A stretch of 64,000 nt of DNA, from IMG/VR virus record IMGVR_UViG_3300043620_000042; one strand, given 5' to 3'. This document shows, in pieces, positions 1 to 64,000 of this stretch; the stretch's first letter is position 1, and each line of letters opens with the position of its first letter. The translations under genes were made by a program, and so were the position numbers. The notes below the pieces were generated by a model, which was given only the letters and a program-made list of their open reading frames with translations, did not search any database and was not told the DNA's origin. Origin of the DNA: a virus.

Positions 1-758
1 TTGTCCTTAAGGATTTTGGGCAGTTGGCGAACGGTCGCCAATGGGTCTATTCTCTTGTCGAATATCCATTTGGCGAAGTCGGACATCTCGAAACCGTTCT
101 GGGCAAGCGCCGTCTTAACGTTGTTTTTTTGGAGTTCCACGAAACCGCTGAAGCGGCGTGGATCGAAATCACCCTCGGACGGACAGAGTGGGCGGTAATG
201 GGCTTCCATGTCGGCGTATGCGTCAATGCTTTCCATCACGGCCTTTTGGCTGCCGCCGCAGAAATCCACGAGCGTGGAAAAGGGCAGCTTTTCGCTATTC
301 CTGAGGTACGTTAGGTACTTGGCTTTGGAGTACGGGTCCCATTGGCGCGGACCGACGAGGTGTGCCTGGAGCCGTATCGCCTCGATGGCGGCGGCGTCCA
401 GGTTGGTGTAAACAATGGCGGGGATTTTATCCCATGAACCTGCTACCTTTTCGTCGAGGAAAGACTTGTACAGACACACCCGAGTGTTGCCCTCGATGCA
501 GATTTTCTTACCTTCCGGCAGCGTGTTGAGGATAACTGGCTGAATTATGCCGCCATTGGTCAGGATCGAGCTCTTGAGCGTACTGAATTTGGTTCCCCCC
601 TGGTTCTCCTTGTCGTCCACTCCCGCGCCGAGTGCTTGGTGGATCTGCGCGGGGGTTGGCTTGCCTTCATACATTTCAAGCCACATCGCGATCCTCGGAT
701 TCGAGGTATCAAGGGTGATCTGATTTACCGGGACGAGTTGGTGGGTGCCTGTTTGCAT
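1..758 (-). CDS. ParB/Sulfiredoxin-like domain protein, runs off window start (missed by ORF track)
   Basis: Manual translation from ATG at 758: MQTGTHQLVPVNQITLDTSNPRIAMW...LKSSILTNGGIIQPVILN...IEGNTRVCLY...AIRLQAHLVGPRQWDPYSKAKYL; open to position 1. ParB-like NPR / I.P..V / EGN.R motifs; clear paralogue of 62852..63868. Confidence 0.8.
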   Translation of the reverse strand, partial: MQTGTHQLVPVNQITLDTSNPRIAMWLEMYEGKPTPAQIHQALGAGVDDKENQGGTKFSTLKSSILTNGGIIQPVILNTLPEGKKICIEGNTRVCLYKSFLDEKVAGSWDKIPAIVYTNLDAAAIEAIRLQAHLVGPRQWDPYSKAKYLTYLRNSEKLPFSTLVDFCGGSQKAVMESIDAYADMEAHYRPLCPSEGDFDPRRFSGFVELQKNNVKTALAQNGFEMSDFAKWIFDKRIDPLATVRQLPKILKD

Positions 759-832
759 TGTGTGTTAGGTGCGCTGGGGCGCTTGGGGGGGCAAGAGACG
801 TGGCGTATCGCATATGGTGCTTCCTATGAAGC

Positions 833-2230
833 TTAGGCTTTCGGACGGGGTGGTGAGGCGGCGGGCCCCTTTTGCGCCTCGCGAAGGAGGAGTGAGAGGA
901 GCGCGGAGTAGGTAGCCGTGCCATTGCCGAGAATTTTGCGGAATTCGGTGCGATGTCTTTGGCTGAGCTTTCGTGGGCCGTTTTTGGCTATGAACGTCCT
1001 CGCTTTCGGCCAGTCGACGGTATGCCCGTTCAACTGCTGGGCGACTGTTTCCCTGCGTTTGCGGGCCCGTTCTGCCGAGCGCTCGCGGCAGGTTCTCGCT
1101 ATTTTTCTTGCGGATGGGCAGAGGTGGGTAACTAGATTGGAATAGTGGACGTTCTGCTCGAAGTCATCCCGCCGCCCGTTCGGGATTAGTTTTGGTGAGA
1201 GCACGTGGCACTCCCCGATTGTCCAGGCGTTGAAGCGTGGTTCAGGGAATAGTTGGTCCATGAGCCGTGCACTGCCGATTTGCATGTTTCCAGAACGCAC
1301 TCGAAGGCCTTCCATTCCGTAGCGTTCCGGGATGGCTCCCAAGTATTCGCCATGCAAAAACCACCCGACCGCATCTGTTTCGCCGGAAAGTCCCTTGATC
1401 TCGACGTACTCTACGTCTGTGAATTTGGACGTAGCTTTGGGCTTCGGTGTGTATGAGTCTTGGTACGGCCGGAATACGGCGATGCCGTTTAGGGTTAGGT
1501 TATAGGCGCTGCCCGCCCTGTGCTTAGCGAGGAACTGTTGGATTTCTGCGCCGAATGAAAAGGACGGGCAGAAAGGGACCGGGGCGACCTGTGCGAGATA
1601 GTGCCGAATCGACGTTTCGCTCATGAGCGAATCAGTTTTATTTCGCACAACCTGACGCATTTCAATTTCGAAAAAGTGATTTGGGTAGCTTTTCGCCGGC
1701 GATGAGGAAAGCTCGACAACCTGTTCCAAAATCTCCTGAACAGTGAGATCGGCCGGATCCCGAAGCAACTCTTTCAGTCTCTTGCAATCCCAGTGCATGC
1801 ACGAGGCTTCCGAGTCGTCTGAGTGTTTAGAACGCATTGTCAGCGTCTGGCAATAGCCGAGCCCGGCCAGCCGTCCGATTCCGCGGAAGCCCCGTGCTGC
1901 CGTGCCGCGCTTCTTGCTGGCACCTATCGCGGTGAGGGTATTTGCAAATGATAATCGGCGTATGCCAACGCCGTAATCCCGGATCGTGATAGATCTCTCG
2001 GCTTCTGCTGCGTTGGTCTTTATATCTATTGGCGAGACCGACATAGGCGTCCGGAGGCCGGCGGCTGTTGCTTGATCGAGGGAGTCGGCTGCGTTCTGAA
2101 CGTACTCCCGGTAGATTGACAGCGGTTCGGTGTACATTCCACTGCTGAGCAGTTCCAAGGTGTCCTTACCAATTGTGACTGGCCCATTGAATCTGATACG
2201 GGCCGGTTGTGTTTGCGTGTTTGTTGACAT
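833..2230 (-). CDS. GHKL (HSP90/MORC-like) ATPase
   Basis: Bergerat motifs: YREYVQNAADS (ExxxNxxD), IRDYGVGI (DxGxG), GFRGIGRL (GxxGxG). Confidence 0.85.
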   Translation of the reverse strand: MSTNTQTQPARIRFNGPVTIGKDTLELLSSGMYTEPLSIYREYVQNAADSLDQATAAGLRTPMSVSPIDIKTNAAEAERSITIRDYGVGIRRLSFANTLTAIGASKKRGTAARGFRGIGRLAGLGYCQTLTMRSKHSDDSEASCMHWDCKRLKELLRDPADLTVQEILEQVVELSSSPAKSYPNHFFEIEMRQVVRNKTDSLMSETSIRHYLAQVAPVPFCPSFSFGAEIQQFLAKHRAGSAYNLTLNGIAVFRPYQDSYTPKPKATSKFTDVEYVEIKGLSGETDAVGWFLHGEYLGAIPERYGMEGLRVRSGNMQIGSARLMDQLFPEPRFNAWTIGECHVLSPKLIPNGRRDDFEQNVHYSNLVTHLCPSARKIARTCRERSAERARKRRETVAQQLNGHTVDWPKARTFIAKNGPRKLSQRHRTEFRKILGNGTATYSALLSLLLREAQKGPAASPPRPKA

Positions 2231-2232
2231 TA

Positions 2233-3831
2233 TCAGGCCTTTTCTAAGACGGCATCGATGTCGAGGTCCGCATCCTCGACTCGTTTCTCGTCAGGGACCA
2301 GAACCGGCTCGGGTGGTTTGTTTTGACGCAGCTCGCCTTGCTTCCGCCAGATTTCGGATTCTTGATCCTTTTCGAGTGGCTCGTAAAAGCGGAATATCCG
2401 GCGCACGTTGGAGTTAGTTATTGCTGCTTTTGCCGATTTGTAGCTTGTGTTCTTATCGAATTGCGCCAAGGCATTTAGGAGGTCATCGCGGTCGCCGTTC
2501 GAGAGCCGTGAAAAGTCGGAGGAGTATTCCTCCAGCTCTGCGCGTCCTTCGAGTTCCTCGAACCAGTCCCGGTTGAAAATGAATTTGTGCGGTTTGGAAA
2601 GCAGTCGGATGAACTCGTCCGAGGTGCTCCCGAAGGCGCGACGGAAAAACGAGGGGGCACCGCTAACAATTCCGTGCGTAGCGTGCAGTATGAGCTGAAG
2701 AGAGCGCAGGTAGTACTTGTTCCACTTCGGGCCGACGTGTGACCGGTCCTTCATATTAGTGGGCTGGTAACGCATTGGGAACGAGAATATCCGGATTCCG
2801 AGCTCTTCATTGAGTTGAATATTAAGCCACATCCGCTGGTATAAGTCCTCCGGAGTATCCTTGAAGTTGTACAGCATGTAGTTCGACAGACTGTTGAGTT
2901 CGACGTCGTGCGCGTACCTCACGGATGTCTCGTACTGGCCTTTAAATCCCCAGTGGTCGAATGCAATCCGCAATGGGTCTGTGCAGATGCTGGCCAACTC
3001 CCTGAGAAACATAGGGCTTTTACACAGAATCCGCGCGTCGACGCCCTGATTGAAATCGACCCTTCGTTGCACTGGGGCCCGCCCGTTGTTCCGGTCCAAC
3101 TTCGCACCCTTTTGGAAGCCCAAATCGCGAATTTCCGCGATTATCTCCTTAAACCTGGGCGAGGCGACGACATTGTTATCCATCAGAATCAAGTCCTTTT
3201 TCGGACCGTACAGCTCTTTGATTCCGTTTACGATCTTTGACAGCGACGGTGTGTCGTACAGGTCGCCTTCCAGTTTTGGCACGCCACAAAAGCTGCACTT
3301 TCGGACGCAGCCACGGGAGGCGTATGCGAAATAGGCGTCATGCACCGCATAGTTATATTCTATTTGGCCGAGAATTGAATAATCGGGTATCTGGTCCTCG
3401 ATGGGCATTCCGTTCGCATCTTCAGAGTAGAGTTCCTCTTCAAAAGAGTTTAATTGCAACGACGGCCCGGGAGGTGTGTTTAACAGGCCTTTTACGAAGC
3501 GGATACCAGCCCATCTCGGTTCCTGAAGGAATGCCTCGTGCATGAGTGAAGCGGCGATGCCTCCGACGAAAACATTGCGCGCGTACGAGTGGGCGGCACA
3601 TAGCGCGAAATCAATGGCCTCCGAAATCTTTTTCCACTCGAAGGAGAAGAGCGTGGTCACGTAGATTCTGTCCCATGGCTTTTCCAAAACTCTCTTGTCG
3701 AGTCCTTTGATGAAGGTCACATTGTCGCGTTTTCCATTTGGGCCGTGATACTGAGCAATTTTCATCAAACCGAGTGGAGGATACTTATTCTTGTACCCGG
3801 GTTCGATCAGCAGTATGTTTTTATTGGCCAT
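2233..3831 (-). CDS. Radical SAM enzyme with N-terminal cobalamin-binding-like domain
   Basis: CxxxCxxC in SRGCVRKCSFCGVP; N-terminal YPPLGLMK...VFVGGIAAS typical of B12-binding radical SAM proteins; MDNN and DFNQGVDAR motifs; 2 bp from the GHKL gene. Confidence 0.85.
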   Translation of the reverse strand: MANKNILLIEPGYKNKYPPLGLMKIAQYHGPNGKRDNVTFIKGLDKRVLEKPWDRIYVTTLFSFEWKKISEAIDFALCAAHSYARNVFVGGIAASLMHEAFLQEPRWAGIRFVKGLLNTPPGPSLQLNSFEEELYSEDANGMPIEDQIPDYSILGQIEYNYAVHDAYFAYASRGCVRKCSFCGVPKLEGDLYDTPSLSKIVNGIKELYGPKKDLILMDNNVVASPRFKEIIAEIRDLGFQKGAKLDRNNGRAPVQRRVDFNQGVDARILCKSPMFLRELASICTDPLRIAFDHWGFKGQYETSVRYAHDVELNSLSNYMLYNFKDTPEDLYQRMWLNIQLNEELGIRIFSFPMRYQPTNMKDRSHVGPKWNKYYLRSLQLILHATHGIVSGAPSFFRRAFGSTSDEFIRLLSKPHKFIFNRDWFEELEGRAELEEYSSDFSRLSNGDRDDLLNALAQFDKNTSYKSAKAAITNSNVRRIFRFYEPLEKDQESEIWRKQGELRQNKPPEPVLVPDEKRVEDADLDIDAVLEKA

Positions 3832-4159
3832 GGGTTGGGATCCGACTGGCTGGACGGTTTAGCACCTAGGGGCGACGGCGTGAGAGAAGGAGGTTGCAGT
3901 TCGTATTAGTGCCTGGCGACCAAGCACTTAAACCGTCCCCAATTGGCAATTCGTTTCATAGGTCCTCTCAGGTTACTGTTTCGAGCTTCATAGTTCGAAA
4001 AACTTGACTTTTCGTCAATGACTGTTTTGGGGCCTGTTCTTGAGTCGGCCGCGATTTGAAGAGGCAGGCTTAGGGGTCTGCAGAGAAAACGGGCGAGAGG
4101 CACAGAGCACCTCACCGGTGATCGCCGCAGAACGACACCGACAACTCGTTATGAGTATG

Positions 4160-4369
4160 TCAGAACTCGTCGGTGAAGAAGTCGCGGAGGGCGGATTCGA
4201 GTTTGCCGGCGTCGGTCTCCATCATCTCGAGGTCGCGATTCCAGATCAGGAATTTGTCGCCGCAGACGCGCCTGATCAGAAATTCACCGATTTGGAATTC
4301 GTCGCCGATGGGGCGAACGAACGGGAGTTGGGGTTGTGTTCCGGCCAGGGGTTCAAGGTTGCTAATCAT
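4160..4369 (-). CDS. Small hypothetical protein (69 aa, MISNLEPL...FFTDEF)
   Basis: ATG at 4369, protein-like composition, divergent from the WYL gene. Confidence 0.45.
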   Translation of the reverse strand: MISNLEPLAGTQPQLPFVRPIGDEFQIGEFLIRRVCGDKFLIWNRDLEMMETDAGKLESALRDFFTDEF

Positions 4370-4408
4370 AGTGTGATTTAATTTTTCGTACAGTTTACAA
4401 GGAGGGGG

Positions 4409-4483
4409 GTGACAAATTTGGACACCCCTCCTCACTTTTTTGACTTTTTTTGGGCGAGTTTTGGAGGTGACAACGGCTGGCAC
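4409..4483. promoter_or_regulatory. Two 17-bp operator-like palindromes (GTG-x-CA-N5-TG-x-CAC type)
   Basis: GTGACA-AATTT-GGACAC at 4409-4425 and GTGACA-ACGGC-TGGCAC at 4467-4483, between divergent genes and just upstream of the WYL gene. Confidence 0.55.
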
Positions 4484-4504
4484 CCTTCGATAGCATGCGC
4501 GGCT

Positions 4505-5587
4505 ATGAGCAAAGCGAAGAGGGCGGAGCGCAGAAAACCTCACGCAAAGAAGAAAGGCAAGACCGGCCGGAATGGTGAGGCGGATTTGTGGGCGAGTGGG
4601 CCGGGCCGGGCCGGGATGGCAAGGTTGGAGGCGATTCGGGCGCTGATTTCGGAGTGGAAGTATCCGAATTCGCACACGATTGCCCGGGACTTGGAGTGGA
4701 GTGTCAGAACGGTGAAGCGGGACTTGGCGTTAATGCAGAATCGGTTAAACCTGCCGATGGAGTTCGACCAGGCGAAGAACGGTTGGTATTTCACAAAGCC
4801 GGTACCGTTCTTCCCGAGCATTCCGCTAACTGAGAGGGAGGTCGTGGGTTTGTTTGTGTTTCAAAAGTCAATCGCGCAGTACAAGGGCACGGCACTGGAG
4901 CCGGTGTTGGAGGGCGCATTTCGGAAAATGACGGCGGGGCTGGACGATGCCGTAAAGTATTCGCTGGGCGATTTGGATGAAGTCGTTTCCATCCGGCCAC
5001 TCGCGCCGGGCGATGCGGACATGGAGAAGTTTCAATTGTTCACGCGGGCGATCCGGGAGAAGCGGGTTGTCCGGTTTGTTTATCGGAAGCACGGGAAGGT
5101 GACGACCGGCGTTAAGGTTGTGCATCCGCAACATGTCGCGTATGTGAATAATCTTTGGACCTTGTTTGCGTTCGATCCAAAGGTGCTACCCGCACGGGGC
5201 AATGTGGTGCGGAAGTTTGTGTTCTTCCGGGTGACCGGGCTGGAATTGACTGGCGAGAAGTTCGCCGTCTCAACGCGGTTGGACTTAAACAAGGAACTGG
5301 AGGGGAGCATGGGTGTGTTCAAGGGGACGGAGAAGCATGAGGTCATCATTGAGTTCGATGCGTGGGGAGCGGACGATGTGCGCGGGCGAAAGTGGCATGC
5401 CAGCCAGGAGTTGAAAGATCGGCCGGATTGCAGCCTCGTCGTTACGATGCAGTTGAATAACCTGGAGGAGGTCGAGAAATGGGTGCTCAGTTTCGGCGAA
5501 CATGCGAACGTGATTGAGCCGCAGGCGCTGCGGGATCGGGTAGAGAAAACCGCAAAGGCTATCCACGTGAAATATTCGGGCCGTTAG
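4505..5587 (+). CDS. HTH-WYL-WCX transcriptional regulator (PafC/DriD/BrxR-like)
   Basis: wHTH (TIARDLEWSVRTVKRDLALM), WYL-like core (RFVYRK...VHPQHVAYVNNLWTLFAFD...RKFVFFRV), C-terminal WVLSFGEHANVIEPQALR. Start set at ATG 4505. Confidence 0.9.
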   Translation: MSKAKRAERRKPHAKKKGKTGRNGEADLWASGPGRAGMARLEAIRALISEWKYPNSHTIARDLEWSVRTVKRDLALMQNRLNLPMEFDQAKNGWYFTKPVPFFPSIPLTEREVVGLFVFQKSIAQYKGTALEPVLEGAFRKMTAGLDDAVKYSLGDLDEVVSIRPLAPGDADMEKFQLFTRAIREKRVVRFVYRKHGKVTTGVKVVHPQHVAYVNNLWTLFAFDPKVLPARGNVVRKFVFFRVTGLELTGEKFAVSTRLDLNKELEGSMGVFKGTEKHEVIIEFDAWGADDVRGRKWHASQELKDRPDCSLVVTMQLNNLEEVEKWVLSFGEHANVIEPQALRDRVEKTAKAIHVKYSGR

Positions 5588-5669
5588 AGTGGAGGAGGTT
5601 TTCGCACCGGTGGCTCTTTCGACAGATCATTTCGCGCCCCATTGTGCTGTTTTCATATCTCGACATTGT

Positions 5670-5686
5670 CGCCTCAATAGGGCGTG
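5670..5686. promoter_or_regulatory. Operator-like site overlapping the XRE start
   Basis: CGCCTCAATAGGGCGTG matches 15/17 positions of the perfect palindrome at 6116-6134. Confidence 0.4.
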
Positions 5687-5914
5687 TCCTTAGAACGCCT
5701 GCGTGTCCAACAACTAAAGACCTTTGGTCAAAACCTTCGCCGAGAGCGAGTGCGGCAGGGGCTTACGCAGGAACGCCTTTCGGAAATGGTCGGCTTGCAT
5801 CCTCGCACCATTCAGAAGATCGAAGCCGGGTCTGTGAACATTCTTCTTACCACAGTCATTCGCATTCAGCGGACGCTGCGGTGTTCCTGGGAAACCCTCA
5901 TGGGAAAGCCTTGA
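5684..5914 (+). CDS. XRE-family HTH regulator (controller C-protein-like)
   Basis: FGQNLRRERVRQGLTQERLSEMVGLHPRTIQKIEAGSVNILLTTV is a canonical HTH_3 pattern. Confidence 0.85.
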   Translation: MSLERLRVQQLKTFGQNLRRERVRQGLTQERLSEMVGLHPRTIQKIEAGSVNILLTTVIRIQRTLRCSWETLMGKP

Positions 5915-6115
5915 AAATGCGCGGCAGGAAAAAAATCTGAAAATAATGTTTGTCATGCGGCGGGCATGATTGGTAAAAGAGTCAGTGGAAAGAAGATTGG
6001 CGTGAGCGAAGTGGGGGATTAAGGGAACCGGAAGGAATCATCCGGTTGAAAGTCACAAATAGGACTTAACTCATCGCATGTGGGGCTAACAGCAATTGTA
6101 AGCTGTTGGCCTTGT

Positions 6116-6134
6116 CACGCCCTAATAGGGCGTG
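6116..6134. promoter_or_regulatory. Perfect palindrome CACGCCCTA-A-TAGGGCGTG upstream of the RHS1 operon
   Basis: 9-bp perfect inverted repeat 50 bp upstream of ATG 6184. Confidence 0.5.
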
Positions 6135-6183
6135 CTACAATCGAAAAAACGATTGGATACACGACGAATCCAAACTGACTACT

Positions 6184-6609
6184 ATGAAATCTCAGACGAA
6201 GAAGATCGCCTTAGTAAGCGCCTGTGCAGGAGTGTTTACTTTCGCCGCTATTCTGGCAACCGGCCAGTCGGTACCTCAGCCTTTCATCACAATTGCGCCG
6301 ACCAACGGCACCCAATTTCAGATCACAATTACAAACGCCGTGGCGTCCACGAATTATGAGATTTATCGGACGCCGCTGCTGGCCGACACAAATTTTCCCT
6401 GGACCCTCCACATGATTGGGAATGTTGGGCAGAGCAATTTCGTAGTTGATACGGAAGTCTTCGGAACAAGTTTCTTTCGCGCCGGAATCGGTTCCGATTG
6501 GGATCTTGACGGAGTTTTCAACGACCGCGACGCAAATCCTACTGACCCGACGATCGGTATTTTGAGCATCACAATAGACAGTCCGACAAATGGGAGCACG
6601 ATAAACTAG
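6184..6609 (+). CDS. Secreted protein with Asp-rich Ca-binding-like motif (RHS1 partner)
   Basis: Signal peptide MKSQTKKIALVSACAGVFTFAAILATG; DWDLDGVFNDRDANPTD; C-terminal LSITIDSPTNGSTIN. Confidence 0.7.
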   Translation: MKSQTKKIALVSACAGVFTFAAILATGQSVPQPFITIAPTNGTQFQITITNAVASTNYEIYRTPLLADTNFPWTLHMIGNVGQSNFVVDTEVFGTSFFRAGIGSDWDLDGVFNDRDANPTDPTIGILSITIDSPTNGSTIN

Positions 6610-6637
6610 CAATCTAACCAACTAAACTTTTACAGCC

Positions 6638-9600
6638 ATGCAAAGAAAACCACCTGTTTGGTGGCCGGGGATGTTTTGTCTCTGGTCAAAGGCCCTCACA
6701 CTGATTTTTCTCTTCGTTGCCTCAGTGCCGCTCGCTTCACGAGGCGAAGGAACCGTCACTGTCTGCACCGAGTCCAATTTGAACGATGCCTTGGAAGGGG
6801 GCGGTCTTGTCACTATTGCGTGCGATGGAACGATTACGATCACGAGCACGAAAGATACTGTTAACTACGGCGATACGATAATCGATGCGAGCGGTCACAA
6901 TGTCACGATTAGCGGTGGAAGCAACGTTCGGCTGTTCAACGTCTACGATGGGACGAGTCTCACGCTTGTGAACCTGACGCTTGCGAACGGATTAGGTGAC
7001 AATGGTGGCGCCGTTGTAAATAACGGCACACTGAACATGAATTACTGCACCGTTATCAAGAATAAGGCAGTAGGTAGCAATGGCGGCAATGGCGCCAACG
7101 GCAGCGACAGTAGTTCGGGTGACGGAGGTAACGGACAGGTTGGCACAGAGGGTGCAAGTGCTTATGGTGGAGGCATCTACAATCTTGGAACTGCCGGATT
7201 CAATGTTTGTTACTTTGTGAGCAACACGGTAACAGGGGGCACAGGTGGCAACGGGGGCAACGGCGGGAATACGACCGCTAGCTTCGCCCACGGCGGAAAC
7301 GGAGGAATTGGAAAACCTGGAGGAGATGCGCTGGGCGGAGCTATTTTCAGCACCAACGCCGTCTTTATTACCAATTGTTACTTTTACTCTAACACAGTTA
7401 CCGGAGGAAATGGTGGAAGCGGCGGCAGCGGCGGCACTGGGCCCACTGCTGGATTGGCCGCGGACGGAGGAGCTGGCGGCCAAGGCTCAGGAGCGGGTCT
7501 TTACGCAGGCAGTAATTCAGTAGTGATTGCCTCGACCTTTTACGAGAACAGCGGCAAAGGCGGCGATGGTAAGGCGGGTGGAACCGATGGGACCGGCGAA
7601 GGAAATAATGGAAAGCTTGGCGGGGCCAGTGTCGGGATCGGCATTTACAATGTTGGCACGAACGTCACGCTTAACTCTACATTCTATCTCAACTCTGCCA
7701 AAGGCGGCAACGGCGGCAACGGTGGAACTGCCACACGCAATCTAGGAACCGGTGGCGATGGCGGAACTGGCGGTAAAGCTCAGGGTAGCGGCTTATATAA
7801 CGACGGAAAGAGTTCGGTCACCAACTGCACTCTTTCAGTGGGCAGTGTAATTGGTGGAGTAGGGGGGGCGGCTGGAACCGGACCTTTCAACGGAGCGAAC
7901 GGCGGCCGAGGAAATACGAATGGCGCGAACATGTTCAATACTGCGGGATCACCATTCATCCTGGAAAACTCGATTATTGGGGCTAAGAGTGCCGGCGCCA
8001 ATGCCGCTTCGGGGCCAGTAACGGACGCTGGCCACAATATCTGTTTCGACACCTACACCGCGCTTTCAAATCCGACCAGTAGAGACAATACAGATCCAAA
8101 GATTGCCGCTTTGGCCAATAACGGCGGATACACGCCAACTTGTGCTCTCCTATCCGGTAGTCCTGCAATTGATTATGGCGATCCGATTGGAACGCCGCGC
8201 AAAGATCAGCGCGGCCTGTATCGGACATACTACCCTGATGTTGGTGCATACGAAACCAACGCTGATACGGTGGGCTATCTCTTCGTCAACATACAGGCCA
8301 CTGACGCTTATGCGGGCGAAAAGGGGACCAATACTGGAACTTTCCAGATTACCCGAGTTGGCAATCCCAACCTGTCAATCAAAGTTGGATTGGATATCAC
8401 GGGCACTGCCAGTAATGGCGTGGACTATGCGACCCTGCCGACGAATGTGCTGATGGCTGCAGGTGTAATGCAGACCAACCTGACTGTCACACCACTGGGT
8501 AACGCTGGCTTGGAACTCGCTGAATCAGTGGTGGTCGGCCTCAAATCCGGAACGAATTACTTGCCGGGCTTGTACACCAACGCAGTGGTAACGATTGGGG
8601 TGGATTCCAATTACGTGAGAACGGCCTACCCAACGGGAGAACGTTATGTGCGCGGCGCGGGTACGAACATGTCCAACTACACGATCATCGTTCCGCTGGA
8701 TGGGCTGAAAGGGACACCGCATACCGCCTTGGATACAAATTCGCCTCCAATTTTCTATCAATACAATGGAGCGAATGGCGGAACACAGTCCACAACCAAC
8801 AACCGCATTCCCTGCAACACGACAGTTGCCTCATTTGGAAGCGGATGGGGGACAACTTGGTACATTGGCCAGTCCTACTCGTTAGGCGTCCAGATTGCGA
8901 ACGTTGCCCAGACGCCGATTTACATAGCCGTCTTCTCAAAAGCGTTCGGAACGAATATGGGCACGATCGCTGTGAATCTGCCCAATGGTTCCGATTGGGT
9001 CGATTTCGCGACGAATGGATTTTCCCGCACAACGACTGCTTACGGGCTGACGACGACGATCCGGGTCGCGCCGGACAGTCTTTGGGGTGGAAGTGGCGGT
9101 TATGCAATTACTCACGTCGCAAGCGCAGACGCAATCAATTATAGCTATCTGGTTCTTGCCGAGGGATTTTTCAACGGGCAGGCGGCATGGCTTGATTCTA
9201 CGAACGGTGCTACGTTCGCTAGTCTTTACGACTTCGCATTTGACGCGCGGCCGGTGTGGCGCTCGACCTTTCTCGACCAGCCGCACTTTCAGGGACAGCC
9301 ATTGCCACCGGATCTCTTCAACAAAACGCCACAGGAGTTGCTGAATTACGGAGCCGCCGTGACGAACGCCGTGTCGCTGACGCCATCAACCTGCACGAAC
9401 ATAGACCAAAGTCCGGAACTCAGGCGGCATCCAATCCTTGACCAGTTTGTGTCTGACCTGAACAAGGATCCAGTTGCGCTGGCTAACTACGTCCAGAATG
9501 AAATTGAGTTGAGCGATCCGATTGGGTTCCGCGACGATGCGCAGCTCCAAAATGAGTCGGTTAATCTGGGTGGCGTGAATCGCAGCGCGCTGGCCGTTTA

Positions 9601-12600
9601 TCAGGAAGGCCGTGGCTCGTCGATGGAACAGTGCGCTTTACTAGTCTATCTCATGCGGCAGGCGGGTTATCCGGCTTGTTATGTGTTCCCTCCTGACGGT
9701 GGCCTCAAAATGCTGGACACGCGCTTAAGTGCGCTTTTGCGGTTGAGGGTAAATGGCAGCCAGGATGAAAACGGTTATCGCTATACGACCAACAGCTTGA
9801 TTCCGGTCAACTATCCGTGGGTGGCTACCTACGTGAGCAACCAATGGGTCCATCTATTCCCGTGGCTTAAGGACACTCAAGTCACGGAAGGGCTAAACCT
9901 GCGCGATTATCTGCCGGACCAATACAAGGAATTGCAGGTTTGGGTGCGGGACTATGTCTTTGCGAAAACGAATATCATGGCATCCGCCACCCTTGATGAC
10001 GATACTCCGTATGCCATCTTCCCGTCGTTCCTGAGCAGTGTTCTGGCGACAAATGCTCCCGGCATTTCGCTCGATGACATCGGGATGAAATATGTAAACC
10101 GCCGGCACCTTTATACCACCTGGAATGACTTTCCTCGGCCGACACTGGTCACAAATACAAGCACAGCCATTGAAAGCCTAGGGTCAACCAGCGTCACAAA
10201 CGTTTCGTTTCGTCTCACCAATGTGTTCGATACTGTGTACGTTGAACTGTTCAGCCTCTACAATCCGACGAAGCTCGTTCATACGTCCGAAATGCGCATG
10301 TGCGATCTCCATAATCGCAAATTTTACCTGAGCCACACCAATCTTGGAGGGGGGGTATGCCAGGCAATTCTCACACTGGCTCCTTACAGCGTGAACTCGA
10401 CCGGCGCCGGTTCGTTTGCCACAAGTGATACTGCGCTTACCAACAAACAAGTCGTGACGTTGAATCTGGACGGAGACGACGATCAGTTGCGTGTGCGCAT
10501 CCGCTATCGCCGCCAGAAGGCTCTGACATGGCAAACTGCTGTGGACGCGCCGGCTGGATTTCTCGGCGTGAACAGCGAACGCGAGGTTCTTCAGGAGCGC
10601 AAGCTGCGCAAAGGTGACGTTGCAGCCATTTGCTTGAATACGGGTCGAGTCACGCCGGCGATGGTGCGGGTCCACGCTCAGGATATCTGGAACATGGAAC
10701 AGCAGTTGAGCACCAACGCGGCCGCGGCAAGCACCGTCTCGCCTGATGTGTATCAGGGCAGTCTCGTTTACCTGCTGGGTATGAGCTACTACGAGCGGGT
10801 TGCCCGGTTTGATGACCTCAATCGCCGTCTAAACAAAATTCAAGATCTGTCAAAATGCGCGATGGGATTGGCGAAACTGAGTCCGTACCGAAATCCAGAT
10901 GGCTCACTTCCGGATGGTGCCATCGATCCTGTTTGGCCCAATGTTGACATGTTCTTCCTCGAGGAAACATATGTAAACAACGATACGTCACGTCCAGACT
11001 CGGGTTGGGATTTGGAGCTTGCCCGCCGCAATTATGCAAACCTCGCGGTGGCGAACAATTCAGCCCAGGAGCATGCGGTGCTCAACCAATTCTTTGGCCA
11101 GAGCAATTCGGTTTCGACCGTGAAAGTGCTGCAGATCGCCCAAACCAAGGTGCCGAGTGGCAGCTCCAATATCGTCGAGTTGAATTACTTCAATTACGCC
11201 AGCCAGGGGGCCGTGGCCTACAATGGTGTTGCTCTTAAGAATTACGATCCCGACATATGGGCGCAGGTGACCAATTACTTCGCTGATCCAATCCATGGTC
11301 CCTTCACAGTCGCATGGCTTCCGCCCGGAGCGCAGAGCACGCCGAGCGGTTCCTATTCAGGCATGGCAGCGTTGGTGCTCGGGGTCGACGAACAGGTTGC
11401 CGTTATTGGCAATGGCCAATATGGCGGGTTTGCTGATGCCCTTTCGCCTAACACGGTTTCGCGAGGCAGTCTGACGAAGTGGGACCTGTTACAAAGGGCC
11501 GATGGCGGTCTTCAATTCAATAGCGACATTCAAACGCCCGGAGCGAACGCAGCCGCCCCCGAAGTCACGGCCTCATTTCAGTTCACGACGACCACTGGTG
11601 GATTGAATAGTGGGGCTCTGGCAGCAAACCCCTACCAGAATCTCATGGCGACAATTGAAGGCTACTTGCTTAACGGCAGTGGCGGGACCTACGCAAACAT
11701 TCTGCCGACTGGCGAGGACATTGGCCTTACTCAACGGCCCGACGCCCGCGACGGTAATGGCTTACTCCAGTCGGTCTATGATCCCGTCAATGCACTTACC
11801 GGCGAATATTACATCGACGAAGTAGACCTGTCATTGCCCGGTCCGATGCCGCTGCAAGTGCGGCGCAATTACGGCAGCCAGAACCTCGGGAACAGCCAGC
11901 TCGGCTATGGCTGGAAACTCAATTACATGTCTTACCTTACACTTGGTGCGAGTAACGTGGTGTATGAAGCTGAACCTGACGGCTCTGTCTTTGCCTTCGC
12001 GTCGCTGACGACTAATACGTGGGCACCAAATCTGGCTCTCAACCCCACGCTCAACAATGACAGTGTCAATGGAATTGGCTCGGTTGCAAATCATTTGAAT
12101 GCCAAGCTCGCTAAACTCGCGGTTGGAGCGACGAACCTTTGGTATCTGACGAATGGCGACGGCTCACTCCGGGTCTTTCAAGAGATGAGCTTCCCGCTTA
12201 CCAACTCGGCCAGTTACGACCGGCTTCGACCGTATCTCACGTATTGGTACGACAATCAGAGCAACTTTTACCGTTTTGAGTATGGCACTAATGCAACTCA
12301 GGCAGATTACGGACAGGTAAGGAGGATTTCGAGCAGCAGCGGCAATGTCGTGCGATTCCAATACGACGTTTATTCCCGAATTGTGGACGCCTACAGCATT
12401 GACGGACGGCACCTCCAATACGACTACGATGATCATGGCGATCTCGTAACAGTTACATTGCCAGACTTTTCAGAAATTAATTTCAAGTATCAACATCTCT
12501 CTTGGATAACCAACGGTGTCACCAACGTGTATTCGACTCACCTGGTGGTCCGTGAAGAAAAGCCTGACGGCCGCACATTGCAGAACGACTATGACGAGCA

Positions 12601-15600
12601 GCGCCGGGTGACCAATCAATGGTCAACAGTTGGCCCGGATCTTCGGCTAGTTCGCAATGCCACATTCCTTTACACGAATAATTTCAGCCTGACCAATCTG
12701 ACCGGAACTCTATTAGGCACGACTACCATTCTTGATTACACCAACAACCCGACGACCTACTATTACACGAATGGTATTATCCGCCGTGTGCGGGATCCAT
12801 TGGGCGGTGAACTGGTCCAGACCTGGTACGAAGAGAACGAGACGAATGCTCCGGCGTATCCGCGCAGTCTCAAAACCGTGACCGATAAGCGCGGGCTGAT
12901 CACAACGCTGAAATACGATTCGCTAGGGAACGTCACGAACACAACCGTTCAGGGCGACTTGAAAGGCGACGGGGATACGAGCGCGACAGCGGTCGCGACG
13001 GCAATCTTCAACGGGAATAATTTGCCCACTCAGCGTGTGGACATGAGCGGCGCAACGAACCTTTACTATTACACAAATACCTGGCTCCTAGCCCGGCTCG
13101 AAACGTGGCCCTCAAATGCGACGTCATCCCAGGCAATGACCAATTTCTACACGTACACGAGCGTGAGCAATTCGTCGGATGGGACAGTATCGTACGGTCT
13201 GCGATCGCAAGAGGTTCGGGCAGCTAATTCGCCAGACGCTGCTACGAATCAGTTGGTTTATAGTTCTCGGGGCTTCCCAACCCAAATAGTTCGATTCACT
13301 GGCGGCAGTGATCCCACGGTCACGGTCACGAATCTCTTTAATACGCGGGGTGAATTGGTCCAGAGAACCGACGCTGCTGGCCGCAGCATCCGCTTCGGCT
13401 TCGATCCTCGCGGCAACATCCAAAGCCGAGAGGTCTTTGATACGGGCCAATCAGTCCCCATGTCCTGGGACTACTTCTATTACAACGAAAACGGTGAACT
13501 GACTTGGAGCGATGGCCCGCGGTACAATCCCGAGGATTACGTCTGGCGGGATTATGATGGGGCTGGCCGCAAAACTCAGGAGATCCATTGGCGCTCCGAA
13601 GCCAAACCAGACGGCAGCGGAGTGGAGGCGCCTGCAGACGATAGCCTCTACACGACCACTTTTAGTCAATGGGACGCCTTCGGCAATCTTGTTAAGAGCG
13701 TGGACCCGAACGGTAATTACAGCCTCAAATACTACGATGCGATTGGCCAGCTGAAGCGAGAAGAGGCTTATGACATCCACGGAACTCTGCTCGCTACGAA
13801 CGGTTTCGGTTACAATTTGGCTGGGGACGTTACGAACGCGTTCAATCCGTTGGGCGGCAGCATGCAGAAACTTTTCAATGCCCGGGGTCAGCCCAAGTTC
13901 CAGCGTAATTTCGATGGGTCGACCAACGGTTGGCGTTATTACGCTGATGGACGCGTGCGGCGCGAAATTCAGCGCAATGGCGCGTATCGGGAAACGACTT
14001 ATGACGATGCCAATCGGAAGACCACGAAGACCTTCTATTCGGCAGCCGGATCGCCCTTGGCAACAAATTCAACCGTTTTAGATCGGCGCGGTAATATTGT
14101 TCAACGAAGGGACGAGGGGTCCAATCTCTTTACCAATTTGTTTGATGCCTTGGATCGGTTGAAAGTCGCGGCGGGCCCACCGGTGGTGACGGTTAGCCAG
14201 GACCCCATTACAGAGAACTACATAACAAGTGTTGTGCAGCAGGTAACGACTTGCCTGTATACGAACAGCAGCAGGCTGATGACTGTTTCAAACGCAGTTG
14301 GAGAAAAAACCGTTACCATGTTTGACCCGCTGGACCGGCCGACCAGTCTTCAGATTTTTCCGTCCGCCGGCGGCACGCCCGTTAGGATAATGACCACGGC
14401 TTACTCGGCGGATCACCAAAGCGTGACCGTGACCAACGGCTCGGGTGCAAGCGCAATCGTCTCCACGTCCTACTCTGATAGTGACGGCCGGTCGCTGCTG
14501 GTGGTCAGCTATCCATTCGCTAACTCGCGGGAGTATACGCTCCACCAATATGATTTGGCGGGCAACCTTACGTTTGAAGAGCGCAGTTCGGTCACCAACA
14601 ACAGCCAAGCCAATTGGAGCGGCGTTCTGTACGGTTACGACGGACTAAATCGACTGGTGGTTAAATCCGATCGCGATGGAGCCCTGACCTCCTTCGATTA
14701 CGATGCTGCCGGCAATCTTACCAATCAAGTATTGCCGGGGGGTAATCTGAAATTCCAAGCGATTTTCAACAACGCGAGCCAGAAGTTACAAGATTGGTGT
14801 CTCGGCGTCGGAAATGTTGGCACGCGAACCAACAGTTACACCTATTACAGCGCCGGCAGTCCATTTGCGGGTCTTTTGCACACCAGCACAGAGGGGCGAG
14901 GTATCATGTCCACTTTGGATTACGACGATTATCTTCGCGTTGCAACCAACACGCATCCTTACGGCGGCGTTTATCTACCGCAAATCACAACGTGGAAATA
15001 TGATGTGCGAGGTTATCTCACGAATCTTCTCGAACACTACAACGAGTTCTATTTCACCGAAGTGCGGCGCAAGTATGATGCGTACGGCAATATTATTGAT
15101 GACCGAACCTGGCTGAACGGCGTCGGTGAAGCATCTGAGGCGGCTCAGAGTTGGGATTCGGCAGGGCGTAGGGCGTCGCTCGAAGTATCTGGTTTCGGAT
15201 ATGGCTACACGTGGAGGGCGGACGGTCTCCTTGCATCCGTATCGACTGCGGCTGGCAGCTCAAGCTATGGTTACGATTCTGCTGGAATCCTGACAAACCG
15301 AATTGCAGGCGGGAAAGTTACGACCATCACGGCACGGGATGGTGCGGGCAGGTCGCTCTCCCTTTTTACCACGGTTAATTTGCAGCCAACCCTCACCGAG
15401 ACGCTAACTCGCACTGGCGACGGTTTGTTGAGCAGCGATACGGTAGGACGCGCTGGCGACTTCACGAATTCACAGGCGTATGGGTATGCCGAATTAACTC
15501 GCCGGTTAACCAACGAGGTACTCAATCTCAATGCGACGAAGCGCTGGACGAATTCGTTCGTTTACGATGGAGGCAATAGTGCTGGCCTTGGCCTTCTCAC

Positions 15601-17431
15601 GAAAGTCGGACCTCTTGGCCAGTGGTCTGGTGGAGCAGATGCGCTGTCGCGAATCGGTGCCGAAACCAACACCGTCTCAACCCGTCGCGCTTATGGCCGC
15701 GTAAACGGATCCGCAACGATTTCGGCATCTTTAGATGCCGCGCTGACCCCCGTAGAAATTCTGCAGACCACCGACCACGACTGGAGTTACCAGTGGCGAA
15801 CCACAATGGAACTAACCCCAGGCGCTCACCGTTTGTCAGTGTCTGCCACTCATCCCGGTGGAATGTTTGTGACGAATCAGAGTGTATGGTTCACCAACAA
15901 TATGGGGAATCAGTCTGTCTCGGATTCTTACGATGCGGTGGGAAATCTGACCAAGAGAGTTTGGAAGAGCGTCGGCGGGGCGACCAATCACGTTCAGACG
16001 CTGGATTGGGATTTCAAAGGTCGCTTGAACCACGTCCAGGATATTGATGAGCAGGGAAATGCAGTTGATTGGAACGCCGTATATGATGGTTTTGACAGGA
16101 GGATTTACTCCTACTGGCAATCGTTCGGCACGAATACCAGCGGCGGGTCCACGATTGTTCAATACTACGACCCTCAAGTTGAATTTCTGGAACTGGGTGT
16201 CATTAATAACGGGCTGGCAACGTGGAGGGTTTATGGCCCTGATATGAGTGGCTGCTATGGAGGGATGCAAGGAATTGGCGGGCTGGATGCAATCGTTGAA
16301 GAACCGAATATATTCGAGCCGGTTTTGGGCGATGCTCGTGGCAACCTGCAAGGCTACTATTCGCCGATCCAAGTCAAACCAGTTTGGAACTCGTCGCGAC
16401 CGACAGGTTATGGAGGTGTTCCTGGCTACCGGCCCGTTTCGTTGGACGAAGGAGTTAATTTGGTTCAGGCGTCTGCTTGGCAAGGTTCTTGGAGCGATCT
16501 GACGGGGTTCTACTGGCGCGGCAAGCGGTATTACGATCCTGTTGCTGGGCGCTGGGTATCGGCTGACTCGGTTTGGAATGGACGCGACCCGAACTACTTC
16601 ACGTTCTGCGGCAGTGATCCGATCAACAGCTTCGATCCGGATGGGCGATTTGGAAAAGAGTGGGTGGCGGTCGCAAATACGCTCCGCGACAGCGAAGACA
16701 TCAGCGATCGATTTTCGGCAATGCCCGCCGGGTTCGTGGGTGCGATCGCCATGGGAGTCGGCTCCACTCCGTCAGTCTATGATCAGGCTGCACAGCGAAT
16801 GGCTGAGGCGCGTGCTGAAATTAACACCTACTCGGGGAGAGATGCATTTCTAGCTCGCACACTAATGCTCTCCGGTGATTTTGCTTTCGGCACGACCAAA
16901 TTGGTGAACGACCCGTTCAATACTTTGTTGGACACACCTCAAGGCTTCGTCAATTTCGGTGCGAAAATTGGAGGTGATGTTTACAACGTTGGGGCAAATC
17001 CGTCGGTAAATACATTTTTTAATATTGTTGAAGACACCTTGGCCGTCGCTGGAATGGCTGACGGTGCTGTTGGTCTTAATCGCGCGGCTGATGCCCTGAT
17101 CGGTAATCCAAATCCAAAGGTGTTCTGGTCGGGTGGACGGTCGTTGGCGGGACGGGATGCAGAAGCATACGCAAAAGCTGTGGGCGGACAAACATTGGAA
17201 ATGACAGGAACGGGTATGGTTCTGGATGCGATTACCACAAAGTGGACGTACCCATTACTCCGTCCGCTCTGGGAAAAGGCGTCATTTGACTTCGCTGCTA
17301 GCGCTGAGGGCCCAGTTGATGTGTTCCAGTCCGCCACACGTGGTGTGCGAGTTGATAGTGTGTGGCGTAGGGTAGAATATCCGCAGTTGATGAAGCAGGG
17401 AAACCAAATAAACTATCACTTAGCACCATAG
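6638..17431 (+). CDS. Giant RHS polymorphic toxin (3597 aa) with C-terminal ADP-ribosyl-cyclase/NADase-like (Tox-ARC) domain
   Basis: Signal peptide; Gly/Asn-rich beta-helix-like repeats; choice-of-anchor-Q-like (ALANNGGYTPTCALLSGSPAIDYG); Calx-beta-like; transglutaminase-like (LLVYLMRQAGYPACYV); DUF6531-like (DPVNALTGEY...LGYGW); YD repeats; RHS core (RYYDPVAGRWVSAD...DPDG); toxin FWSG..TLEMT..LWEKAS..FA..SVWRRVE. Confidence 0.9.
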   Translation: MQRKPPVWWPGMFCLWSKALTLIFLFVASVPLASRGEGTVTVCTESNLNDALEGGGLVTIACDGTITITSTKDTVNYGDTIIDASGHNVTISGGSNVRLFNVYDGTSLTLVNLTLANGLGDNGGAVVNNGTLNMNYCTVIKNKAVGSNGGNGANGSDSSSGDGGNGQVGTEGASAYGGGIYNLGTAGFNVCYFVSNTVTGGTGGNGGNGGNTTASFAHGGNGGIGKPGGDALGGAIFSTNAVFITNCYFYSNTVTGGNGGSGGSGGTGPTAGLAADGGAGGQGSGAGLYAGSNSVVIASTFYENSGKGGDGKAGGTDGTGEGNNGKLGGASVGIGIYNVGTNVTLNSTFYLNSAKGGNGGNGGTATRNLGTGGDGGTGGKAQGSGLYNDGKSSVTNCTLSVGSVIGGVGGAAGTGPFNGANGGRGNTNGANMFNTAGSPFILENSIIGAKSAGANAASGPVTDAGHNICFDTYTALSNPTSRDNTDPKIAALANNGGYTPTCALLSGSPAIDYGDPIGTPRKDQRGLYRTYYPDVGAYETNADTVGYLFVNIQATDAYAGEKGTNTGTFQITRVGNPNLSIKVGLDITGTASNGVDYATLPTNVLMAAGVMQTNLTVTPLGNAGLELAESVVVGLKSGTNYLPGLYTNAVVTIGVDSNYVRTAYPTGERYVRGAGTNMSNYTIIVPLDGLKGTPHTALDTNSPPIFYQYNGANGGTQSTTNNRIPCNTTVASFGSGWGTTWYIGQSYSLGVQIANVAQTPIYIAVFSKAFGTNMGTIAVNLPNGSDWVDFATNGFSRTTTAYGLTTTIRVAPDSLWGGSGGYAITHVASADAINYSYLVLAEGFFNGQAAWLDSTNGATFASLYDFAFDARPVWRSTFLDQPHFQGQPLPPDLFNKTPQELLNYGAAVTNAVSLTPSTCTNIDQSPELRRHPILDQFVSDLNKDPVALANYVQNEIELSDPIGFRDDAQLQNESVNLGGVNRSALAVYQEGRGSSMEQCALLVYLMRQAGYPACYVFPPDGGLKMLDTRLSALLRLRVNGSQDENGYRYTTNSLIPVNYPWVATYVSNQWVHLFPWLKDTQVTEGLNLRDYLPDQYKELQVWVRDYVFAKTNIMASATLDDDTPYAIFPSFLSSVLATNAPGISLDDIGMKYVNRRHLYTTWNDFPRPTLVTNTSTAIESLGSTSVTNVSFRLTNVFDTVYVELFSLYNPTKLVHTSEMRMCDLHNRKFYLSHTNLGGGVCQAILTLAPYSVNSTGAGSFATSDTALTNKQVVTLNLDGDDDQLRVRIRYRRQKALTWQTAVDAPAGFLGVNSEREVLQERKLRKGDVAAICLNTGRVTPAMVRVHAQDIWNMEQQLSTNAAAASTVSPDVYQGSLVYLLGMSYYERVARFDDLNRRLNKIQDLSKCAMGLAKLSPYRNPDGSLPDGAIDPVWPNVDMFFLEETYVNNDTSRPDSGWDLELARRNYANLAVANNSAQEHAVLNQFFGQSNSVSTVKVLQIAQTKVPSGSSNIVELNYFNYASQGAVAYNGVALKNYDPDIWAQVTNYFADPIHGPFTVAWLPPGAQSTPSGSYSGMAALVLGVDEQVAVIGNGQYGGFADALSPNTVSRGSLTKWDLLQRADGGLQFNSDIQTPGANAAAPEVTASFQFTTTTGGLNSGALAANPYQNLMATIEGYLLNGSGGTYANILPTGEDIGLTQRPDARDGNGLLQSVYDPVNALTGEYYIDEVDLSLPGPMPLQVRRNYGSQNLGNSQLGYGWKLNYMSYLTLGASNVVYEAEPDGSVFAFASLTTNTWAPNLALNPTLNNDSVNGIGSVANHLNAKLAKLAVGATNLWYLTNGDGSLRVFQEMSFPLTNSASYDRLRPYLTYWYDNQSNFYRFEYGTNATQADYGQVRRISSSSGNVVRFQYDVYSRIVDAYSIDGRHLQYDYDDHGDLVTVTLPDFSEINFKYQHLSWITNGVTNVYSTHLVVREEKPDGRTLQNDYDEQRRVTNQWSTVGPDLRLVRNATFLYTNNFSLTNLTGTLLGTTTILDYTNNPTTYYYTNGIIRRVRDPLGGELVQTWYEENETNAPAYPRSLKTVTDKRGLITTLKYDSLGNVTNTTVQGDLKGDGDTSATAVATAIFNGNNLPTQRVDMSGATNLYYYTNTWLLARLETWPSNATSSQAMTNFYTYTSVSNSSDGTVSYGLRSQEVRAANSPDAATNQLVYSSRGFPTQIVRFTGGSDPTVTVTNLFNTRGELVQRTDAAGRSIRFGFDPRGNIQSREVFDTGQSVPMSWDYFYYNENGELTWSDGPRYNPEDYVWRDYDGAGRKTQEIHWRSEAKPDGSGVEAPADDSLYTTTFSQWDAFGNLVKSVDPNGNYSLKYYDAIGQLKREEAYDIHGTLLATNGFGYNLAGDVTNAFNPLGGSMQKLFNARGQPKFQRNFDGSTNGWRYYADGRVRREIQRNGAYRETTYDDANRKTTKTFYSAAGSPLATNSTVLDRRGNIVQRRDEGSNLFTNLFDALDRLKVAAGPPVVTVSQDPITENYITSVVQQVTTCLYTNSSRLMTVSNAVGEKTVTMFDPLDRPTSLQIFPSAGGTPVRIMTTAYSADHQSVTVTNGSGASAIVSTSYSDSDGRSLLVVSYPFANSREYTLHQYDLAGNLTFEERSSVTNNSQANWSGVLYGYDGLNRLVVKSDRDGALTSFDYDAAGNLTNQVLPGGNLKFQAIFNNASQKLQDWCLGVGNVGTRTNSYTYYSAGSPFAGLLHTSTEGRGIMSTLDYDDYLRVATNTHPYGGVYLPQITTWKYDVRGYLTNLLEHYNEFYFTEVRRKYDAYGNIIDDRTWLNGVGEASEAAQSWDSAGRRASLEVSGFGYGYTWRADGLLASVSTAAGSSSYGYDSAGILTNRIAGGKVTTITARDGAGRSLSLFTTVNLQPTLTETLTRTGDGLLSSDTVGRAGDFTNSQAYGYAELTRRLTNEVLNLNATKRWTNSFVYDGGNSAGLGLLTKVGPLGQWSGGADALSRIGAETNTVSTRRAYGRVNGSATISASLDAALTPVEILQTTDHDWSYQWRTTMELTPGAHRLSVSATHPGGMFVTNQSVWFTNNMGNQSVSDSYDAVGNLTKRVWKSVGGATNHVQTLDWDFKGRLNHVQDIDEQGNAVDWNAVYDGFDRRIYSYWQSFGTNTSGGSTIVQYYDPQVEFLELGVINNGLATWRVYGPDMSGCYGGMQGIGGLDAIVEEPNIFEPVLGDARGNLQGYYSPIQVKPVWNSSRPTGYGGVPGYRPVSLDEGVNLVQASAWQGSWSDLTGFYWRGKRYYDPVAGRWVSADSVWNGRDPNYFTFCGSDPINSFDPDGRFGKEWVAVANTLRDSEDISDRFSAMPAGFVGAIAMGVGSTPSVYDQAAQRMAEARAEINTYSGRDAFLARTLMLSGDFAFGTTKLVNDPFNTLLDTPQGFVNFGAKIGGDVYNVGANPSVNTFFNIVEDTLAVAGMADGAVGLNRAADALIGNPNPKVFWSGGRSLAGRDAEAYAKAVGGQTLEMTGTGMVLDAITTKWTYPLLRPLWEKASFDFAASAEGPVDVFQSATRGVRVDSVWRRVEYPQLMKQGNQINYHLAP

Positions 17432-17439
17432 GTCATATT

Positions 17440-17694
17440 ATGTGGTTTAAACGCAAACCGTTTCAGGTCAAACTCACCGGCCGGGCTGGAATTGTTTATC
17501 GCGAAGGCGACAGGTCGATGCAGGTCGACTCGGAGATGTTAGTTGGCCCTCGGTTCGACATGGTGGTATTCACGGATAGCATAAAAGCTTGGGAGCCGCC
17601 TGATGAATGCGTGCCTGTTTCTGAAGAGGACAAGGCTCGGATTAGGGCGAACATTACAAAAGAATTGAACAATTTGCGGATAGACTGGCAGTAA
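17440..17694 (+). CDS. Cognate immunity protein, Imm74-like
   Basis: 8 bp after the toxin stop; GRAGIVYREG...EML...SIKAWEPP...IRANI fits Imm74, which from memory is reported next to Tox-ARC toxins. Confidence 0.7.
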   Translation: MWFKRKPFQVKLTGRAGIVYREGDRSMQVDSEMLVGPRFDMVVFTDSIKAWEPPDECVPVSEEDKARIRANITKELNNLRIDWQ

Positions 17695-17828
17695 TCTTCC
17701 TAGTGGAGTCCGTAGCCTTTGCTTATGACGTTCTTACCGGAACATACCAATGGAGACTCTCAAATAAAAAACCATTCGTGCATGAAGCTGTGTCGTCAAA
17801 CATCAGATCAGGAAAGCTCGAATCATTA

Positions 17829-18572
17829 ATGAAACGTATTCACTGTCTTATCGTACTCCTTGTGTGTGGGGGATCCGTATCGGGCCAAGATTTCATGCCC
17901 CTGGCCGGCGGTGCTTTCGCATTCGGAGCCCCGTTTCGGGTGGCTTGTCCTTACACGACAAACGGCGTAACGGCGAAGATTGAAGTTGGGTTTGCCTCGG
18001 ATACAAACCGTGTGTTGCCGTTGGTTCTGAGACAGTTTGGCACCAGAGTCTCTACCGAAATGAGCCTCAGTGATTTCATACCTTCAAAAGATGTAAAGCG
18101 AACCGCGCCGGCCTTGGGCATTGACAATGTCGTGGTGGTAACAGATACGGAGAATACGAAGATTTTATTTTTGTTTCCGAAGCTTTCACGGTTTGTGGAG
18201 GTCGAGCCTCCTGCTGATCTGGCCGATGCAGTACGGCAAACGAGTCGCGTACATTTCGATAAGGTCAATCTGGGCACTGAGTGGATTGATGGAGTTTGGT
18301 GCGCGAAAACCCGGTTCCGAGATTCCGCCAGCCCAAGAGTATCGGGTGTAATGTGGCAGCGTTTCGACCTGCATGACTTTCCGGTGAAAGTCGAATTGAG
18401 CAGCAAGGGCGATGTGATGAAAATAGTTACCAAATCTGTGGATTTTTCGAAACCTCCCCTGACTTACTTCGAAGCTCCTCAAGGGTTTAAACAGTGCACA
18501 AACTTTCCTGATCTCATGTTGTTCGCAAAAAAGTCGTTGAACGAACGCGCTCCCGGTGCATTTTCGCAGTGA
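17829..18572 (+). CDS. Secreted protein, possibly DUF4412-like
   Basis: Signal peptide MKRIHCLIVLLVCGGSVSG; LGTEWIDGVWCAK, FPVKVEL, YFEAPQGFK pattern. Confidence 0.5.
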   Translation: MKRIHCLIVLLVCGGSVSGQDFMPLAGGAFAFGAPFRVACPYTTNGVTAKIEVGFASDTNRVLPLVLRQFGTRVSTEMSLSDFIPSKDVKRTAPALGIDNVVVVTDTENTKILFLFPKLSRFVEVEPPADLADAVRQTSRVHFDKVNLGTEWIDGVWCAKTRFRDSASPRVSGVMWQRFDLHDFPVKVELSSKGDVMKIVTKSVDFSKPPLTYFEAPQGFKQCTNFPDLMLFAKKSLNERAPGAFSQ

Positions 18573-18655
18573 TCTTGGAGGGAAGTATGGAAGTAGTTTT
18601 TGATGAAATTGTTATTAGTCAACCAACAGGATCTTATAGGAAGATCCACAAATTT

Positions 18656-19063
18656 ATGACACGAGCGTTCTTAATGGTCTTATTACTTAGTGCCGGTACG
18701 GCGGGCGCGGCACTTAACATTACAGTCTCTCCGGCGAAGATGATCGGCCAAAAAGCCGATGTGCAACTTGGGCTTCAGAACAACTTGAACGAGAACGTGC
18801 GATCGGCTCGGGCAGTCGTGTTCTTGCTCGATGATCAAGGAAAGGTCGTTGCTCAAGGGAGTAGATGGATCATCGGCGGGTTTGTGTCCAGCCCGGGCTT
18901 GGCCGCAGGCGCGACCAATACGTTCCACTTTGTCGTAGATGCCGCCAAACCGTTCACCGGCGCAAATGTCACCGCCAAGGTGACGGTCAATCGCGTTGTT
19001 CTTGAAGGCGGTCGGCTGGCTGATGTGAACAAGGACGTACAGGTTAAGCCTGCGGCGAAGTGA
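18656..19063 (+). CDS. Small secreted beta-sandwich-like protein
   Basis: Signal peptide MTRAFLMVLLLSAGTAGA; alternating beta pattern. Confidence 0.55.
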   Translation: MTRAFLMVLLLSAGTAGAALNITVSPAKMIGQKADVQLGLQNNLNENVRSARAVVFLLDDQGKVVAQGSRWIIGGFVSSPGLAAGATNTFHFVVDAAKPFTGANVTAKVTVNRVVLEGGRLADVNKDVQVKPAAK

Positions 19064-19083
19064 CGAGGGCGAAAGGCAGGAGT

Positions 19084-19103
19084 CCAGAGGATAAATCCTC
19101 TGG
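19084..19103. terminator. Stem-loop between convergent operons
   Basis: CCAGAGGA-TAAA-TCCTCTGG perfect 8-bp stem; no clear U-tract. Confidence 0.35.
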
Positions 19104-19258
19104 TGCGGGTCCGGGCCGGCATGAGGCCCGGCGCTGTTAAAAAACTACGCGCGCGAAGCGCGAAAAAATTTTCGGCCAAGGGAGCAATCACCGGCAGGCA
19201 GATTGTTGTGCCGCACTTCAGACTTTCGTCCGGGTGATTGTCCCCTGGCGGAAGCGGG

Positions 19259-19513
19259 TTAGAAAAGGGTGCGGGTTTCGGTTTCCCTGATCGTGTAGCG
19301 CAAGGTGTAGGTTCGGGAGGTGCCGGACCGTCCAGGGCGATCCTTGCGGATTACGGCTTTGAGCAAGCGCGGGCCGTGTTGGTGTTTGAGTTGGGTTAGT
19401 TCGCATTCCGCGCTGTCACGGTCGGGAATGCAAATTTGCGAGATAGAGCGTTCAAGTGTAACGGTGTGAGTGAGGCGCAAGAGGAATTGTGTCGGGTGGT
19501 TGTGCATGTTCAA
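19259..19513 (-). CDS. Small hypothetical protein
   Basis: 84 aa; overlaps the stop of the upstream PRTase-like gene (ATGA coupling). Confidence 0.5.
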   Translation of the reverse strand: MNMHNHPTQFLLRLTHTVTLERSISQICIPDRDSAECELTQLKHQHGPRLLKAVIRKDRPGRSGTSRTYTLRYTIRETETRTLF

Positions 19514-20031
19514 AAAAGGGTTGCTTGGATTTGGACGCGACGCGGGGCCGCATCGGCGAAGACAAGGCCAGCGCCGAAACCGAGCGCAAGGCGAGCGGCT
19601 TCAAGGGTGTTTCCGCTGGTCGTTACGTTGTCCACAAAATAGGTTTGGCGTAGGGTCAAAACTTTTCGCGTGCGGGCGAAGTGGTGTTGCTCTGGCCGAA
19701 TTGAGCCAAGCGCGTGCTTGTGTCGGTCGCATTGGGATTGAACGGGTTGCGTGCGGTAAATCGCCTTTGCGAGTTGGGCACCCGTCACGTATCGCGCTAT
19801 GTGGTGAGCGAGTCGGGCGTTTGCGTCGGTGTTGCCGCTGCTGTCGGGTATCGGTACAAGCCAGCATGGGCTGGTGATGAGTGCGGCCATTTCTCGGGCT
19901 GCGGTGTCGAAGTCCACTAATGTACTAGCGATGCTTTTTATCGCGTAGGCGAGTCGGCGGGTTTCGGTCTGCTCTATGGTGAGCGGGCCGTTGCGCGGCG
20001 TTGGATATTTGCGGGCGGCGAGAATTTGCAT
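19510..20031 (-). CDS. Type I phosphoribosyltransferase-like (ComF-like) protein
   Basis: LVPIPDSSG and PRPP-binding-like loop YFVDNVTTSGNTLEAA; start set at ATG 20031. Confidence 0.7.
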   Translation of the reverse strand: MQILAARKYPTPRNGPLTIEQTETRRLAYAIKSIASTLVDFDTAAREMAALITSPCWLVPIPDSSGNTDANARLAHHIARYVTGAQLAKAIYRTQPVQSQCDRHKHALGSIRPEQHHFARTRKVLTLRQTYFVDNVTTSGNTLEAARLALGFGAGLVFADAAPRRVQIQATLF

Positions 20032-20075
20032 GTTGTGATTGCCCGGGCCAGAGAGCTGGACCGGGCTGTTTGGTT

Positions 20076-20495
20076 TCAATCCTCGTCGGGCATCATGACG
20101 GTGATTGCGGGTTGCGGGTCGTCGACATCGAGCGGGCCGCAAGTGGCAATCAGTTTGATGAGGCGGGCGCGGCGGTTGTCGTTGCGGACGTAGAGCGCAA
20201 CGGGCAGTCGTGTTTGACCGGGCTGCGCTTTGGTGCGAGCCGCACTGGCCTTTATCGCAAAGCGAGTCATCCAGACGATGTCCCAAAGCCGGCCGGCTTC
20301 GTCCTGGCCGGTGATGCCGGCCGGAACCGTTACGTATTTGTCATAGACTGCGCGGGTAAGAAAAACGGGGTAAGTGATTCCGGCTTCCCGCGCTACTTTC
20401 GAGACTTCGATTTGAAACCCGTCGGCGATGGCTTGGGAGCGGGTGTAAGAGTAGATAACTGGCCCGAATTGTTCGTTGGTGTTTTGGTTTTCCAT
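20076..20495 (-). CDS. DUF6573-like protein
   Basis: IYSYTRSQAIADG...GQDEAGRLWDIVWM...CGPLDVDDPQPAITVMMPDED pattern typical of this mobile-element family. Confidence 0.65.
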   Translation of the reverse strand: MENQNTNEQFGPVIYSYTRSQAIADGFQIEVSKVAREAGITYPVFLTRAVYDKYVTVPAGITGQDEAGRLWDIVWMTRFAIKASAARTKAQPGQTRLPVALYVRNDNRRARLIKLIATCGPLDVDDPQPAITVMMPDED

Positions 20496-20506
20496 GGCGT
20501 CTCCTT

Positions 20507-21022
20507 TCAGGAATAGAAGTATCCAAGCTCGCGCAAGGAAGTGTGTTTAGGGTTTCCGATGATGACGTGATCGAGGACTTCAATTTTTAGAAGCTGACCT
20601 GCGCGAATGAGGTCGCGGGTTACTTTGATATCGGCTTCGCTCGGCGTGGGTTCTCCGCTCGGGTGGTTGTGCATCAAAACAACTGCCGCAGCACAAGTGA
20701 TGACAGCCAAACGAAATACGCTGATCGGGTGAACTAAAATTGTATCCTGCGTTCCGAATGAAACGATCTGGTGCGCTTTGACTCTGCGGCGGGTGTTAAG
20801 GAGTAGAACCGTAAAGCATTCGCATTCCGGGTTGAAATATGGGTTTTGCGGGACGTGCAAGCGCCAGTATTCGGCGGCTTTGTCGGGTGTGTCGCAGAGT
20901 TGCAAGGTCTCCGGCGTCGGGCATTCGCGGAGCGGTACGACTTTGTACTCGTACGGCTGCGAGCTGAATTTGAACGGTTTCACAAGCTGCTCAAATCCGG
21001 GAAGGGTTTCTGTGGTGTTCAT
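20507..21022 (-). CDS. radC: RadC-family JAB domain protein
   Basis: ECFTVLLLNTR, HNHPSGEPTPSEAD, LLKIEVLDHVII. Start set at ATG 21022. Confidence 0.9.
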   Translation of the reverse strand: MNTTETLPGFEQLVKPFKFSSQPYEYKVVPLRECPTPETLQLCDTPDKAAEYWRLHVPQNPYFNPECECFTVLLLNTRRRVKAHQIVSFGTQDTILVHPISVFRLAVITCAAAVVLMHNHPSGEPTPSEADIKVTRDLIRAGQLLKIEVLDHVIIGNPKHTSLRELGYFYS

Positions 21023-21086
21023 TTTCTGGAAAGTGAAGCGGGGCACAGCTTCGAGGCATCGAAGCCGCCAGCCGTGCCCCATGGTT

Positions 21087-21602
21087 TCATGCGGCGGCCT
21101 GTTCAAGATTCTGTTGCGCTTGTTTCTTGAGGAGTTCTGCGTGTGCGTTAGGAAACCAAGCTTCGTATTTCTCGCGGGGTTCCTGCGTTCCGCGTGGAAG
21201 TGTTTCTCCGCAGGGGTGCTGCCAACACTTCCGGGTGTTGTTCCAATGGAAACCAAGCTGCGAAAGCTCAGCGCGTACGCGTTCAAGCGGTGGTTCGGGA
21301 AAGGTAATCCAAATCCATTTGCCAACTACTTCGGCGAGTTTGAATTGCTCGGGCATCCAGCGTTCGAGTTTTTCGAGGACTTTCTCGACTGAGAGTTTCC
21401 GGTTGAAATCGCGCTCTGCAAAATTCACATAAGGCTTTACCGGAGCGTTTACGGTTCCGGTTTCCTGCGGTGCCGTTTCGGTTTCCGATGCCGTCTCCGT
21501 CTCGGAAGTCTTTGCCGTTTCTGTCTCTGACAACTGCTCGGTTCGGTTCTTGAGCTGTGATCCGGTCTTTCTGTTTGTTTTGTTCTGTTTGCTGGTTTTC
21601 AT
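21087..21602 (-). CDS. Hypothetical phage/plasmid-type protein
   Basis: SETET-repeat N-terminus; EVVGKWIWITF...LSQLGFHWNNTRKCWQHPCG core; ATG sits at the base of a long hairpin. Confidence 0.65.
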   Translation of the reverse strand: MKTSKQNKTNRKTGSQLKNRTEQLSETETAKTSETETASETETAPQETGTVNAPVKPYVNFAERDFNRKLSVEKVLEKLERWMPEQFKLAEVVGKWIWITFPEPPLERVRAELSQLGFHWNNTRKCWQHPCGETLPRGTQEPREKYEAWFPNAHAELLKKQAQQNLEQAAA

Positions 21603-21787
21603 GGTCTTTTTTTTTGATCTCTGCTGCTCGGTTTCGGACTCTCGCCCTTCACCTCCTGAAGCCCGCGCATCAGGGCGGCCCGTGGGAGTAGTCTTCAGAG
21701 GGCACCACGCTCCCGGCCCCCTGATGAAAGCGCGGGCGGGTGAGGGCGAGAGTTTGAAAACTCCGGTGCAGCAGAAGCAAAAAGACC
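21603..21787. other. ~185-nt imperfect stem-loop (ssi/Frpo-like or structured RNA)
   Basis: Nested pairings: GGTCTTTT/AAAAGACC, TCTGCTGC/GCAGCAGA, ACTCTCGCCC/GGGCGAGAGT, TCACC/GGTGA, GCCCGCGC/GCGCGGGC, ATCAGGG/CCCTGAT, CGTGG/CCACG. Confidence 0.75.
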
Positions 21788-21934
21788 TGAAAACGGGGCA
21801 ACAGTGGGGGCAAACAGAACGGGTCAGGCGGAGGAACGGAGCCGAGGCGGGGAGTTTATCTCGAACGAAGTGAGCTGATCGAAGTCTGGCAGCCTGGCTG
21901 GCGATGTCGCATACTCTGGTCCGGGTCTGTTGGA

Positions 21935-22882
21935 ATGAAGTTAAGCGCTGTAATCGACAAATCGCTGTTGCAGGCAATCTGCTCAGAGGGTGAGCCGCAA
22001 CGCGTCGAGTTGTGGCGAGAACTATTGAGTCGTTATCAGATTGTTATACCGTTTGTTCTCGTCGAGGAGGTATGGACTAATCTGGCCTGCCCTCGGTTGA
22101 AGAAGTTGAGTGTGATCCAGGAAATGGTGCGGGCCTTGGCCGCCATGACGTCGTGCTGGATCGAGGAGGAAATGGAAATCGTGTTCGGCGAACTCGTGCA
22201 GAACAAGCGGAGGAAGAGGCTGCCAGCAGCTCCCAAGGCCATCGTCAAAAGGGTGCTTGCTTTGACAGCGAATGAACCCGGGCTTTTGGAGTGGCTGGAT
22301 CAGGCCGAGAAGACTAGGAAGCAGGCTATCGCCGATCGCGTGAAGAGTCAGAGGGATATCTTGGGAGAGGGGAAATTTGTCGTAATTAAAAACGAGGGAG
22401 AATTGTTCGAGCGTTATGTGCGCGAACAGTTCTTAGAAATCGTGGCGTCACCTTCACGGAAGATCGTACTCATGGAAAAAGTGTTCGGACGTACGTTTCG
22501 GCAACGCCATTCGAATTTCAAGCGCCGGATAGAGAAGGCTTTTACTTCTTACAGTAGAGCTACTTTCAAGCATTACCCCATTACTTTGAGCTATTTGATG
22601 GCTGAGATGTTCTACTTTTACGCACCGCTTTGTCGTATTCAACCCAAGTCTGGTCTGACACCTCGAAAGATCATTGGCAGCAAGCGAGCTGAGCAGATCA
22701 ACAATATCCAGGATCAGAAATACGTGGCTGGCGCTTTAATTTGCGACCGGCTGTTGACGTGTGATGAGGGGATGCGGAATCTGCTGCAGATATTTCGGGC
22801 AGCGCGACTCTGGAAGGGCGAAGTAGTTTACATCAATCCAAATGTTGCACTGGGGAACCAAATTCCTCAGCTGCTAAGGTGA
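21935..22882 (+). CDS. Hypothetical protein, possibly PIN-like nuclease
   Basis: N-terminal AVIDKS, VLVEE, and C-terminal NIQDQKY...DRLLTCD give an acidic arrangement like PIN domains. Confidence 0.45.
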   Translation: MKLSAVIDKSLLQAICSEGEPQRVELWRELLSRYQIVIPFVLVEEVWTNLACPRLKKLSVIQEMVRALAAMTSCWIEEEMEIVFGELVQNKRRKRLPAAPKAIVKRVLALTANEPGLLEWLDQAEKTRKQAIADRVKSQRDILGEGKFVVIKNEGELFERYVREQFLEIVASPSRKIVLMEKVFGRTFRQRHSNFKRRIEKAFTSYSRATFKHYPITLSYLMAEMFYFYAPLCRIQPKSGLTPRKIIGSKRAEQINNIQDQKYVAGALICDRLLTCDEGMRNLLQIFRAARLWKGEVVYINPNVALGNQIPQLLR

Positions 22883-22932
22883 GCCTGTCGGGATAAGTAC
22901 GGAGGAGATTGTGAATAACTTGTTGGGTTGGG

Positions 22933-22949
22933 GTGTCAAAAAATGGCAC
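22933..22949. promoter_or_regulatory. Third copy of the 17-bp palindrome (GTGTCA-AAAAA-TGGCAC)
   Basis: Same geometry as 4409 and 4467; 28 bp upstream of ATG 22978, first gene of the phage-like + strand run. Confidence 0.55.
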
Positions 22950-22977
22950 CCCGGGTTTTGTAGAGTGGAGGGCAAAT

Positions 22978-23247
22978 ATGAAAGCTACATTAATGACAAA
23001 ACAAGTTATTGAACCAACAACCGACAACATTCAGGCCGTGCAACACTGGTTTGCGAGCCTTCCACCAGAGCAACAACAGTTCGCGTTTGAACTCTGGAAG
23101 ATGATCCATCGAGCGGATAACAATCATGTGATTGAGGTCAAAAAGATTGGTGAGCGTTTGCGGGCGACACTGATTTATCTTTTGCGTCCTTGTTCGCACA
23201 AGTCGCCGAGCGGATTTGTTCCGCGTGGCAAGTGCAAGTGGAACTGA
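22978..23247 (+). CDS. Small hypothetical protein
   Basis: ATG 22978 preceded by GGAGGG; heads the + strand operon. Confidence 0.45.
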   Translation: MKATLMTKQVIEPTTDNIQAVQHWFASLPPEQQQFAFELWKMIHRADNNHVIEVKKIGERLRATLIYLLRPCSHKSPSGFVPRGKCKWN

Positions 23248-23297
23248 GCGGGCAAGCAAAAGGTTCCTCGACCATCAACAGTATTCACAGGTGGGTT

Positions 23298-24503
23298 ATG
23301 CCTAATTTTATTCAGAAACGTTTTACCAATCCGGAGACGTTCCGGAAGATGCGCCCTGATCTGCTTTTGGCCTGGCTGAAGCAGTCAGAGAGTTTTTACA
23401 CAAAACAAGGCCTGATAATTCCGGCCGATTGCAACGGCTTTGAGCGGAACGCGTTCAATTCGGGTTTTGATTTCGAGCGGCTCGTCCGCGTGTTTATGGA
23501 ACCAACGTCGGACATGCCGGCGGAATTGGTGGAAGGGTTGCACCTGGTCCACGAGATGGGCAGACCTTCGCTCGTGGAGAGCATGTTCGAAGAGGCGCGC
23601 AAGTACGGGTTGGATCTTGGGCTGCCGGAGGACGCAACGCCTGAAGATGTTGCGTTGAAGCTTCTGCTGCTGGACCCGCGAGCATTGGAAAATCTTCGCA
23701 ATTGCGGCCTGTTAACGCGACGCCGGACGTTTGAGTACTTTACGACCGACACCGTGCCAGTCCCGAAGTTCGTTGGCCCGACGTTGGAACAGATTCGAAT
23801 CATCGAGCGGAGGCTTGATGCATTCTATGTCGCTTGGCGTTGCGGTCCAGGAGTGCGGGTGTTCGCTTACTGCCAGCAAAGGGTAGGTCACGATTCGCCA
23901 GAATGGTTCTTCCTGGTTTGGCATGGGGTGAAGCCTCGGCGGGAGGAAGCGATGGAAAGGGGCCAGCCGACTTCACTGATGTACCGGCCGCGCAAGTATG
24001 CCTTGCTGAAATACGACCCGATGCGTGGCGAAATGGGTGTATACAGCAGCGCAGAAATTGAACAAAGAATTCTGCTGAAGGCGTTTGGGGGCGCGCTTTT
24101 TGGACGGGACAATTTCTTTCCTGGCAGGTTGAAGTTTGATTTGCGACCGCTGGTTTATCGCGGTCGCTCGGCGCTGGCATGCGCTGATGTGCCGCCGATT
24201 GAAGACGTGCGCCTGACGGAAGTGCATTTCTTCAGGAGGCGTGCTCCGTGGCGACTGGTCATTCAACGGGCCGATGACTTGTTCGATTTGTTCGAACGTG
24301 GAGAGATTCGGTGGCCGAAGGACTTGACGGAGATCACACGCGCGACGTTCACGGTAAAGCTGTGGCGGGAGAGGCGCCCGCGCCGACTCACAATTATACC
24401 ATGCAATCGGGCGTTGTACGCGCGCGATGAGGAGAGCCCGATATTTGGGAAATGGATGGAGGCACGCGAGATGATCAGACCTGTGACCGTGTTGCAGGAA
24501 TGA
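23298..24503 (+). CDS. Hypothetical protein (401 aa) of the prophage-like element
   Basis: Long ORF MPNFIQKRFTNPETFRKMRPDLLLAWL...; no family recognised with confidence. Confidence 0.7.
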   Translation: MPNFIQKRFTNPETFRKMRPDLLLAWLKQSESFYTKQGLIIPADCNGFERNAFNSGFDFERLVRVFMEPTSDMPAELVEGLHLVHEMGRPSLVESMFEEARKYGLDLGLPEDATPEDVALKLLLLDPRALENLRNCGLLTRRRTFEYFTTDTVPVPKFVGPTLEQIRIIERRLDAFYVAWRCGPGVRVFAYCQQRVGHDSPEWFFLVWHGVKPRREEAMERGQPTSLMYRPRKYALLKYDPMRGEMGVYSSAEIEQRILLKAFGGALFGRDNFFPGRLKFDLRPLVYRGRSALACADVPPIEDVRLTEVHFFRRRAPWRLVIQRADDLFDLFERGEIRWPKDLTEITRATFTVKLWRERRPRRLTIIPCNRALYARDEESPIFGKWMEAREMIRPVTVLQE

Positions 24504-24571
24504 CCGGAGGCCGAAGTTCGGCTTTCCATATTTCAAATGTCTAAACATAAGGAAACAGAGAGAAGAAAATT

Positions 24572-24964
24572 ATGAAAAAAAGGTTTGGAGAATTACCGAT
24601 TGGCGCGCGGTTTTGTTATCGGGCGCATCGGTATGAGAAGATGACGTCGGCGGTCGGGCGGCATGAGGAAAACGGTGGGAGCGTGTTTCATGCGAGCACG
24701 GAAGTGGTAGCCCTCACCCTTAATCCCTCTCCCGTTCCGAATGGGAGAGGGGCAGCCTCGACGCCTCGCGTTGTGCCGCTCGCGGCGACTGCGGTTCCGA
24801 AGGAGCCGAGGGATCGGTTGCCGAGTGAAGAACAGCGGGCTGCGGCTCTGGAAATGTTGCGCCAACTTTGTCCGCCGTACCGGCCGCTGCCAGATGGTTG
24901 GCACGGAACCTACGTGGATGAGGCGAACTCTAAAGAAAGGAAAAATTATGGAACAGGAAATTGA
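24572..24964 (+). CDS. Small hypothetical protein
   Basis: MKKRFGELPIGARFCYRAHRYEK; overlaps the next gene start. Confidence 0.5.
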   Translation: MKKRFGELPIGARFCYRAHRYEKMTSAVGRHEENGGSVFHASTEVVALTLNPSPVPNGRGAASTPRVVPLAATAVPKEPRDRLPSEEQRAAALEMLRQLCPPYRPLPDGWHGTYVDEANSKERKNYGTGN

Positions 24965-26189
24965 TTGGGAGCAGGAGATTTATGGCCGTGGTTATGAAAA
25001 GCTCGATTGGGAGCGCGAGCGAAAGAAAAAGCGCGACTTCTGGGTCGCGCTTGATGGGATGTCAACTGGCGTAGCGTTGATATTTGATTGGTTTTGGACC
25101 TTCGGTTCATCGGTGGACGTGATCCGGCCGTTTCTGAAATTGACGGGCGAAAAGACTGAGTCTTTTCCGTGCCCAGCGGAAACGCCGTGCGGTTGCCGGC
25201 ACACGATCGGAGAAACGCGCCGTGACGAGCTGATTGCGACGTGCTGTTGCGAGTGGCGGTGTGGGACGTACGAGCTTGAACCGGCGGACATCTTGTTTCA
25301 TGGCGTCGATTTTGAGCGGTTCGGCGGCGCCATTCGGCAGGCGCTTGGATTTGCGAAACCGAGCGAGGCAGGTTATGTCAGCGCGGGCCTGCGGGAGATT
25401 GCGACGCACGCGGCTGCGACGGTTCCGGTGTATTTAAGCCTGGAAGGGCCTGATGGATTGTTGCGCGAGTTGACGAAATTGCTTGGCCAGCGGGACGTTC
25501 CATTCCTCGTGCTGACTCCAACTGGGAGCAGTTGGAGCCCTGAGGTGGAAGCGATGGCGCGGCCGCATGCGGGCGGGCACATTTCGCTGTCGTCGGTTTT
25601 GGGTGCTTCCCCGGACGGGTTCACGTCGAACGGGGCTATTGAGCCGATGCTGGCGGAGTTCTCGAAGCGTTTAATCAGGGGGAGCAACGTGGCGACGGTG
25701 GTGCAACGAATCGACGACAACTTGCAGGCGATTGCAAAGGGTTCCGCCGATTTGCGGCAGGAAAACCGCGAGTTGAAGAGTGCGAAGCAGCGGCTCGAAG
25801 GGATGCTGGCGGGCGGAATGTTTGCGTTCATGCGGAGGGTGGATGCGAAGTCATTTCACGTGTTCTGCACGATTTTGGCGGAGGGCGATGTATCGAAAGC
25901 AGCGCGAACGTTGGGGATGGGCGATTCGACTTTGCGGGATCTGCTACGAGATTGGCGAGGCCGCGGCGGTGCCTATAAGCGAATGCTGGACGTGGTGAGA
26001 TGGCGGAAGCGAGTGGGCCGCACGGAGATGGTGCCGCTGAATGATGACATTATTTTGGGCAAGGCGCGGTCTGCTGATTACCCTGCTCTCCTTTCGGAGC
26101 TGCTGGACGGGTTGCTTTCGATGACGGAGAGCAACTGGGAGGAGCTGAGCAAGGAACTCGCGGAGATGCTGGAGGCAGAGATGGGGTAA
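24948..26189 (+). CDS. Protein with Cys cluster and C-terminal HTH
   Basis: CPAETPCGC...CCCEWRC; coiled coil; GDVSKAARTLGMGDSTLRDLL HTH. Confidence 0.7.
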   Translation: MEQEIDWEQEIYGRGYEKLDWERERKKKRDFWVALDGMSTGVALIFDWFWTFGSSVDVIRPFLKLTGEKTESFPCPAETPCGCRHTIGETRRDELIATCCCEWRCGTYELEPADILFHGVDFERFGGAIRQALGFAKPSEAGYVSAGLREIATHAAATVPVYLSLEGPDGLLRELTKLLGQRDVPFLVLTPTGSSWSPEVEAMARPHAGGHISLSSVLGASPDGFTSNGAIEPMLAEFSKRLIRGSNVATVVQRIDDNLQAIAKGSADLRQENRELKSAKQRLEGMLAGGMFAFMRRVDAKSFHVFCTILAEGDVSKAARTLGMGDSTLRDLLRDWRGRGGAYKRMLDVVRWRKRVGRTEMVPLNDDIILGKARSADYPALLSELLDGLLSMTESNWEELSKELAEMLEAEMG

Positions 26190-26277
26190 CGCCCAAAATT
26201 AGCGACCCGGCGCCGATAAACGGTCAGCAATTAAACGAAGCGCGATCGCCAGGGTTCGCTGCATGCAATGTACTGTC

Positions 26278-26775
26278 TCAGTTGGAATTGCTTAAGCGAT
26301 CCGCGAAATGGTTAACTGCGTCGTCAAACGCTTGTTGAAAAAGCCGCCATCGTTCCGCGGGACTCACCTTGTTTAACTTCCCCCTTTTCAAGAGACGTTC
26401 ATCGACTTCAAAATCGCGGTTGTCCTTCTTGAATTCTGCGAGTCGGAATCGAACGTCGGCTAGGTAATAGTTGAAAGTGAAACCCTTTGCCCTCTTATCC
26501 TGCTGAAAGTTAATCGCGTTAGTTTCCAACATCTCACCTAAAAAATAGGTCGCGTGTTCATTCGTCTCTTTCAGTTCCCCTGATTTGTCCGCCAAGAACG
26601 CGGCTCGCCACAGGGCGAATCCAATGCTGACTAAGGTCTTCGCCTGGTATCCCAACTTTCGATTTTTCCAGCACTTTTTAGGCGTGATCAGCTCATACAG
26701 CCGCGCACATACCCCCTGATTTTGCCTCCGGCTTTCAACCAGCCACTTCAAATGTTTCGGGTCTGGGGTTTGCAT
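26278..26775 (-). CDS. Hypothetical helical protein (antisense moron)
   Basis: 165-aa ORF with lower-GC appearance, inserted against the operon direction. Confidence 0.65.
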   Translation of the reverse strand: MQTPDPKHLKWLVESRRQNQGVCARLYELITPKKCWKNRKLGYQAKTLVSIGFALWRAAFLADKSGELKETNEHATYFLGEMLETNAINFQQDKRAKGFTFNYYLADVRFRLAEFKKDNRDFEVDERLLKRGKLNKVSPAERWRLFQQAFDDAVNHFADRLSNSN

Positions 26776-26964
26776 TTTGATCGTTGGGTCATGCTTTCAA
26801 TCATCAAAGCAGGTTTGCGTTCAGGGCGCAACCGAAGGCTCTGGCTTCGTTGTCCGCGATTTTTCCCGCGATTTTTTTATTTTTCGCGGACCGTTGATAC
26901 TCAGGCACTTACGTAGCCTTTTCTGACTGGTTTACTCCTTATTTCCGCGAAATCCGGAAGGGGT

Positions 26965-27261
26965 GTGAGTGCAAATACGAAATCCGAAGTTCGAAATCTG
27001 AAGGGAGAGCGCGACGGAAGCATGTTCAGCGCTCCGTTGCGTTTGCTGACGAAGGATGAGCTTGCGGCGGCATTGCGCGTTTCTCCGCGCACGGTTCAGG
27101 AGATGGTCTCGGGCGGGGAGATACCCGTTGTGAGGGTTCGCGGTGCGGTGCGGTTCTGTCTGCCCGATGTGGTCCGGTGCCTTACGGCAAACGCGGTGAG
27201 TTCGAAGCGAGGGTGCGCTCATCGGCTGGCTTCGGAAAGCGAAGCTGAGGTGGGCGCGTGA
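26965..27261 (+). CDS. Excisionase-like HTH (HTH_17/MerR-like) DNA-binding protein
   Basis: LLTKDELAAALRVSPRTVQEMVSGGEIPVVRVRGAVRF. Confidence 0.8.
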   Translation: MSANTKSEVRNLKGERDGSMFSAPLRLLTKDELAAALRVSPRTVQEMVSGGEIPVVRVRGAVRFCLPDVVRCLTANAVSSKRGCAHRLASESEAEVGA

Positions 27262-27731
27262 GAGCGATAGTTGCGATTGATCCGGGCAAATCGGGAGGAA
27301 TCGCGATTTCGCGATTCGGCAAAGTGGAGTGTTACGCGATGCCGGAGACGCAAGGTGATCTGCTCGCGTTGCTGCGGAGCTTTAGAGCTGCGGCAGATGT
27401 CGAGGGACACAACCTGGTTTGTGTTCTGGAGGAGGTCAGCGGCTTTGCCGGCAAGGCGCAGCCGGGTTCGGCCATGTTTCGCTTCGGGGAACACTTTGGA
27501 TTCGTGAAGGGTGTAGTTCAAGCGCTCGGGATTCGGTTGGTCCTTGTGCGTCCGCAGGCTTGGCAAAAGGGCTTCGGACTTGGAACAGCCGCAGCCTGTC
27601 ATTCGAAAAGTGAGTGGAAGAACAAGCTGAAGGCGGAAGCGCAACGGAGGTTTCCTCAACTCAGCGTGACGCTCAAGACAGCGGATGCGTTGCTGATCCT
27701 GGAGCGCTCGATTTCGGCGGGAAGCGTGTAG
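27258..27731 (+). CDS. Phage-type RuvC-like Holliday junction resolvase
   Basis: AIDPGKSGGIA, VLEEV, AMFRFG...G...G, PQAWQK, ADALLI. Confidence 0.8.
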   Translation: MRAIVAIDPGKSGGIAISRFGKVECYAMPETQGDLLALLRSFRAAADVEGHNLVCVLEEVSGFAGKAQPGSAMFRFGEHFGFVKGVVQALGIRLVLVRPQAWQKGFGLGTAAACHSKSEWKNKLKAEAQRRFPQLSVTLKTADALLILERSISAGSV

Positions 27732-27784
27732 CTACCGCCAACACAGACAAAAAACCAACAACTAAAGAGAAAAGAACAAACCAA

Positions 27785-28519
27785 ATGAAAATCAAAGCGA
27801 ATAACAGTGACTTCGAACCCTGCCCTGAATTTACGGGCAAAGCCGTGTGCGTGGACGTGACGCCGTTGCGTAAGCAGCAAAGCCAGTATGGCGAGCGAAA
27901 TGTTTTCAGAATCGTGTTTGAAGTGGACACAGAAAAGGAAGATGGGGCGCCCTACGCCGTGTGGTCGTCGAATTTCACGCCGACGCTGAATGAAAAGGCC
28001 AGCTTGCGAAAGTTTGTGCGCGGGTGGTTTGGCCGGGACCTGAGCGCAGCGGAGCTGGAGGATTTCGATACTGAGACACTCATCGGCAAGCCGGCTCAGC
28101 TTGTGGTCGTGCATGAGCACAAGGACGGGAAGGTGTACGCGAACATTGCAGCCTGCACGCCGGATAAGTCGGGCGAGTCGTTGAAGCCGTCCGGAAAATT
28201 TGTCCGCGCTAAAGACAGGACTTTGCAGTCGGCCAATGGCGCTGCCGCGCCGGGGACAAGCGGGCAAGGCGGATACCGACGCGCGCAGCAACCGGCTGAG
28301 GCCGGGAGCGAGCATGCTTCTGTGAAAATTCATGTCGGGAAGTGCAAGGGTTTGGAACTGCGGGACCTCGCGCCTGAGCAGGTACAGGCGCTGATCACAA
28401 ACTGGCTGCCAATGGCGAAGGCGACAGCGAAACCCTTGGCCGATGACAAGCGGTTGATGGCTGCCCTGGATTGGTGGCAGGCCGAACAGGAGAAGGCAAC
28501 CGACAACGTCCCGTACTGA
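27785..28519 (+). CDS. Phage ssDNA-binding / NGO0469-like replication protein
   Basis: FRIVFEV...FTPTLNEKASLRKFVRGWFGR...LIGKPAQLVVVH...YANI OB-fold pattern. Confidence 0.65.
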   Translation: MKIKANNSDFEPCPEFTGKAVCVDVTPLRKQQSQYGERNVFRIVFEVDTEKEDGAPYAVWSSNFTPTLNEKASLRKFVRGWFGRDLSAAELEDFDTETLIGKPAQLVVVHEHKDGKVYANIAACTPDKSGESLKPSGKFVRAKDRTLQSANGAAAPGTSGQGGYRRAQQPAEAGSEHASVKIHVGKCKGLELRDLAPEQVQALITNWLPMAKATAKPLADDKRLMAALDWWQAEQEKATDNVPY

Positions 28520-28595
28520 ACTTGATGGGTGGGGAACAGCCGGGGTGATGAGTGGGTGCCTTGTCACCCCGGCACTTACGAATCGGAAAGGAATT

Positions 28596-29441
28596 ATGAT
28601 CTTAATTCAGCGACAGCCGGCGAGTCATTGGTATTTGCGCGATGGCAGGCCGTTTCATGAAATCGCAAAGAAGGATGGTTCCGGCAATCGGCCTGTGACA
28701 CTGGCAGACGCGCGGAAGGTGCTGGCTCTGCCAAGCGTCACAAATGTTTTGGGAGTCTTGGCGAAGCCGGGACTGGATGCCTGGAAAATCGAGCAGGGAA
28801 TTTTGAGCGCACTGACTTTGCCTCGCCTGCCAGGCGAGGAGTTGGGCGCTTTTGCGCATCGCGTCGTTGCCGACATGGGCGAGCAGGTCGAAAAGGCTGC
28901 TGACTTTGGGTCAGCCATTCACGCGGCCTGCGAAGTGTATGCGCTGAATAAGCAACTGCCGCAGGACATTCGGCTGCTCGGCTTTTTGGAGAGCTGGTTT
29001 CATTGGTTTGACAGCAATGTCGAACGCATTGCAGCCGTCGAGAGTGTGTACGTGCATCACGAGCACGGCTATGCCGGGCGCGTGGACATGGTGGCCTTGC
29101 TGAAGGGTGACAGCGTCACTGGCCCTTACTGGGCTGTCGTGGATTTCAAAACGCAGAAGGTGAAGCGCTCGGCGAAGGGAGAGGCGAAACCGAGCTTTTA
29201 TGAAACCTGGCCGCTTCAGCTTGCAGCTTATCGGCAAGCGATTTTAGCGAGCGGAGCGAAGGATGTGAAAGGTCTCGTCTCGGTCGTGATTGACAGTGCG
29301 AACCCGGGACCGGTCCACGTGAAGCAGTGGTCAGGCGTGGACTACTTCGGCTCGTTCCTGGCTGCGCTCGAACTGTGGAAATACGTGAAGGGCTACGATC
29401 CACGACTCGAACGTGGTCCCGCTACTCCGCAACTCAACTGA
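28596..29441 (+). CDS. PD-(D/E)XK (Cas4/RecB-like) phage exonuclease
   Basis: LPSVTNVL, GSAIHAACE, YAGRVDMV, VVDFKT, QLAAY. Confidence 0.85.
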   Translation: MILIQRQPASHWYLRDGRPFHEIAKKDGSGNRPVTLADARKVLALPSVTNVLGVLAKPGLDAWKIEQGILSALTLPRLPGEELGAFAHRVVADMGEQVEKAADFGSAIHAACEVYALNKQLPQDIRLLGFLESWFHWFDSNVERIAAVESVYVHHEHGYAGRVDMVALLKGDSVTGPYWAVVDFKTQKVKRSAKGEAKPSFYETWPLQLAAYRQAILASGAKDVKGLVSVVIDSANPGPVHVKQWSGVDYFGSFLAALELWKYVKGYDPRLERGPATPQLN

Positions 29442-29452
29442 GGCAACCCCGC

Positions 29453-30742
29453 ATGAAAACACTTTGGGAGAACTACGCTCAAATTGCGGATGAAGCTTTG
29501 ACGAATGAGAAGCGGTTCGCTGCTGCGGGGCTGGCTGGCCGCAACTGTTTCCTAACCGGCATGGCCGGGACAGGGAAGTCAACCACGTTGCGAGCGTTCA
29601 TACGTGACTCGATAAAGCGGGTGGATGTGACCGCGCCGACGGGCGTCGCGGCGCTGAACGTGGGCGGCATGACCATTCACCGCTTTTGCGGGATGATGCT
29701 TGGACCGCAGCCGGGGCAGTCGAATGAGGATTACTACGAAGCTCTGCGGCGGGATCCGCGCAAGTCCATCCTGGCTGGTTTCAATCGGGTGAGGCGCTGC
29801 GAGGTGTTGGTGATCGATGAGGTCTCGATGCTGCCGGGACGGCAGCTTGATTTCGTAGAGTTTTTGTTTCGGCGCTTGCGTGGGCGGGATGAGGCGTTCG
29901 GCGGGTGCCAAGTGATCGCAACTGGTGACTTCCTGCAACTGCCGCCTGTCCGAACAAACGAGAACGAGCCGTATGATTGGGCATTTCAGTCGCGGGCGTG
30001 GGAAGCCGCCGGGTTCAAGACAATCTCCCTGGAGATTGTCAGACGGCAGGATGAGCCCGCATTTGTGCGGGCACTTTCCGAGTTTCGCGTCGGCCGGGTC
30101 TGGGGCGAGGCAGCGCGACTGCTTCAGTCGCGTGTCAGGAGCTTTCCTCCGGCTGGGATGCCGCGACTGTTCACGCACAATGTGCAGGTGGACAAGTGGA
30201 ACGCGTTTCAGCTTTCCGAGCTGCCGGGTGAGGAAAGCGTTTTGGAGGCGGAACAAACCGGTCCAGAGCATCAGCGGGAGTTTCTGACGAAGAATCTTTT
30301 GACGCCGGCAACGCTACGGCTCAAGCCCGGTGCAATTGTGATGTTCACGGTAAACAAGAACGACTCCGGCAGGCGTGAGCCGCTCTTTGTAAATGGCCAG
30401 ATGGGAACGGTTGAGGAAATCCAGCCGGGCGCCGTGTTGGTGCGGAGCAATGGCGAGGTACTGAGAGTTGAGCCCTTCGTTTGGAGGTATGACAGCAATG
30501 ATCCTGAGGCTGCGACGTTCACGCAGTTTCCGCTTCGCCTTGCGTGGGCGATGACGATTCACAAATCGCAAGGGCTAACGCTCGATTGTGCGTATCTGGA
30601 CATCCGCGCCGCGCGGGAGCCTGGGCAGGCGTACGTAGCGGTTTCTCGGGTGAGAGCGCTCGCTGGGCTTCAGTTCAAGGAGTGGTTTAAAGGCGTGCAT
30701 GTCTCGCCAGAGGCCATCGAGTTTTACAAGGAGGCAGCATGA
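29453..30742 (+). CDS. Pif1-family SF1B helicase
   Basis: TGMAGTGKS, APTGVAALNVGGMTIHRF, VIDEVSML, FGGCQVIATGDFLQLPPV, QFPLRLAWAMTIHKSQGLTL, GQAYVAVSR. Confidence 0.92.
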   Translation: MKTLWENYAQIADEALTNEKRFAAAGLAGRNCFLTGMAGTGKSTTLRAFIRDSIKRVDVTAPTGVAALNVGGMTIHRFCGMMLGPQPGQSNEDYYEALRRDPRKSILAGFNRVRRCEVLVIDEVSMLPGRQLDFVEFLFRRLRGRDEAFGGCQVIATGDFLQLPPVRTNENEPYDWAFQSRAWEAAGFKTISLEIVRRQDEPAFVRALSEFRVGRVWGEAARLLQSRVRSFPPAGMPRLFTHNVQVDKWNAFQLSELPGEESVLEAEQTGPEHQREFLTKNLLTPATLRLKPGAIVMFTVNKNDSGRREPLFVNGQMGTVEEIQPGAVLVRSNGEVLRVEPFVWRYDSNDPEAATFTQFPLRLAWAMTIHKSQGLTLDCAYLDIRAAREPGQAYVAVSRVRALAGLQFKEWFKGVHVSPEAIEFYKEAA

Positions 30743-30957
30743 GAGCAAAACTGCAGGTTTTGGATTTGATTGCGCGGGCGTTTCATCGCGAATGCGAAGC
30801 GCGATGGTGGCCGGTGTGGCAGCCGGACTTTATTCGACTGCCGCCTGGCGCATTCAAATGCGTTTGTTGCGGGAGGAATAGACGAGCTGAGGAACGGCGC
30901 GAGCCGGAGAGCGAAGTCTGTATCCGGTGTGTGAGGGCAGCGGGGTTTGAGAACTGA
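30739..30957 (+). CDS. Small Cys-rich protein
   Basis: CVCCG...CIRC; ATGA overlap with the helicase stop. Confidence 0.5.
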   Translation: MRAKLQVLDLIARAFHRECEARWWPVWQPDFIRLPPGAFKCVCCGRNRRAEERREPESEVCIRCVRAAGFEN

Positions 30958-30965
30958 GGCGAGTT

Positions 30966-31277
30966 ATGCAAGGGATTGAGTTTTACCAGGCAATGCTGAA
31001 CAAGCGCGATGGGACACAGGGGCTGTCCATCGTTGGAATTGGCCCGGATCGGAGTCTGTGGGTGGAACCGTCATTTCTGGGCATCAGCGATCGCGAGGTC
31101 GCGAGGCTCCAGAAGGATTTCGGCGCCCAAGTTTTACGACTTCCCAATGGCGTGCACGTGTTTATCGAGGCGAGTGGAATCGTTGCGAGCTGCAAAACGG
31201 AAGAGAGGGAGAAAGAGCTGGCGCGCATGGTGGACGATTTTCTGGAGTATTTCCATCCGAGCAACTTTCGCGAATGA
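30966..31277 (+). CDS. Small hypothetical protein
   Basis: 103 aa; ATGA overlap with the primase start. Confidence 0.55.
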   Translation: MQGIEFYQAMLNKRDGTQGLSIVGIGPDRSLWVEPSFLGISDREVARLQKDFGAQVLRLPNGVHVFIEASGIVASCKTEEREKELARMVDDFLEYFHPSNFRE

Positions 31278-33229
31278 CGCCAGCAGAAAAAGTGGAGTCA
31301 CTGTTTGGTGACAACGTGTTTCTTGTACCCTGTGAGTGGGGAACGAAGAAACCGCTGGTTACGTACGTGGAGCGGCCGTTTGAGGCCACGAAAACGGACG
31401 CGTATCGCGCGTTGTTCGCGGTTCAGGAGGTCAACGCAGCCATTTACCTGGGCGAAGCGTCCGGTGGGCTTTGCGCGATAGACTTCGATCGGGATGAGGA
31501 CTTGGCGGCATTTCTTGCCGCGAATCCAGGTCTCGGCACAACCACGCAATCGCGTGGGAGCCGCGGCGGAATGCTGTGGCTGCGGATGAAAGGTGAATAT
31601 CCGGAGAGCTGCACACCGGCTGACAAGCATTTCGAGTGGCGAGCCGAGAAGCGGCTCTCGACGATTTACGGCCGCCATCCCGCAGGGATGGATTACACGC
31701 TGGTGTGCGATGCGCCACCGATGTCGGTGGCGTTTACTGAGATCGTGTGGCCAAAAGGCTGGGAGTTGCCGTGGATTGAAAGCTGTGAGGCCAAGCTGAA
31801 GCAGCTCTATGGCGAGCCGTTCTACACGACAGACAAGGGTGTGGTTTCTGGAATCAATGAGGCTTATTGGGCTGGCATGCACGCAATGGAAAACGAGGTT
31901 CTGTACGAACCGGATGAGAAAGGCTTTTACGCCTATTCCGGGGAAACTGGTCTTTACGAGGTCGAGTCTGCTGATGTGATCCGCCACAAGATTTCGGGCC
32001 GGATGCTGGAAGCATCCAGGCAGGCAAATGTGTTCGATCTGCAAAAGAGGAGAACCGCGACCACGCTTAACAATGTGGTGGCTCATCTGCGTGGCATCTC
32101 GGAAAAGCGCGGAGCGTTTGCCGGGGCGAAGAAAGCGATACACCTGGCAAACGGGGTGATTGTTTTCAACGGATGCAACGCTGAGTTGCTGCCGTTCTCG
32201 GCAGAGTTCCGGTCGCGCAATCGCTCGCCGATTGCGTTCGATGAGAATGCGAAGTGTGAGCGGTTTCTGAATGAGTTGGTCTTGCCAGCTGTGGCGCCGG
32301 ATGACGTCGAGCTGCTCCAGAAGTTCGCCGGCATGATGCTGCTCGGTTACAACCGAGCACAGCGGTTGCTTATCCTGGACGGCGAAGCCGGGCGTGGCAA
32401 AACGCAATTTGCGAATGTGATGCAGGGGCTCGTTGGCATGGCCAACGTGACACAGCTTCGAACGAAGCTGCTGGCAGAACGGTTTGAGTTGTTTCGGTAT
32501 TTGAAAAGGACCTTGCTGGTGGGCGTGGATGTAGAGGCGGATTTCCTGAGCACCAAGGGTGCGGCTGTATTGAAAGGGTTGGTCGGTGGCGATTGGTTCG
32601 ATGCCGAACAGAAAGGTGGGACTGGTTCTTTCCAGGTGCAGGGCAACTTCAATGTGGTGATCACGTCCAATGCCCGTCTGAAAGTGCGATTGCAAGGTGA
32701 CGTGGGTGCGTGGAAGCGCCGGATAACGATCGTGCGCTATGAAGCGCCGCCGCCGCCGAAGCGGATTCCGGACTTTGGGGCCTACCTCGTGAAGGAGGAA
32801 GGCAGCGGGATCCTGAACTGGGCCTTGCTCGGCGCGCAGAAGCTCCTGACGGAAATCCCTGACGAAGGCGGGGATTTCATTCTAACGCAGAGGCAGAAGG
32901 GTGTCGTGGATTCGCTCCTGGCCGAAAGCGATAGCTTGCGGCATTTCCTGCAATCCCGGGTCCAGGTGGACAGTTACGGCGACGCAACCACGAGCGAGCT
33001 GATCGAGGCCTACGCGGCCTACTGCCCCGAGCATCGTTGGCAGCCGCTGCCGATCACGGAGGTTCAGCGTCAGCTTGAAGGCCTGATGCTCGAGATTTTC
33101 GGCGTCAGCAAAAGCCACAGCGTGGATCGCGACGGCAAGACGCAGCGTGGGTTCCGGGGTGTGAAAATTATGGAGGAGCCGGCTGATCTTCTCGCGGGCG
33201 CGCCATCAGCTGACGAACAGGTGCACTAA
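31274..33229 (+). CDS. Prim-Pol + D5_N + SF3 helicase (P4-family phage/plasmid primase)
   Basis: LCAIDFD, STIYGRHP, IHLANGVI, LDGEAGRGKTQF (Walker A), VITSN, GAWKRRI. Confidence 0.88.
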   Translation: MTPAEKVESLFGDNVFLVPCEWGTKKPLVTYVERPFEATKTDAYRALFAVQEVNAAIYLGEASGGLCAIDFDRDEDLAAFLAANPGLGTTTQSRGSRGGMLWLRMKGEYPESCTPADKHFEWRAEKRLSTIYGRHPAGMDYTLVCDAPPMSVAFTEIVWPKGWELPWIESCEAKLKQLYGEPFYTTDKGVVSGINEAYWAGMHAMENEVLYEPDEKGFYAYSGETGLYEVESADVIRHKISGRMLEASRQANVFDLQKRRTATTLNNVVAHLRGISEKRGAFAGAKKAIHLANGVIVFNGCNAELLPFSAEFRSRNRSPIAFDENAKCERFLNELVLPAVAPDDVELLQKFAGMMLLGYNRAQRLLILDGEAGRGKTQFANVMQGLVGMANVTQLRTKLLAERFELFRYLKRTLLVGVDVEADFLSTKGAAVLKGLVGGDWFDAEQKGGTGSFQVQGNFNVVITSNARLKVRLQGDVGAWKRRITIVRYEAPPPPKRIPDFGAYLVKEEGSGILNWALLGAQKLLTEIPDEGGDFILTQRQKGVVDSLLAESDSLRHFLQSRVQVDSYGDATTSELIEAYAAYCPEHRWQPLPITEVQRQLEGLMLEIFGVSKSHSVDRDGKTQRGFRGVKIMEEPADLLAGAPSADEQVH

Positions 33230-34083
33230 TGTCCATCTTTCTTCAGAACTTCGGGCGCAATGATTTCGAGAGCATTGGTCGCAGCAATGCGAAGCTCCTC
33301 ATTGTTGCTGTTGAGTGCCTTGCGAAGTTCAGGGACCGCAACCGAGGCGTTCGTTCCAAAATTGCCCAGCGATTTAGCGGATTCAATCGCGGTCAGGGTG
33401 TTGTCGTTCTGCAGGGATCGGGTCAAAGCCGGTACAGCCAGCGCGGGTTCAAGTCTCAAGTCGCCGAGGACTCTGGCGATCATTCTTGCTACCTCACGGT
33501 CGTTAAAGGAACCGATCAGAACTGGCACGGTCCAACTGGCATTTGTATCCAGGCGCGTGACAGATTCCCGAATTCGCGCTGCAGCTTCCCTACGATACAC
33601 GGGTGGAGCGCTCTTGTTGGTAACCAGGGACACCAAAGGTGCGAGTCCAGGGTTTCCCATGTAACTCAGCGCAAAGAGGGCCCTTTCGACAGTTGCCCTC
33701 GACTTCTTATCCCAATCGCCCAGCACATTGTTCAATGCTGGGGCGGCCGGGCCCCCCTCTGGGCCCAGGATCTCGAATCCTCCCAGCGCCGCATAGGCTC
33801 GAAGCGTGCCCGAGTTCTGCATCAGATGGTCGATGGGCCCTGTCCTCCAAGATGGGATCTTGTAGCTAATCCATTTAACAAGAAAGGGCAGGGCGTTCGT
33901 GCCAATGTGATGGACCGCGTTCGTCGCCTCCGCTACAGACTGGTCGTGATAGTAGGCAGTAAGCCACTGGCTCAGCGTCCGCCCCTCGTAGCTGGGTTCG
34001 TGCTCATGAGACGCAAGGAAAATCCAAAGAAGCAGCGCGCCTGCGATCATCGGGATCAGGATAAGGCGTCGTTTCCTTGCCAC
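33226..34083 (-). CDS. Membrane-anchored HEAT-repeat protein (antisense moron)
   Basis: N-terminal TM, EPSYEGRTLSQWL, repeated AVPALTRSL/AVPELRKAL HEAT units. Confidence 0.8.
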   Translation of the reverse strand: MARKRRLILIPMIAGALLLWIFLASHEHEPSYEGRTLSQWLTAYYHDQSVAEATNAVHHIGTNALPFLVKWISYKIPSWRTGPIDHLMQNSGTLRAYAALGGFEILGPEGGPAAPALNNVLGDWDKKSRATVERALFALSYMGNPGLAPLVSLVTNKSAPPVYRREAAARIRESVTRLDTNASWTVPVLIGSFNDREVARMIARVLGDLRLEPALAVPALTRSLQNDNTLTAIESAKSLGNFGTNASVAVPELRKALNSNNEELRIAATNALEIIAPEVLKKDGH

Positions 34084-34136
34084 GACCGAATTTTCTCAAC
34101 TGGGCCACTGCCTTCAAGCAGAAAGCGACGCCCACA

Positions 34137-34802
34137 ATGAGCCTTGACCGAACAAGACTGCAGAAGGTCCGCGACTTGGCCACCGGTGGCCTTCAGGCCC
34201 AGTGCCCTGCTTGTGCTGAGGTCGGACAGGATCGCACTGGTGAACATCTGAGAATTTCCCCTGAGGGGAAATTCGGCTGTTGCGTCTTCCCTGGCGACCG
34301 CAAACACCGCAGCCGGATTTTTGCGTTGGCTGGTGAACATGGAACCAAGGCCATCAAGGTCAGGGTGGCATCGGCAAAATCTGCTGCCGCTTTGCAGTTG
34401 GACCTGTTGGGACGCTTGGGACGGGTGTTCAACAGTCTAACTGAATGTCAGAACAGTGAAGCTGTTAATCTTGGGACGCTTGGGACGGGCACTTACTCTT
34501 TACGTATAGAAGAAAATGAGATCTGTATACATAAGGTAATAGATAATCGAACAAGCGTCCCAAACGTCCCAACTATTGAACCCTGGCAGCAGTCGGAAAC
34601 AGGCGTCCCAAGCGTCCCAGTCCTACCCAGACCGGGCAGTGTTCGACTGCCGTATCTGACGCCGTCCGGTGATCTGGTGATCCCGTTTGACTCGCCTGAA
34701 CGGTACCACTGGTGGAAACCGCCACACGAAAAACGGCTGAGGGTGAAGGAAATCCTCGCTGAACTCCGGGAAAGAAAGGAAAATGATGTCTCACCTTTTT
34801 GA
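34137..34802 (+). CDS. Zn-binding-like protein containing the putative origin
   Basis: QCPACAE...HLRI...FGCCV; iterons lie inside the coding sequence. Confidence 0.6.
   Translation: MSLDRTRLQKVRDLATGGLQAQCPACAEVGQDRTGEHLRISPEGKFGCCVFPGDRKHRSRIFALAGEHGTKAIKVRVASAKSAAALQLDLLGRLGRVFNSLTECQNSEAVNLGTLGTGTYSLRIEENEICIHKVIDNRTSVPNVPTIEPWQQSETGVPSVPVLPRPGSVRLPYLTPSGDLVIPFDSPERYHWWKPPHEKRLRVKEILAELRERKENDVSPF
34407..34619. repeat. Putative replication origin: 8 TGGGACG-type iterons around an AT-rich core
   Basis: TTGGGACGCTTGGGACG at 34407 and 34471; inverted CGTCCCAAACGTCCCAA at 34556 and CGTCCCAAGCGTCCCA at 34604; AT-rich spacer ~34490-34550. Confidence 0.7.
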
Positions 34803-34867
34803 AGACCTTGCGGTCGGCCACCACGCAGAGGCACTTGGAACTCGGTCAACTATGTACGAAAGGAACT

Positions 34868-35446
34868 ATGCCTCATCTTTTTGAACAACAAGCCAGGGAA
34901 AGCAGTAAAGCCTTTGCTGCGTTCAGTTTGTATCTGAGCCTCGGGCCGCAGCGGTCGTTAGCTGCTGTGGCCCAGAAGTTGGCCAAGAGTCAACAGCTTC
35001 TGAAACGGTGGAGCACGAAATTCGAGTGGCCGGCCAGGGTGCAGGCCTACGACGCCCATCTGGCGATTGTCGAGAGGGAAGCTGCAGAGGCGCTCGCGAG
35101 AGCGAATGCCGCTGTGCGGGAGAAACGGAAGCAGCAGGTGCTGGACGAGGAGTGGGAATTGCACAATGACGCGATCCGGGCAGGGAAGGAAGCGTTGAAG
35201 CGGTTCTATGAGAAAGGGAAAGGGGCGACGCTGGGTGACATTGCGCGGATGCTGGAGCTGGCTAGCACGCTCGGACGATTGGCGACTGGGTTGAGTGAAA
35301 AACAGGAGGGCAACGGTGATGAAGGCCGGCCGGTGCGGATCGAGGTGACGCTGGCACTTGAGAAAATCTATGGAGAACCTTTGCCTGGAGAAGTGGTGGA
35401 TGTGGAAGCGAAGCTGTTGCCGACTCCTTGCGGAGGGCCACCTTGA
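34868..35446 (+). CDS. Terminase small subunit-like HTH protein
   Basis: ESSKAFAAFSLYLSLGPQRSLAAVAQKL...RWSTKFEWPARVQAYD; directly upstream of TerL. Confidence 0.65.
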   Translation: MPHLFEQQARESSKAFAAFSLYLSLGPQRSLAAVAQKLAKSQQLLKRWSTKFEWPARVQAYDAHLAIVEREAAEALARANAAVREKRKQQVLDEEWELHNDAIRAGKEALKRFYEKGKGATLGDIARMLELASTLGRLATGLSEKQEGNGDEGRPVRIEVTLALEKIYGEPLPGEVVDVEAKLLPTPCGGPP

Positions 35447-36840
35447 CACCCTGGCAAAGATATTTCCTGATGGGCCGACGTGCCGGTTGCCCGAAGGACC
35501 AAATGGGAAACTTCGAGCGCGCCGATTGCGTCCTGCAGGCGCGGCAGCTCGCCGCGTCGTCGTCGGCGCGGCTCTGTGACAGACTGGATGGACCGACGGC
35601 CATCGGCTACGGAGGTGCGCGCGGTGGTGGAAAAAGCCATTGGCTGCTGGCGCAAATGGGCGCTGACGACTGTCAGCGGGTGCCCGGCTTGAAGTGCCTG
35701 CTGCTGCGGAAAGTTGGCAAAGCCAACACGGAGCACTTCGAGGATCTGCGGCTCAGGCTGTTCACGTATCTGAAGCATGAGTTCTCGGCGTATCGGGGAA
35801 TCCTCACTTTTTCGAATGGCTCGCGAATCATCGCGGGCCATTTTCAGGCTGAGAAGGACATCGATGCATACCTTGGGCTGGAGTACGACGTGATCGGCAT
35901 CGAGGAAGCGACAACGCTGACGAGCCGGAAGCATCAGGACATTACGACGTGCTGTCGCACGTCGAAACCAAACTGGCGCCCGCGAATCTATTCGACGACC
36001 AATCCCGGAGGGATTGGTCACGCCTGGTATCGCACGAAGTTTGTCCTTCCTTTCCTGCAAGGAAAGGAAGCTGACACGCGCTTTGTGCCAGCGCGTGTGT
36101 CGGACAACCGGTTCAATAATCCCGAATACACGAAAGTCCTGGAAGGATTAACAGGCTGGCAAAAGCGAGCCTGGCTGGATGGCGACTGGGACATTGCAGC
36201 CGGACAATTCTTCACGACGCTGCGTCGTGAAGTCCATGTCATCTCTTCCTTCGACGACAGCAGAGCTGTCGAGTGGTTCGCGGCAATGGATTACGGCTTC
36301 ACGCATTACACGGTGGTGCTGCTGGGTTGCCTGGATGGAGACGGAAACATGTTCATCGTGGATGAGCATGCGGAAAGGTTGTGGCTGCCGCAACGACATG
36401 CGCCCGCGATCGTGGCCATGCTCGGCAGGCATCAGATTTCCAGCCGCAGGCTGGAAATCTCTGACCTGAAGAGATTCGTGGCCGGAGCCGACGTGTTCAG
36501 CAAGCAGAGTGACGGGACAACGGTAGCTTCGCAGTATGCGAGGCTCGGTATCACCTTGCGCTGCGCGAACACGGACCGTGTGAATGGCTGGGCTGAAATC
36601 CTGCATCGCCTCGGCGAGCCCAACGTGGGCATCGCACCAAGGCTGTTCATTCATGAAAGGTGCAGGCGATTGGTGGAGTGCCTGCCGTCGCTGCAACATG
36701 ATCCGAATCGGCCTGAGGATGTGCTGAAGGTGGATGCGGATGAGGATGGTGTTGGAGGCGATGACACTGCCGACTGTATGCGTTATTTGGTCGCGACGAA
36801 GTCGCGAGCAGTGGTACAGAGGAAGTTGAGGGGGCTATGA
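35428..36840 (+). CDS. terL: Terminase large subunit
   Basis: GYGGARGGGKS (Walker A), VIGIEEA (Walker B), STTNPGG, WLDGDWD, AMDYGF nuclease Asp, DDTADCMRY. True start may be TTG ~35443. Confidence 0.92.
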   Translation: MRRATLTPWQRYFLMGRRAGCPKDQMGNFERADCVLQARQLAASSSARLCDRLDGPTAIGYGGARGGGKSHWLLAQMGADDCQRVPGLKCLLLRKVGKANTEHFEDLRLRLFTYLKHEFSAYRGILTFSNGSRIIAGHFQAEKDIDAYLGLEYDVIGIEEATTLTSRKHQDITTCCRTSKPNWRPRIYSTTNPGGIGHAWYRTKFVLPFLQGKEADTRFVPARVSDNRFNNPEYTKVLEGLTGWQKRAWLDGDWDIAAGQFFTTLRREVHVISSFDDSRAVEWFAAMDYGFTHYTVVLLGCLDGDGNMFIVDEHAERLWLPQRHAPAIVAMLGRHQISSRRLEISDLKRFVAGADVFSKQSDGTTVASQYARLGITLRCANTDRVNGWAEILHRLGEPNVGIAPRLFIHERCRRLVECLPSLQHDPNRPEDVLKVDADEDGVGGDDTADCMRYLVATKSRAVVQRKLRGL

Positions 36841-37134
36841 CGCCTCGGCGGCTCTGACAAGAGCGCGGGCGCGAACCCGAGCTGTGTCCAAGCGCCGGGC
36901 GATCTGCTCATCGAGCGAGAGGTCTTCTTCTTTCTTATGAGTGGCGGAGAAGCCGTACGAATCGTTGATGCTTCCCATGCCTCCAAACGCCGACAGGAAA
37001 TGCTGAGCGCCACGCAGGTCACCGTTCTTCAGGGCTGCGGCATCTTCGCGAAGCCATGCTGACCAGTGCTTGTCGCCATCACTCTCAAGGAGGCTGGCGA
37101 TCTCATCGAGATCGTTTGCAAGGCGAGCTGTCAT
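36835..37134 (-). CDS. DUF6966-like small protein
   Basis: LLESDGDKHWSAWL...FLSAFGGMGSIND motif. Confidence 0.55.
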   Translation of the reverse strand: MTARLANDLDEIASLLESDGDKHWSAWLREDAAALKNGDLRGAQHFLSAFGGMGSINDSYGFSATHKKEEDLSLDEQIARRLDTARVRARALVRAAEAS

Positions 37135-37350
37135 GCTTCGCTCATTTATGTAATCGAATCTATGGTCTGTCACCAAGCATGAAAGGTGAACGCATTTTCT
37201 GTGCATGCCTCCGACTCCGAAGCGACCCCGCCATATTTCAAGAAACCAAAGCGAAGTGAGGGTGTGGCGTGAAGGATGCCTGCGAGTTGGCGTGCGCACT
37301 GCAACTGAATACTTGTTTTGCGGAAAGCAGTGCGCATGACAAAGGAGCAG

Positions 37351-37492
37351 CCTCTCTACATATAAGGTCATGTTGTGCGATCAATCCCGGGTCTCGCCTT
37401 GCGAGACGGGGACCCAGACACCGGGGGTCCTGCGTCAGCGGGTGCCGGTGGTGGGGAGGGATTTCGCATCAACATGCCTTATATTTAGAAGG
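37351..37492. other. ~140-nt branched stem-loop
   Basis: ATATAAGG/CCTTATAT, CATGTTG/CAACATG, TGCGA/TCGCA outer stem; inner GTCTCGC/GCGAGAC and CACCGG/CCGGTG stems. Confidence 0.65.
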
Positions 37493-38274
37493 TAGTAAGC
37501 AAGGCAAGCCCAACAGCCCTGCGCTTACGATTTTCACGTTCATTGGGTTTGCCGGTCCTTCATGACACAGACGAACGGAGCAAATGTGATATGTGCGGGG
37601 TCGCGGACTGATTGCCTGAGATTCTTTAACAGGAGCAAACGGAGGCAACGGAGTTTGCACCGACTGTTCTGACTCTTGGCTGGTGGAGTGGAGCAACCGA
37701 GTTCGGGCGTCGATGTTGTGTTCCTGGTTTGCCGAGCGACGCCAAGGAACTCGGTGTGGAACGAACCAGCCAAGTGTCAGAGAAACTTTTGCAGCTATCA
37801 CATGGCCGGGCCGTAGCAGAGCATCGTCGCTGTGTTCTTCTTTTGCGACGTGGCGACAGCGAAGGACCGGCGATGTGATAGCGAGCCTGAGCTTCGGAAT
37901 CCAGCGAAGCTGGATGTTGTGAACTATCCACACTCCCTCCGGGAGTGTGGCTGATCATCCGTTGCGCGTACGACTTACACCACAAAAACTGTTCGATTGC
38001 CCGGGACGAATTCGAATGACCAGAGCGTGAGATTGCGCCCCGAACGTCCAAGCTTTAAACGGGAGGGGTTCTGAAAGAACCCAGGTGTGGATGGCACTGA
38101 AGATGTTCAAACTGAAATTATGTCCCCAAAAAAAGGAATCTGGAAACTGTTGAAACAGCTGATATGACGTTATTACGCGTGTCCACCTAACTGAAGTTAG
38201 GTGTTAATGAAAACATCGTCGCTGCCACCGAATTGGTTAGCGTGATACTTGTACCTATCGGAAAAGCGCCGCTG

Positions 38275-38568
38275 CTAGAACAGCCAGCGCAGCGCCAACC
38301 CGACGAGCCACGGACCGAAGAGCAGCGCCCCAACGCCGAGAGCGACACGCACCGACCGCACGAGAGCCAAGCGCCGACACGAACGCACCGGACGCCACTC
38401 CTGCACCGAACCGCACGCCCGCCAGTCACGCACCGACTGACGCGCCCGACCCGCGACGCGCCACCAAACCCACCACGACGCCTGCCGCCACCACGCACCG
38501 ACCCACCAACCCCAATACAACGAACAGTAATACCCAACCTGCCACTTTATTTTTTTAATTCTTTTCAT
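38275..38568 (-). CDS. Possible Trp/Arg-rich small membrane protein
   Basis: MKRIKKIKWQVGYYCSLYWGWWVGAWW...; may only reflect GT skew. Confidence 0.3.
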   Translation of the reverse strand: MKRIKKIKWQVGYYCSLYWGWWVGAWWRQASWWVWWRVAGRARQSVRDWRACGSVQEWRPVRSCRRLALVRSVRVALGVGALLFGPWLVGLALRWLF

Positions 38569-38607
38569 CACCTGTCTCTGAAAAGAATTAAAAAAATAAG
38601 TGGCAGG
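38538..38607. repeat. AT-rich near-perfect 29-bp inverted repeat
   Basis: CCTGCCACTTTATTTTTTTAATTCTTTTCA - 11-nt loop - TGAAAAGAATTAAAAAAATAAGTGGCAGG, one bulged T. Confidence 0.85.
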
Positions 38608-39091
38608 GTTACTGGGGTGGTTGTGCGGGGTGACACCGTGGGGTGGATAGGCCGAAGGATTGTTCCACCATATAACTTGCGCTGAACGAAGCGAATGGCT
38701 CGGCAGACGGAGCAGCCCCGATGACAGGCCCACACTAAATATTTCTTCAACTATCTTGTGGGGCCTGGCATCGGGACTGCCTGCCGAGCCATGAGCGGAG
38801 TGGAGCCAACGTTCGAATTACTGTGGGCTATGTTCTGTTGGCGAGTGCGTGCATCTAAGTGGCGCGAGCCGTGTCCCCGCCCGCTTCACGCCCCGCCACA
38901 AACTTTCTTTGTTCTACTGGTGGCGGGGCTGGCGGGCGGGGCAGGAGTAAGGGGGCTGACGGCGCGGCAAAGACAAACTGGGCGAAAGCACCGTTCAAGT
39001 TACGAGCCTCTTACTTGTGTGCGAAGCTGTGCCGCGCCGGAATGCCCCCGTCAAATGAAGTGCAATGCATCGATTTGAGAGGGGTGTTCGA

Positions 39092-39540
39092 TGGTGCGTC
39101 AGCGCGAGACTGTTCGATTGCCCGGAGCGAGGCCCCGGACGCCGCGCCCGGTGTTTTGACTGACTATGAGGTGGAATTTGTCGACGACGTTCGAAGTGCG
39201 AGAGCTGCGGGCGCGGCGGACGTGGGCCGGTCGAATGGGAGAGGAGTGGTCGAAGGCGCGTCAGCGGGAGGACGTGGGATGGTCAGCAATGCTGAAATCG
39301 GGAAAGGCGTATCCGACGGCGCGTCAGCGCGAGACCGTGGGATGGTCGATGACGTTGAAATTGGGTCGACGCGTGGGATGTCGCGGAGCGCAGAGATGTT
39401 CGATGGTCACGTGATGTTGGAATTGCCAGGCGTTTCGGACGTCGCGAAGCGCGAGAACGTTCAGACATCCAGGAATGCTGAAATTGGGAGAGGCGTATCG
39501 AACCTGCGAAGCGTGGGACGTTCGAAGGTCGAGGCTGGTT
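39092..39540. repeat. Degenerate repeats
   Basis: GG(C/T)GCGTCAGCG(C/G)GAG three times, CGTGGGATG(G/T) three times, AATGCTGAAAT(C/T)GGGA(A/G)AGGCGTATC twice. Confidence 0.5.
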
Positions 39541-39568
39541 GAATCGGCCAAGGAGTATCGAAGGTCCA

Positions 39569-40075
39569 TCAGCCCATGATGCTTGAATCTCCAAAGAGCT
39601 GAGCCGCAGGCCCCCCGGAACCCCCGTTGCGGAGCATCGGGGGTGGACGGGGCTGCGGCGGTACTTGGATGTGGCGACTTTCGGTTGGTTGACCATTACT
39701 CAGCGCTCGGCAGAAAAATCCATTGCAACATTGCAGCCAACACCTCATCGGATTATCCCATTGCTCGAATAGCTGGGGCAGTCGCATCCATGACCGAAAG
39801 CGAAACGGGCGTGCTGAGATGAAACAAGCTCGCGAAATCACGCTCACGTTCGGTCTTACGTTGAGGCGTTTATTCGTTAGGCTTCGGGCGGCCTTTCTGA
39901 TTTTGTACTGCCTTAGAATGCCGCGCGTCGAATGGATTGTATCCACTACGATATCCTTTCTTATATCGATCTCAGTCAAGTCGATTCCTCTTTCAATGCA
40001 GGCCGCCTTCAACGCGACCTCGGCCTCATTGGGAGGCAGCGCATCCGTAATTTTTCGGTAATCAGACAGGCTCAT
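39569..40075 (-). CDS. Orphan immunity paralogue (first ~60 aa homologous, then read-through)
   Basis: MSLSDYRKITDALPPNEAEVALKAACIERGIDLTEIDIRKDIVVDTIHSTRGILRQYK closely matches 40283..40489. Confidence 0.75.
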   Translation of the reverse strand: MSLSDYRKITDALPPNEAEVALKAACIERGIDLTEIDIRKDIVVDTIHSTRGILRQYKIRKAARSLTNKRLNVRPNVSVISRACFISARPFRFRSWMRLPQLFEQWDNPMRCWLQCCNGFFCRALSNGQPTESRHIQVPPQPRPPPMLRNGGSGGPAAQLFGDSSIMG

Positions 40076-40150
40076 TTTTTGAAAAACAACTCGGCTATGT
40101 CGCCGGCAAAGCGAGCCGAATCTTGTGAGTCTGATTCTAGTTCGGTTAAT
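40072..40150 (-). pseudogene. Remnant of a homologous toxin C-terminus
   Basis: Translates ...ESDSQDSARFAGDIAELFFKK* versus RHS2 ...DSEDPARFAGDMAELFYKK*, with the same ATGA overlap to the immunity gene. Confidence 0.8.
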
Positions 40151-40282
40151 TGACCGGTCATTAAAAGGCTTAATTCAGTGTTGATCTATTAACGTGTTGA
40201 GTCGTTCCGTGCGCGCATTTTGCGGTAATTGCAATCTATCAATTGTTCCGCCTTCAAAAGTAAAGGATATCATATCTGTGAC

Positions 40283-40489
40283 TTAGTCGTGAGCTTTGAG
40301 CAAGGACTTTTTGACCTTGTACTGCCTGAGAATGCCCTGGGTCGAATGAATTGTGTCGACTATGATGTCTTTTCTAAGATCGATCTTAGTCAAATCGATT
40401 CCTTTTTCAATGCAGGCCGTGTTGAAGGCGACCTCGGCTTCTTTAGGAGGCAGCGCGTCAGTGATTGCCAAATAATCGTGTAGATTCAT
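40283..40489 (-). CDS. Putative cognate immunity protein of RHS2 (68 aa)
   Basis: ATGA overlap with the toxin stop; duplicated downstream. Confidence 0.75.
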   Translation of the reverse strand: MNLHDYLAITDALPPKEAEVAFNTACIEKGIDLTKIDLRKDIIVDTIHSTQGILRQYKVKKSLLKAHD

Positions 40490-43400
40490 TTCTTGTAAAA
40501 GAGCTCGGCCATGTCGCCAGCGAACCGCGCCGGATCCTCGGAGTCTACGAAGTGTCCCGGCCCTAACCGTTGAACCTCCCGGATATGGTTCAACTCGTGT
40601 GCAATAGTATTTACGGCAGCTTCAGGGCTGGCAAGGCTTGAGTCTCCCAACGTTACCGAATAGCGACCATTCGCGGCCCTGATGATGTCTCCAGCACCAT
40701 TTTGGGACATGTAACCAAATTTGTCGATAGGCATGCCAGGCTCATATACGAGTTCGAAGGCGCGCATGTCGATTCCATTCCCGGTTGCTGCCGCGCGCGC
40801 CTCTGCCAGTGTGATTCGTGCAATCCCTTCTCCCTCCCCGGTGCTGAAAGTCTTCGCAATCTTCTCGGCCGGTTTCAAAGCCCTCCGCAACGCACCGAAC
40901 AGCGGCTTTGCTTTACAAAACGCACGGGCTGCAAGTGCGCCTCCAACCTCGGCGACTTTGCCTCCGACGTAGGCGACGGCTGCCTCTTTTCCCATCTCGC
41001 CCAATACGGCGACGCCCTCTCCCATCGAATCACGCAGCACATTGTTGTCTCGGTCAATCCCGCCCAGCAAGTCCGCTCTTTGTGCTCCCATCGTGTTCTG
41101 GTCGTATTTCCCCGGCTGATCTCCCATCATCAGATCGTAGAGACCTTGGCCTACCTGGGAGAGCTCGTTATACAGCGACCATAACCCATTCGGGTCAATG
41201 AAGTTAAGCGGACTGTTACCCACGTCTGTGTACAAGTTCAGGCCACCCGCTTCTCCAATCGGATCACGATTTATCCATCTTTGCAAATTTGGTTCGTAAA
41301 ACCGGGATCCGTAGTAATAAAGCCCCGACAACGGATGATACTCCTTCGAAGAGAATCGGTAGAGGTTGGCTTGCGCCAACGGACCGCTCATCGCCAGTAG
41401 GTTGCCGAACGGATCGTAGTCGTACCGCGCCACGACGTTCTGGCGTCCGTCCGTCAGCGCGGTCACGTTCCCCTCGCCGTCGTTATGGTAATAGGCGTGT
41501 GCGTGCGTAGTATCTCCCAGGTTCAGAAGAGAATTGTCCGTCCGCGCCAATAGCCCGCCGATTCCGCCAGCACCTTTCAGGCTGCCGCTCAAGTCGAGGC
41601 CACGCGTATAAGTCACGGTTGGCAGGTTGAAACCGTTCCGCTCCTGCACGACTTGCATCCCGTGGTAGAGATAACGCACCTCGTTGGTCAGCACCCAACT
41701 GCCAGTCCAACCATATTCCTGGCGCACTCGTCGACGTCCGAATCCATCATAGACAAAAATCGTCTGGCTCGCTCCGCTGATCGTGACGTTCGTCAACTGA
41801 TTCTCATCGTCGTAATAAAACGCCCGCCGGCCATCGCTCGTAAGATTTCCGTTCGCGTCAAAACTGAGAGTCGTGCTGGTAGGCAGCCAGGCGACCGCCG
41901 AACTGCTCGCCGAACGGCCGAGGCTGTCCTGCGCCTCCGCGGTGAAGGTGTTGTTGCCGTCGGTTAGTGTCACGTTCTGGGCGGCGTAACTTCCGTCGGC
42001 ATAAAGCGCCGAAGCGCCACCATTGACGGTTACGCTGGTCGGTGACCCGATAGTGCCTCCAGCCACGGTGAAATTACCGATGCGAGTGACGTTGGTGAGC
42101 TCGTTGCGGGTGTCATTTTTGAAGACTTGCGCAAAACCGTTGTTCGTCCGTCCGGCCAGATTCCAGGCTTTGTCATAGCCGTAGCTCAACTGCTCATCTG
42201 CTCGCGCTGTGCCGTTGAGCTCATATCCCTGCGCGGAGGTCAACTGGCCGACTCCGTCATAGCCGTAACTCCAGCGATTACTGAAGAAGTTGGTCTGTGC
42301 CGTGCGCCTGTGAGCGCTATTGTAGCCGTATCGATACGAGTCAAGACCGACGCCAGCAGCGGTTTTGAGATTAATTCCAGTAAGCTGCGCGACAACATCA
42401 TAGCTGTTCGTCAGCACCGCTCCATTTCCGAGAATCAATTGTTGGATTAATGGAGATGCGCCAATGTAGCTGTACCCAAATGAGCCCGCGGGAGAGGTCG
42501 TGTTGGTCATGCGACCGGCCGCATCATAAACGAAGCTTTGAACCCAGTCGGCTGCGTTTGGCTGCGTAATTCCAAGCGATGCCAGGCGATGAGCAGTGCC
42601 GAAGTTCGCGGTGATTGTTGCATTAGGCCATGGACCGGTTTCGCTCGCCAGTGCGCCGAGACGGCTGTACGTGAGGCTGCTTGCGCCAAAAGCATCCGCA
42701 AGACTGGTAATTCTCCCCAATGGATCATATGATGCCGAAATAGCCGGGCTCGAAGCGTAAACGATGTTTGTCAATCTCCCAGCCGCGTCCCATTTGAGCA
42801 CTGCATTGCGTGGACTTTGCGGCCCCGGTGTCCAGCGATTGGTCACCTGGTTGTTTGGATCGTATGAGAGTGCAAGGACTGAATTGCCAAGATCGTCGAA
42901 CTTATTTGTCAATCGACTGAAGCTGTCAAAACGCCAGGAGGTCTTCTGGTTCTTCCCATCCACCGTGTTTGTGAGATTGTCTCTCGGATCGTACGCGAAC
43001 TGGAGCACTTCCTGATTTTGATTGGTTTGGGCTACGTTTCTTCTACCCGCGTCGTAAGCCCACCGGGTGACCTGACCGAGTTGGTTTGTGTAAGCCAGTA
43101 AACCAGCGGGACCGTAACCAAACCCTTCCGAGTTTCCTAATGCAATCTGGCGAGTGGAAACCCGGTCCAGCGGATCGAAGGTGTTGGTTACCCAGACACC
43201 AGCGGGATTTTTCGTCCACATGGAGCGGTCGCGAATGTCCGCCACAGTGCGATAGATTTCGCCAAACGCGTTGTTGATTGAAATGGGCAGACCCTGATTA
43301 TTGTATCCGACGCCCAGCGCAAAATTAGCGCTATCCGTCACGTTCGTTACACGACCCGCGAGGTCGTAATTGAGAGTCAGATAAATGGAGGGCGAGAAAT

Positions 43401-46400
43401 TGATGCTCGTCAGACGTGACTGTTGATCGTAGACAAAGCTTGTTACCTGCCCTAACGCATCAACAATCGATTCAAGGCTTCCACACGTGCACCAACTGAG
43501 GGACGTCACCTGATTCAACTCATTCGTGATGGACGTCAACCGACCTGCACGATCATAGCCATAATTGCGCCAATTGCCCATCCGATCACGGACGCCGGCT
43601 ACGTCTAATTTGTCGTATCGGTTGGAGATATAGCCGCGACTGTCCGCTCTGCTGGTCAATCGCAGCAGACCGTCCCATGCATTCGTCGTGATCGCGCCAA
43701 GTGCGTTTGTGTAAACGGCAACCAAGCCATTGCTCGTGTACGAAAATGAGTTGGTGCGCCCTACCTCGACATCAATCGTCCGGGACAGAAAATCGGCCGC
43801 GTCATATACATTCGTCGTTGTCAGGCCGGAGGACGATATAATTTTCGCCAACTTGTTGAAGCCCTTATATGAAAGCTGCGTCAGCTCACCCACACCATTT
43901 GTAACGAATCGAGGCAAAATCCGTTGCGAGCTCAGGACGATTCGATTCGTATCGAAGCCAGTCGGAAAATCGTTCGTCCATGAAACCACGTCGTACCCTC
44001 CAAAACTCCACACGTTGCTCCCGTCGGTCCCCACTACCCGCGTGAGCAGATTTGGTACTGTGAATGTGTTCATTGCCGAGGGCCCCCCGCCCAGCGGGAT
44101 CACCAGATTCGTGTAAACGTTGGGCAAACAAACGAGCTGGTTCGTCCGCGCTCCCAGCGTTCCATCCGACTTCGTGTAAGTCGTGGCGTGGTTGGTGACT
44201 ATCCCAAACTCGTTGTACTGCATATACTCATAATGCGTCTCCCCTCCCGGCAACCGCCAGGCAATCACTGAGGGCAAATCATTCGTCCCAGCCCGATGGC
44301 GAAAGATTTTGCCCTGGTAATCGTAGAATACCTTCAAGCCCTCCGTCGTCCCATCCGGCGAGGCGTCCCGCTCCAGCGAGAGCAAACCCGAAAGGAACAG
44401 CTCGTTGGTGTCCTGCAGCCAATGCCGCAACCGCGCTCTCAGGTAATCATTGGTCGTCAGGCTGGCGAGATTCGTTGTCGAGAGCGTCGCATACTGCCTC
44501 GGATTCCAGTAAAAACTGTTCCGGAATGACACCGATGAAAGACTGTTCGTCCCTCCGCTGCCGTCATCCAGCGTTCCCAGGGGCGTGTTGGTGGGCACGT
44601 CGCTGGCCGGGTAATTTGTCGGCATGAATGGCGAGCCATACCGATATGCATACAGCGAAATTGCTCCCGTCGGGTCCGTCACTCGCACCGCGCGGCTGAT
44701 TTCGTCCAACCCCCCCGCATTACCATCGTTGGTCAGCCCAATTGTGTACTCGATCACGTTGGTGCCATAAGGTGTGATCAGTGCCGTTGGGTACCCATTC
44801 GTGTCATACGTCAGCGTTGAAACCAGCCCTTGTGCATCTGTTATCGACGTCAAATTCTGGCTTCCGTCATAAGCAAAACTTGCTCTTAATCCGTAAGAAT
44901 TTGTTACGCCTACCAAAAGGGAATTGGCATTGTAACCCAGCCGATTTGTCTTACCGTCGTAATCTACCACCCACTTGACCCTGTATCCCTGGGAGCCGAA
45001 CGACTCCATTAGAAACCATGTCGTGTTCCCATGCGGGTCGATATGTCGGGTCCGGAAGTAATCTCCATATAATGGAGCTCCTTGCACTCCGCTGCCTACA
45101 ATCGCAAATGCGTAGATGTCCTGCGAACCATCGGCGTGAATCAACCGGAGCCCATTGTCACCATTATCCCTCGTTCCCACGAACGAGTTTCCGGGCGACA
45201 CCTGCTCCAACCGGGTCTGCGATTCCGAATCATAACGTTTCCCTACTGGAAAATTGATTTCACCACCCTCAGGCAAAAATACTGTTAGGTCACACTTGGA
45301 AAGGTCTAAAACGCACGGCATTGAGCAGGGCACTGTAGATTCCAAATGAATCGTTGAGAGCGAATTGTTATTCCAGCCTGTCCACACCACGAAGTTGATC
45401 TCATTCGTCAAGCTTTGGTGTCGGCGCGTGTCCCTCTGCTTATACGCAACCCGGAATGGGAATTCCTCTCCACGCGATGTGAGGTATGAGATCGGTTCGT
45501 CCATTACCCAGGCGTTAATGTAAGGCTCACTGACAGACCAGACTGGAGCGCCTTTGCAAGGACAGTCCTTCTTCGCTGGAGGGTTTTTGCAGCCCTTGTC
45601 CTTCCCGTCCTTGACGTTATTCGGTAAACCTTGCCCGTGAATTGCTGCCGCATCGGTGCTGTTCAGTGTCACCCATCCGGACGGCAAAGTTCCTGCTGAA
45701 ATTATGAAATTGCCGCTCGCTTCTTCGTTGATGTAATCGGCTGGCAACCATTTAGGGCTGTCAAGCGTTGGATCCACAACCAAGTAACCGTTTTCACCCT
45801 GTTGGACTATTGCCGCATAATGGTTTTGTTGCCAATGAACAACCGATGGCACCACCAAAGCGCTTCCCGACAATCGCCGGGCCGCTATCAGATTCATTCC
45901 GCGGGACTGGGCCAAATTCGCCAGCCCCGCCAAGCTGAACCCATTCTTCGGCGACGGAACCTCGACCAAATCTTCCAAGCCCGCTTTCGTAGGTTGTAAG
46001 GCCTGCGCGATGGCTTTGAGCGCGTAGGTGCCGCAACGGAAAGAGATCTCTGGATGCGTTAGCATTAAGTGATAGGAATCCTGCGCCCCTTGGAAGCGCT
46101 CGCGATCCTGAGGATTCACAAACGGCCATGCATTGCCCACCGGCGCTAGGGCACCCAATTCTTGAACGCGTCCAAGGCTCGACAGCAAATCCGTCCAGTT
46201 TGCGAGGATGGTTCCTCCGATCCTGTGAGCCGAATCATCGATGTTTGTGCTCGCCAGTGCCCATGCGGCTTCCCAGTGCCTCAATGCCTTCGTAATCCGG
46301 CCTGTCCGCCGACAATACGAGGCGTAGGCGTGATGCACTGACGCGGACCAAGGCGACGCAGGATAGCTCTCAAGAAAACTTTCAACGGCTATTGGCCAAA

Positions 46401-46665
46401 CCGGATCACTGAGGTTCGTAACGATGTTCCATAACGCCGCGCTTTCGCCGGTAGATGGCGGATTTGGGCCAATCCAAATGAGGCCTTCACGAAATCCGGG
46501 CCGGTCAAGAATGGCCTGGGTGTAGGGATTCTGCGTCGATTGGCCGACAGCGGAAGAAGTCTGGGAGTTAGGATTGGCGATCGCGTTCGCTGTCGATAAG
46601 AGGGCTAAGCAAGTGAAGCCGGCGAGCAAAAAGATTTGTCTCTTTCGATTAAGTACGTTTTTCAT
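40486..46665 (-). CDS. RHS toxin with N-terminal C39-like peptidase and C-terminal HExxH metallopeptidase-like toxin
   Basis: Signal peptide from ATG 46665; FRCGTYAL / HWQQNHY / LVVDP (C-H-D triad); YD repeats; RHS core (RFYEPNLQRWINRDPIGEAGGLNLY...DPNG); NTIAHELNHIRE. Confidence 0.9.
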   Translation of the reverse strand: MKNVLNRKRQIFLLAGFTCLALLSTANAIANPNSQTSSAVGQSTQNPYTQAILDRPGFREGLIWIGPNPPSTGESAALWNIVTNLSDPVWPIAVESFLESYPASPWSASVHHAYASYCRRTGRITKALRHWEAAWALASTNIDDSAHRIGGTILANWTDLLSSLGRVQELGALAPVGNAWPFVNPQDRERFQGAQDSYHLMLTHPEISFRCGTYALKAIAQALQPTKAGLEDLVEVPSPKNGFSLAGLANLAQSRGMNLIAARRLSGSALVVPSVVHWQQNHYAAIVQQGENGYLVVDPTLDSPKWLPADYINEEASGNFIISAGTLPSGWVTLNSTDAAAIHGQGLPNNVKDGKDKGCKNPPAKKDCPCKGAPVWSVSEPYINAWVMDEPISYLTSRGEEFPFRVAYKQRDTRRHQSLTNEINFVVWTGWNNNSLSTIHLESTVPCSMPCVLDLSKCDLTVFLPEGGEINFPVGKRYDSESQTRLEQVSPGNSFVGTRDNGDNGLRLIHADGSQDIYAFAIVGSGVQGAPLYGDYFRTRHIDPHGNTTWFLMESFGSQGYRVKWVVDYDGKTNRLGYNANSLLVGVTNSYGLRASFAYDGSQNLTSITDAQGLVSTLTYDTNGYPTALITPYGTNVIEYTIGLTNDGNAGGLDEISRAVRVTDPTGAISLYAYRYGSPFMPTNYPASDVPTNTPLGTLDDGSGGTNSLSSVSFRNSFYWNPRQYATLSTTNLASLTTNDYLRARLRHWLQDTNELFLSGLLSLERDASPDGTTEGLKVFYDYQGKIFRHRAGTNDLPSVIAWRLPGGETHYEYMQYNEFGIVTNHATTYTKSDGTLGARTNQLVCLPNVYTNLVIPLGGGPSAMNTFTVPNLLTRVVGTDGSNVWSFGGYDVVSWTNDFPTGFDTNRIVLSSQRILPRFVTNGVGELTQLSYKGFNKLAKIISSSGLTTTNVYDAADFLSRTIDVEVGRTNSFSYTSNGLVAVYTNALGAITTNAWDGLLRLTSRADSRGYISNRYDKLDVAGVRDRMGNWRNYGYDRAGRLTSITNELNQVTSLSWCTCGSLESIVDALGQVTSFVYDQQSRLTSINFSPSIYLTLNYDLAGRVTNVTDSANFALGVGYNNQGLPISINNAFGEIYRTVADIRDRSMWTKNPAGVWVTNTFDPLDRVSTRQIALGNSEGFGYGPAGLLAYTNQLGQVTRWAYDAGRRNVAQTNQNQEVLQFAYDPRDNLTNTVDGKNQKTSWRFDSFSRLTNKFDDLGNSVLALSYDPNNQVTNRWTPGPQSPRNAVLKWDAAGRLTNIVYASSPAISASYDPLGRITSLADAFGASSLTYSRLGALASETGPWPNATITANFGTAHRLASLGITQPNAADWVQSFVYDAAGRMTNTTSPAGSFGYSYIGASPLIQQLILGNGAVLTNSYDVVAQLTGINLKTAAGVGLDSYRYGYNSAHRRTAQTNFFSNRWSYGYDGVGQLTSAQGYELNGTARADEQLSYGYDKAWNLAGRTNNGFAQVFKNDTRNELTNVTRIGNFTVAGGTIGSPTSVTVNGGASALYADGSYAAQNVTLTDGNNTFTAEAQDSLGRSASSSAVAWLPTSTTLSFDANGNLTSDGRRAFYYDDENQLTNVTISGASQTIFVYDGFGRRRVRQEYGWTGSWVLTNEVRYLYHGMQVVQERNGFNLPTVTYTRGLDLSGSLKGAGGIGGLLARTDNSLLNLGDTTHAHAYYHNDGEGNVTALTDGRQNVVARYDYDPFGNLLAMSGPLAQANLYRFSSKEYHPLSGLYYYGSRFYEPNLQRWINRDPIGEAGGLNLYTDVGNSPLNFIDPNGLWSLYNELSQVGQGLYDLMMGDQPGKYDQNTMGAQRADLLGGIDRDNNVLRDSMGEGVAVLGEMGKEAAVAYVGGKVAEVGGALAARAFCKAKPLFGALRRALKPAEKIAKTFSTGEGEGIARITLAEARAAATGNGIDMRAFELVYEPGMPIDKFGYMSQNGAGDIIRAANGRYSVTLGDSSLASPEAAVNTIAHELNHIREVQRLGPGHFVDSEDPARFAGDMAELFYKK

Positions 46666-46699
46666 TTGTAAATCCTCGTGTTGACGTAAATTAGTAAGT

Positions 46700-49600
46700 T
46701 CAGTTGTTAGCCGGTCTCGAAATCCAGATACCAAGCCCTGCATCATTGGCGATGTTCCAAGCCGTTTCTCCCGAATCGATAATCCCGTTGCCATTGGCAT
46801 CCGATAAATAATCGGGGATGCCGTCGCTGTTGCTGTCGATTGGCTTCCCGTTAGCGTCAGTTGCGACATAGTGATATCCGATATCCACGACGCTATTGGT
46901 TTCTTTGGTTTGATTGGTTTGGGTAGTGTAGTGGAAAAGCCCGACAACGTTCGCCGTGACCATGCCGGTGTTGATCAATGGCGAGTTAGTTGGCAGGTAA
47001 TAGTTACCGAACCAACTCGTTTGCCAGTTGAAATTTGTCACCAATACGTCGTGGCTCCCTTGAGGATAAAGCCGTTGTGCTCCTTGCAGGAATGCGTTGT
47101 AATCACAGTGAGTGAGATTGGTATTATCGGCGTAAGGGTCATGCGTGGTGAACGTCGTGTTATCAAACGAAGTGTCTTGAATCGCCACCGGCGTTTGACC
47201 ATTAACCCCATCATTGTATCGGTTGATGTAGAGTCCTCCTCCATGCATTGTACAGTTCTCGCTCGTTAAGGCTGTCTCGGGTCGTCCGCCCTCCAGCCAC
47301 CAGAACACTCGGTCCAGCAAGCAGTTGGTAAATTGTACTGTGTCTACATAACCGCCAACTCCGCCGCCCCAAAACTCACATGACGACGCATTAACCAGCA
47401 GGTATCCGTTATCGTCGCGGAAGTGGGTCGAATCGCTGGCGGCGACGGAGAATTTGGTGAAGTGCGCCTTAAGCCAAGGGGCTTGATTGATGTTGGGCAA
47501 GGTCGTCCAGCCTGTGATGCCGCCCGGACCGTACCCGCCGTCCCATTTCCCAGTCCCTCCTTCCTGGACTTCGCTACAGCGAACCCAATAGTCTGGATAA
47601 TCGACGCGGCCATCAAAGAGTAAAGTCTTTGTATCCCCGACGTGAATGCCGTGCCCAACGTGATTATTATATCCGGAACTAGTTCGAAACCAGCCCACGG
47701 CTGTGCCAGCCGTAAAGGTGATATTGCCGTATGCGTCGGAGCCACCGAAGGAGTAATCGAGTGGTTCGTAATGATAGCCGAGACTTGGGCTCGCTCCAGT
47801 GTCACGGGCCGCCACCGGACCGAACGTGGTATCTGCCGAAATCGTGGCGTTGGAAAACACGATCGGCGGCCAAGTGGTTTTCTGTCGAAGGCTTGCAAGG
47901 AGAGTCGAATTAATGTTAGTCGTGCCTGCGTTTAAAAAGCTGCAGCCGTTGGTCAAATAGTAGCTTGCCGCTCCGACAGATTGGAATGGGTAGGCAGAGT
48001 TCGTTATGACAGTTCCAAATGTGGGGCTGATGTAGAATCCGTTTTGACCACCAGTAATGTCCACTTGTCCGGCGGCGAGGTTTGTTATGTTTGCGAAGAT
48101 ACAGTTGGTGAGAGCGACACTGTTTCCACTAGGCGACGAAGGACCGAGCGCTAAGCAACCGCTTCCGCTAAAGGTCGCATTTTCAACGGTTAGCACCCCG
48201 CTCCCCTCACACACGATATTTGTCAGATTCCTGGCAAAAAGCGTATTCCGCACCTGCGCCGTGGAGCCGCCTAATCGAAGCGCATTTGAACAACTCAAGA
48301 ATTGTGCGTGCGAGATGTTCCCAGAGATCCCTGCGAACTGGATCCCTTGCTGGGCATAGGCAACTCTGATGTAGGCCAGCGACGGTGTCGTCGACATGCC
48401 GGCAAAATACAATGCCGGATTTGCATAATAGCCGCTGAACGTACCCGTACTGCCGCTGATAATGTCGCCGACTGAATCATCATCTTTGGCCGTGCAGATA
48501 ATCGGATGATAGGCATTTCCAAGGAAGGTAACTGCCGGTATGGTCGCCGTTGGGTAGATGTTTATTACCGCGTTCGTAGCATACTTGATCACGCATCCGC
48601 CCTCGAACACGTTTGTCCCCGCAAGGAAAATGGAACCGCTGACATAGTAAGTCGTATCGCCTTGAAACGTGAAGTTGGTCGCGCTCGTCATGTTGTAATC
48701 CAGGAGAAAGCCCTTGTTTGAATTTGCGTCGAATTTCGCAAGCTGCATGCTGTTGGTTGTTTCCTGAGCGAAATGCGGCACGGGGAGGCGCCTGGTGGCC
48801 GACGCGTGTCCCCGTTTAGTACCGTCGCCGGCAGGATTGTTTGTCACAGCGGCGGAAGGGGGAAGTTGCTGAAGCTGAGAGGCGACTGAGTCCAGCGGAA
48901 TCTGCTCAACGAGGAAGGTTCGGTTGTTAACCTGCACCCACTGCTTGAGAACGCGCACTCGGGACGTTGCTTTTGGAGTATTATCAATCAAGAAGGCTTC
49001 ACCTGGTCCGATTTTCATCGCTCCAAAATCCAGTTGCTGGTCTGTAGAAACTGGTTCTGGGTTCTGCGAATAGCCGCTCTGATCTGGAGCGTTGCCCGCA
49101 TTGGTGGGCAGTACCTTTGGAGCAGGAGCAGCTACGAACTCGGTCCAAACCTGGAGCATTGTCGCGCCTTGAAAACCGTACTCTGCCGGGGAAGGGGGCT
49201 GTGACCGAAGGACAATGTTTTGCTCTAATCCAGCTTTGGTATGCTGGTATACAATATCCGCCGCGCAATCGCCGGCCAAGGCATTCGTGTAGATCACCTG
49301 ATTGGGAGGAATGATTTGGCCAATAGAATCCTGCAATTCGGCTATTAGCGCATTGCTTCCGGTCGACGGCTCAAAATAACTAAGACAGATTACGTGGGAA
49401 GATAGGATCTGACCGTCCGGCATGGTCAATTGGATTGACTCGCGAGTATTGATATTTGCAGCGAAGAACGTCTGGTGAGCGGTATTCGTGGCGGCCGCTC
49501 CTCCAGGCGCGATTGAGACTTCGTCAGTTGATTCCACCCAGACGCCATCTTTGAGATGGTGCATGCCTGTCTCGATCTCGGTGTATCTGTTTGTCGTATA

Positions 49601-49795
49601 CGATGTCTGGCCCCAAGGAGTTGTCTGAGCGATTGACCGAGCCCAAACTCGGTGATTTGGGCCACGCTCAACGATTGCGTAATCACCAGTGGGGCGAGAT
49701 GATCCTACTGAAGAATCGGATGATTGTACGAACTGTGCTTTGCCGGAAAAGGGGGCCAAGGAACACGCAACAATGACAGCAAACGATAATTTCAT
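46700..49795 (-). CDS. Large secreted beta-helix-like protein (RHS2 partner)
   Basis: Signal peptide; Thr/Asn-rich parallel beta-helix-like repeats; C-terminal DSNSDGIPDYLSDANGNG and IWISRPANN. Confidence 0.8.
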   Translation of the reverse strand: MKLSFAVIVACSLAPFSGKAQFVQSSDSSVGSSRPTGDYAIVERGPNHRVWARSIAQTTPWGQTSYTTNRYTEIETGMHHLKDGVWVESTDEVSIAPGGAAATNTAHQTFFAANINTRESIQLTMPDGQILSSHVICLSYFEPSTGSNALIAELQDSIGQIIPPNQVIYTNALAGDCAADIVYQHTKAGLEQNIVLRSQPPSPAEYGFQGATMLQVWTEFVAAPAPKVLPTNAGNAPDQSGYSQNPEPVSTDQQLDFGAMKIGPGEAFLIDNTPKATSRVRVLKQWVQVNNRTFLVEQIPLDSVASQLQQLPPSAAVTNNPAGDGTKRGHASATRRLPVPHFAQETTNSMQLAKFDANSNKGFLLDYNMTSATNFTFQGDTTYYVSGSIFLAGTNVFEGGCVIKYATNAVINIYPTATIPAVTFLGNAYHPIICTAKDDDSVGDIISGSTGTFSGYYANPALYFAGMSTTPSLAYIRVAYAQQGIQFAGISGNISHAQFLSCSNALRLGGSTAQVRNTLFARNLTNIVCEGSGVLTVENATFSGSGCLALGPSSPSGNSVALTNCIFANITNLAAGQVDITGGQNGFYISPTFGTVITNSAYPFQSVGAASYYLTNGCSFLNAGTTNINSTLLASLRQKTTWPPIVFSNATISADTTFGPVAARDTGASPSLGYHYEPLDYSFGGSDAYGNITFTAGTAVGWFRTSSGYNNHVGHGIHVGDTKTLLFDGRVDYPDYWVRCSEVQEGGTGKWDGGYGPGGITGWTTLPNINQAPWLKAHFTKFSVAASDSTHFRDDNGYLLVNASSCEFWGGGVGGYVDTVQFTNCLLDRVFWWLEGGRPETALTSENCTMHGGGLYINRYNDGVNGQTPVAIQDTSFDNTTFTTHDPYADNTNLTHCDYNAFLQGAQRLYPQGSHDVLVTNFNWQTSWFGNYYLPTNSPLINTGMVTANVVGLFHYTTQTNQTKETNSVVDIGYHYVATDANGKPIDSNSDGIPDYLSDANGNGIIDSGETAWNIANDAGLGIWISRPANN

Positions 49796-49891
49796 AAGAG
49801 TTGTTTTGAGGACAACCTAGTGCGTCCCCGTTGGTACAAAGAAATCGGAGACGATTTTGTTCGCCAAGATTTTCAACTCTCCAGTTGTCGT

Positions 49892-50395
49892 TTAGACGGG
49901 AGCGAAGCCAATGAGCATTGCTGTCGCGGCGATTTCCTTGCGGTACTCCCACACACGTGAAGGAGTCAGGCCGATAAGAAATCCAATTTCTCGGAGTGTG
50001 TATCCCTCGCACAGGTGCTTGAGAATTTGTCGGCCCATGGGACAAAGGCGGCTCTGTAATTGTTCCATCACATCCCGCGCACTTACAAATTCTGAAATGG
50101 ATTCAGGTTGGACGAGCGCTGGGTGAATTTGGGCATCTTCCTTGGACGGATCGGGAATTGGGCACGCTCCACTTTGACGCTTGAGTGAGTCAACGCTGCG
50201 GCCTTGGCCGAGATAGTCCAGAAGCTTCATCCGGCACCTCTGAAGGTGCCAGCTCATCGTTTCCTGTGGGAATTTCGCTCGATTGACATGGAAACTATAA
50301 AGGGCCTCCTGCAGTAAATCATCTCGCATGTTCGGGTCCGTTGTCACGGAACGGACGATGCCGGTCAATTTCTGGTAAGCAGTGGCGTTGTGCAT
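49892..50395 (-). CDS. ECF-like sigma-70 factor
   Basis: Region 2-like (RDDLLQEA...LLDYL) and region 4 HTH (EGYTLREIGFLIGLTPSRV). Confidence 0.7.
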   Translation of the reverse strand: MHNATAYQKLTGIVRSVTTDPNMRDDLLQEALYSFHVNRAKFPQETMSWHLQRCRMKLLDYLGQGRSVDSLKRQSGACPIPDPSKEDAQIHPALVQPESISEFVSARDVMEQLQSRLCPMGRQILKHLCEGYTLREIGFLIGLTPSRVWEYRKEIAATAMLIGFAPV

Positions 50396-50842
50396 AAACT
50401 CTCCTAGTCTAACGAATTGCGCGCTTGAGATAAGTCATTCACGAATATCTGGTGAAATTCGATGGGGTGTTTCCCGCCCCGGATTATAGGGCCCTCGCTG
50501 GGACGGCTGAAGTTTGTGCGACAATTTGGGCGAGCTGCATGCGCAACTCCAAGGAGCCAAGCGATAGGAAAATTTCCGTTCTCGTTTGTACCGTCACGAC
50601 ACGCTCCGGATTTTCACGTTCGGCGATGCGTTCTCGTGACATTGAGTGCGTGGAATTGATTTTGGTCCAGAAATGGCTAGTGGAAGGGATGAGACGGACT
50701 GATTTACGCAAGAAAGCGTCAACAGTTTTGTTCAACTTTTTTCTTCGGGGAATTTCGGTCGGTGTGTCGCGGCTTTCGCTGGTCTTCGTCTCTGATTTTG
50801 GTCGTTCGGTTCGTGTGCAAAAACGCGTGTTAGTGTCGGCGC

Positions 50843-52303
50843 GTGCCCGTCAACAGCACACATCCTGATTACGACACGAACGCATTCGATTGGTTGCGAG
50901 CACGTGACGTGTTGGCTGGTGAGGACGCCGTCAAGTCTGCCGGTGAAAAGTATCTGCCACGCCTGGACTCACAGTCGGATGAGGAATTCCTGGCTTATCG
51001 AAAGCGAGCTTCATTCTTCAATGCGACGGCCCGAAGTGCCGAAGGCTTCATTGGTTTGGTTTTTCGACGACCGCCTTTCGTAAAAGTTCCAGAGTCACAA
51101 TCAGGAGTTGGTCGGGCATTGGCTGCGTTTCTCAATGATGCTGACATGCTCGGAACAACGCTTCCTGGTTACGCGAAGAATGTTGTTTCTGAGGTTGTCG
51201 GCATTGGCAGGGCTGGTTCGCTAATTGATTGGGAAGGTGATGTTGAGAAGCGAGCTTATGTGTCGCTCTACTCGGCAGAGCAAATTCTGAACTGGAGAAT
51301 CGAGAGGGTGAATGGTCGGAATGTTCCGACACTGATTGTCTTGAGTGAGACTTTCTCCAGTAACAGCAAGGATGAATTCGAGCTGAGTTTCCAACAGCAG
51401 ATCAGGGTTCTGAAGTTGGTTCCTGGTGAGAACATCAAAGACGATTTCGGCAAACGGCCATTCAAATACGAAGTCGAAATCTGGAGGCCCAAGGAAAACA
51501 AACGGAAAACTGACAAGGTTGAATGGGAGTTATTCGAGACAAGGATTCCGCTGAGACTCGGAAAGCCGTTGCCACTGATACCATTCGTATTCCATGGACC
51601 ACGGCATTCCCGGCCGGATGTCGATAAGTTGCCACTCGCGGACATCATCGCCGTCAATCTCGACCACTATCGGCTCGATGCTGATTACAAGCATGGACTT
51701 CATTTCACAGCTCTGCCGACAGCGTGGGTGAGTGGTTTCGATAAGAGTGCAACTCTGAGAATTGGTTCAAGCACAGCCTGGGTGTCTGAGACTCCTGGAG
51801 CGACTGCCGGCTTTCTGGAATTCAGCGGTCAAGGGCTGACTACTTTCGAACGAGCAATGGATCGTGACGAACGATTGATGGCTGTCCTCGGGTCTCGGCT
51901 TTTGGAAGACCAGAAGAGAGTCGCAGAAACGGCCGAAGCAATCCAACTCAGGCAGACTGGCGAGAATAGTGCCTTGAGTGCAATAGCGACGAGTGTGAGT
52001 GAGTCGCTGACACAAGTTGTTCGTTGGATTTTCTGGTGGAATTCGACAGAAGAAATTCCTGAAGCGATTTCCGGCGCTGATGTGCTGGTTCAACTGAACA
52101 CAGATTTCAGCCTCAAAGGAATGTCGAGTCAGGAATTGCAAGCAATAGTTTCTGCCTGGCAAACGGAAGCGATCAGCCGGGACACGATGTTTGAGCTATT
52201 CCGTCGAGGAGAAATTTTGCCGGATGGGCGCACAAATCAGGATGAAGCGGCGCTCATCAAGATGGCTGGTCCCGTAAAACAAACAACAAACACACAGGTC
52301 TGA
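50843..52303 (+). CDS. Phage portal protein (DUF4055-like)
   Basis: HPDY...RDVLAGEDAVK...YLPR...YRKRASFFNATAR; NLDHYR..ADY.HGLHFTALP; first gene of the head module. Confidence 0.85.
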   Translation: MPVNSTHPDYDTNAFDWLRARDVLAGEDAVKSAGEKYLPRLDSQSDEEFLAYRKRASFFNATARSAEGFIGLVFRRPPFVKVPESQSGVGRALAAFLNDADMLGTTLPGYAKNVVSEVVGIGRAGSLIDWEGDVEKRAYVSLYSAEQILNWRIERVNGRNVPTLIVLSETFSSNSKDEFELSFQQQIRVLKLVPGENIKDDFGKRPFKYEVEIWRPKENKRKTDKVEWELFETRIPLRLGKPLPLIPFVFHGPRHSRPDVDKLPLADIIAVNLDHYRLDADYKHGLHFTALPTAWVSGFDKSATLRIGSSTAWVSETPGATAGFLEFSGQGLTTFERAMDRDERLMAVLGSRLLEDQKRVAETAEAIQLRQTGENSALSAIATSVSESLTQVVRWIFWWNSTEEIPEAISGADVLVQLNTDFSLKGMSSQELQAIVSAWQTEAISRDTMFELFRRGEILPDGRTNQDEAALIKMAGPVKQTTNTQV

Positions 52304-52305
52304 TT

Positions 52306-53076
52306 ATGGCGTTAAAGTTCAAATTCAAAACGAAGGATGAAGTTCCTGCTGAGTCGCAGTCTCTTTATGTCGAGCGTGACGGTGCCTGGATGCTCGATGT
52401 GGATGGAGTCGTGGATAAAGCGAAGCTGGATGAGTTCAGGGCAAACAACGTTGCGCTGACTAATCAGCTTGCTGAACAGAAGAAACGATTTGAGGGAATC
52501 GATCCGGATGAAGTTCGGAAGCTGGCTGAGGACAAGCGGAAGCTTGAGGAAGCTCAGCAGCTCAAAGGTGGAGAAGTCGAGAAGGTAGTCGAGGGCCGGC
52601 TGAAGACGGCAAAGACAGAGTGGGACAAACAGTACAATGCTGTCACTGCCGAACGTGATTCTCTCAATGCGAGACTGACAGCGATTCAGATTGATCAAGG
52701 CGTTATCGCAGTCGCGACCAAGAAAGGTCTGCGACCGACTGCAATCCCTGACATCACGGCGAGAGCTCGCGTCGTGTTCAAGCTGGTTGATGGTGCGCCT
52801 CGGGCTTACGAGGCGGATGGCCAGACGGTACGAGTCGGCAAGGATGGAATCACTCCAATGACTTTGGATGAGTGGGTTGATCAGCAGGTTGCTGACGCTC
52901 CTCATTTGTTCGAAACGAGCGCTGGTGGCGGTGCTGCCAGCAACGGCTCCGGTGGAGCTGCAAGTAATCGGTCCGTGAAGAATCCGTTCCGCAAGGAAAC
53001 CTGGAATCTCACGGAACAAATGAAGTTGCAAAAAACTGATCCGCAACTCGCTGCCCGCCTCAAGGCTGCGGCTTAG
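52306..53076 (+). CDS. Capsid scaffolding protein
   Basis: Coiled coil, Gly-rich linker, C-terminal NPFRKETWNLTEQMKLQKTDPQLAARL; lies between portal and capsid genes. Confidence 0.75.
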   Translation: MALKFKFKTKDEVPAESQSLYVERDGAWMLDVDGVVDKAKLDEFRANNVALTNQLAEQKKRFEGIDPDEVRKLAEDKRKLEEAQQLKGGEVEKVVEGRLKTAKTEWDKQYNAVTAERDSLNARLTAIQIDQGVIAVATKKGLRPTAIPDITARARVVFKLVDGAPRAYEADGQTVRVGKDGITPMTLDEWVDQQVADAPHLFETSAGGGAASNGSGGAASNRSVKNPFRKETWNLTEQMKLQKTDPQLAARLKAAA

Positions 53077-53103
53077 TGCGAATCCAACCGGAGAATCTGA
53101 TTT

Positions 53104-54114
53104 ATGGCAAAGACAGCAGTAGCAGACATCATCATCCCGACAGAGTTTGAAAAGTACGCCATCGAGCGGACAGCCGAACTGTCTTATTTCGGTCAGTCAG
53201 GCATCGTCGAGATGTCGCCGGAGTTCGATGCTCTGACCCAAGTCGGTGGTCGTGAAGTCAAGATGCCGTTTTGGAAAGACTTGACTGCGGCGCGGCAGCT
53301 GCTCAGCGATGCGGCGTCGCTGACGGTTAACAAGATTACGTCTGACCAGGACATCGCCCGTCTCCACAACGATGCGCAGGTGTGGTCGGTCAACCATCTT
53401 GCGAAAGTCGTTTCTGGCGATGATCCAATGCAGGCAATCGTTGACCTGGTTGCTGCCTATTGGGCGCGGACCGATGAGGGGTTGGTTATCTCTTGTCTGA
53501 AAGGGATTTTCGGAGCCGCCACGATGGCCGGCAATCTTCTGGCGATTCACTCGGAAAGTGTCGCTGGAACAACCAACGCGACGAGGCTGAACGGCTCAAC
53601 ATTTGTGGACGCTTGCGCAAAACTCGGTGATGCAGCCGCCCGACTGACTGCTGTCGGGATGCACTCCGCGACTGAGGCTGCACTGAAGAAGTTGGACCTG
53701 ATTGACTTCCTGCCGGATAGCGAGGGCAAGCCGTCGCTGGCGACGTTTCAGGGCCGGCGGGTGATTGTGGATGACACGTTGCCGACGCGAGCTGGGTCAA
53801 CAGACGGAACTGTTTATACGACTTACCTGTTCGGCCAGGGTGCGTTTGCGAAAGGTGTCGCTCCTCTCGATGGGACGCCACTCCAAGGCGGCTTCGGGAC
53901 TGAGGGCGTAGAGTTCGCTCGTGTTCCTTTGGACAGCGATTCGATTCTTATCAATCGACGTCGTTACGTTCTGCATCCGCGTGGGGTGAAGTTCACCAGT
54001 GCTTCTGTCGCCGGCGATTCACCGACGAATCTCGAACTGGAGAATCAGGCGAACTGGGTTCGTGTTTGGGAAAACAAGAACGTTCGGTTGGTTGCAATTA
54101 CTCACAACAATTAG
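53104..54114 (+). CDS. Major capsid protein, SPP1 gp13-like (HK97 fold)
   Basis: MAKTAVADIIIP...SYFGQSGI...MPFWKDL...SGDDPMQAI...VAAYWAR resembles SPP1 gp13 as recalled; RRRYVLHPRGVKF C-terminal motif. Confidence 0.88.
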   Translation: MAKTAVADIIIPTEFEKYAIERTAELSYFGQSGIVEMSPEFDALTQVGGREVKMPFWKDLTAARQLLSDAASLTVNKITSDQDIARLHNDAQVWSVNHLAKVVSGDDPMQAIVDLVAAYWARTDEGLVISCLKGIFGAATMAGNLLAIHSESVAGTTNATRLNGSTFVDACAKLGDAAARLTAVGMHSATEAALKKLDLIDFLPDSEGKPSLATFQGRRVIVDDTLPTRAGSTDGTVYTTYLFGQGAFAKGVAPLDGTPLQGGFGTEGVEFARVPLDSDSILINRRRYVLHPRGVKFTSASVAGDSPTNLELENQANWVRVWENKNVRLVAITHNN

Positions 54115-54181
54115 CCACTTGCGTGGCGGCCAATGCGCTGGTGGCTATCGCCATCAGCGCAGAGGCAACCAGATAAAACTT

Positions 54182-54415
54182 ATGGGAAAAGATGTTCCAC
54201 GAAGCTTTGAGAAAATTCGAAGTGGCGAGCAGTTGAATCTGAAGATGCGAGGGTTCACAAACGTTGCGTCGCTGACTGCTGCTGGGCTGACTGCTGCCAA
54301 GAATGTCGGCGCGCTAGTTTATCTGAGCACAGGTGGAACTGGCAGTGTTCCGTGTCTCGCGATTAGCGACGGAACGAATTGGAAACAGATCGCTATCGGC
54401 GCGAACGCGATTTAG
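54182..54415 (+). CDS. Putative capsid decoration/head fibre protein
   Basis: GALVYLSTGGTG..CLAISDGTNWK motif typical of small head proteins following the major capsid gene. Confidence 0.55.
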   Translation: MGKDVPRSFEKIRSGEQLNLKMRGFTNVASLTAAGLTAAKNVGALVYLSTGGTGSVPCLAISDGTNWKQIAIGANAI

Positions 54416-54464
54416 TGGAACGTGAAGAGTTGAACCGTTGAACCGTTAAATCGGAAAGAAAGCT

Positions 54465-54644
54465 ATGCAGAACGGATTGTACCCAATCATTCGAAGGATA
54501 AGGCGTCCGCTGTTGCCGGTTGACCCGCCTGCGGAAAGCAAGCCCGTCCCAGTTAGCCAGCCAGAGGAGTCAAAGCCGACCGGGGCGGATGCCTCGCAGG
54601 TTGCCGACGAGAATAAGTCTGATGCGAGCGATTCGAACAAGTAA
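54465..54644 (+). CDS. Small Pro/acidic protein (59 aa, not in track)
   Basis: ATG 54465 MQNGLYPIIRRIRRPLLPVDPP...DSNK*. Confidence 0.4.
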   Translation: MQNGLYPIIRRIRRPLLPVDPPAESKPVPVSQPEESKPTGADASQVADENKSDASDSNK

Positions 54645-54999
54645 GCGCTTGCTGCGTCGGTGGCTCACGCTTTGGTTGGAAGACCGAAGGCGTGCCCGCG
54701 CTGCTACTCATGTGGGTCCGACGGTTCCGAATGCGCCGGCCAGCTTGGTTGCGGTCGATTGGGGAACGTTCATAAGGCTGGATTGGCAGGATATGTCGAG
54801 CAATGAGCTGGGGTTCCGCTTGTATCGAAAGGTGGATGCGGGTGCATATGGTTTGTATCAGACGCTTGGGGCGAACGTGACGACTTACCAGGACAGCGCG
54901 GTGGTCTTCTCGCACCAGTATTTCTATTACGTGACGGCGTACAACGCAGTCGGGGAGTCGGGGCCGTCGAACGAAGTGTTCCTTACGTTTGGCTCGTAA
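54622..54999 (+). CDS. Fibronectin type III domain protein
   Basis: PNAPASLVA...LDWQDMSSNELGFRLYRK...YQD...YYVTAYNAVGESGPSNEV. Confidence 0.8.
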   Translation: MRAIRTSKRLLRRWLTLWLEDRRRARAATHVGPTVPNAPASLVAVDWGTFIRLDWQDMSSNELGFRLYRKVDAGAYGLYQTLGANVTTYQDSAVVFSHQYFYYVTAYNAVGESGPSNEVFLTFGS

Positions 55000-55010
55000 C
55001 CGGGGATTCA

Positions 55011-55607
55011 ATGGCACTAACGCTTATCAAAGAGGACGGGACCGGGAAGGTGGACGCGAACAGTTATGCCAACGTTGCAGACGGCGATGCGTATTTCGAC
55101 GGGCACTTATACGCCACCGTCTGGACATCTGCGTCGACGGGTAACAAGGAAAAGGCGTTGGTGTTCGCGACGCGGTTGATTGATTCGCAGTTTCAATTCA
55201 ACGGCTGGCGAGCGCATGACGCACAAGCATTGCAGTGGCCGCGCGAGAGATGTCCCGATCCTGACAAGGGTTTGATCACGATTTCTGTTTTGGTGCCGTT
55301 CCTTGGAACGTTTGTTGAGCCCGATCTGGTGCCGAAGGCAGTCGTTGACGCGACTTGTGAAATGGCGAGAGAGCTTTTGATTGCCGATCGGACAACAGCG
55401 CCGCCGGGAGAGGGCATTGCGTCAATGCATACCGGGCACACGGATGCCGGCGTGGGGGGCAATGCGCCTTCAAGTGATAACTCGACGACGGTTTACAGCA
55501 AGGGCGACAAGCGGCCCATCATTTCGCATGTCGCGCAGGCAATGCTGGCGAAGTTCGGCGCACTGATGTCGGGCGGAAGCGGGCCGGTGAGGTTGGTCAG
55601 AAGTTGA
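55011..55607 (+). CDS. Head-completion/adaptor-like protein (family often labelled DnaT-like)
   Basis: EDGTG..DANSYA.VAD.DAYF...W...KEKALV.ATRLID...QALQWPR; position after the capsid gene. Confidence 0.7.
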   Translation: MALTLIKEDGTGKVDANSYANVADGDAYFDGHLYATVWTSASTGNKEKALVFATRLIDSQFQFNGWRAHDAQALQWPRERCPDPDKGLITISVLVPFLGTFVEPDLVPKAVVDATCEMARELLIADRTTAPPGEGIASMHTGHTDAGVGGNAPSSDNSTTVYSKGDKRPIISHVAQAMLAKFGALMSGGSGPVRLVRS

Positions 55608-55656
55608 GTCGCCACGAAAGGGAGAAATTTAACAGAAGGTAACAAAGGGAACAAAG

Positions 55657-55977
55657 ATGACGAACATGAACGCGATTGAGTTGATGAAGGCTGTCGATCA
55701 CGCGAGCGGAATGAATGACCGATGGTTGTTCATCGCAAGCCTCGTGGTGATTGGAAGCTTTGGAATGTGGGTGATGCGGTATTTCGTGAAACAGCACGAG
55801 CGGCTGATCACGGACCACAGGCATTCGCGGGAGTGTTACCAGACAAGTTTGCGCAAGGTCGTATCGGAGCAGAGCGCGGCCAATGCCAAGCTCGTCGTTT
55901 GCCTGGATAACAATTCGAAAATTTTGGAAGAGTGTCGCGACGAACTGCGGCGCTCTCGCAGGACAAAAAAACAATGA
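55657..55977 (+). CDS. Small membrane protein (holin-like topology)
   Basis: One TM segment (WLFIASLVVIGSFGMWVM) followed by a charged helical tail. Confidence 0.55.
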   Translation: MTNMNAIELMKAVDHASGMNDRWLFIASLVVIGSFGMWVMRYFVKQHERLITDHRHSRECYQTSLRKVVSEQSAANAKLVVCLDNNSKILEECRDELRRSRRTKKQ

Positions 55978-56723
55978 AAGGAACAATGCTGCATAAGAAA
56001 GTTGGTCTGATTGCGGTGGCGGGCGCGGCTGTGGCCGTGCTCTGTGGATTGGCGGGTTGCGCAACGATGGATAAGGCCTACGACAGGGATGTCGTCTGGG
56101 CAGAGGCACCAACTGTGCACGTGTTCACGAATACGGTCGTGTTCACGAATACGGTTCCGTTTGTGTTGGAGCGGACGAATGTTGTGTACGTGACTAATGC
56201 GACATCGGGGGCGGTTTCTGGTGTTGCGACTCGCGAATCGGTGGCGACGAATTTTGTCACTGCGGTTGTGACGAACTTGGTGCCGGTGTTTATGACAAAC
56301 GTCTTGCAGGTGCCGGTGACCAACCTGGTTGCAAAGCCGGAAGTGGAGTCAGCGATCGGCGCTGCTGGCTCGGTGATCAATACATTTGCACCCGGCATTG
56401 GGAGCATCGTTGCGCTCGCCCTCGGCGGTTTGTATCACGGCTACCGGCAAGTGCGAAACCGGAAAGTGAACGAGGCGCTCGTCCAGGGCGTAGAAACTGC
56501 GCGAGCGGTTCTCACCACGACGCCGCAAGGCAGGGCTGCGGATGCTCAATTCGTGAAGTGGTTAATGGAGCATCAGCGGGAAGCTGGCGTCTTCAGCACA
56601 GTGTCGGACCTGGTTGAAAGCGTTAGTGATAATCCGGCGGCCCGGATGACGGCTCAGGAGATCATGCAGCGCGTGCTGGCTTCGCAGCAGCGCGGCGCTG
56701 GCCAAACAGCGGTGGCGGCGTAA
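55974..56723 (+). CDS. Lipoprotein/membrane protein
   Basis: Lipobox-like LAGC; VTN-rich repeats; second hydrophobic segment APGIGSIVALALGGLY. Confidence 0.65.
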   Translation: MKGTMLHKKVGLIAVAGAAVAVLCGLAGCATMDKAYDRDVVWAEAPTVHVFTNTVVFTNTVPFVLERTNVVYVTNATSGAVSGVATRESVATNFVTAVVTNLVPVFMTNVLQVPVTNLVAKPEVESAIGAAGSVINTFAPGIGSIVALALGGLYHGYRQVRNRKVNEALVQGVETARAVLTTTPQGRAADAQFVKWLMEHQREAGVFSTVSDLVESVSDNPAARMTAQEIMQRVLASQQRGAGQTAVAA

Positions 56724-56727
56724 GGGG

Positions 56728-57075
56728 TTGAGGCTCGAATTCCCTTTTCCGGCCGTGGATGACATTTTTAATGCCGCTGTCGCTGCGTGGGCCGCCAGAG
56801 GACTTCCCGCTCGGCTTGATGTAGCCGCTGCAGCCAGGCTGCTCGGTTTCGCTGAGCATGACATTCAAATCCTGATGGGTGTGGGGAAATTGGTTGCCCT
56901 GGGAGATCCCGCGCCGAACGCTCCGAAGTGGTTCGCCGCCATCGAAATTATTCGATTGGCGGCGGACCGCGATTGGCTGAATAAGGCGACTCGCGAAGTC
57001 GCTAAATACTGGCGGCATAAGCGAGAGCGCCAGGCCAAAGCGAGGCCGATTAGCCGGCCTGCGCTAGCCGCGTAG
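56728..57075 (+). CDS. Excisionase-like HTH protein
   Basis: LPARLDVAAAARLLGFAEHDIQILM; convergent on and overlapping the integrase 3' end. Confidence 0.55.
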   Translation: MRLEFPFPAVDDIFNAAVAAWAARGLPARLDVAAAARLLGFAEHDIQILMGVGKLVALGDPAPNAPKWFAAIEIIRLAADRDWLNKATREVAKYWRHKRERQAKARPISRPALAA

Positions 57076-58183
57076 TTCGAGCCTCGTTTCCCGCGTTGTC
57101 TGCGCTCGCGCGCGACTGAAAATCCACCGGCACTACTCTGGGCTGAGCAACTGCTTGCGGGTTCTTCTTCCATTCTTTCTCCCAATCGTCCAGCGAAGGA
57201 ACAGTCACTTCCGCGTGCTTGGAATAAGCGTGGTGGACTGCTTTCGAATTGTGCCCCAAAGCTTCTTGCGCGAATCGCTGCGGGTAGCCGCATTTACGCG
57301 CTCGCTCCGCCCATGCGTAACGGTAGGAATGCAAGCTGACGTTTTGAATTTCAAGGCCAGTGCAACGCTGCTTGAATTCAGTGGCGCGATCGCCAGGACG
57401 AACGGTTCGCAGATAAGGGAACAGTGGGCCTGCTTGCGGGCGGCGCTTGAGAATTTCCGCGACTTCGGCGCCGAAACGAATCAACGGCGGTTTGATTGCT
57501 GTGCCAGCGCGGGATTTCAATTTCTTGCGAGTATAGGAAATGGTGTGCTGCCTCCAATCAATGTCTTCGGCAGTCAGACACGCCGCATCGGTTTGAGAGG
57601 CGCCCGTGTGCCAGAGCAGCTCGTAGAAGTCGCGTCGTTCCGGGTTGGTCTCGCGGGCCACGATCGCAGCGTGCTCTTTGGCGGTGATGGCGCGTTTGTC
57701 TTTGAAGATCGGCCTCGGCCATTGGAGGCGCGGGATAACCGATTTCAAGAGCCACTCCATTCCAAGAGCATGGTTGTGGATGCGCCGGAGGTAAACGTTA
57801 GTCGAGACTTTGCCGTCTGCTAGTGCGCGGTCGAAGTGCTCGGGGCGGGTCTCCGCAACGGTGAGGTTGCGAATGCAATCGAAGTTTTTGTCTTTGATCG
57901 CGACTTCCCAGCGGCGGCGGGTTTCGTCGGTCTTTCTCTCAACGATGTGCCCCATCACTTCCTGCCAGGTGCGGGTGCCGAGTTTGGGATCGGAGCCATT
58001 CATGTAAACTCGCGCCAAGGCGAGGTTGAAATGAGGCTGGCTCTGAGAGTCGTTGCGGGCTTGAAGCAGTCGTTGTGCTTCGTCCTTGTCCCGGGTCTTA
58101 AGGGTGGTCTGTTCGCCAGTGATTTTGTTTTTGAGGTAAAAGACACCCCACGGGCGCCTGATTAGTCCGAACTGTAGTTTCAT
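57050..58183 (-). CDS. int: Tyrosine recombinase/integrase (non-canonical box I)
   Basis: LHSYRY (HxxR), ALGHNS...HHAY (H, Y); box I reads HTGASQTD; next to the att core. Confidence 0.85.
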   Translation of the reverse strand: MKLQFGLIRRPWGVFYLKNKITGEQTTLKTRDKDEAQRLLQARNDSQSQPHFNLALARVYMNGSDPKLGTRTWQEVMGHIVERKTDETRRRWEVAIKDKNFDCIRNLTVAETRPEHFDRALADGKVSTNVYLRRIHNHALGMEWLLKSVIPRLQWPRPIFKDKRAITAKEHAAIVARETNPERRDFYELLWHTGASQTDAACLTAEDIDWRQHTISYTRKKLKSRAGTAIKPPLIRFGAEVAEILKRRPQAGPLFPYLRTVRPGDRATEFKQRCTGLEIQNVSLHSYRYAWAERARKCGYPQRFAQEALGHNSKAVHHAYSKHAEVTVPSLDDWEKEWKKNPQAVAQPRVVPVDFQSRASADNAGNEARTTRLAQAG

Positions 58184-58231
58184 CGCTTCACGCATGTTGC
58201 GAGTGTGAAGCGGTCGGCGCTGTCGCACTAA

Positions 58232-58262
58232 GCGAGCAGTGGGCGAGCGGTGACCGAGCAGA
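58232..58262 (+). repeat. Three arm-type-like direct repeats, 11-bp period (left element side)
   Basis: GCGAGCAGT 58232, GCGAGCGGT 58243, CCGAGCAGA 58254. Confidence 0.5.
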
Positions 58263-58358
58263 GGCCATATTCTGCAAGGGCTGCCAAACAGGTGAAGAAT
58301 CCGGTGAAACTCTGACCCTCTATGCTTCGCAAGCTATTGATATTGCGCCATCAATAGA

Positions 58359-64000: not shown

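Follow-up and report, generated by a model that had tools for sequence, protein, structure and literature searches.

A long imperfect hairpin in the window (the whole 64,000-nt stretch of DNA that was analysed) belongs to a well-defined family of new sequence, is selected to fold on the template strand of the operon that it heads, and together with ATGAAAAC forms a cassette that precedes different first genes at a constant spacing. We put at about even the chance that the hairpin is a portable promoter of the Frpo/ssi kind, one that needs single-stranded or extruded DNA.

The hairpin, its relatives and the strand that folds

The initial annotation had marked a hairpin at 21603-21787 with an ATG at the base of its stem. 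The long imperfect hairpin is real, its folds as RNA and as DNA beating all 200 shuffles, and that interval covers its core, but the stem extends beyond it by about 8 nt at either end, and the foot pair 21595-21794 closes the minimum free energy (MFE) fold of 21595-21795. As RNA the + strand folds at -120 kcal/mol (z -10.8, MFE against shuffles) and the - strand at -109.6 kcal/mol (z -9.5); with DNA parameters the - strand reaches -63.1 (z -10.4). The structure lies between two divergent genes, one of 171 aa (21087-21602, -) and one of 315 aa (21935-22882, +), and does abut the former as annotated, but the start codon, which reads CAT at 21600-21602 on the + strand with its gene on the minus strand, is inside the stem foot together with the next 7 nt, the T opposite the A of the ATG being bulged. 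The parts of the hairpin, with the evidence for each, are as follows:

21595..21794, + strand (the operon template strand and the strand of the selected fold): whole hairpin cassette (folding, covariation, strand asymmetry, covariance model R1)
21682..21708, + strand: apex GTGGGAGTAGTCTTCAGAGGGCACCAC, nearly invariant (alignments, pattern scan)
21642..21653, + strand: 5'-arm box TCGCCCTTCACC, which pairs with 21739-21749 (near-invariant columns; alignment pairs 83-89 with 222-228)
21739..21749, + strand: 3'-arm box GGTGAGGGCGA, conserved (alignments)
21595..21615, + strand: AT-rich stem foot, template arm (sequence, fold; kept in all type-1 copies)
21779..21794, + strand: foot partner AAAAAGACCTGAAAAC on the 3' arm (sequence, fold, alignment)

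The apex is made up of a short closing stem, GYGG/CCRC, which covaries, a G-rich internal loop and a mini-hairpin TCT-TC-AGA, with covarying pairs at alignment columns 152/179 and 162/170. The template arm of the foot holds the complement of ATGAAAAC, the motif GGTC and a run of nine T that templates an A-rich leader. The annotation had allowed that the element might belong to a known Rfam family; cmscan of 20500-23000 at E values up to 10 found no family and returned chance matches only, the best of them a plant miRNA precursor that scored 23.9 bits where the gathering score is 75. An intrinsic terminator was considered and rejected, as the genes on both sides start away from the hairpin and neither strand has a T-run after it.

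Homologues of the hairpin were reached by way of the adjoining protein, p171, and by way of the structure itself. A scan of species-representative genomes gave 70 p171 loci, almost all in Verrucomicrobiota, often several to a metagenome-assembled genome (MAG) and often at contig ends. Upstream of p171 the hairpin keeps 72-84% nucleotide identity (blastn) where the adjacent protein keeps only 37-64%, and more than 120 homologous copies are found in Verrucomicrobiota MAGs and metagenomes. Covariation across these related loci, which the annotation had named as a check, is strong. In a MAFFT alignment of 35 copies, RNAalifold finds 39 pairs, 22 of them with compensatory changes. The covariance model of the hairpin, R1, matches 52 sites in genome loci, and in the alignment of these 52 copies 31 of the 39 pairs have double changes and 96.7% of cells pair; covariation scores 0.505, compared with 0.177 for shuffles (0/500) and at most 0.114 for controls in which the partner was slid. 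R1 matches the window at 21590-21810 with 201 bits, and the 64,000 nt hold this one copy only. An exact-pattern scan for the apex reached three IMG/VR contigs and at least 120 metagenome stretches, in more than 70 of which R1 verified a full hairpin. By blastn the hairpin is unmatched in 72,556 plasmids, F-type ones included, and in 50,697 phage records. Distant p171 loci to which R1 has no match also have structured upstream regions, which are not alignable to the R1 hairpins.

Selection acts on the fold of one strand only, the operon's template. This strand (+ in the window, antisense to the operon) folds better in 36/36 full-length genome loci and is the more stable one in all 68 of the independent metagenome copies; under DNA energy parameters it is so in 115 of 118 copies. 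The consensus pairs contain, on the template strand, 119 G.T cells versus 6 A.C cells, with the T on the 5' arm in 106 of the 119, and the MFE folds contain 231 G.U pairs on the template strand versus 76 on the sense strand (434 versus 140 in the metagenome set). Strand-biased mutation was rejected as the cause of this asymmetry because well-aligned unpaired columns have no excess of C/T polymorphism (451, versus 567 for A/G). The G.T versus A.C asymmetry is a simple test for the functional strand of a palindrome, and does not separate RNA from DNA.

The cassette, its operon and its place in the element

The hairpin and ATGAAAAC together precede different first genes, and where a downstream ORF was called the distance from apex to ATG is 73-84 nt in 57 of 70 loci. 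The first genes are:

p171: 40 loci
an 83-aa protein: 6 loci
ArdC (ArdcN and MPTase-PolyVal, E about 1e-33 to 1e-39): 3 loci
RadC: 2 loci
DUF6573: 1 locus
other proteins of unknown kind: the remaining loci

Nearly all first proteins at the canonical spacing start with MKT, MNT or MTT because ATGAAAAC belongs to the stem foot. The segment from foot to box measures 40 +/- 4 nt on the template arm, while that of the partner arm varies (38 +/- 10 nt). Alignments of the copies show no conserved sequence upstream of the foot, and therefore any promoter in the cassette sits inside the hairpin.

In eight loci a second, diverged hairpin (type 2) stands 2-5 kb downstream in the same orientation. Its stem takes in about 130 nt at the start of the conserved 83-aa gene (MNTT...), paired there with a non-coding mirror arm, and the structure of about 400 nt folds at -229 kcal/mol on the template strand and -190 kcal/mol on the sense strand. 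Type-2 copies lie at L002:9490-9889 and also in L003, L004, L005, L007, L008, L010, L011 and L101-L103.

The cassette stands directly before full ArdC genes at L104:7302-8361, L125:7123-8274 and L141:462-1620. The first of these loci is an IMG/VR contig, whose neighbouring genes encode a large serine recombinase, an MvaI/BcnI-like nuclease with an N4/N6 methylase, two proteins of the sigma-70 family and one of the AAA_25 family. At another locus (L151:328-1674, -) a DDE_Tnp_1_4 transposase occupies the usual place of the first gene, about 210 nt from the apex, which looks like an IS insertion into the cassette.

In the window the operon and the first gene on the other side of the hairpin comprise:

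21087..21602, - strand: p171, 171 aa, the first gene of the operon (465 homologues; no Pfam family)
20507..21040, - strand: RadC-like JAB domain protein (PF04002, E 1.5e-34)
20076..20495, - strand: DUF6573 protein (PF20213, E 1.9e-20)
19510..19962, - strand: 150-aa protein without a family match (synteny with the operon conserved)
19148..19162, - strand: terminator-like GC hairpin with a T-run at the operon end (sequence)
21935..22882, + strand: 315-aa divergent gene, the first of the main-direction block, no family match (ORF, profile search)

The p171 family is confined to Verrucomicrobiota-type contigs. Its N-terminus is of low complexity and rich in Thr and Glu, and its C-terminal core, WxWxxF...LGFHWNNxRKCWQHPCG, is conserved, the part LGFHWNNxRKCWQHPCG being invariant. 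No Pfam, NCBIfam or PHROG family matches p171 (DUF5710 stays below threshold at E 0.078), its AF2 model (pLDDT 65) has no fold match in the PDB, and tblastn finds it absent from the PLSDB plasmids. The 150-aa protein has a PRPP-binding-like motif, seen by eye only.

To the right of the hairpin follow early genes and then a PD-(D/E)XK nuclease, a PIF1-like helicase, a PrimPol and the large terminase (terL); for a neighbouring gene of 482 aa the protein atlas gave only unnamed phage-like clusters. Judged by its neighbours, the hairpin operon belongs to a terminase/portal element family. Its commonest place is between terL and the portal gene (DUF4055) on the opposite strand, and in the window and six other loci it heads the early block, again on the opposite strand. 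It is antiparallel to terL, portal, PrimPol and p437/p482 in every locus that shows main-direction genes, so wherever those genes are visible it is their coding strand that folds. Were that strand single-stranded, the hairpin operon would therefore be the sole unit for which it could serve as template.

Readings of the hairpin

To our knowledge, ssDNA promoters have been experimentally proven only in enterobacterial IncF and IncI plasmids. Those of F and pESBL fall into several classes, occur in repeated copies and are silent once double-stranded (PMC9849209, PMC11541004, PMC12672017); F carries Frpo1 and Frpo2 as paired copies (PMC9849209), and Frpo and the class 1-3 ssDNA promoters are template-strand hairpin promoters (PMC11541004, PMC12672017). 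With this group (class 1: F Frpo1/Frpo2 and ColIb-P9 ssi1-3; classes 2-3: pESBL and F) the present hairpin shares a long imperfect stem-loop that folds on the template strand, a place directly upstream of co-oriented anti-defence or establishment genes readable from that strand, and several paralogous copies that lie a few kb apart in one orientation. The Frpo/ssi reading of the initial annotation gains from this template-strand fold, from the portability of the cassette before RadC, ArdC, DUF6573 and p171 and from the tandem orientation of the paralogues. It loses from the differences: the hairpin has no sequence similarity to Frpo or homology to Frpo-bearing plasmids and no recognisable -35/-10 hexamers in its stem, and in place of a conjugative leading region its host is a capsid-forming, terminase-packaged element with a portal, in Verrucomicrobiota, with no relaxase or T4SS found in the window genes scanned. 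The start codon also lies in the stem foot, and in type 2 so does coding sequence, which is undescribed for Frpo.

On either strand of 18900-23000 there is no -35/-10 pair of the sigma-70 type, a consensus that may not be the host's, and no sigma-54, ECF or Bacteroidetes-type box is conserved at a fixed spacing in the arms and apex, inspected by eye; for a Verrucomicrobia promoter consensus the literature searched offered nothing usable. On the side that would be non-template, T is scarce in both lower arms. Packaging by terminase and portal implies delivery of dsDNA and therefore counts against the promoter reading. About a quarter of the apex variants carry C(TTCG)G or C(TACG)G, tetraloops of UNCG type on the template strand, and as such loops are expected to be extra-stable in RNA rather than in DNA they would count against a DNA fold.

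If the hairpin is a promoter, we infer the following course, in which the promoter role, the polymerase used and the timing of the single-stranded state are all conditional. The + strand, when single-stranded or extruded from supercoiled DNA, would fold into a stem-loop of about 200 nt whose stem would serve as a duplex entry site for RNA polymerase; the enzyme would then transcribe out across the AT-rich foot, and the mRNA would begin with a short, A-rich leader free of structure or, possibly, would lack a leader. The products would be the anti-restriction-type genes p171, RadC and DUF6573, with ArdC in relatives. Only operon genes use the + strand as template, and they would be the sole ones expressed in that state of the DNA, which would most likely arise when it has just entered a new cell or while it is replicated by strand displacement.

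Phage N4 illustrates how such a device could work in a dsDNA element. The early promoters of its virion RNA polymerase are template-strand hairpins extruded from supercoiled dsDNA and stabilised by SSB in a capsid-delivered genome, and only the template-strand hairpin has to persist (PMC4496689). N4 stems are 5-7 bp with a 3-nt loop, in hairpins centred at -11, and are served by a dedicated virion RNA polymerase of 3500 aa, whereas the stem here is about 90 bp, the N4 size is approached only by the 3-bp mini-hairpin of the apex, and no large RNA polymerase gene was found among the ORFs scanned. We hold only tentatively that tailless capsid-forming elements of Verrucomicrobiota switch on genes of the ArdC, RadC and DUF6573 type by a template-strand hairpin, such promoters then not being confined to conjugation. 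Were this so, either the particles would deliver or expose ssDNA, or the hairpin would be extruded as in N4 but for a host-type polymerase, or expression would be tied to replication, coupled to its strand-displacing form. A promoter of this kind would add a sequence-unrelated family, from another phylum and fused to classical anti-restriction genes, in elements that make phage heads; it would make hairpin-headed early-gene cassettes a general solution among mobile elements and would raise the question of when a capsid-borne element becomes single-stranded.

Whether such elements act as RNA or as ssDNA has been asked before: Weinberg et al. (2010) described radC and STAXI motifs adjoining radC, antirestriction, ssb and integrase genes of mobile elements, raised this ambiguity and, for STAXI, took stable tetraloops as an argument for RNA (PMC2864571). 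These motifs (RF01754, RF01728) resemble the present family in being structured elements near radC and antirestriction genes with the same ambiguity, and differ in being small pseudoknots or multi-stem motifs of Proteobacteria, where we see a single hairpin of 200 nt without a cmscan match. A functional + strand RNA, antisense to the operon, seems to us rather unlikely. It could be part of a late transcript reading through from terL across the antisense operon and the hairpin into the portal gene; the hairpin would then mark a site for processing, stabilise the transcript or, by sequestering itself, block antisense interference. Alternatively, it could be an antisense RNA transcribed on its own. 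The G.U bias and the UNCG-type tetraloops do fall on the + strand, the operon commonly lies between terL and portal on the opposite strand, and of 22 gaps only 9 have a convincing terminator for transcription in the terL direction, the other 13 having a weak one or none. Some arrangements, however, have no convergent unit nearby, the genes being co-oriented over 6 kb or more in the window, L002-L006 and L015, and the hairpins of L025 and L125 lying behind RHS genes; an antisense promoter of its own would need a place within three different coding sequences; there is no U-run after the hairpin; and an RNA of this strand gives no reason for the fixed spacing and the inclusion of the start codon across varied first genes. 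A cis-regulatory RNA in the mRNA leader, the alternative offered by the initial annotation, is disfavoured by the template-strand asymmetry, since such a structure predicts the opposite bias, and we regard it as improbable. In the mRNA G.U pairs would be nearly absent (6 cells) and C.A mismatches common (119 cells), the sense strand is the weaker one in 68/68 and 115/118 copies, and no promoter is conserved upstream of the hairpin. The sense strand is nonetheless very stable too (-109.6 kcal/mol, z -9.5), and with the AUG and first codons in the stem, and in type 2 about 130 nt of coding sequence paired, such a leader would hide the start codon and silence translation unless RNase III cleaved it or an internal start were used; it could at least silence read-through transcripts.

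Strand-specific hairpins also occur as origins: both ssoA, found on rolling-circle plasmids, and the minus-strand origin of Ff are ssDNA hairpins 100-200 nt long that are specific in strand and orientation, have a conserved loop and are recognised by the host RNA polymerase. No rolling-circle Rep was seen in the genes scanned here, and such origins serve to prime DNA synthesis and are not known to be fused to gene starts. A site of this sort with no promoter role, whether for priming (sso/ssi-like, possibly through the element's PrimPol), as an origin or as a folded recombination substrate, would account for the strand-specific fold and the invariant apex, which recall ssoA and its conserved loop, and would suit an element that encodes PrimPol, a PIF1-like helicase and a PD-(D/E)XK nuclease; according to a passage of PMC12672017 that cites Masai and Arai (1997), Frpo primes DNA synthesis as well. 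We give this reading a low probability: priming or origin function needs no fixed junction to different start codons, the hairpin here is joined to gene starts, and two or more copies per element, each before a gene, are not expected. A selfish repeat of the MITE or REP kind, which the annotation had also allowed for, or a functionless chance palindrome is scarcely credible. The number of sites, about 4 to 10 distinct ones per MAG, would suit a repeat, but all of them stand before genes in the same context, all copies are in a single element family, oriented towards and abutting a gene, and the hairpin is better conserved (72-84%) than the adjacent protein (37-64%); with its strong compensatory covariation and invariant apex, covariation and context effectively refute this explanation.

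Conjugation-type genes and other features of the element

Among leading-region products, ArdC is the classical anti-restriction protein that binds ssDNA. In the predicted products the gene content of the operon matches that of conjugative leading regions: RadC and DUF6573 are present, ArdC is found in relatives, and homologues of DUF6573 occur on 215 plasmids, of which 129 are typed as conjugative, with DUF6573 on a MOBP plasmid standing in a string of small genes that adjoins the start of the tra region. The description of the operon as leading-region-like holds in this respect but not for its placement next to an oriT and relaxase, the operon sitting inside a terminase/portal element. As the annotation had stated, no relaxase is visible in the window genes scanned, nor is a T4SS. 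In five hairpin-bearing genomes the HMMs for Relaxase (PF03432) and VirB4 (PF03135) gave 0/5; TrwC or MobA is present in two of the five, not at R1-type hairpins, and the relaxase families searched are absent from the other three. Of T4SS components, neither a VirB4-type ATPase nor a coupling protein turned up convincingly in these five genomes, T4CP giving one borderline match.

In one hairpin-bearing Verrucomicrobia MAG (G007), genes of the p171, DUF6573, PRT-like and RadC kinds lie 5-11 kb from a TrwC relaxase. Within this relaxase-linked island (L227:11800-19400 and L228:15-1952; contig C3, 715.8-726 kb) three hairpin repeats of about 140 nt head gene units (L227 at about 13.97, 17.33 and 19.15 kb); the template strand is again the more stable, and R1 does not match them.

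RHS/YD-repeat toxin genes lie beside cassettes at L025:488-5503, L125:1127-5677 and 6638-17431 of the window, and in two loci they are directly upstream of the cassette and co-oriented with it, which suggests that cassettes and RHS cargo travel in one element family. At 34396-34619 of the window, within a 241-aa gene, inverted arrays of an iteron-like word, TTGGGACGC(TT), stand directly upstream of the small gene that precedes terL and could be a pac site or an origin. In the cargo block, at 38538-38607, a perfect AT-rich palindrome with 21-nt arms and an 11-nt spacer is flanked by a minus-strand ORF and a plus-strand ORF and is probably a bidirectional terminator.
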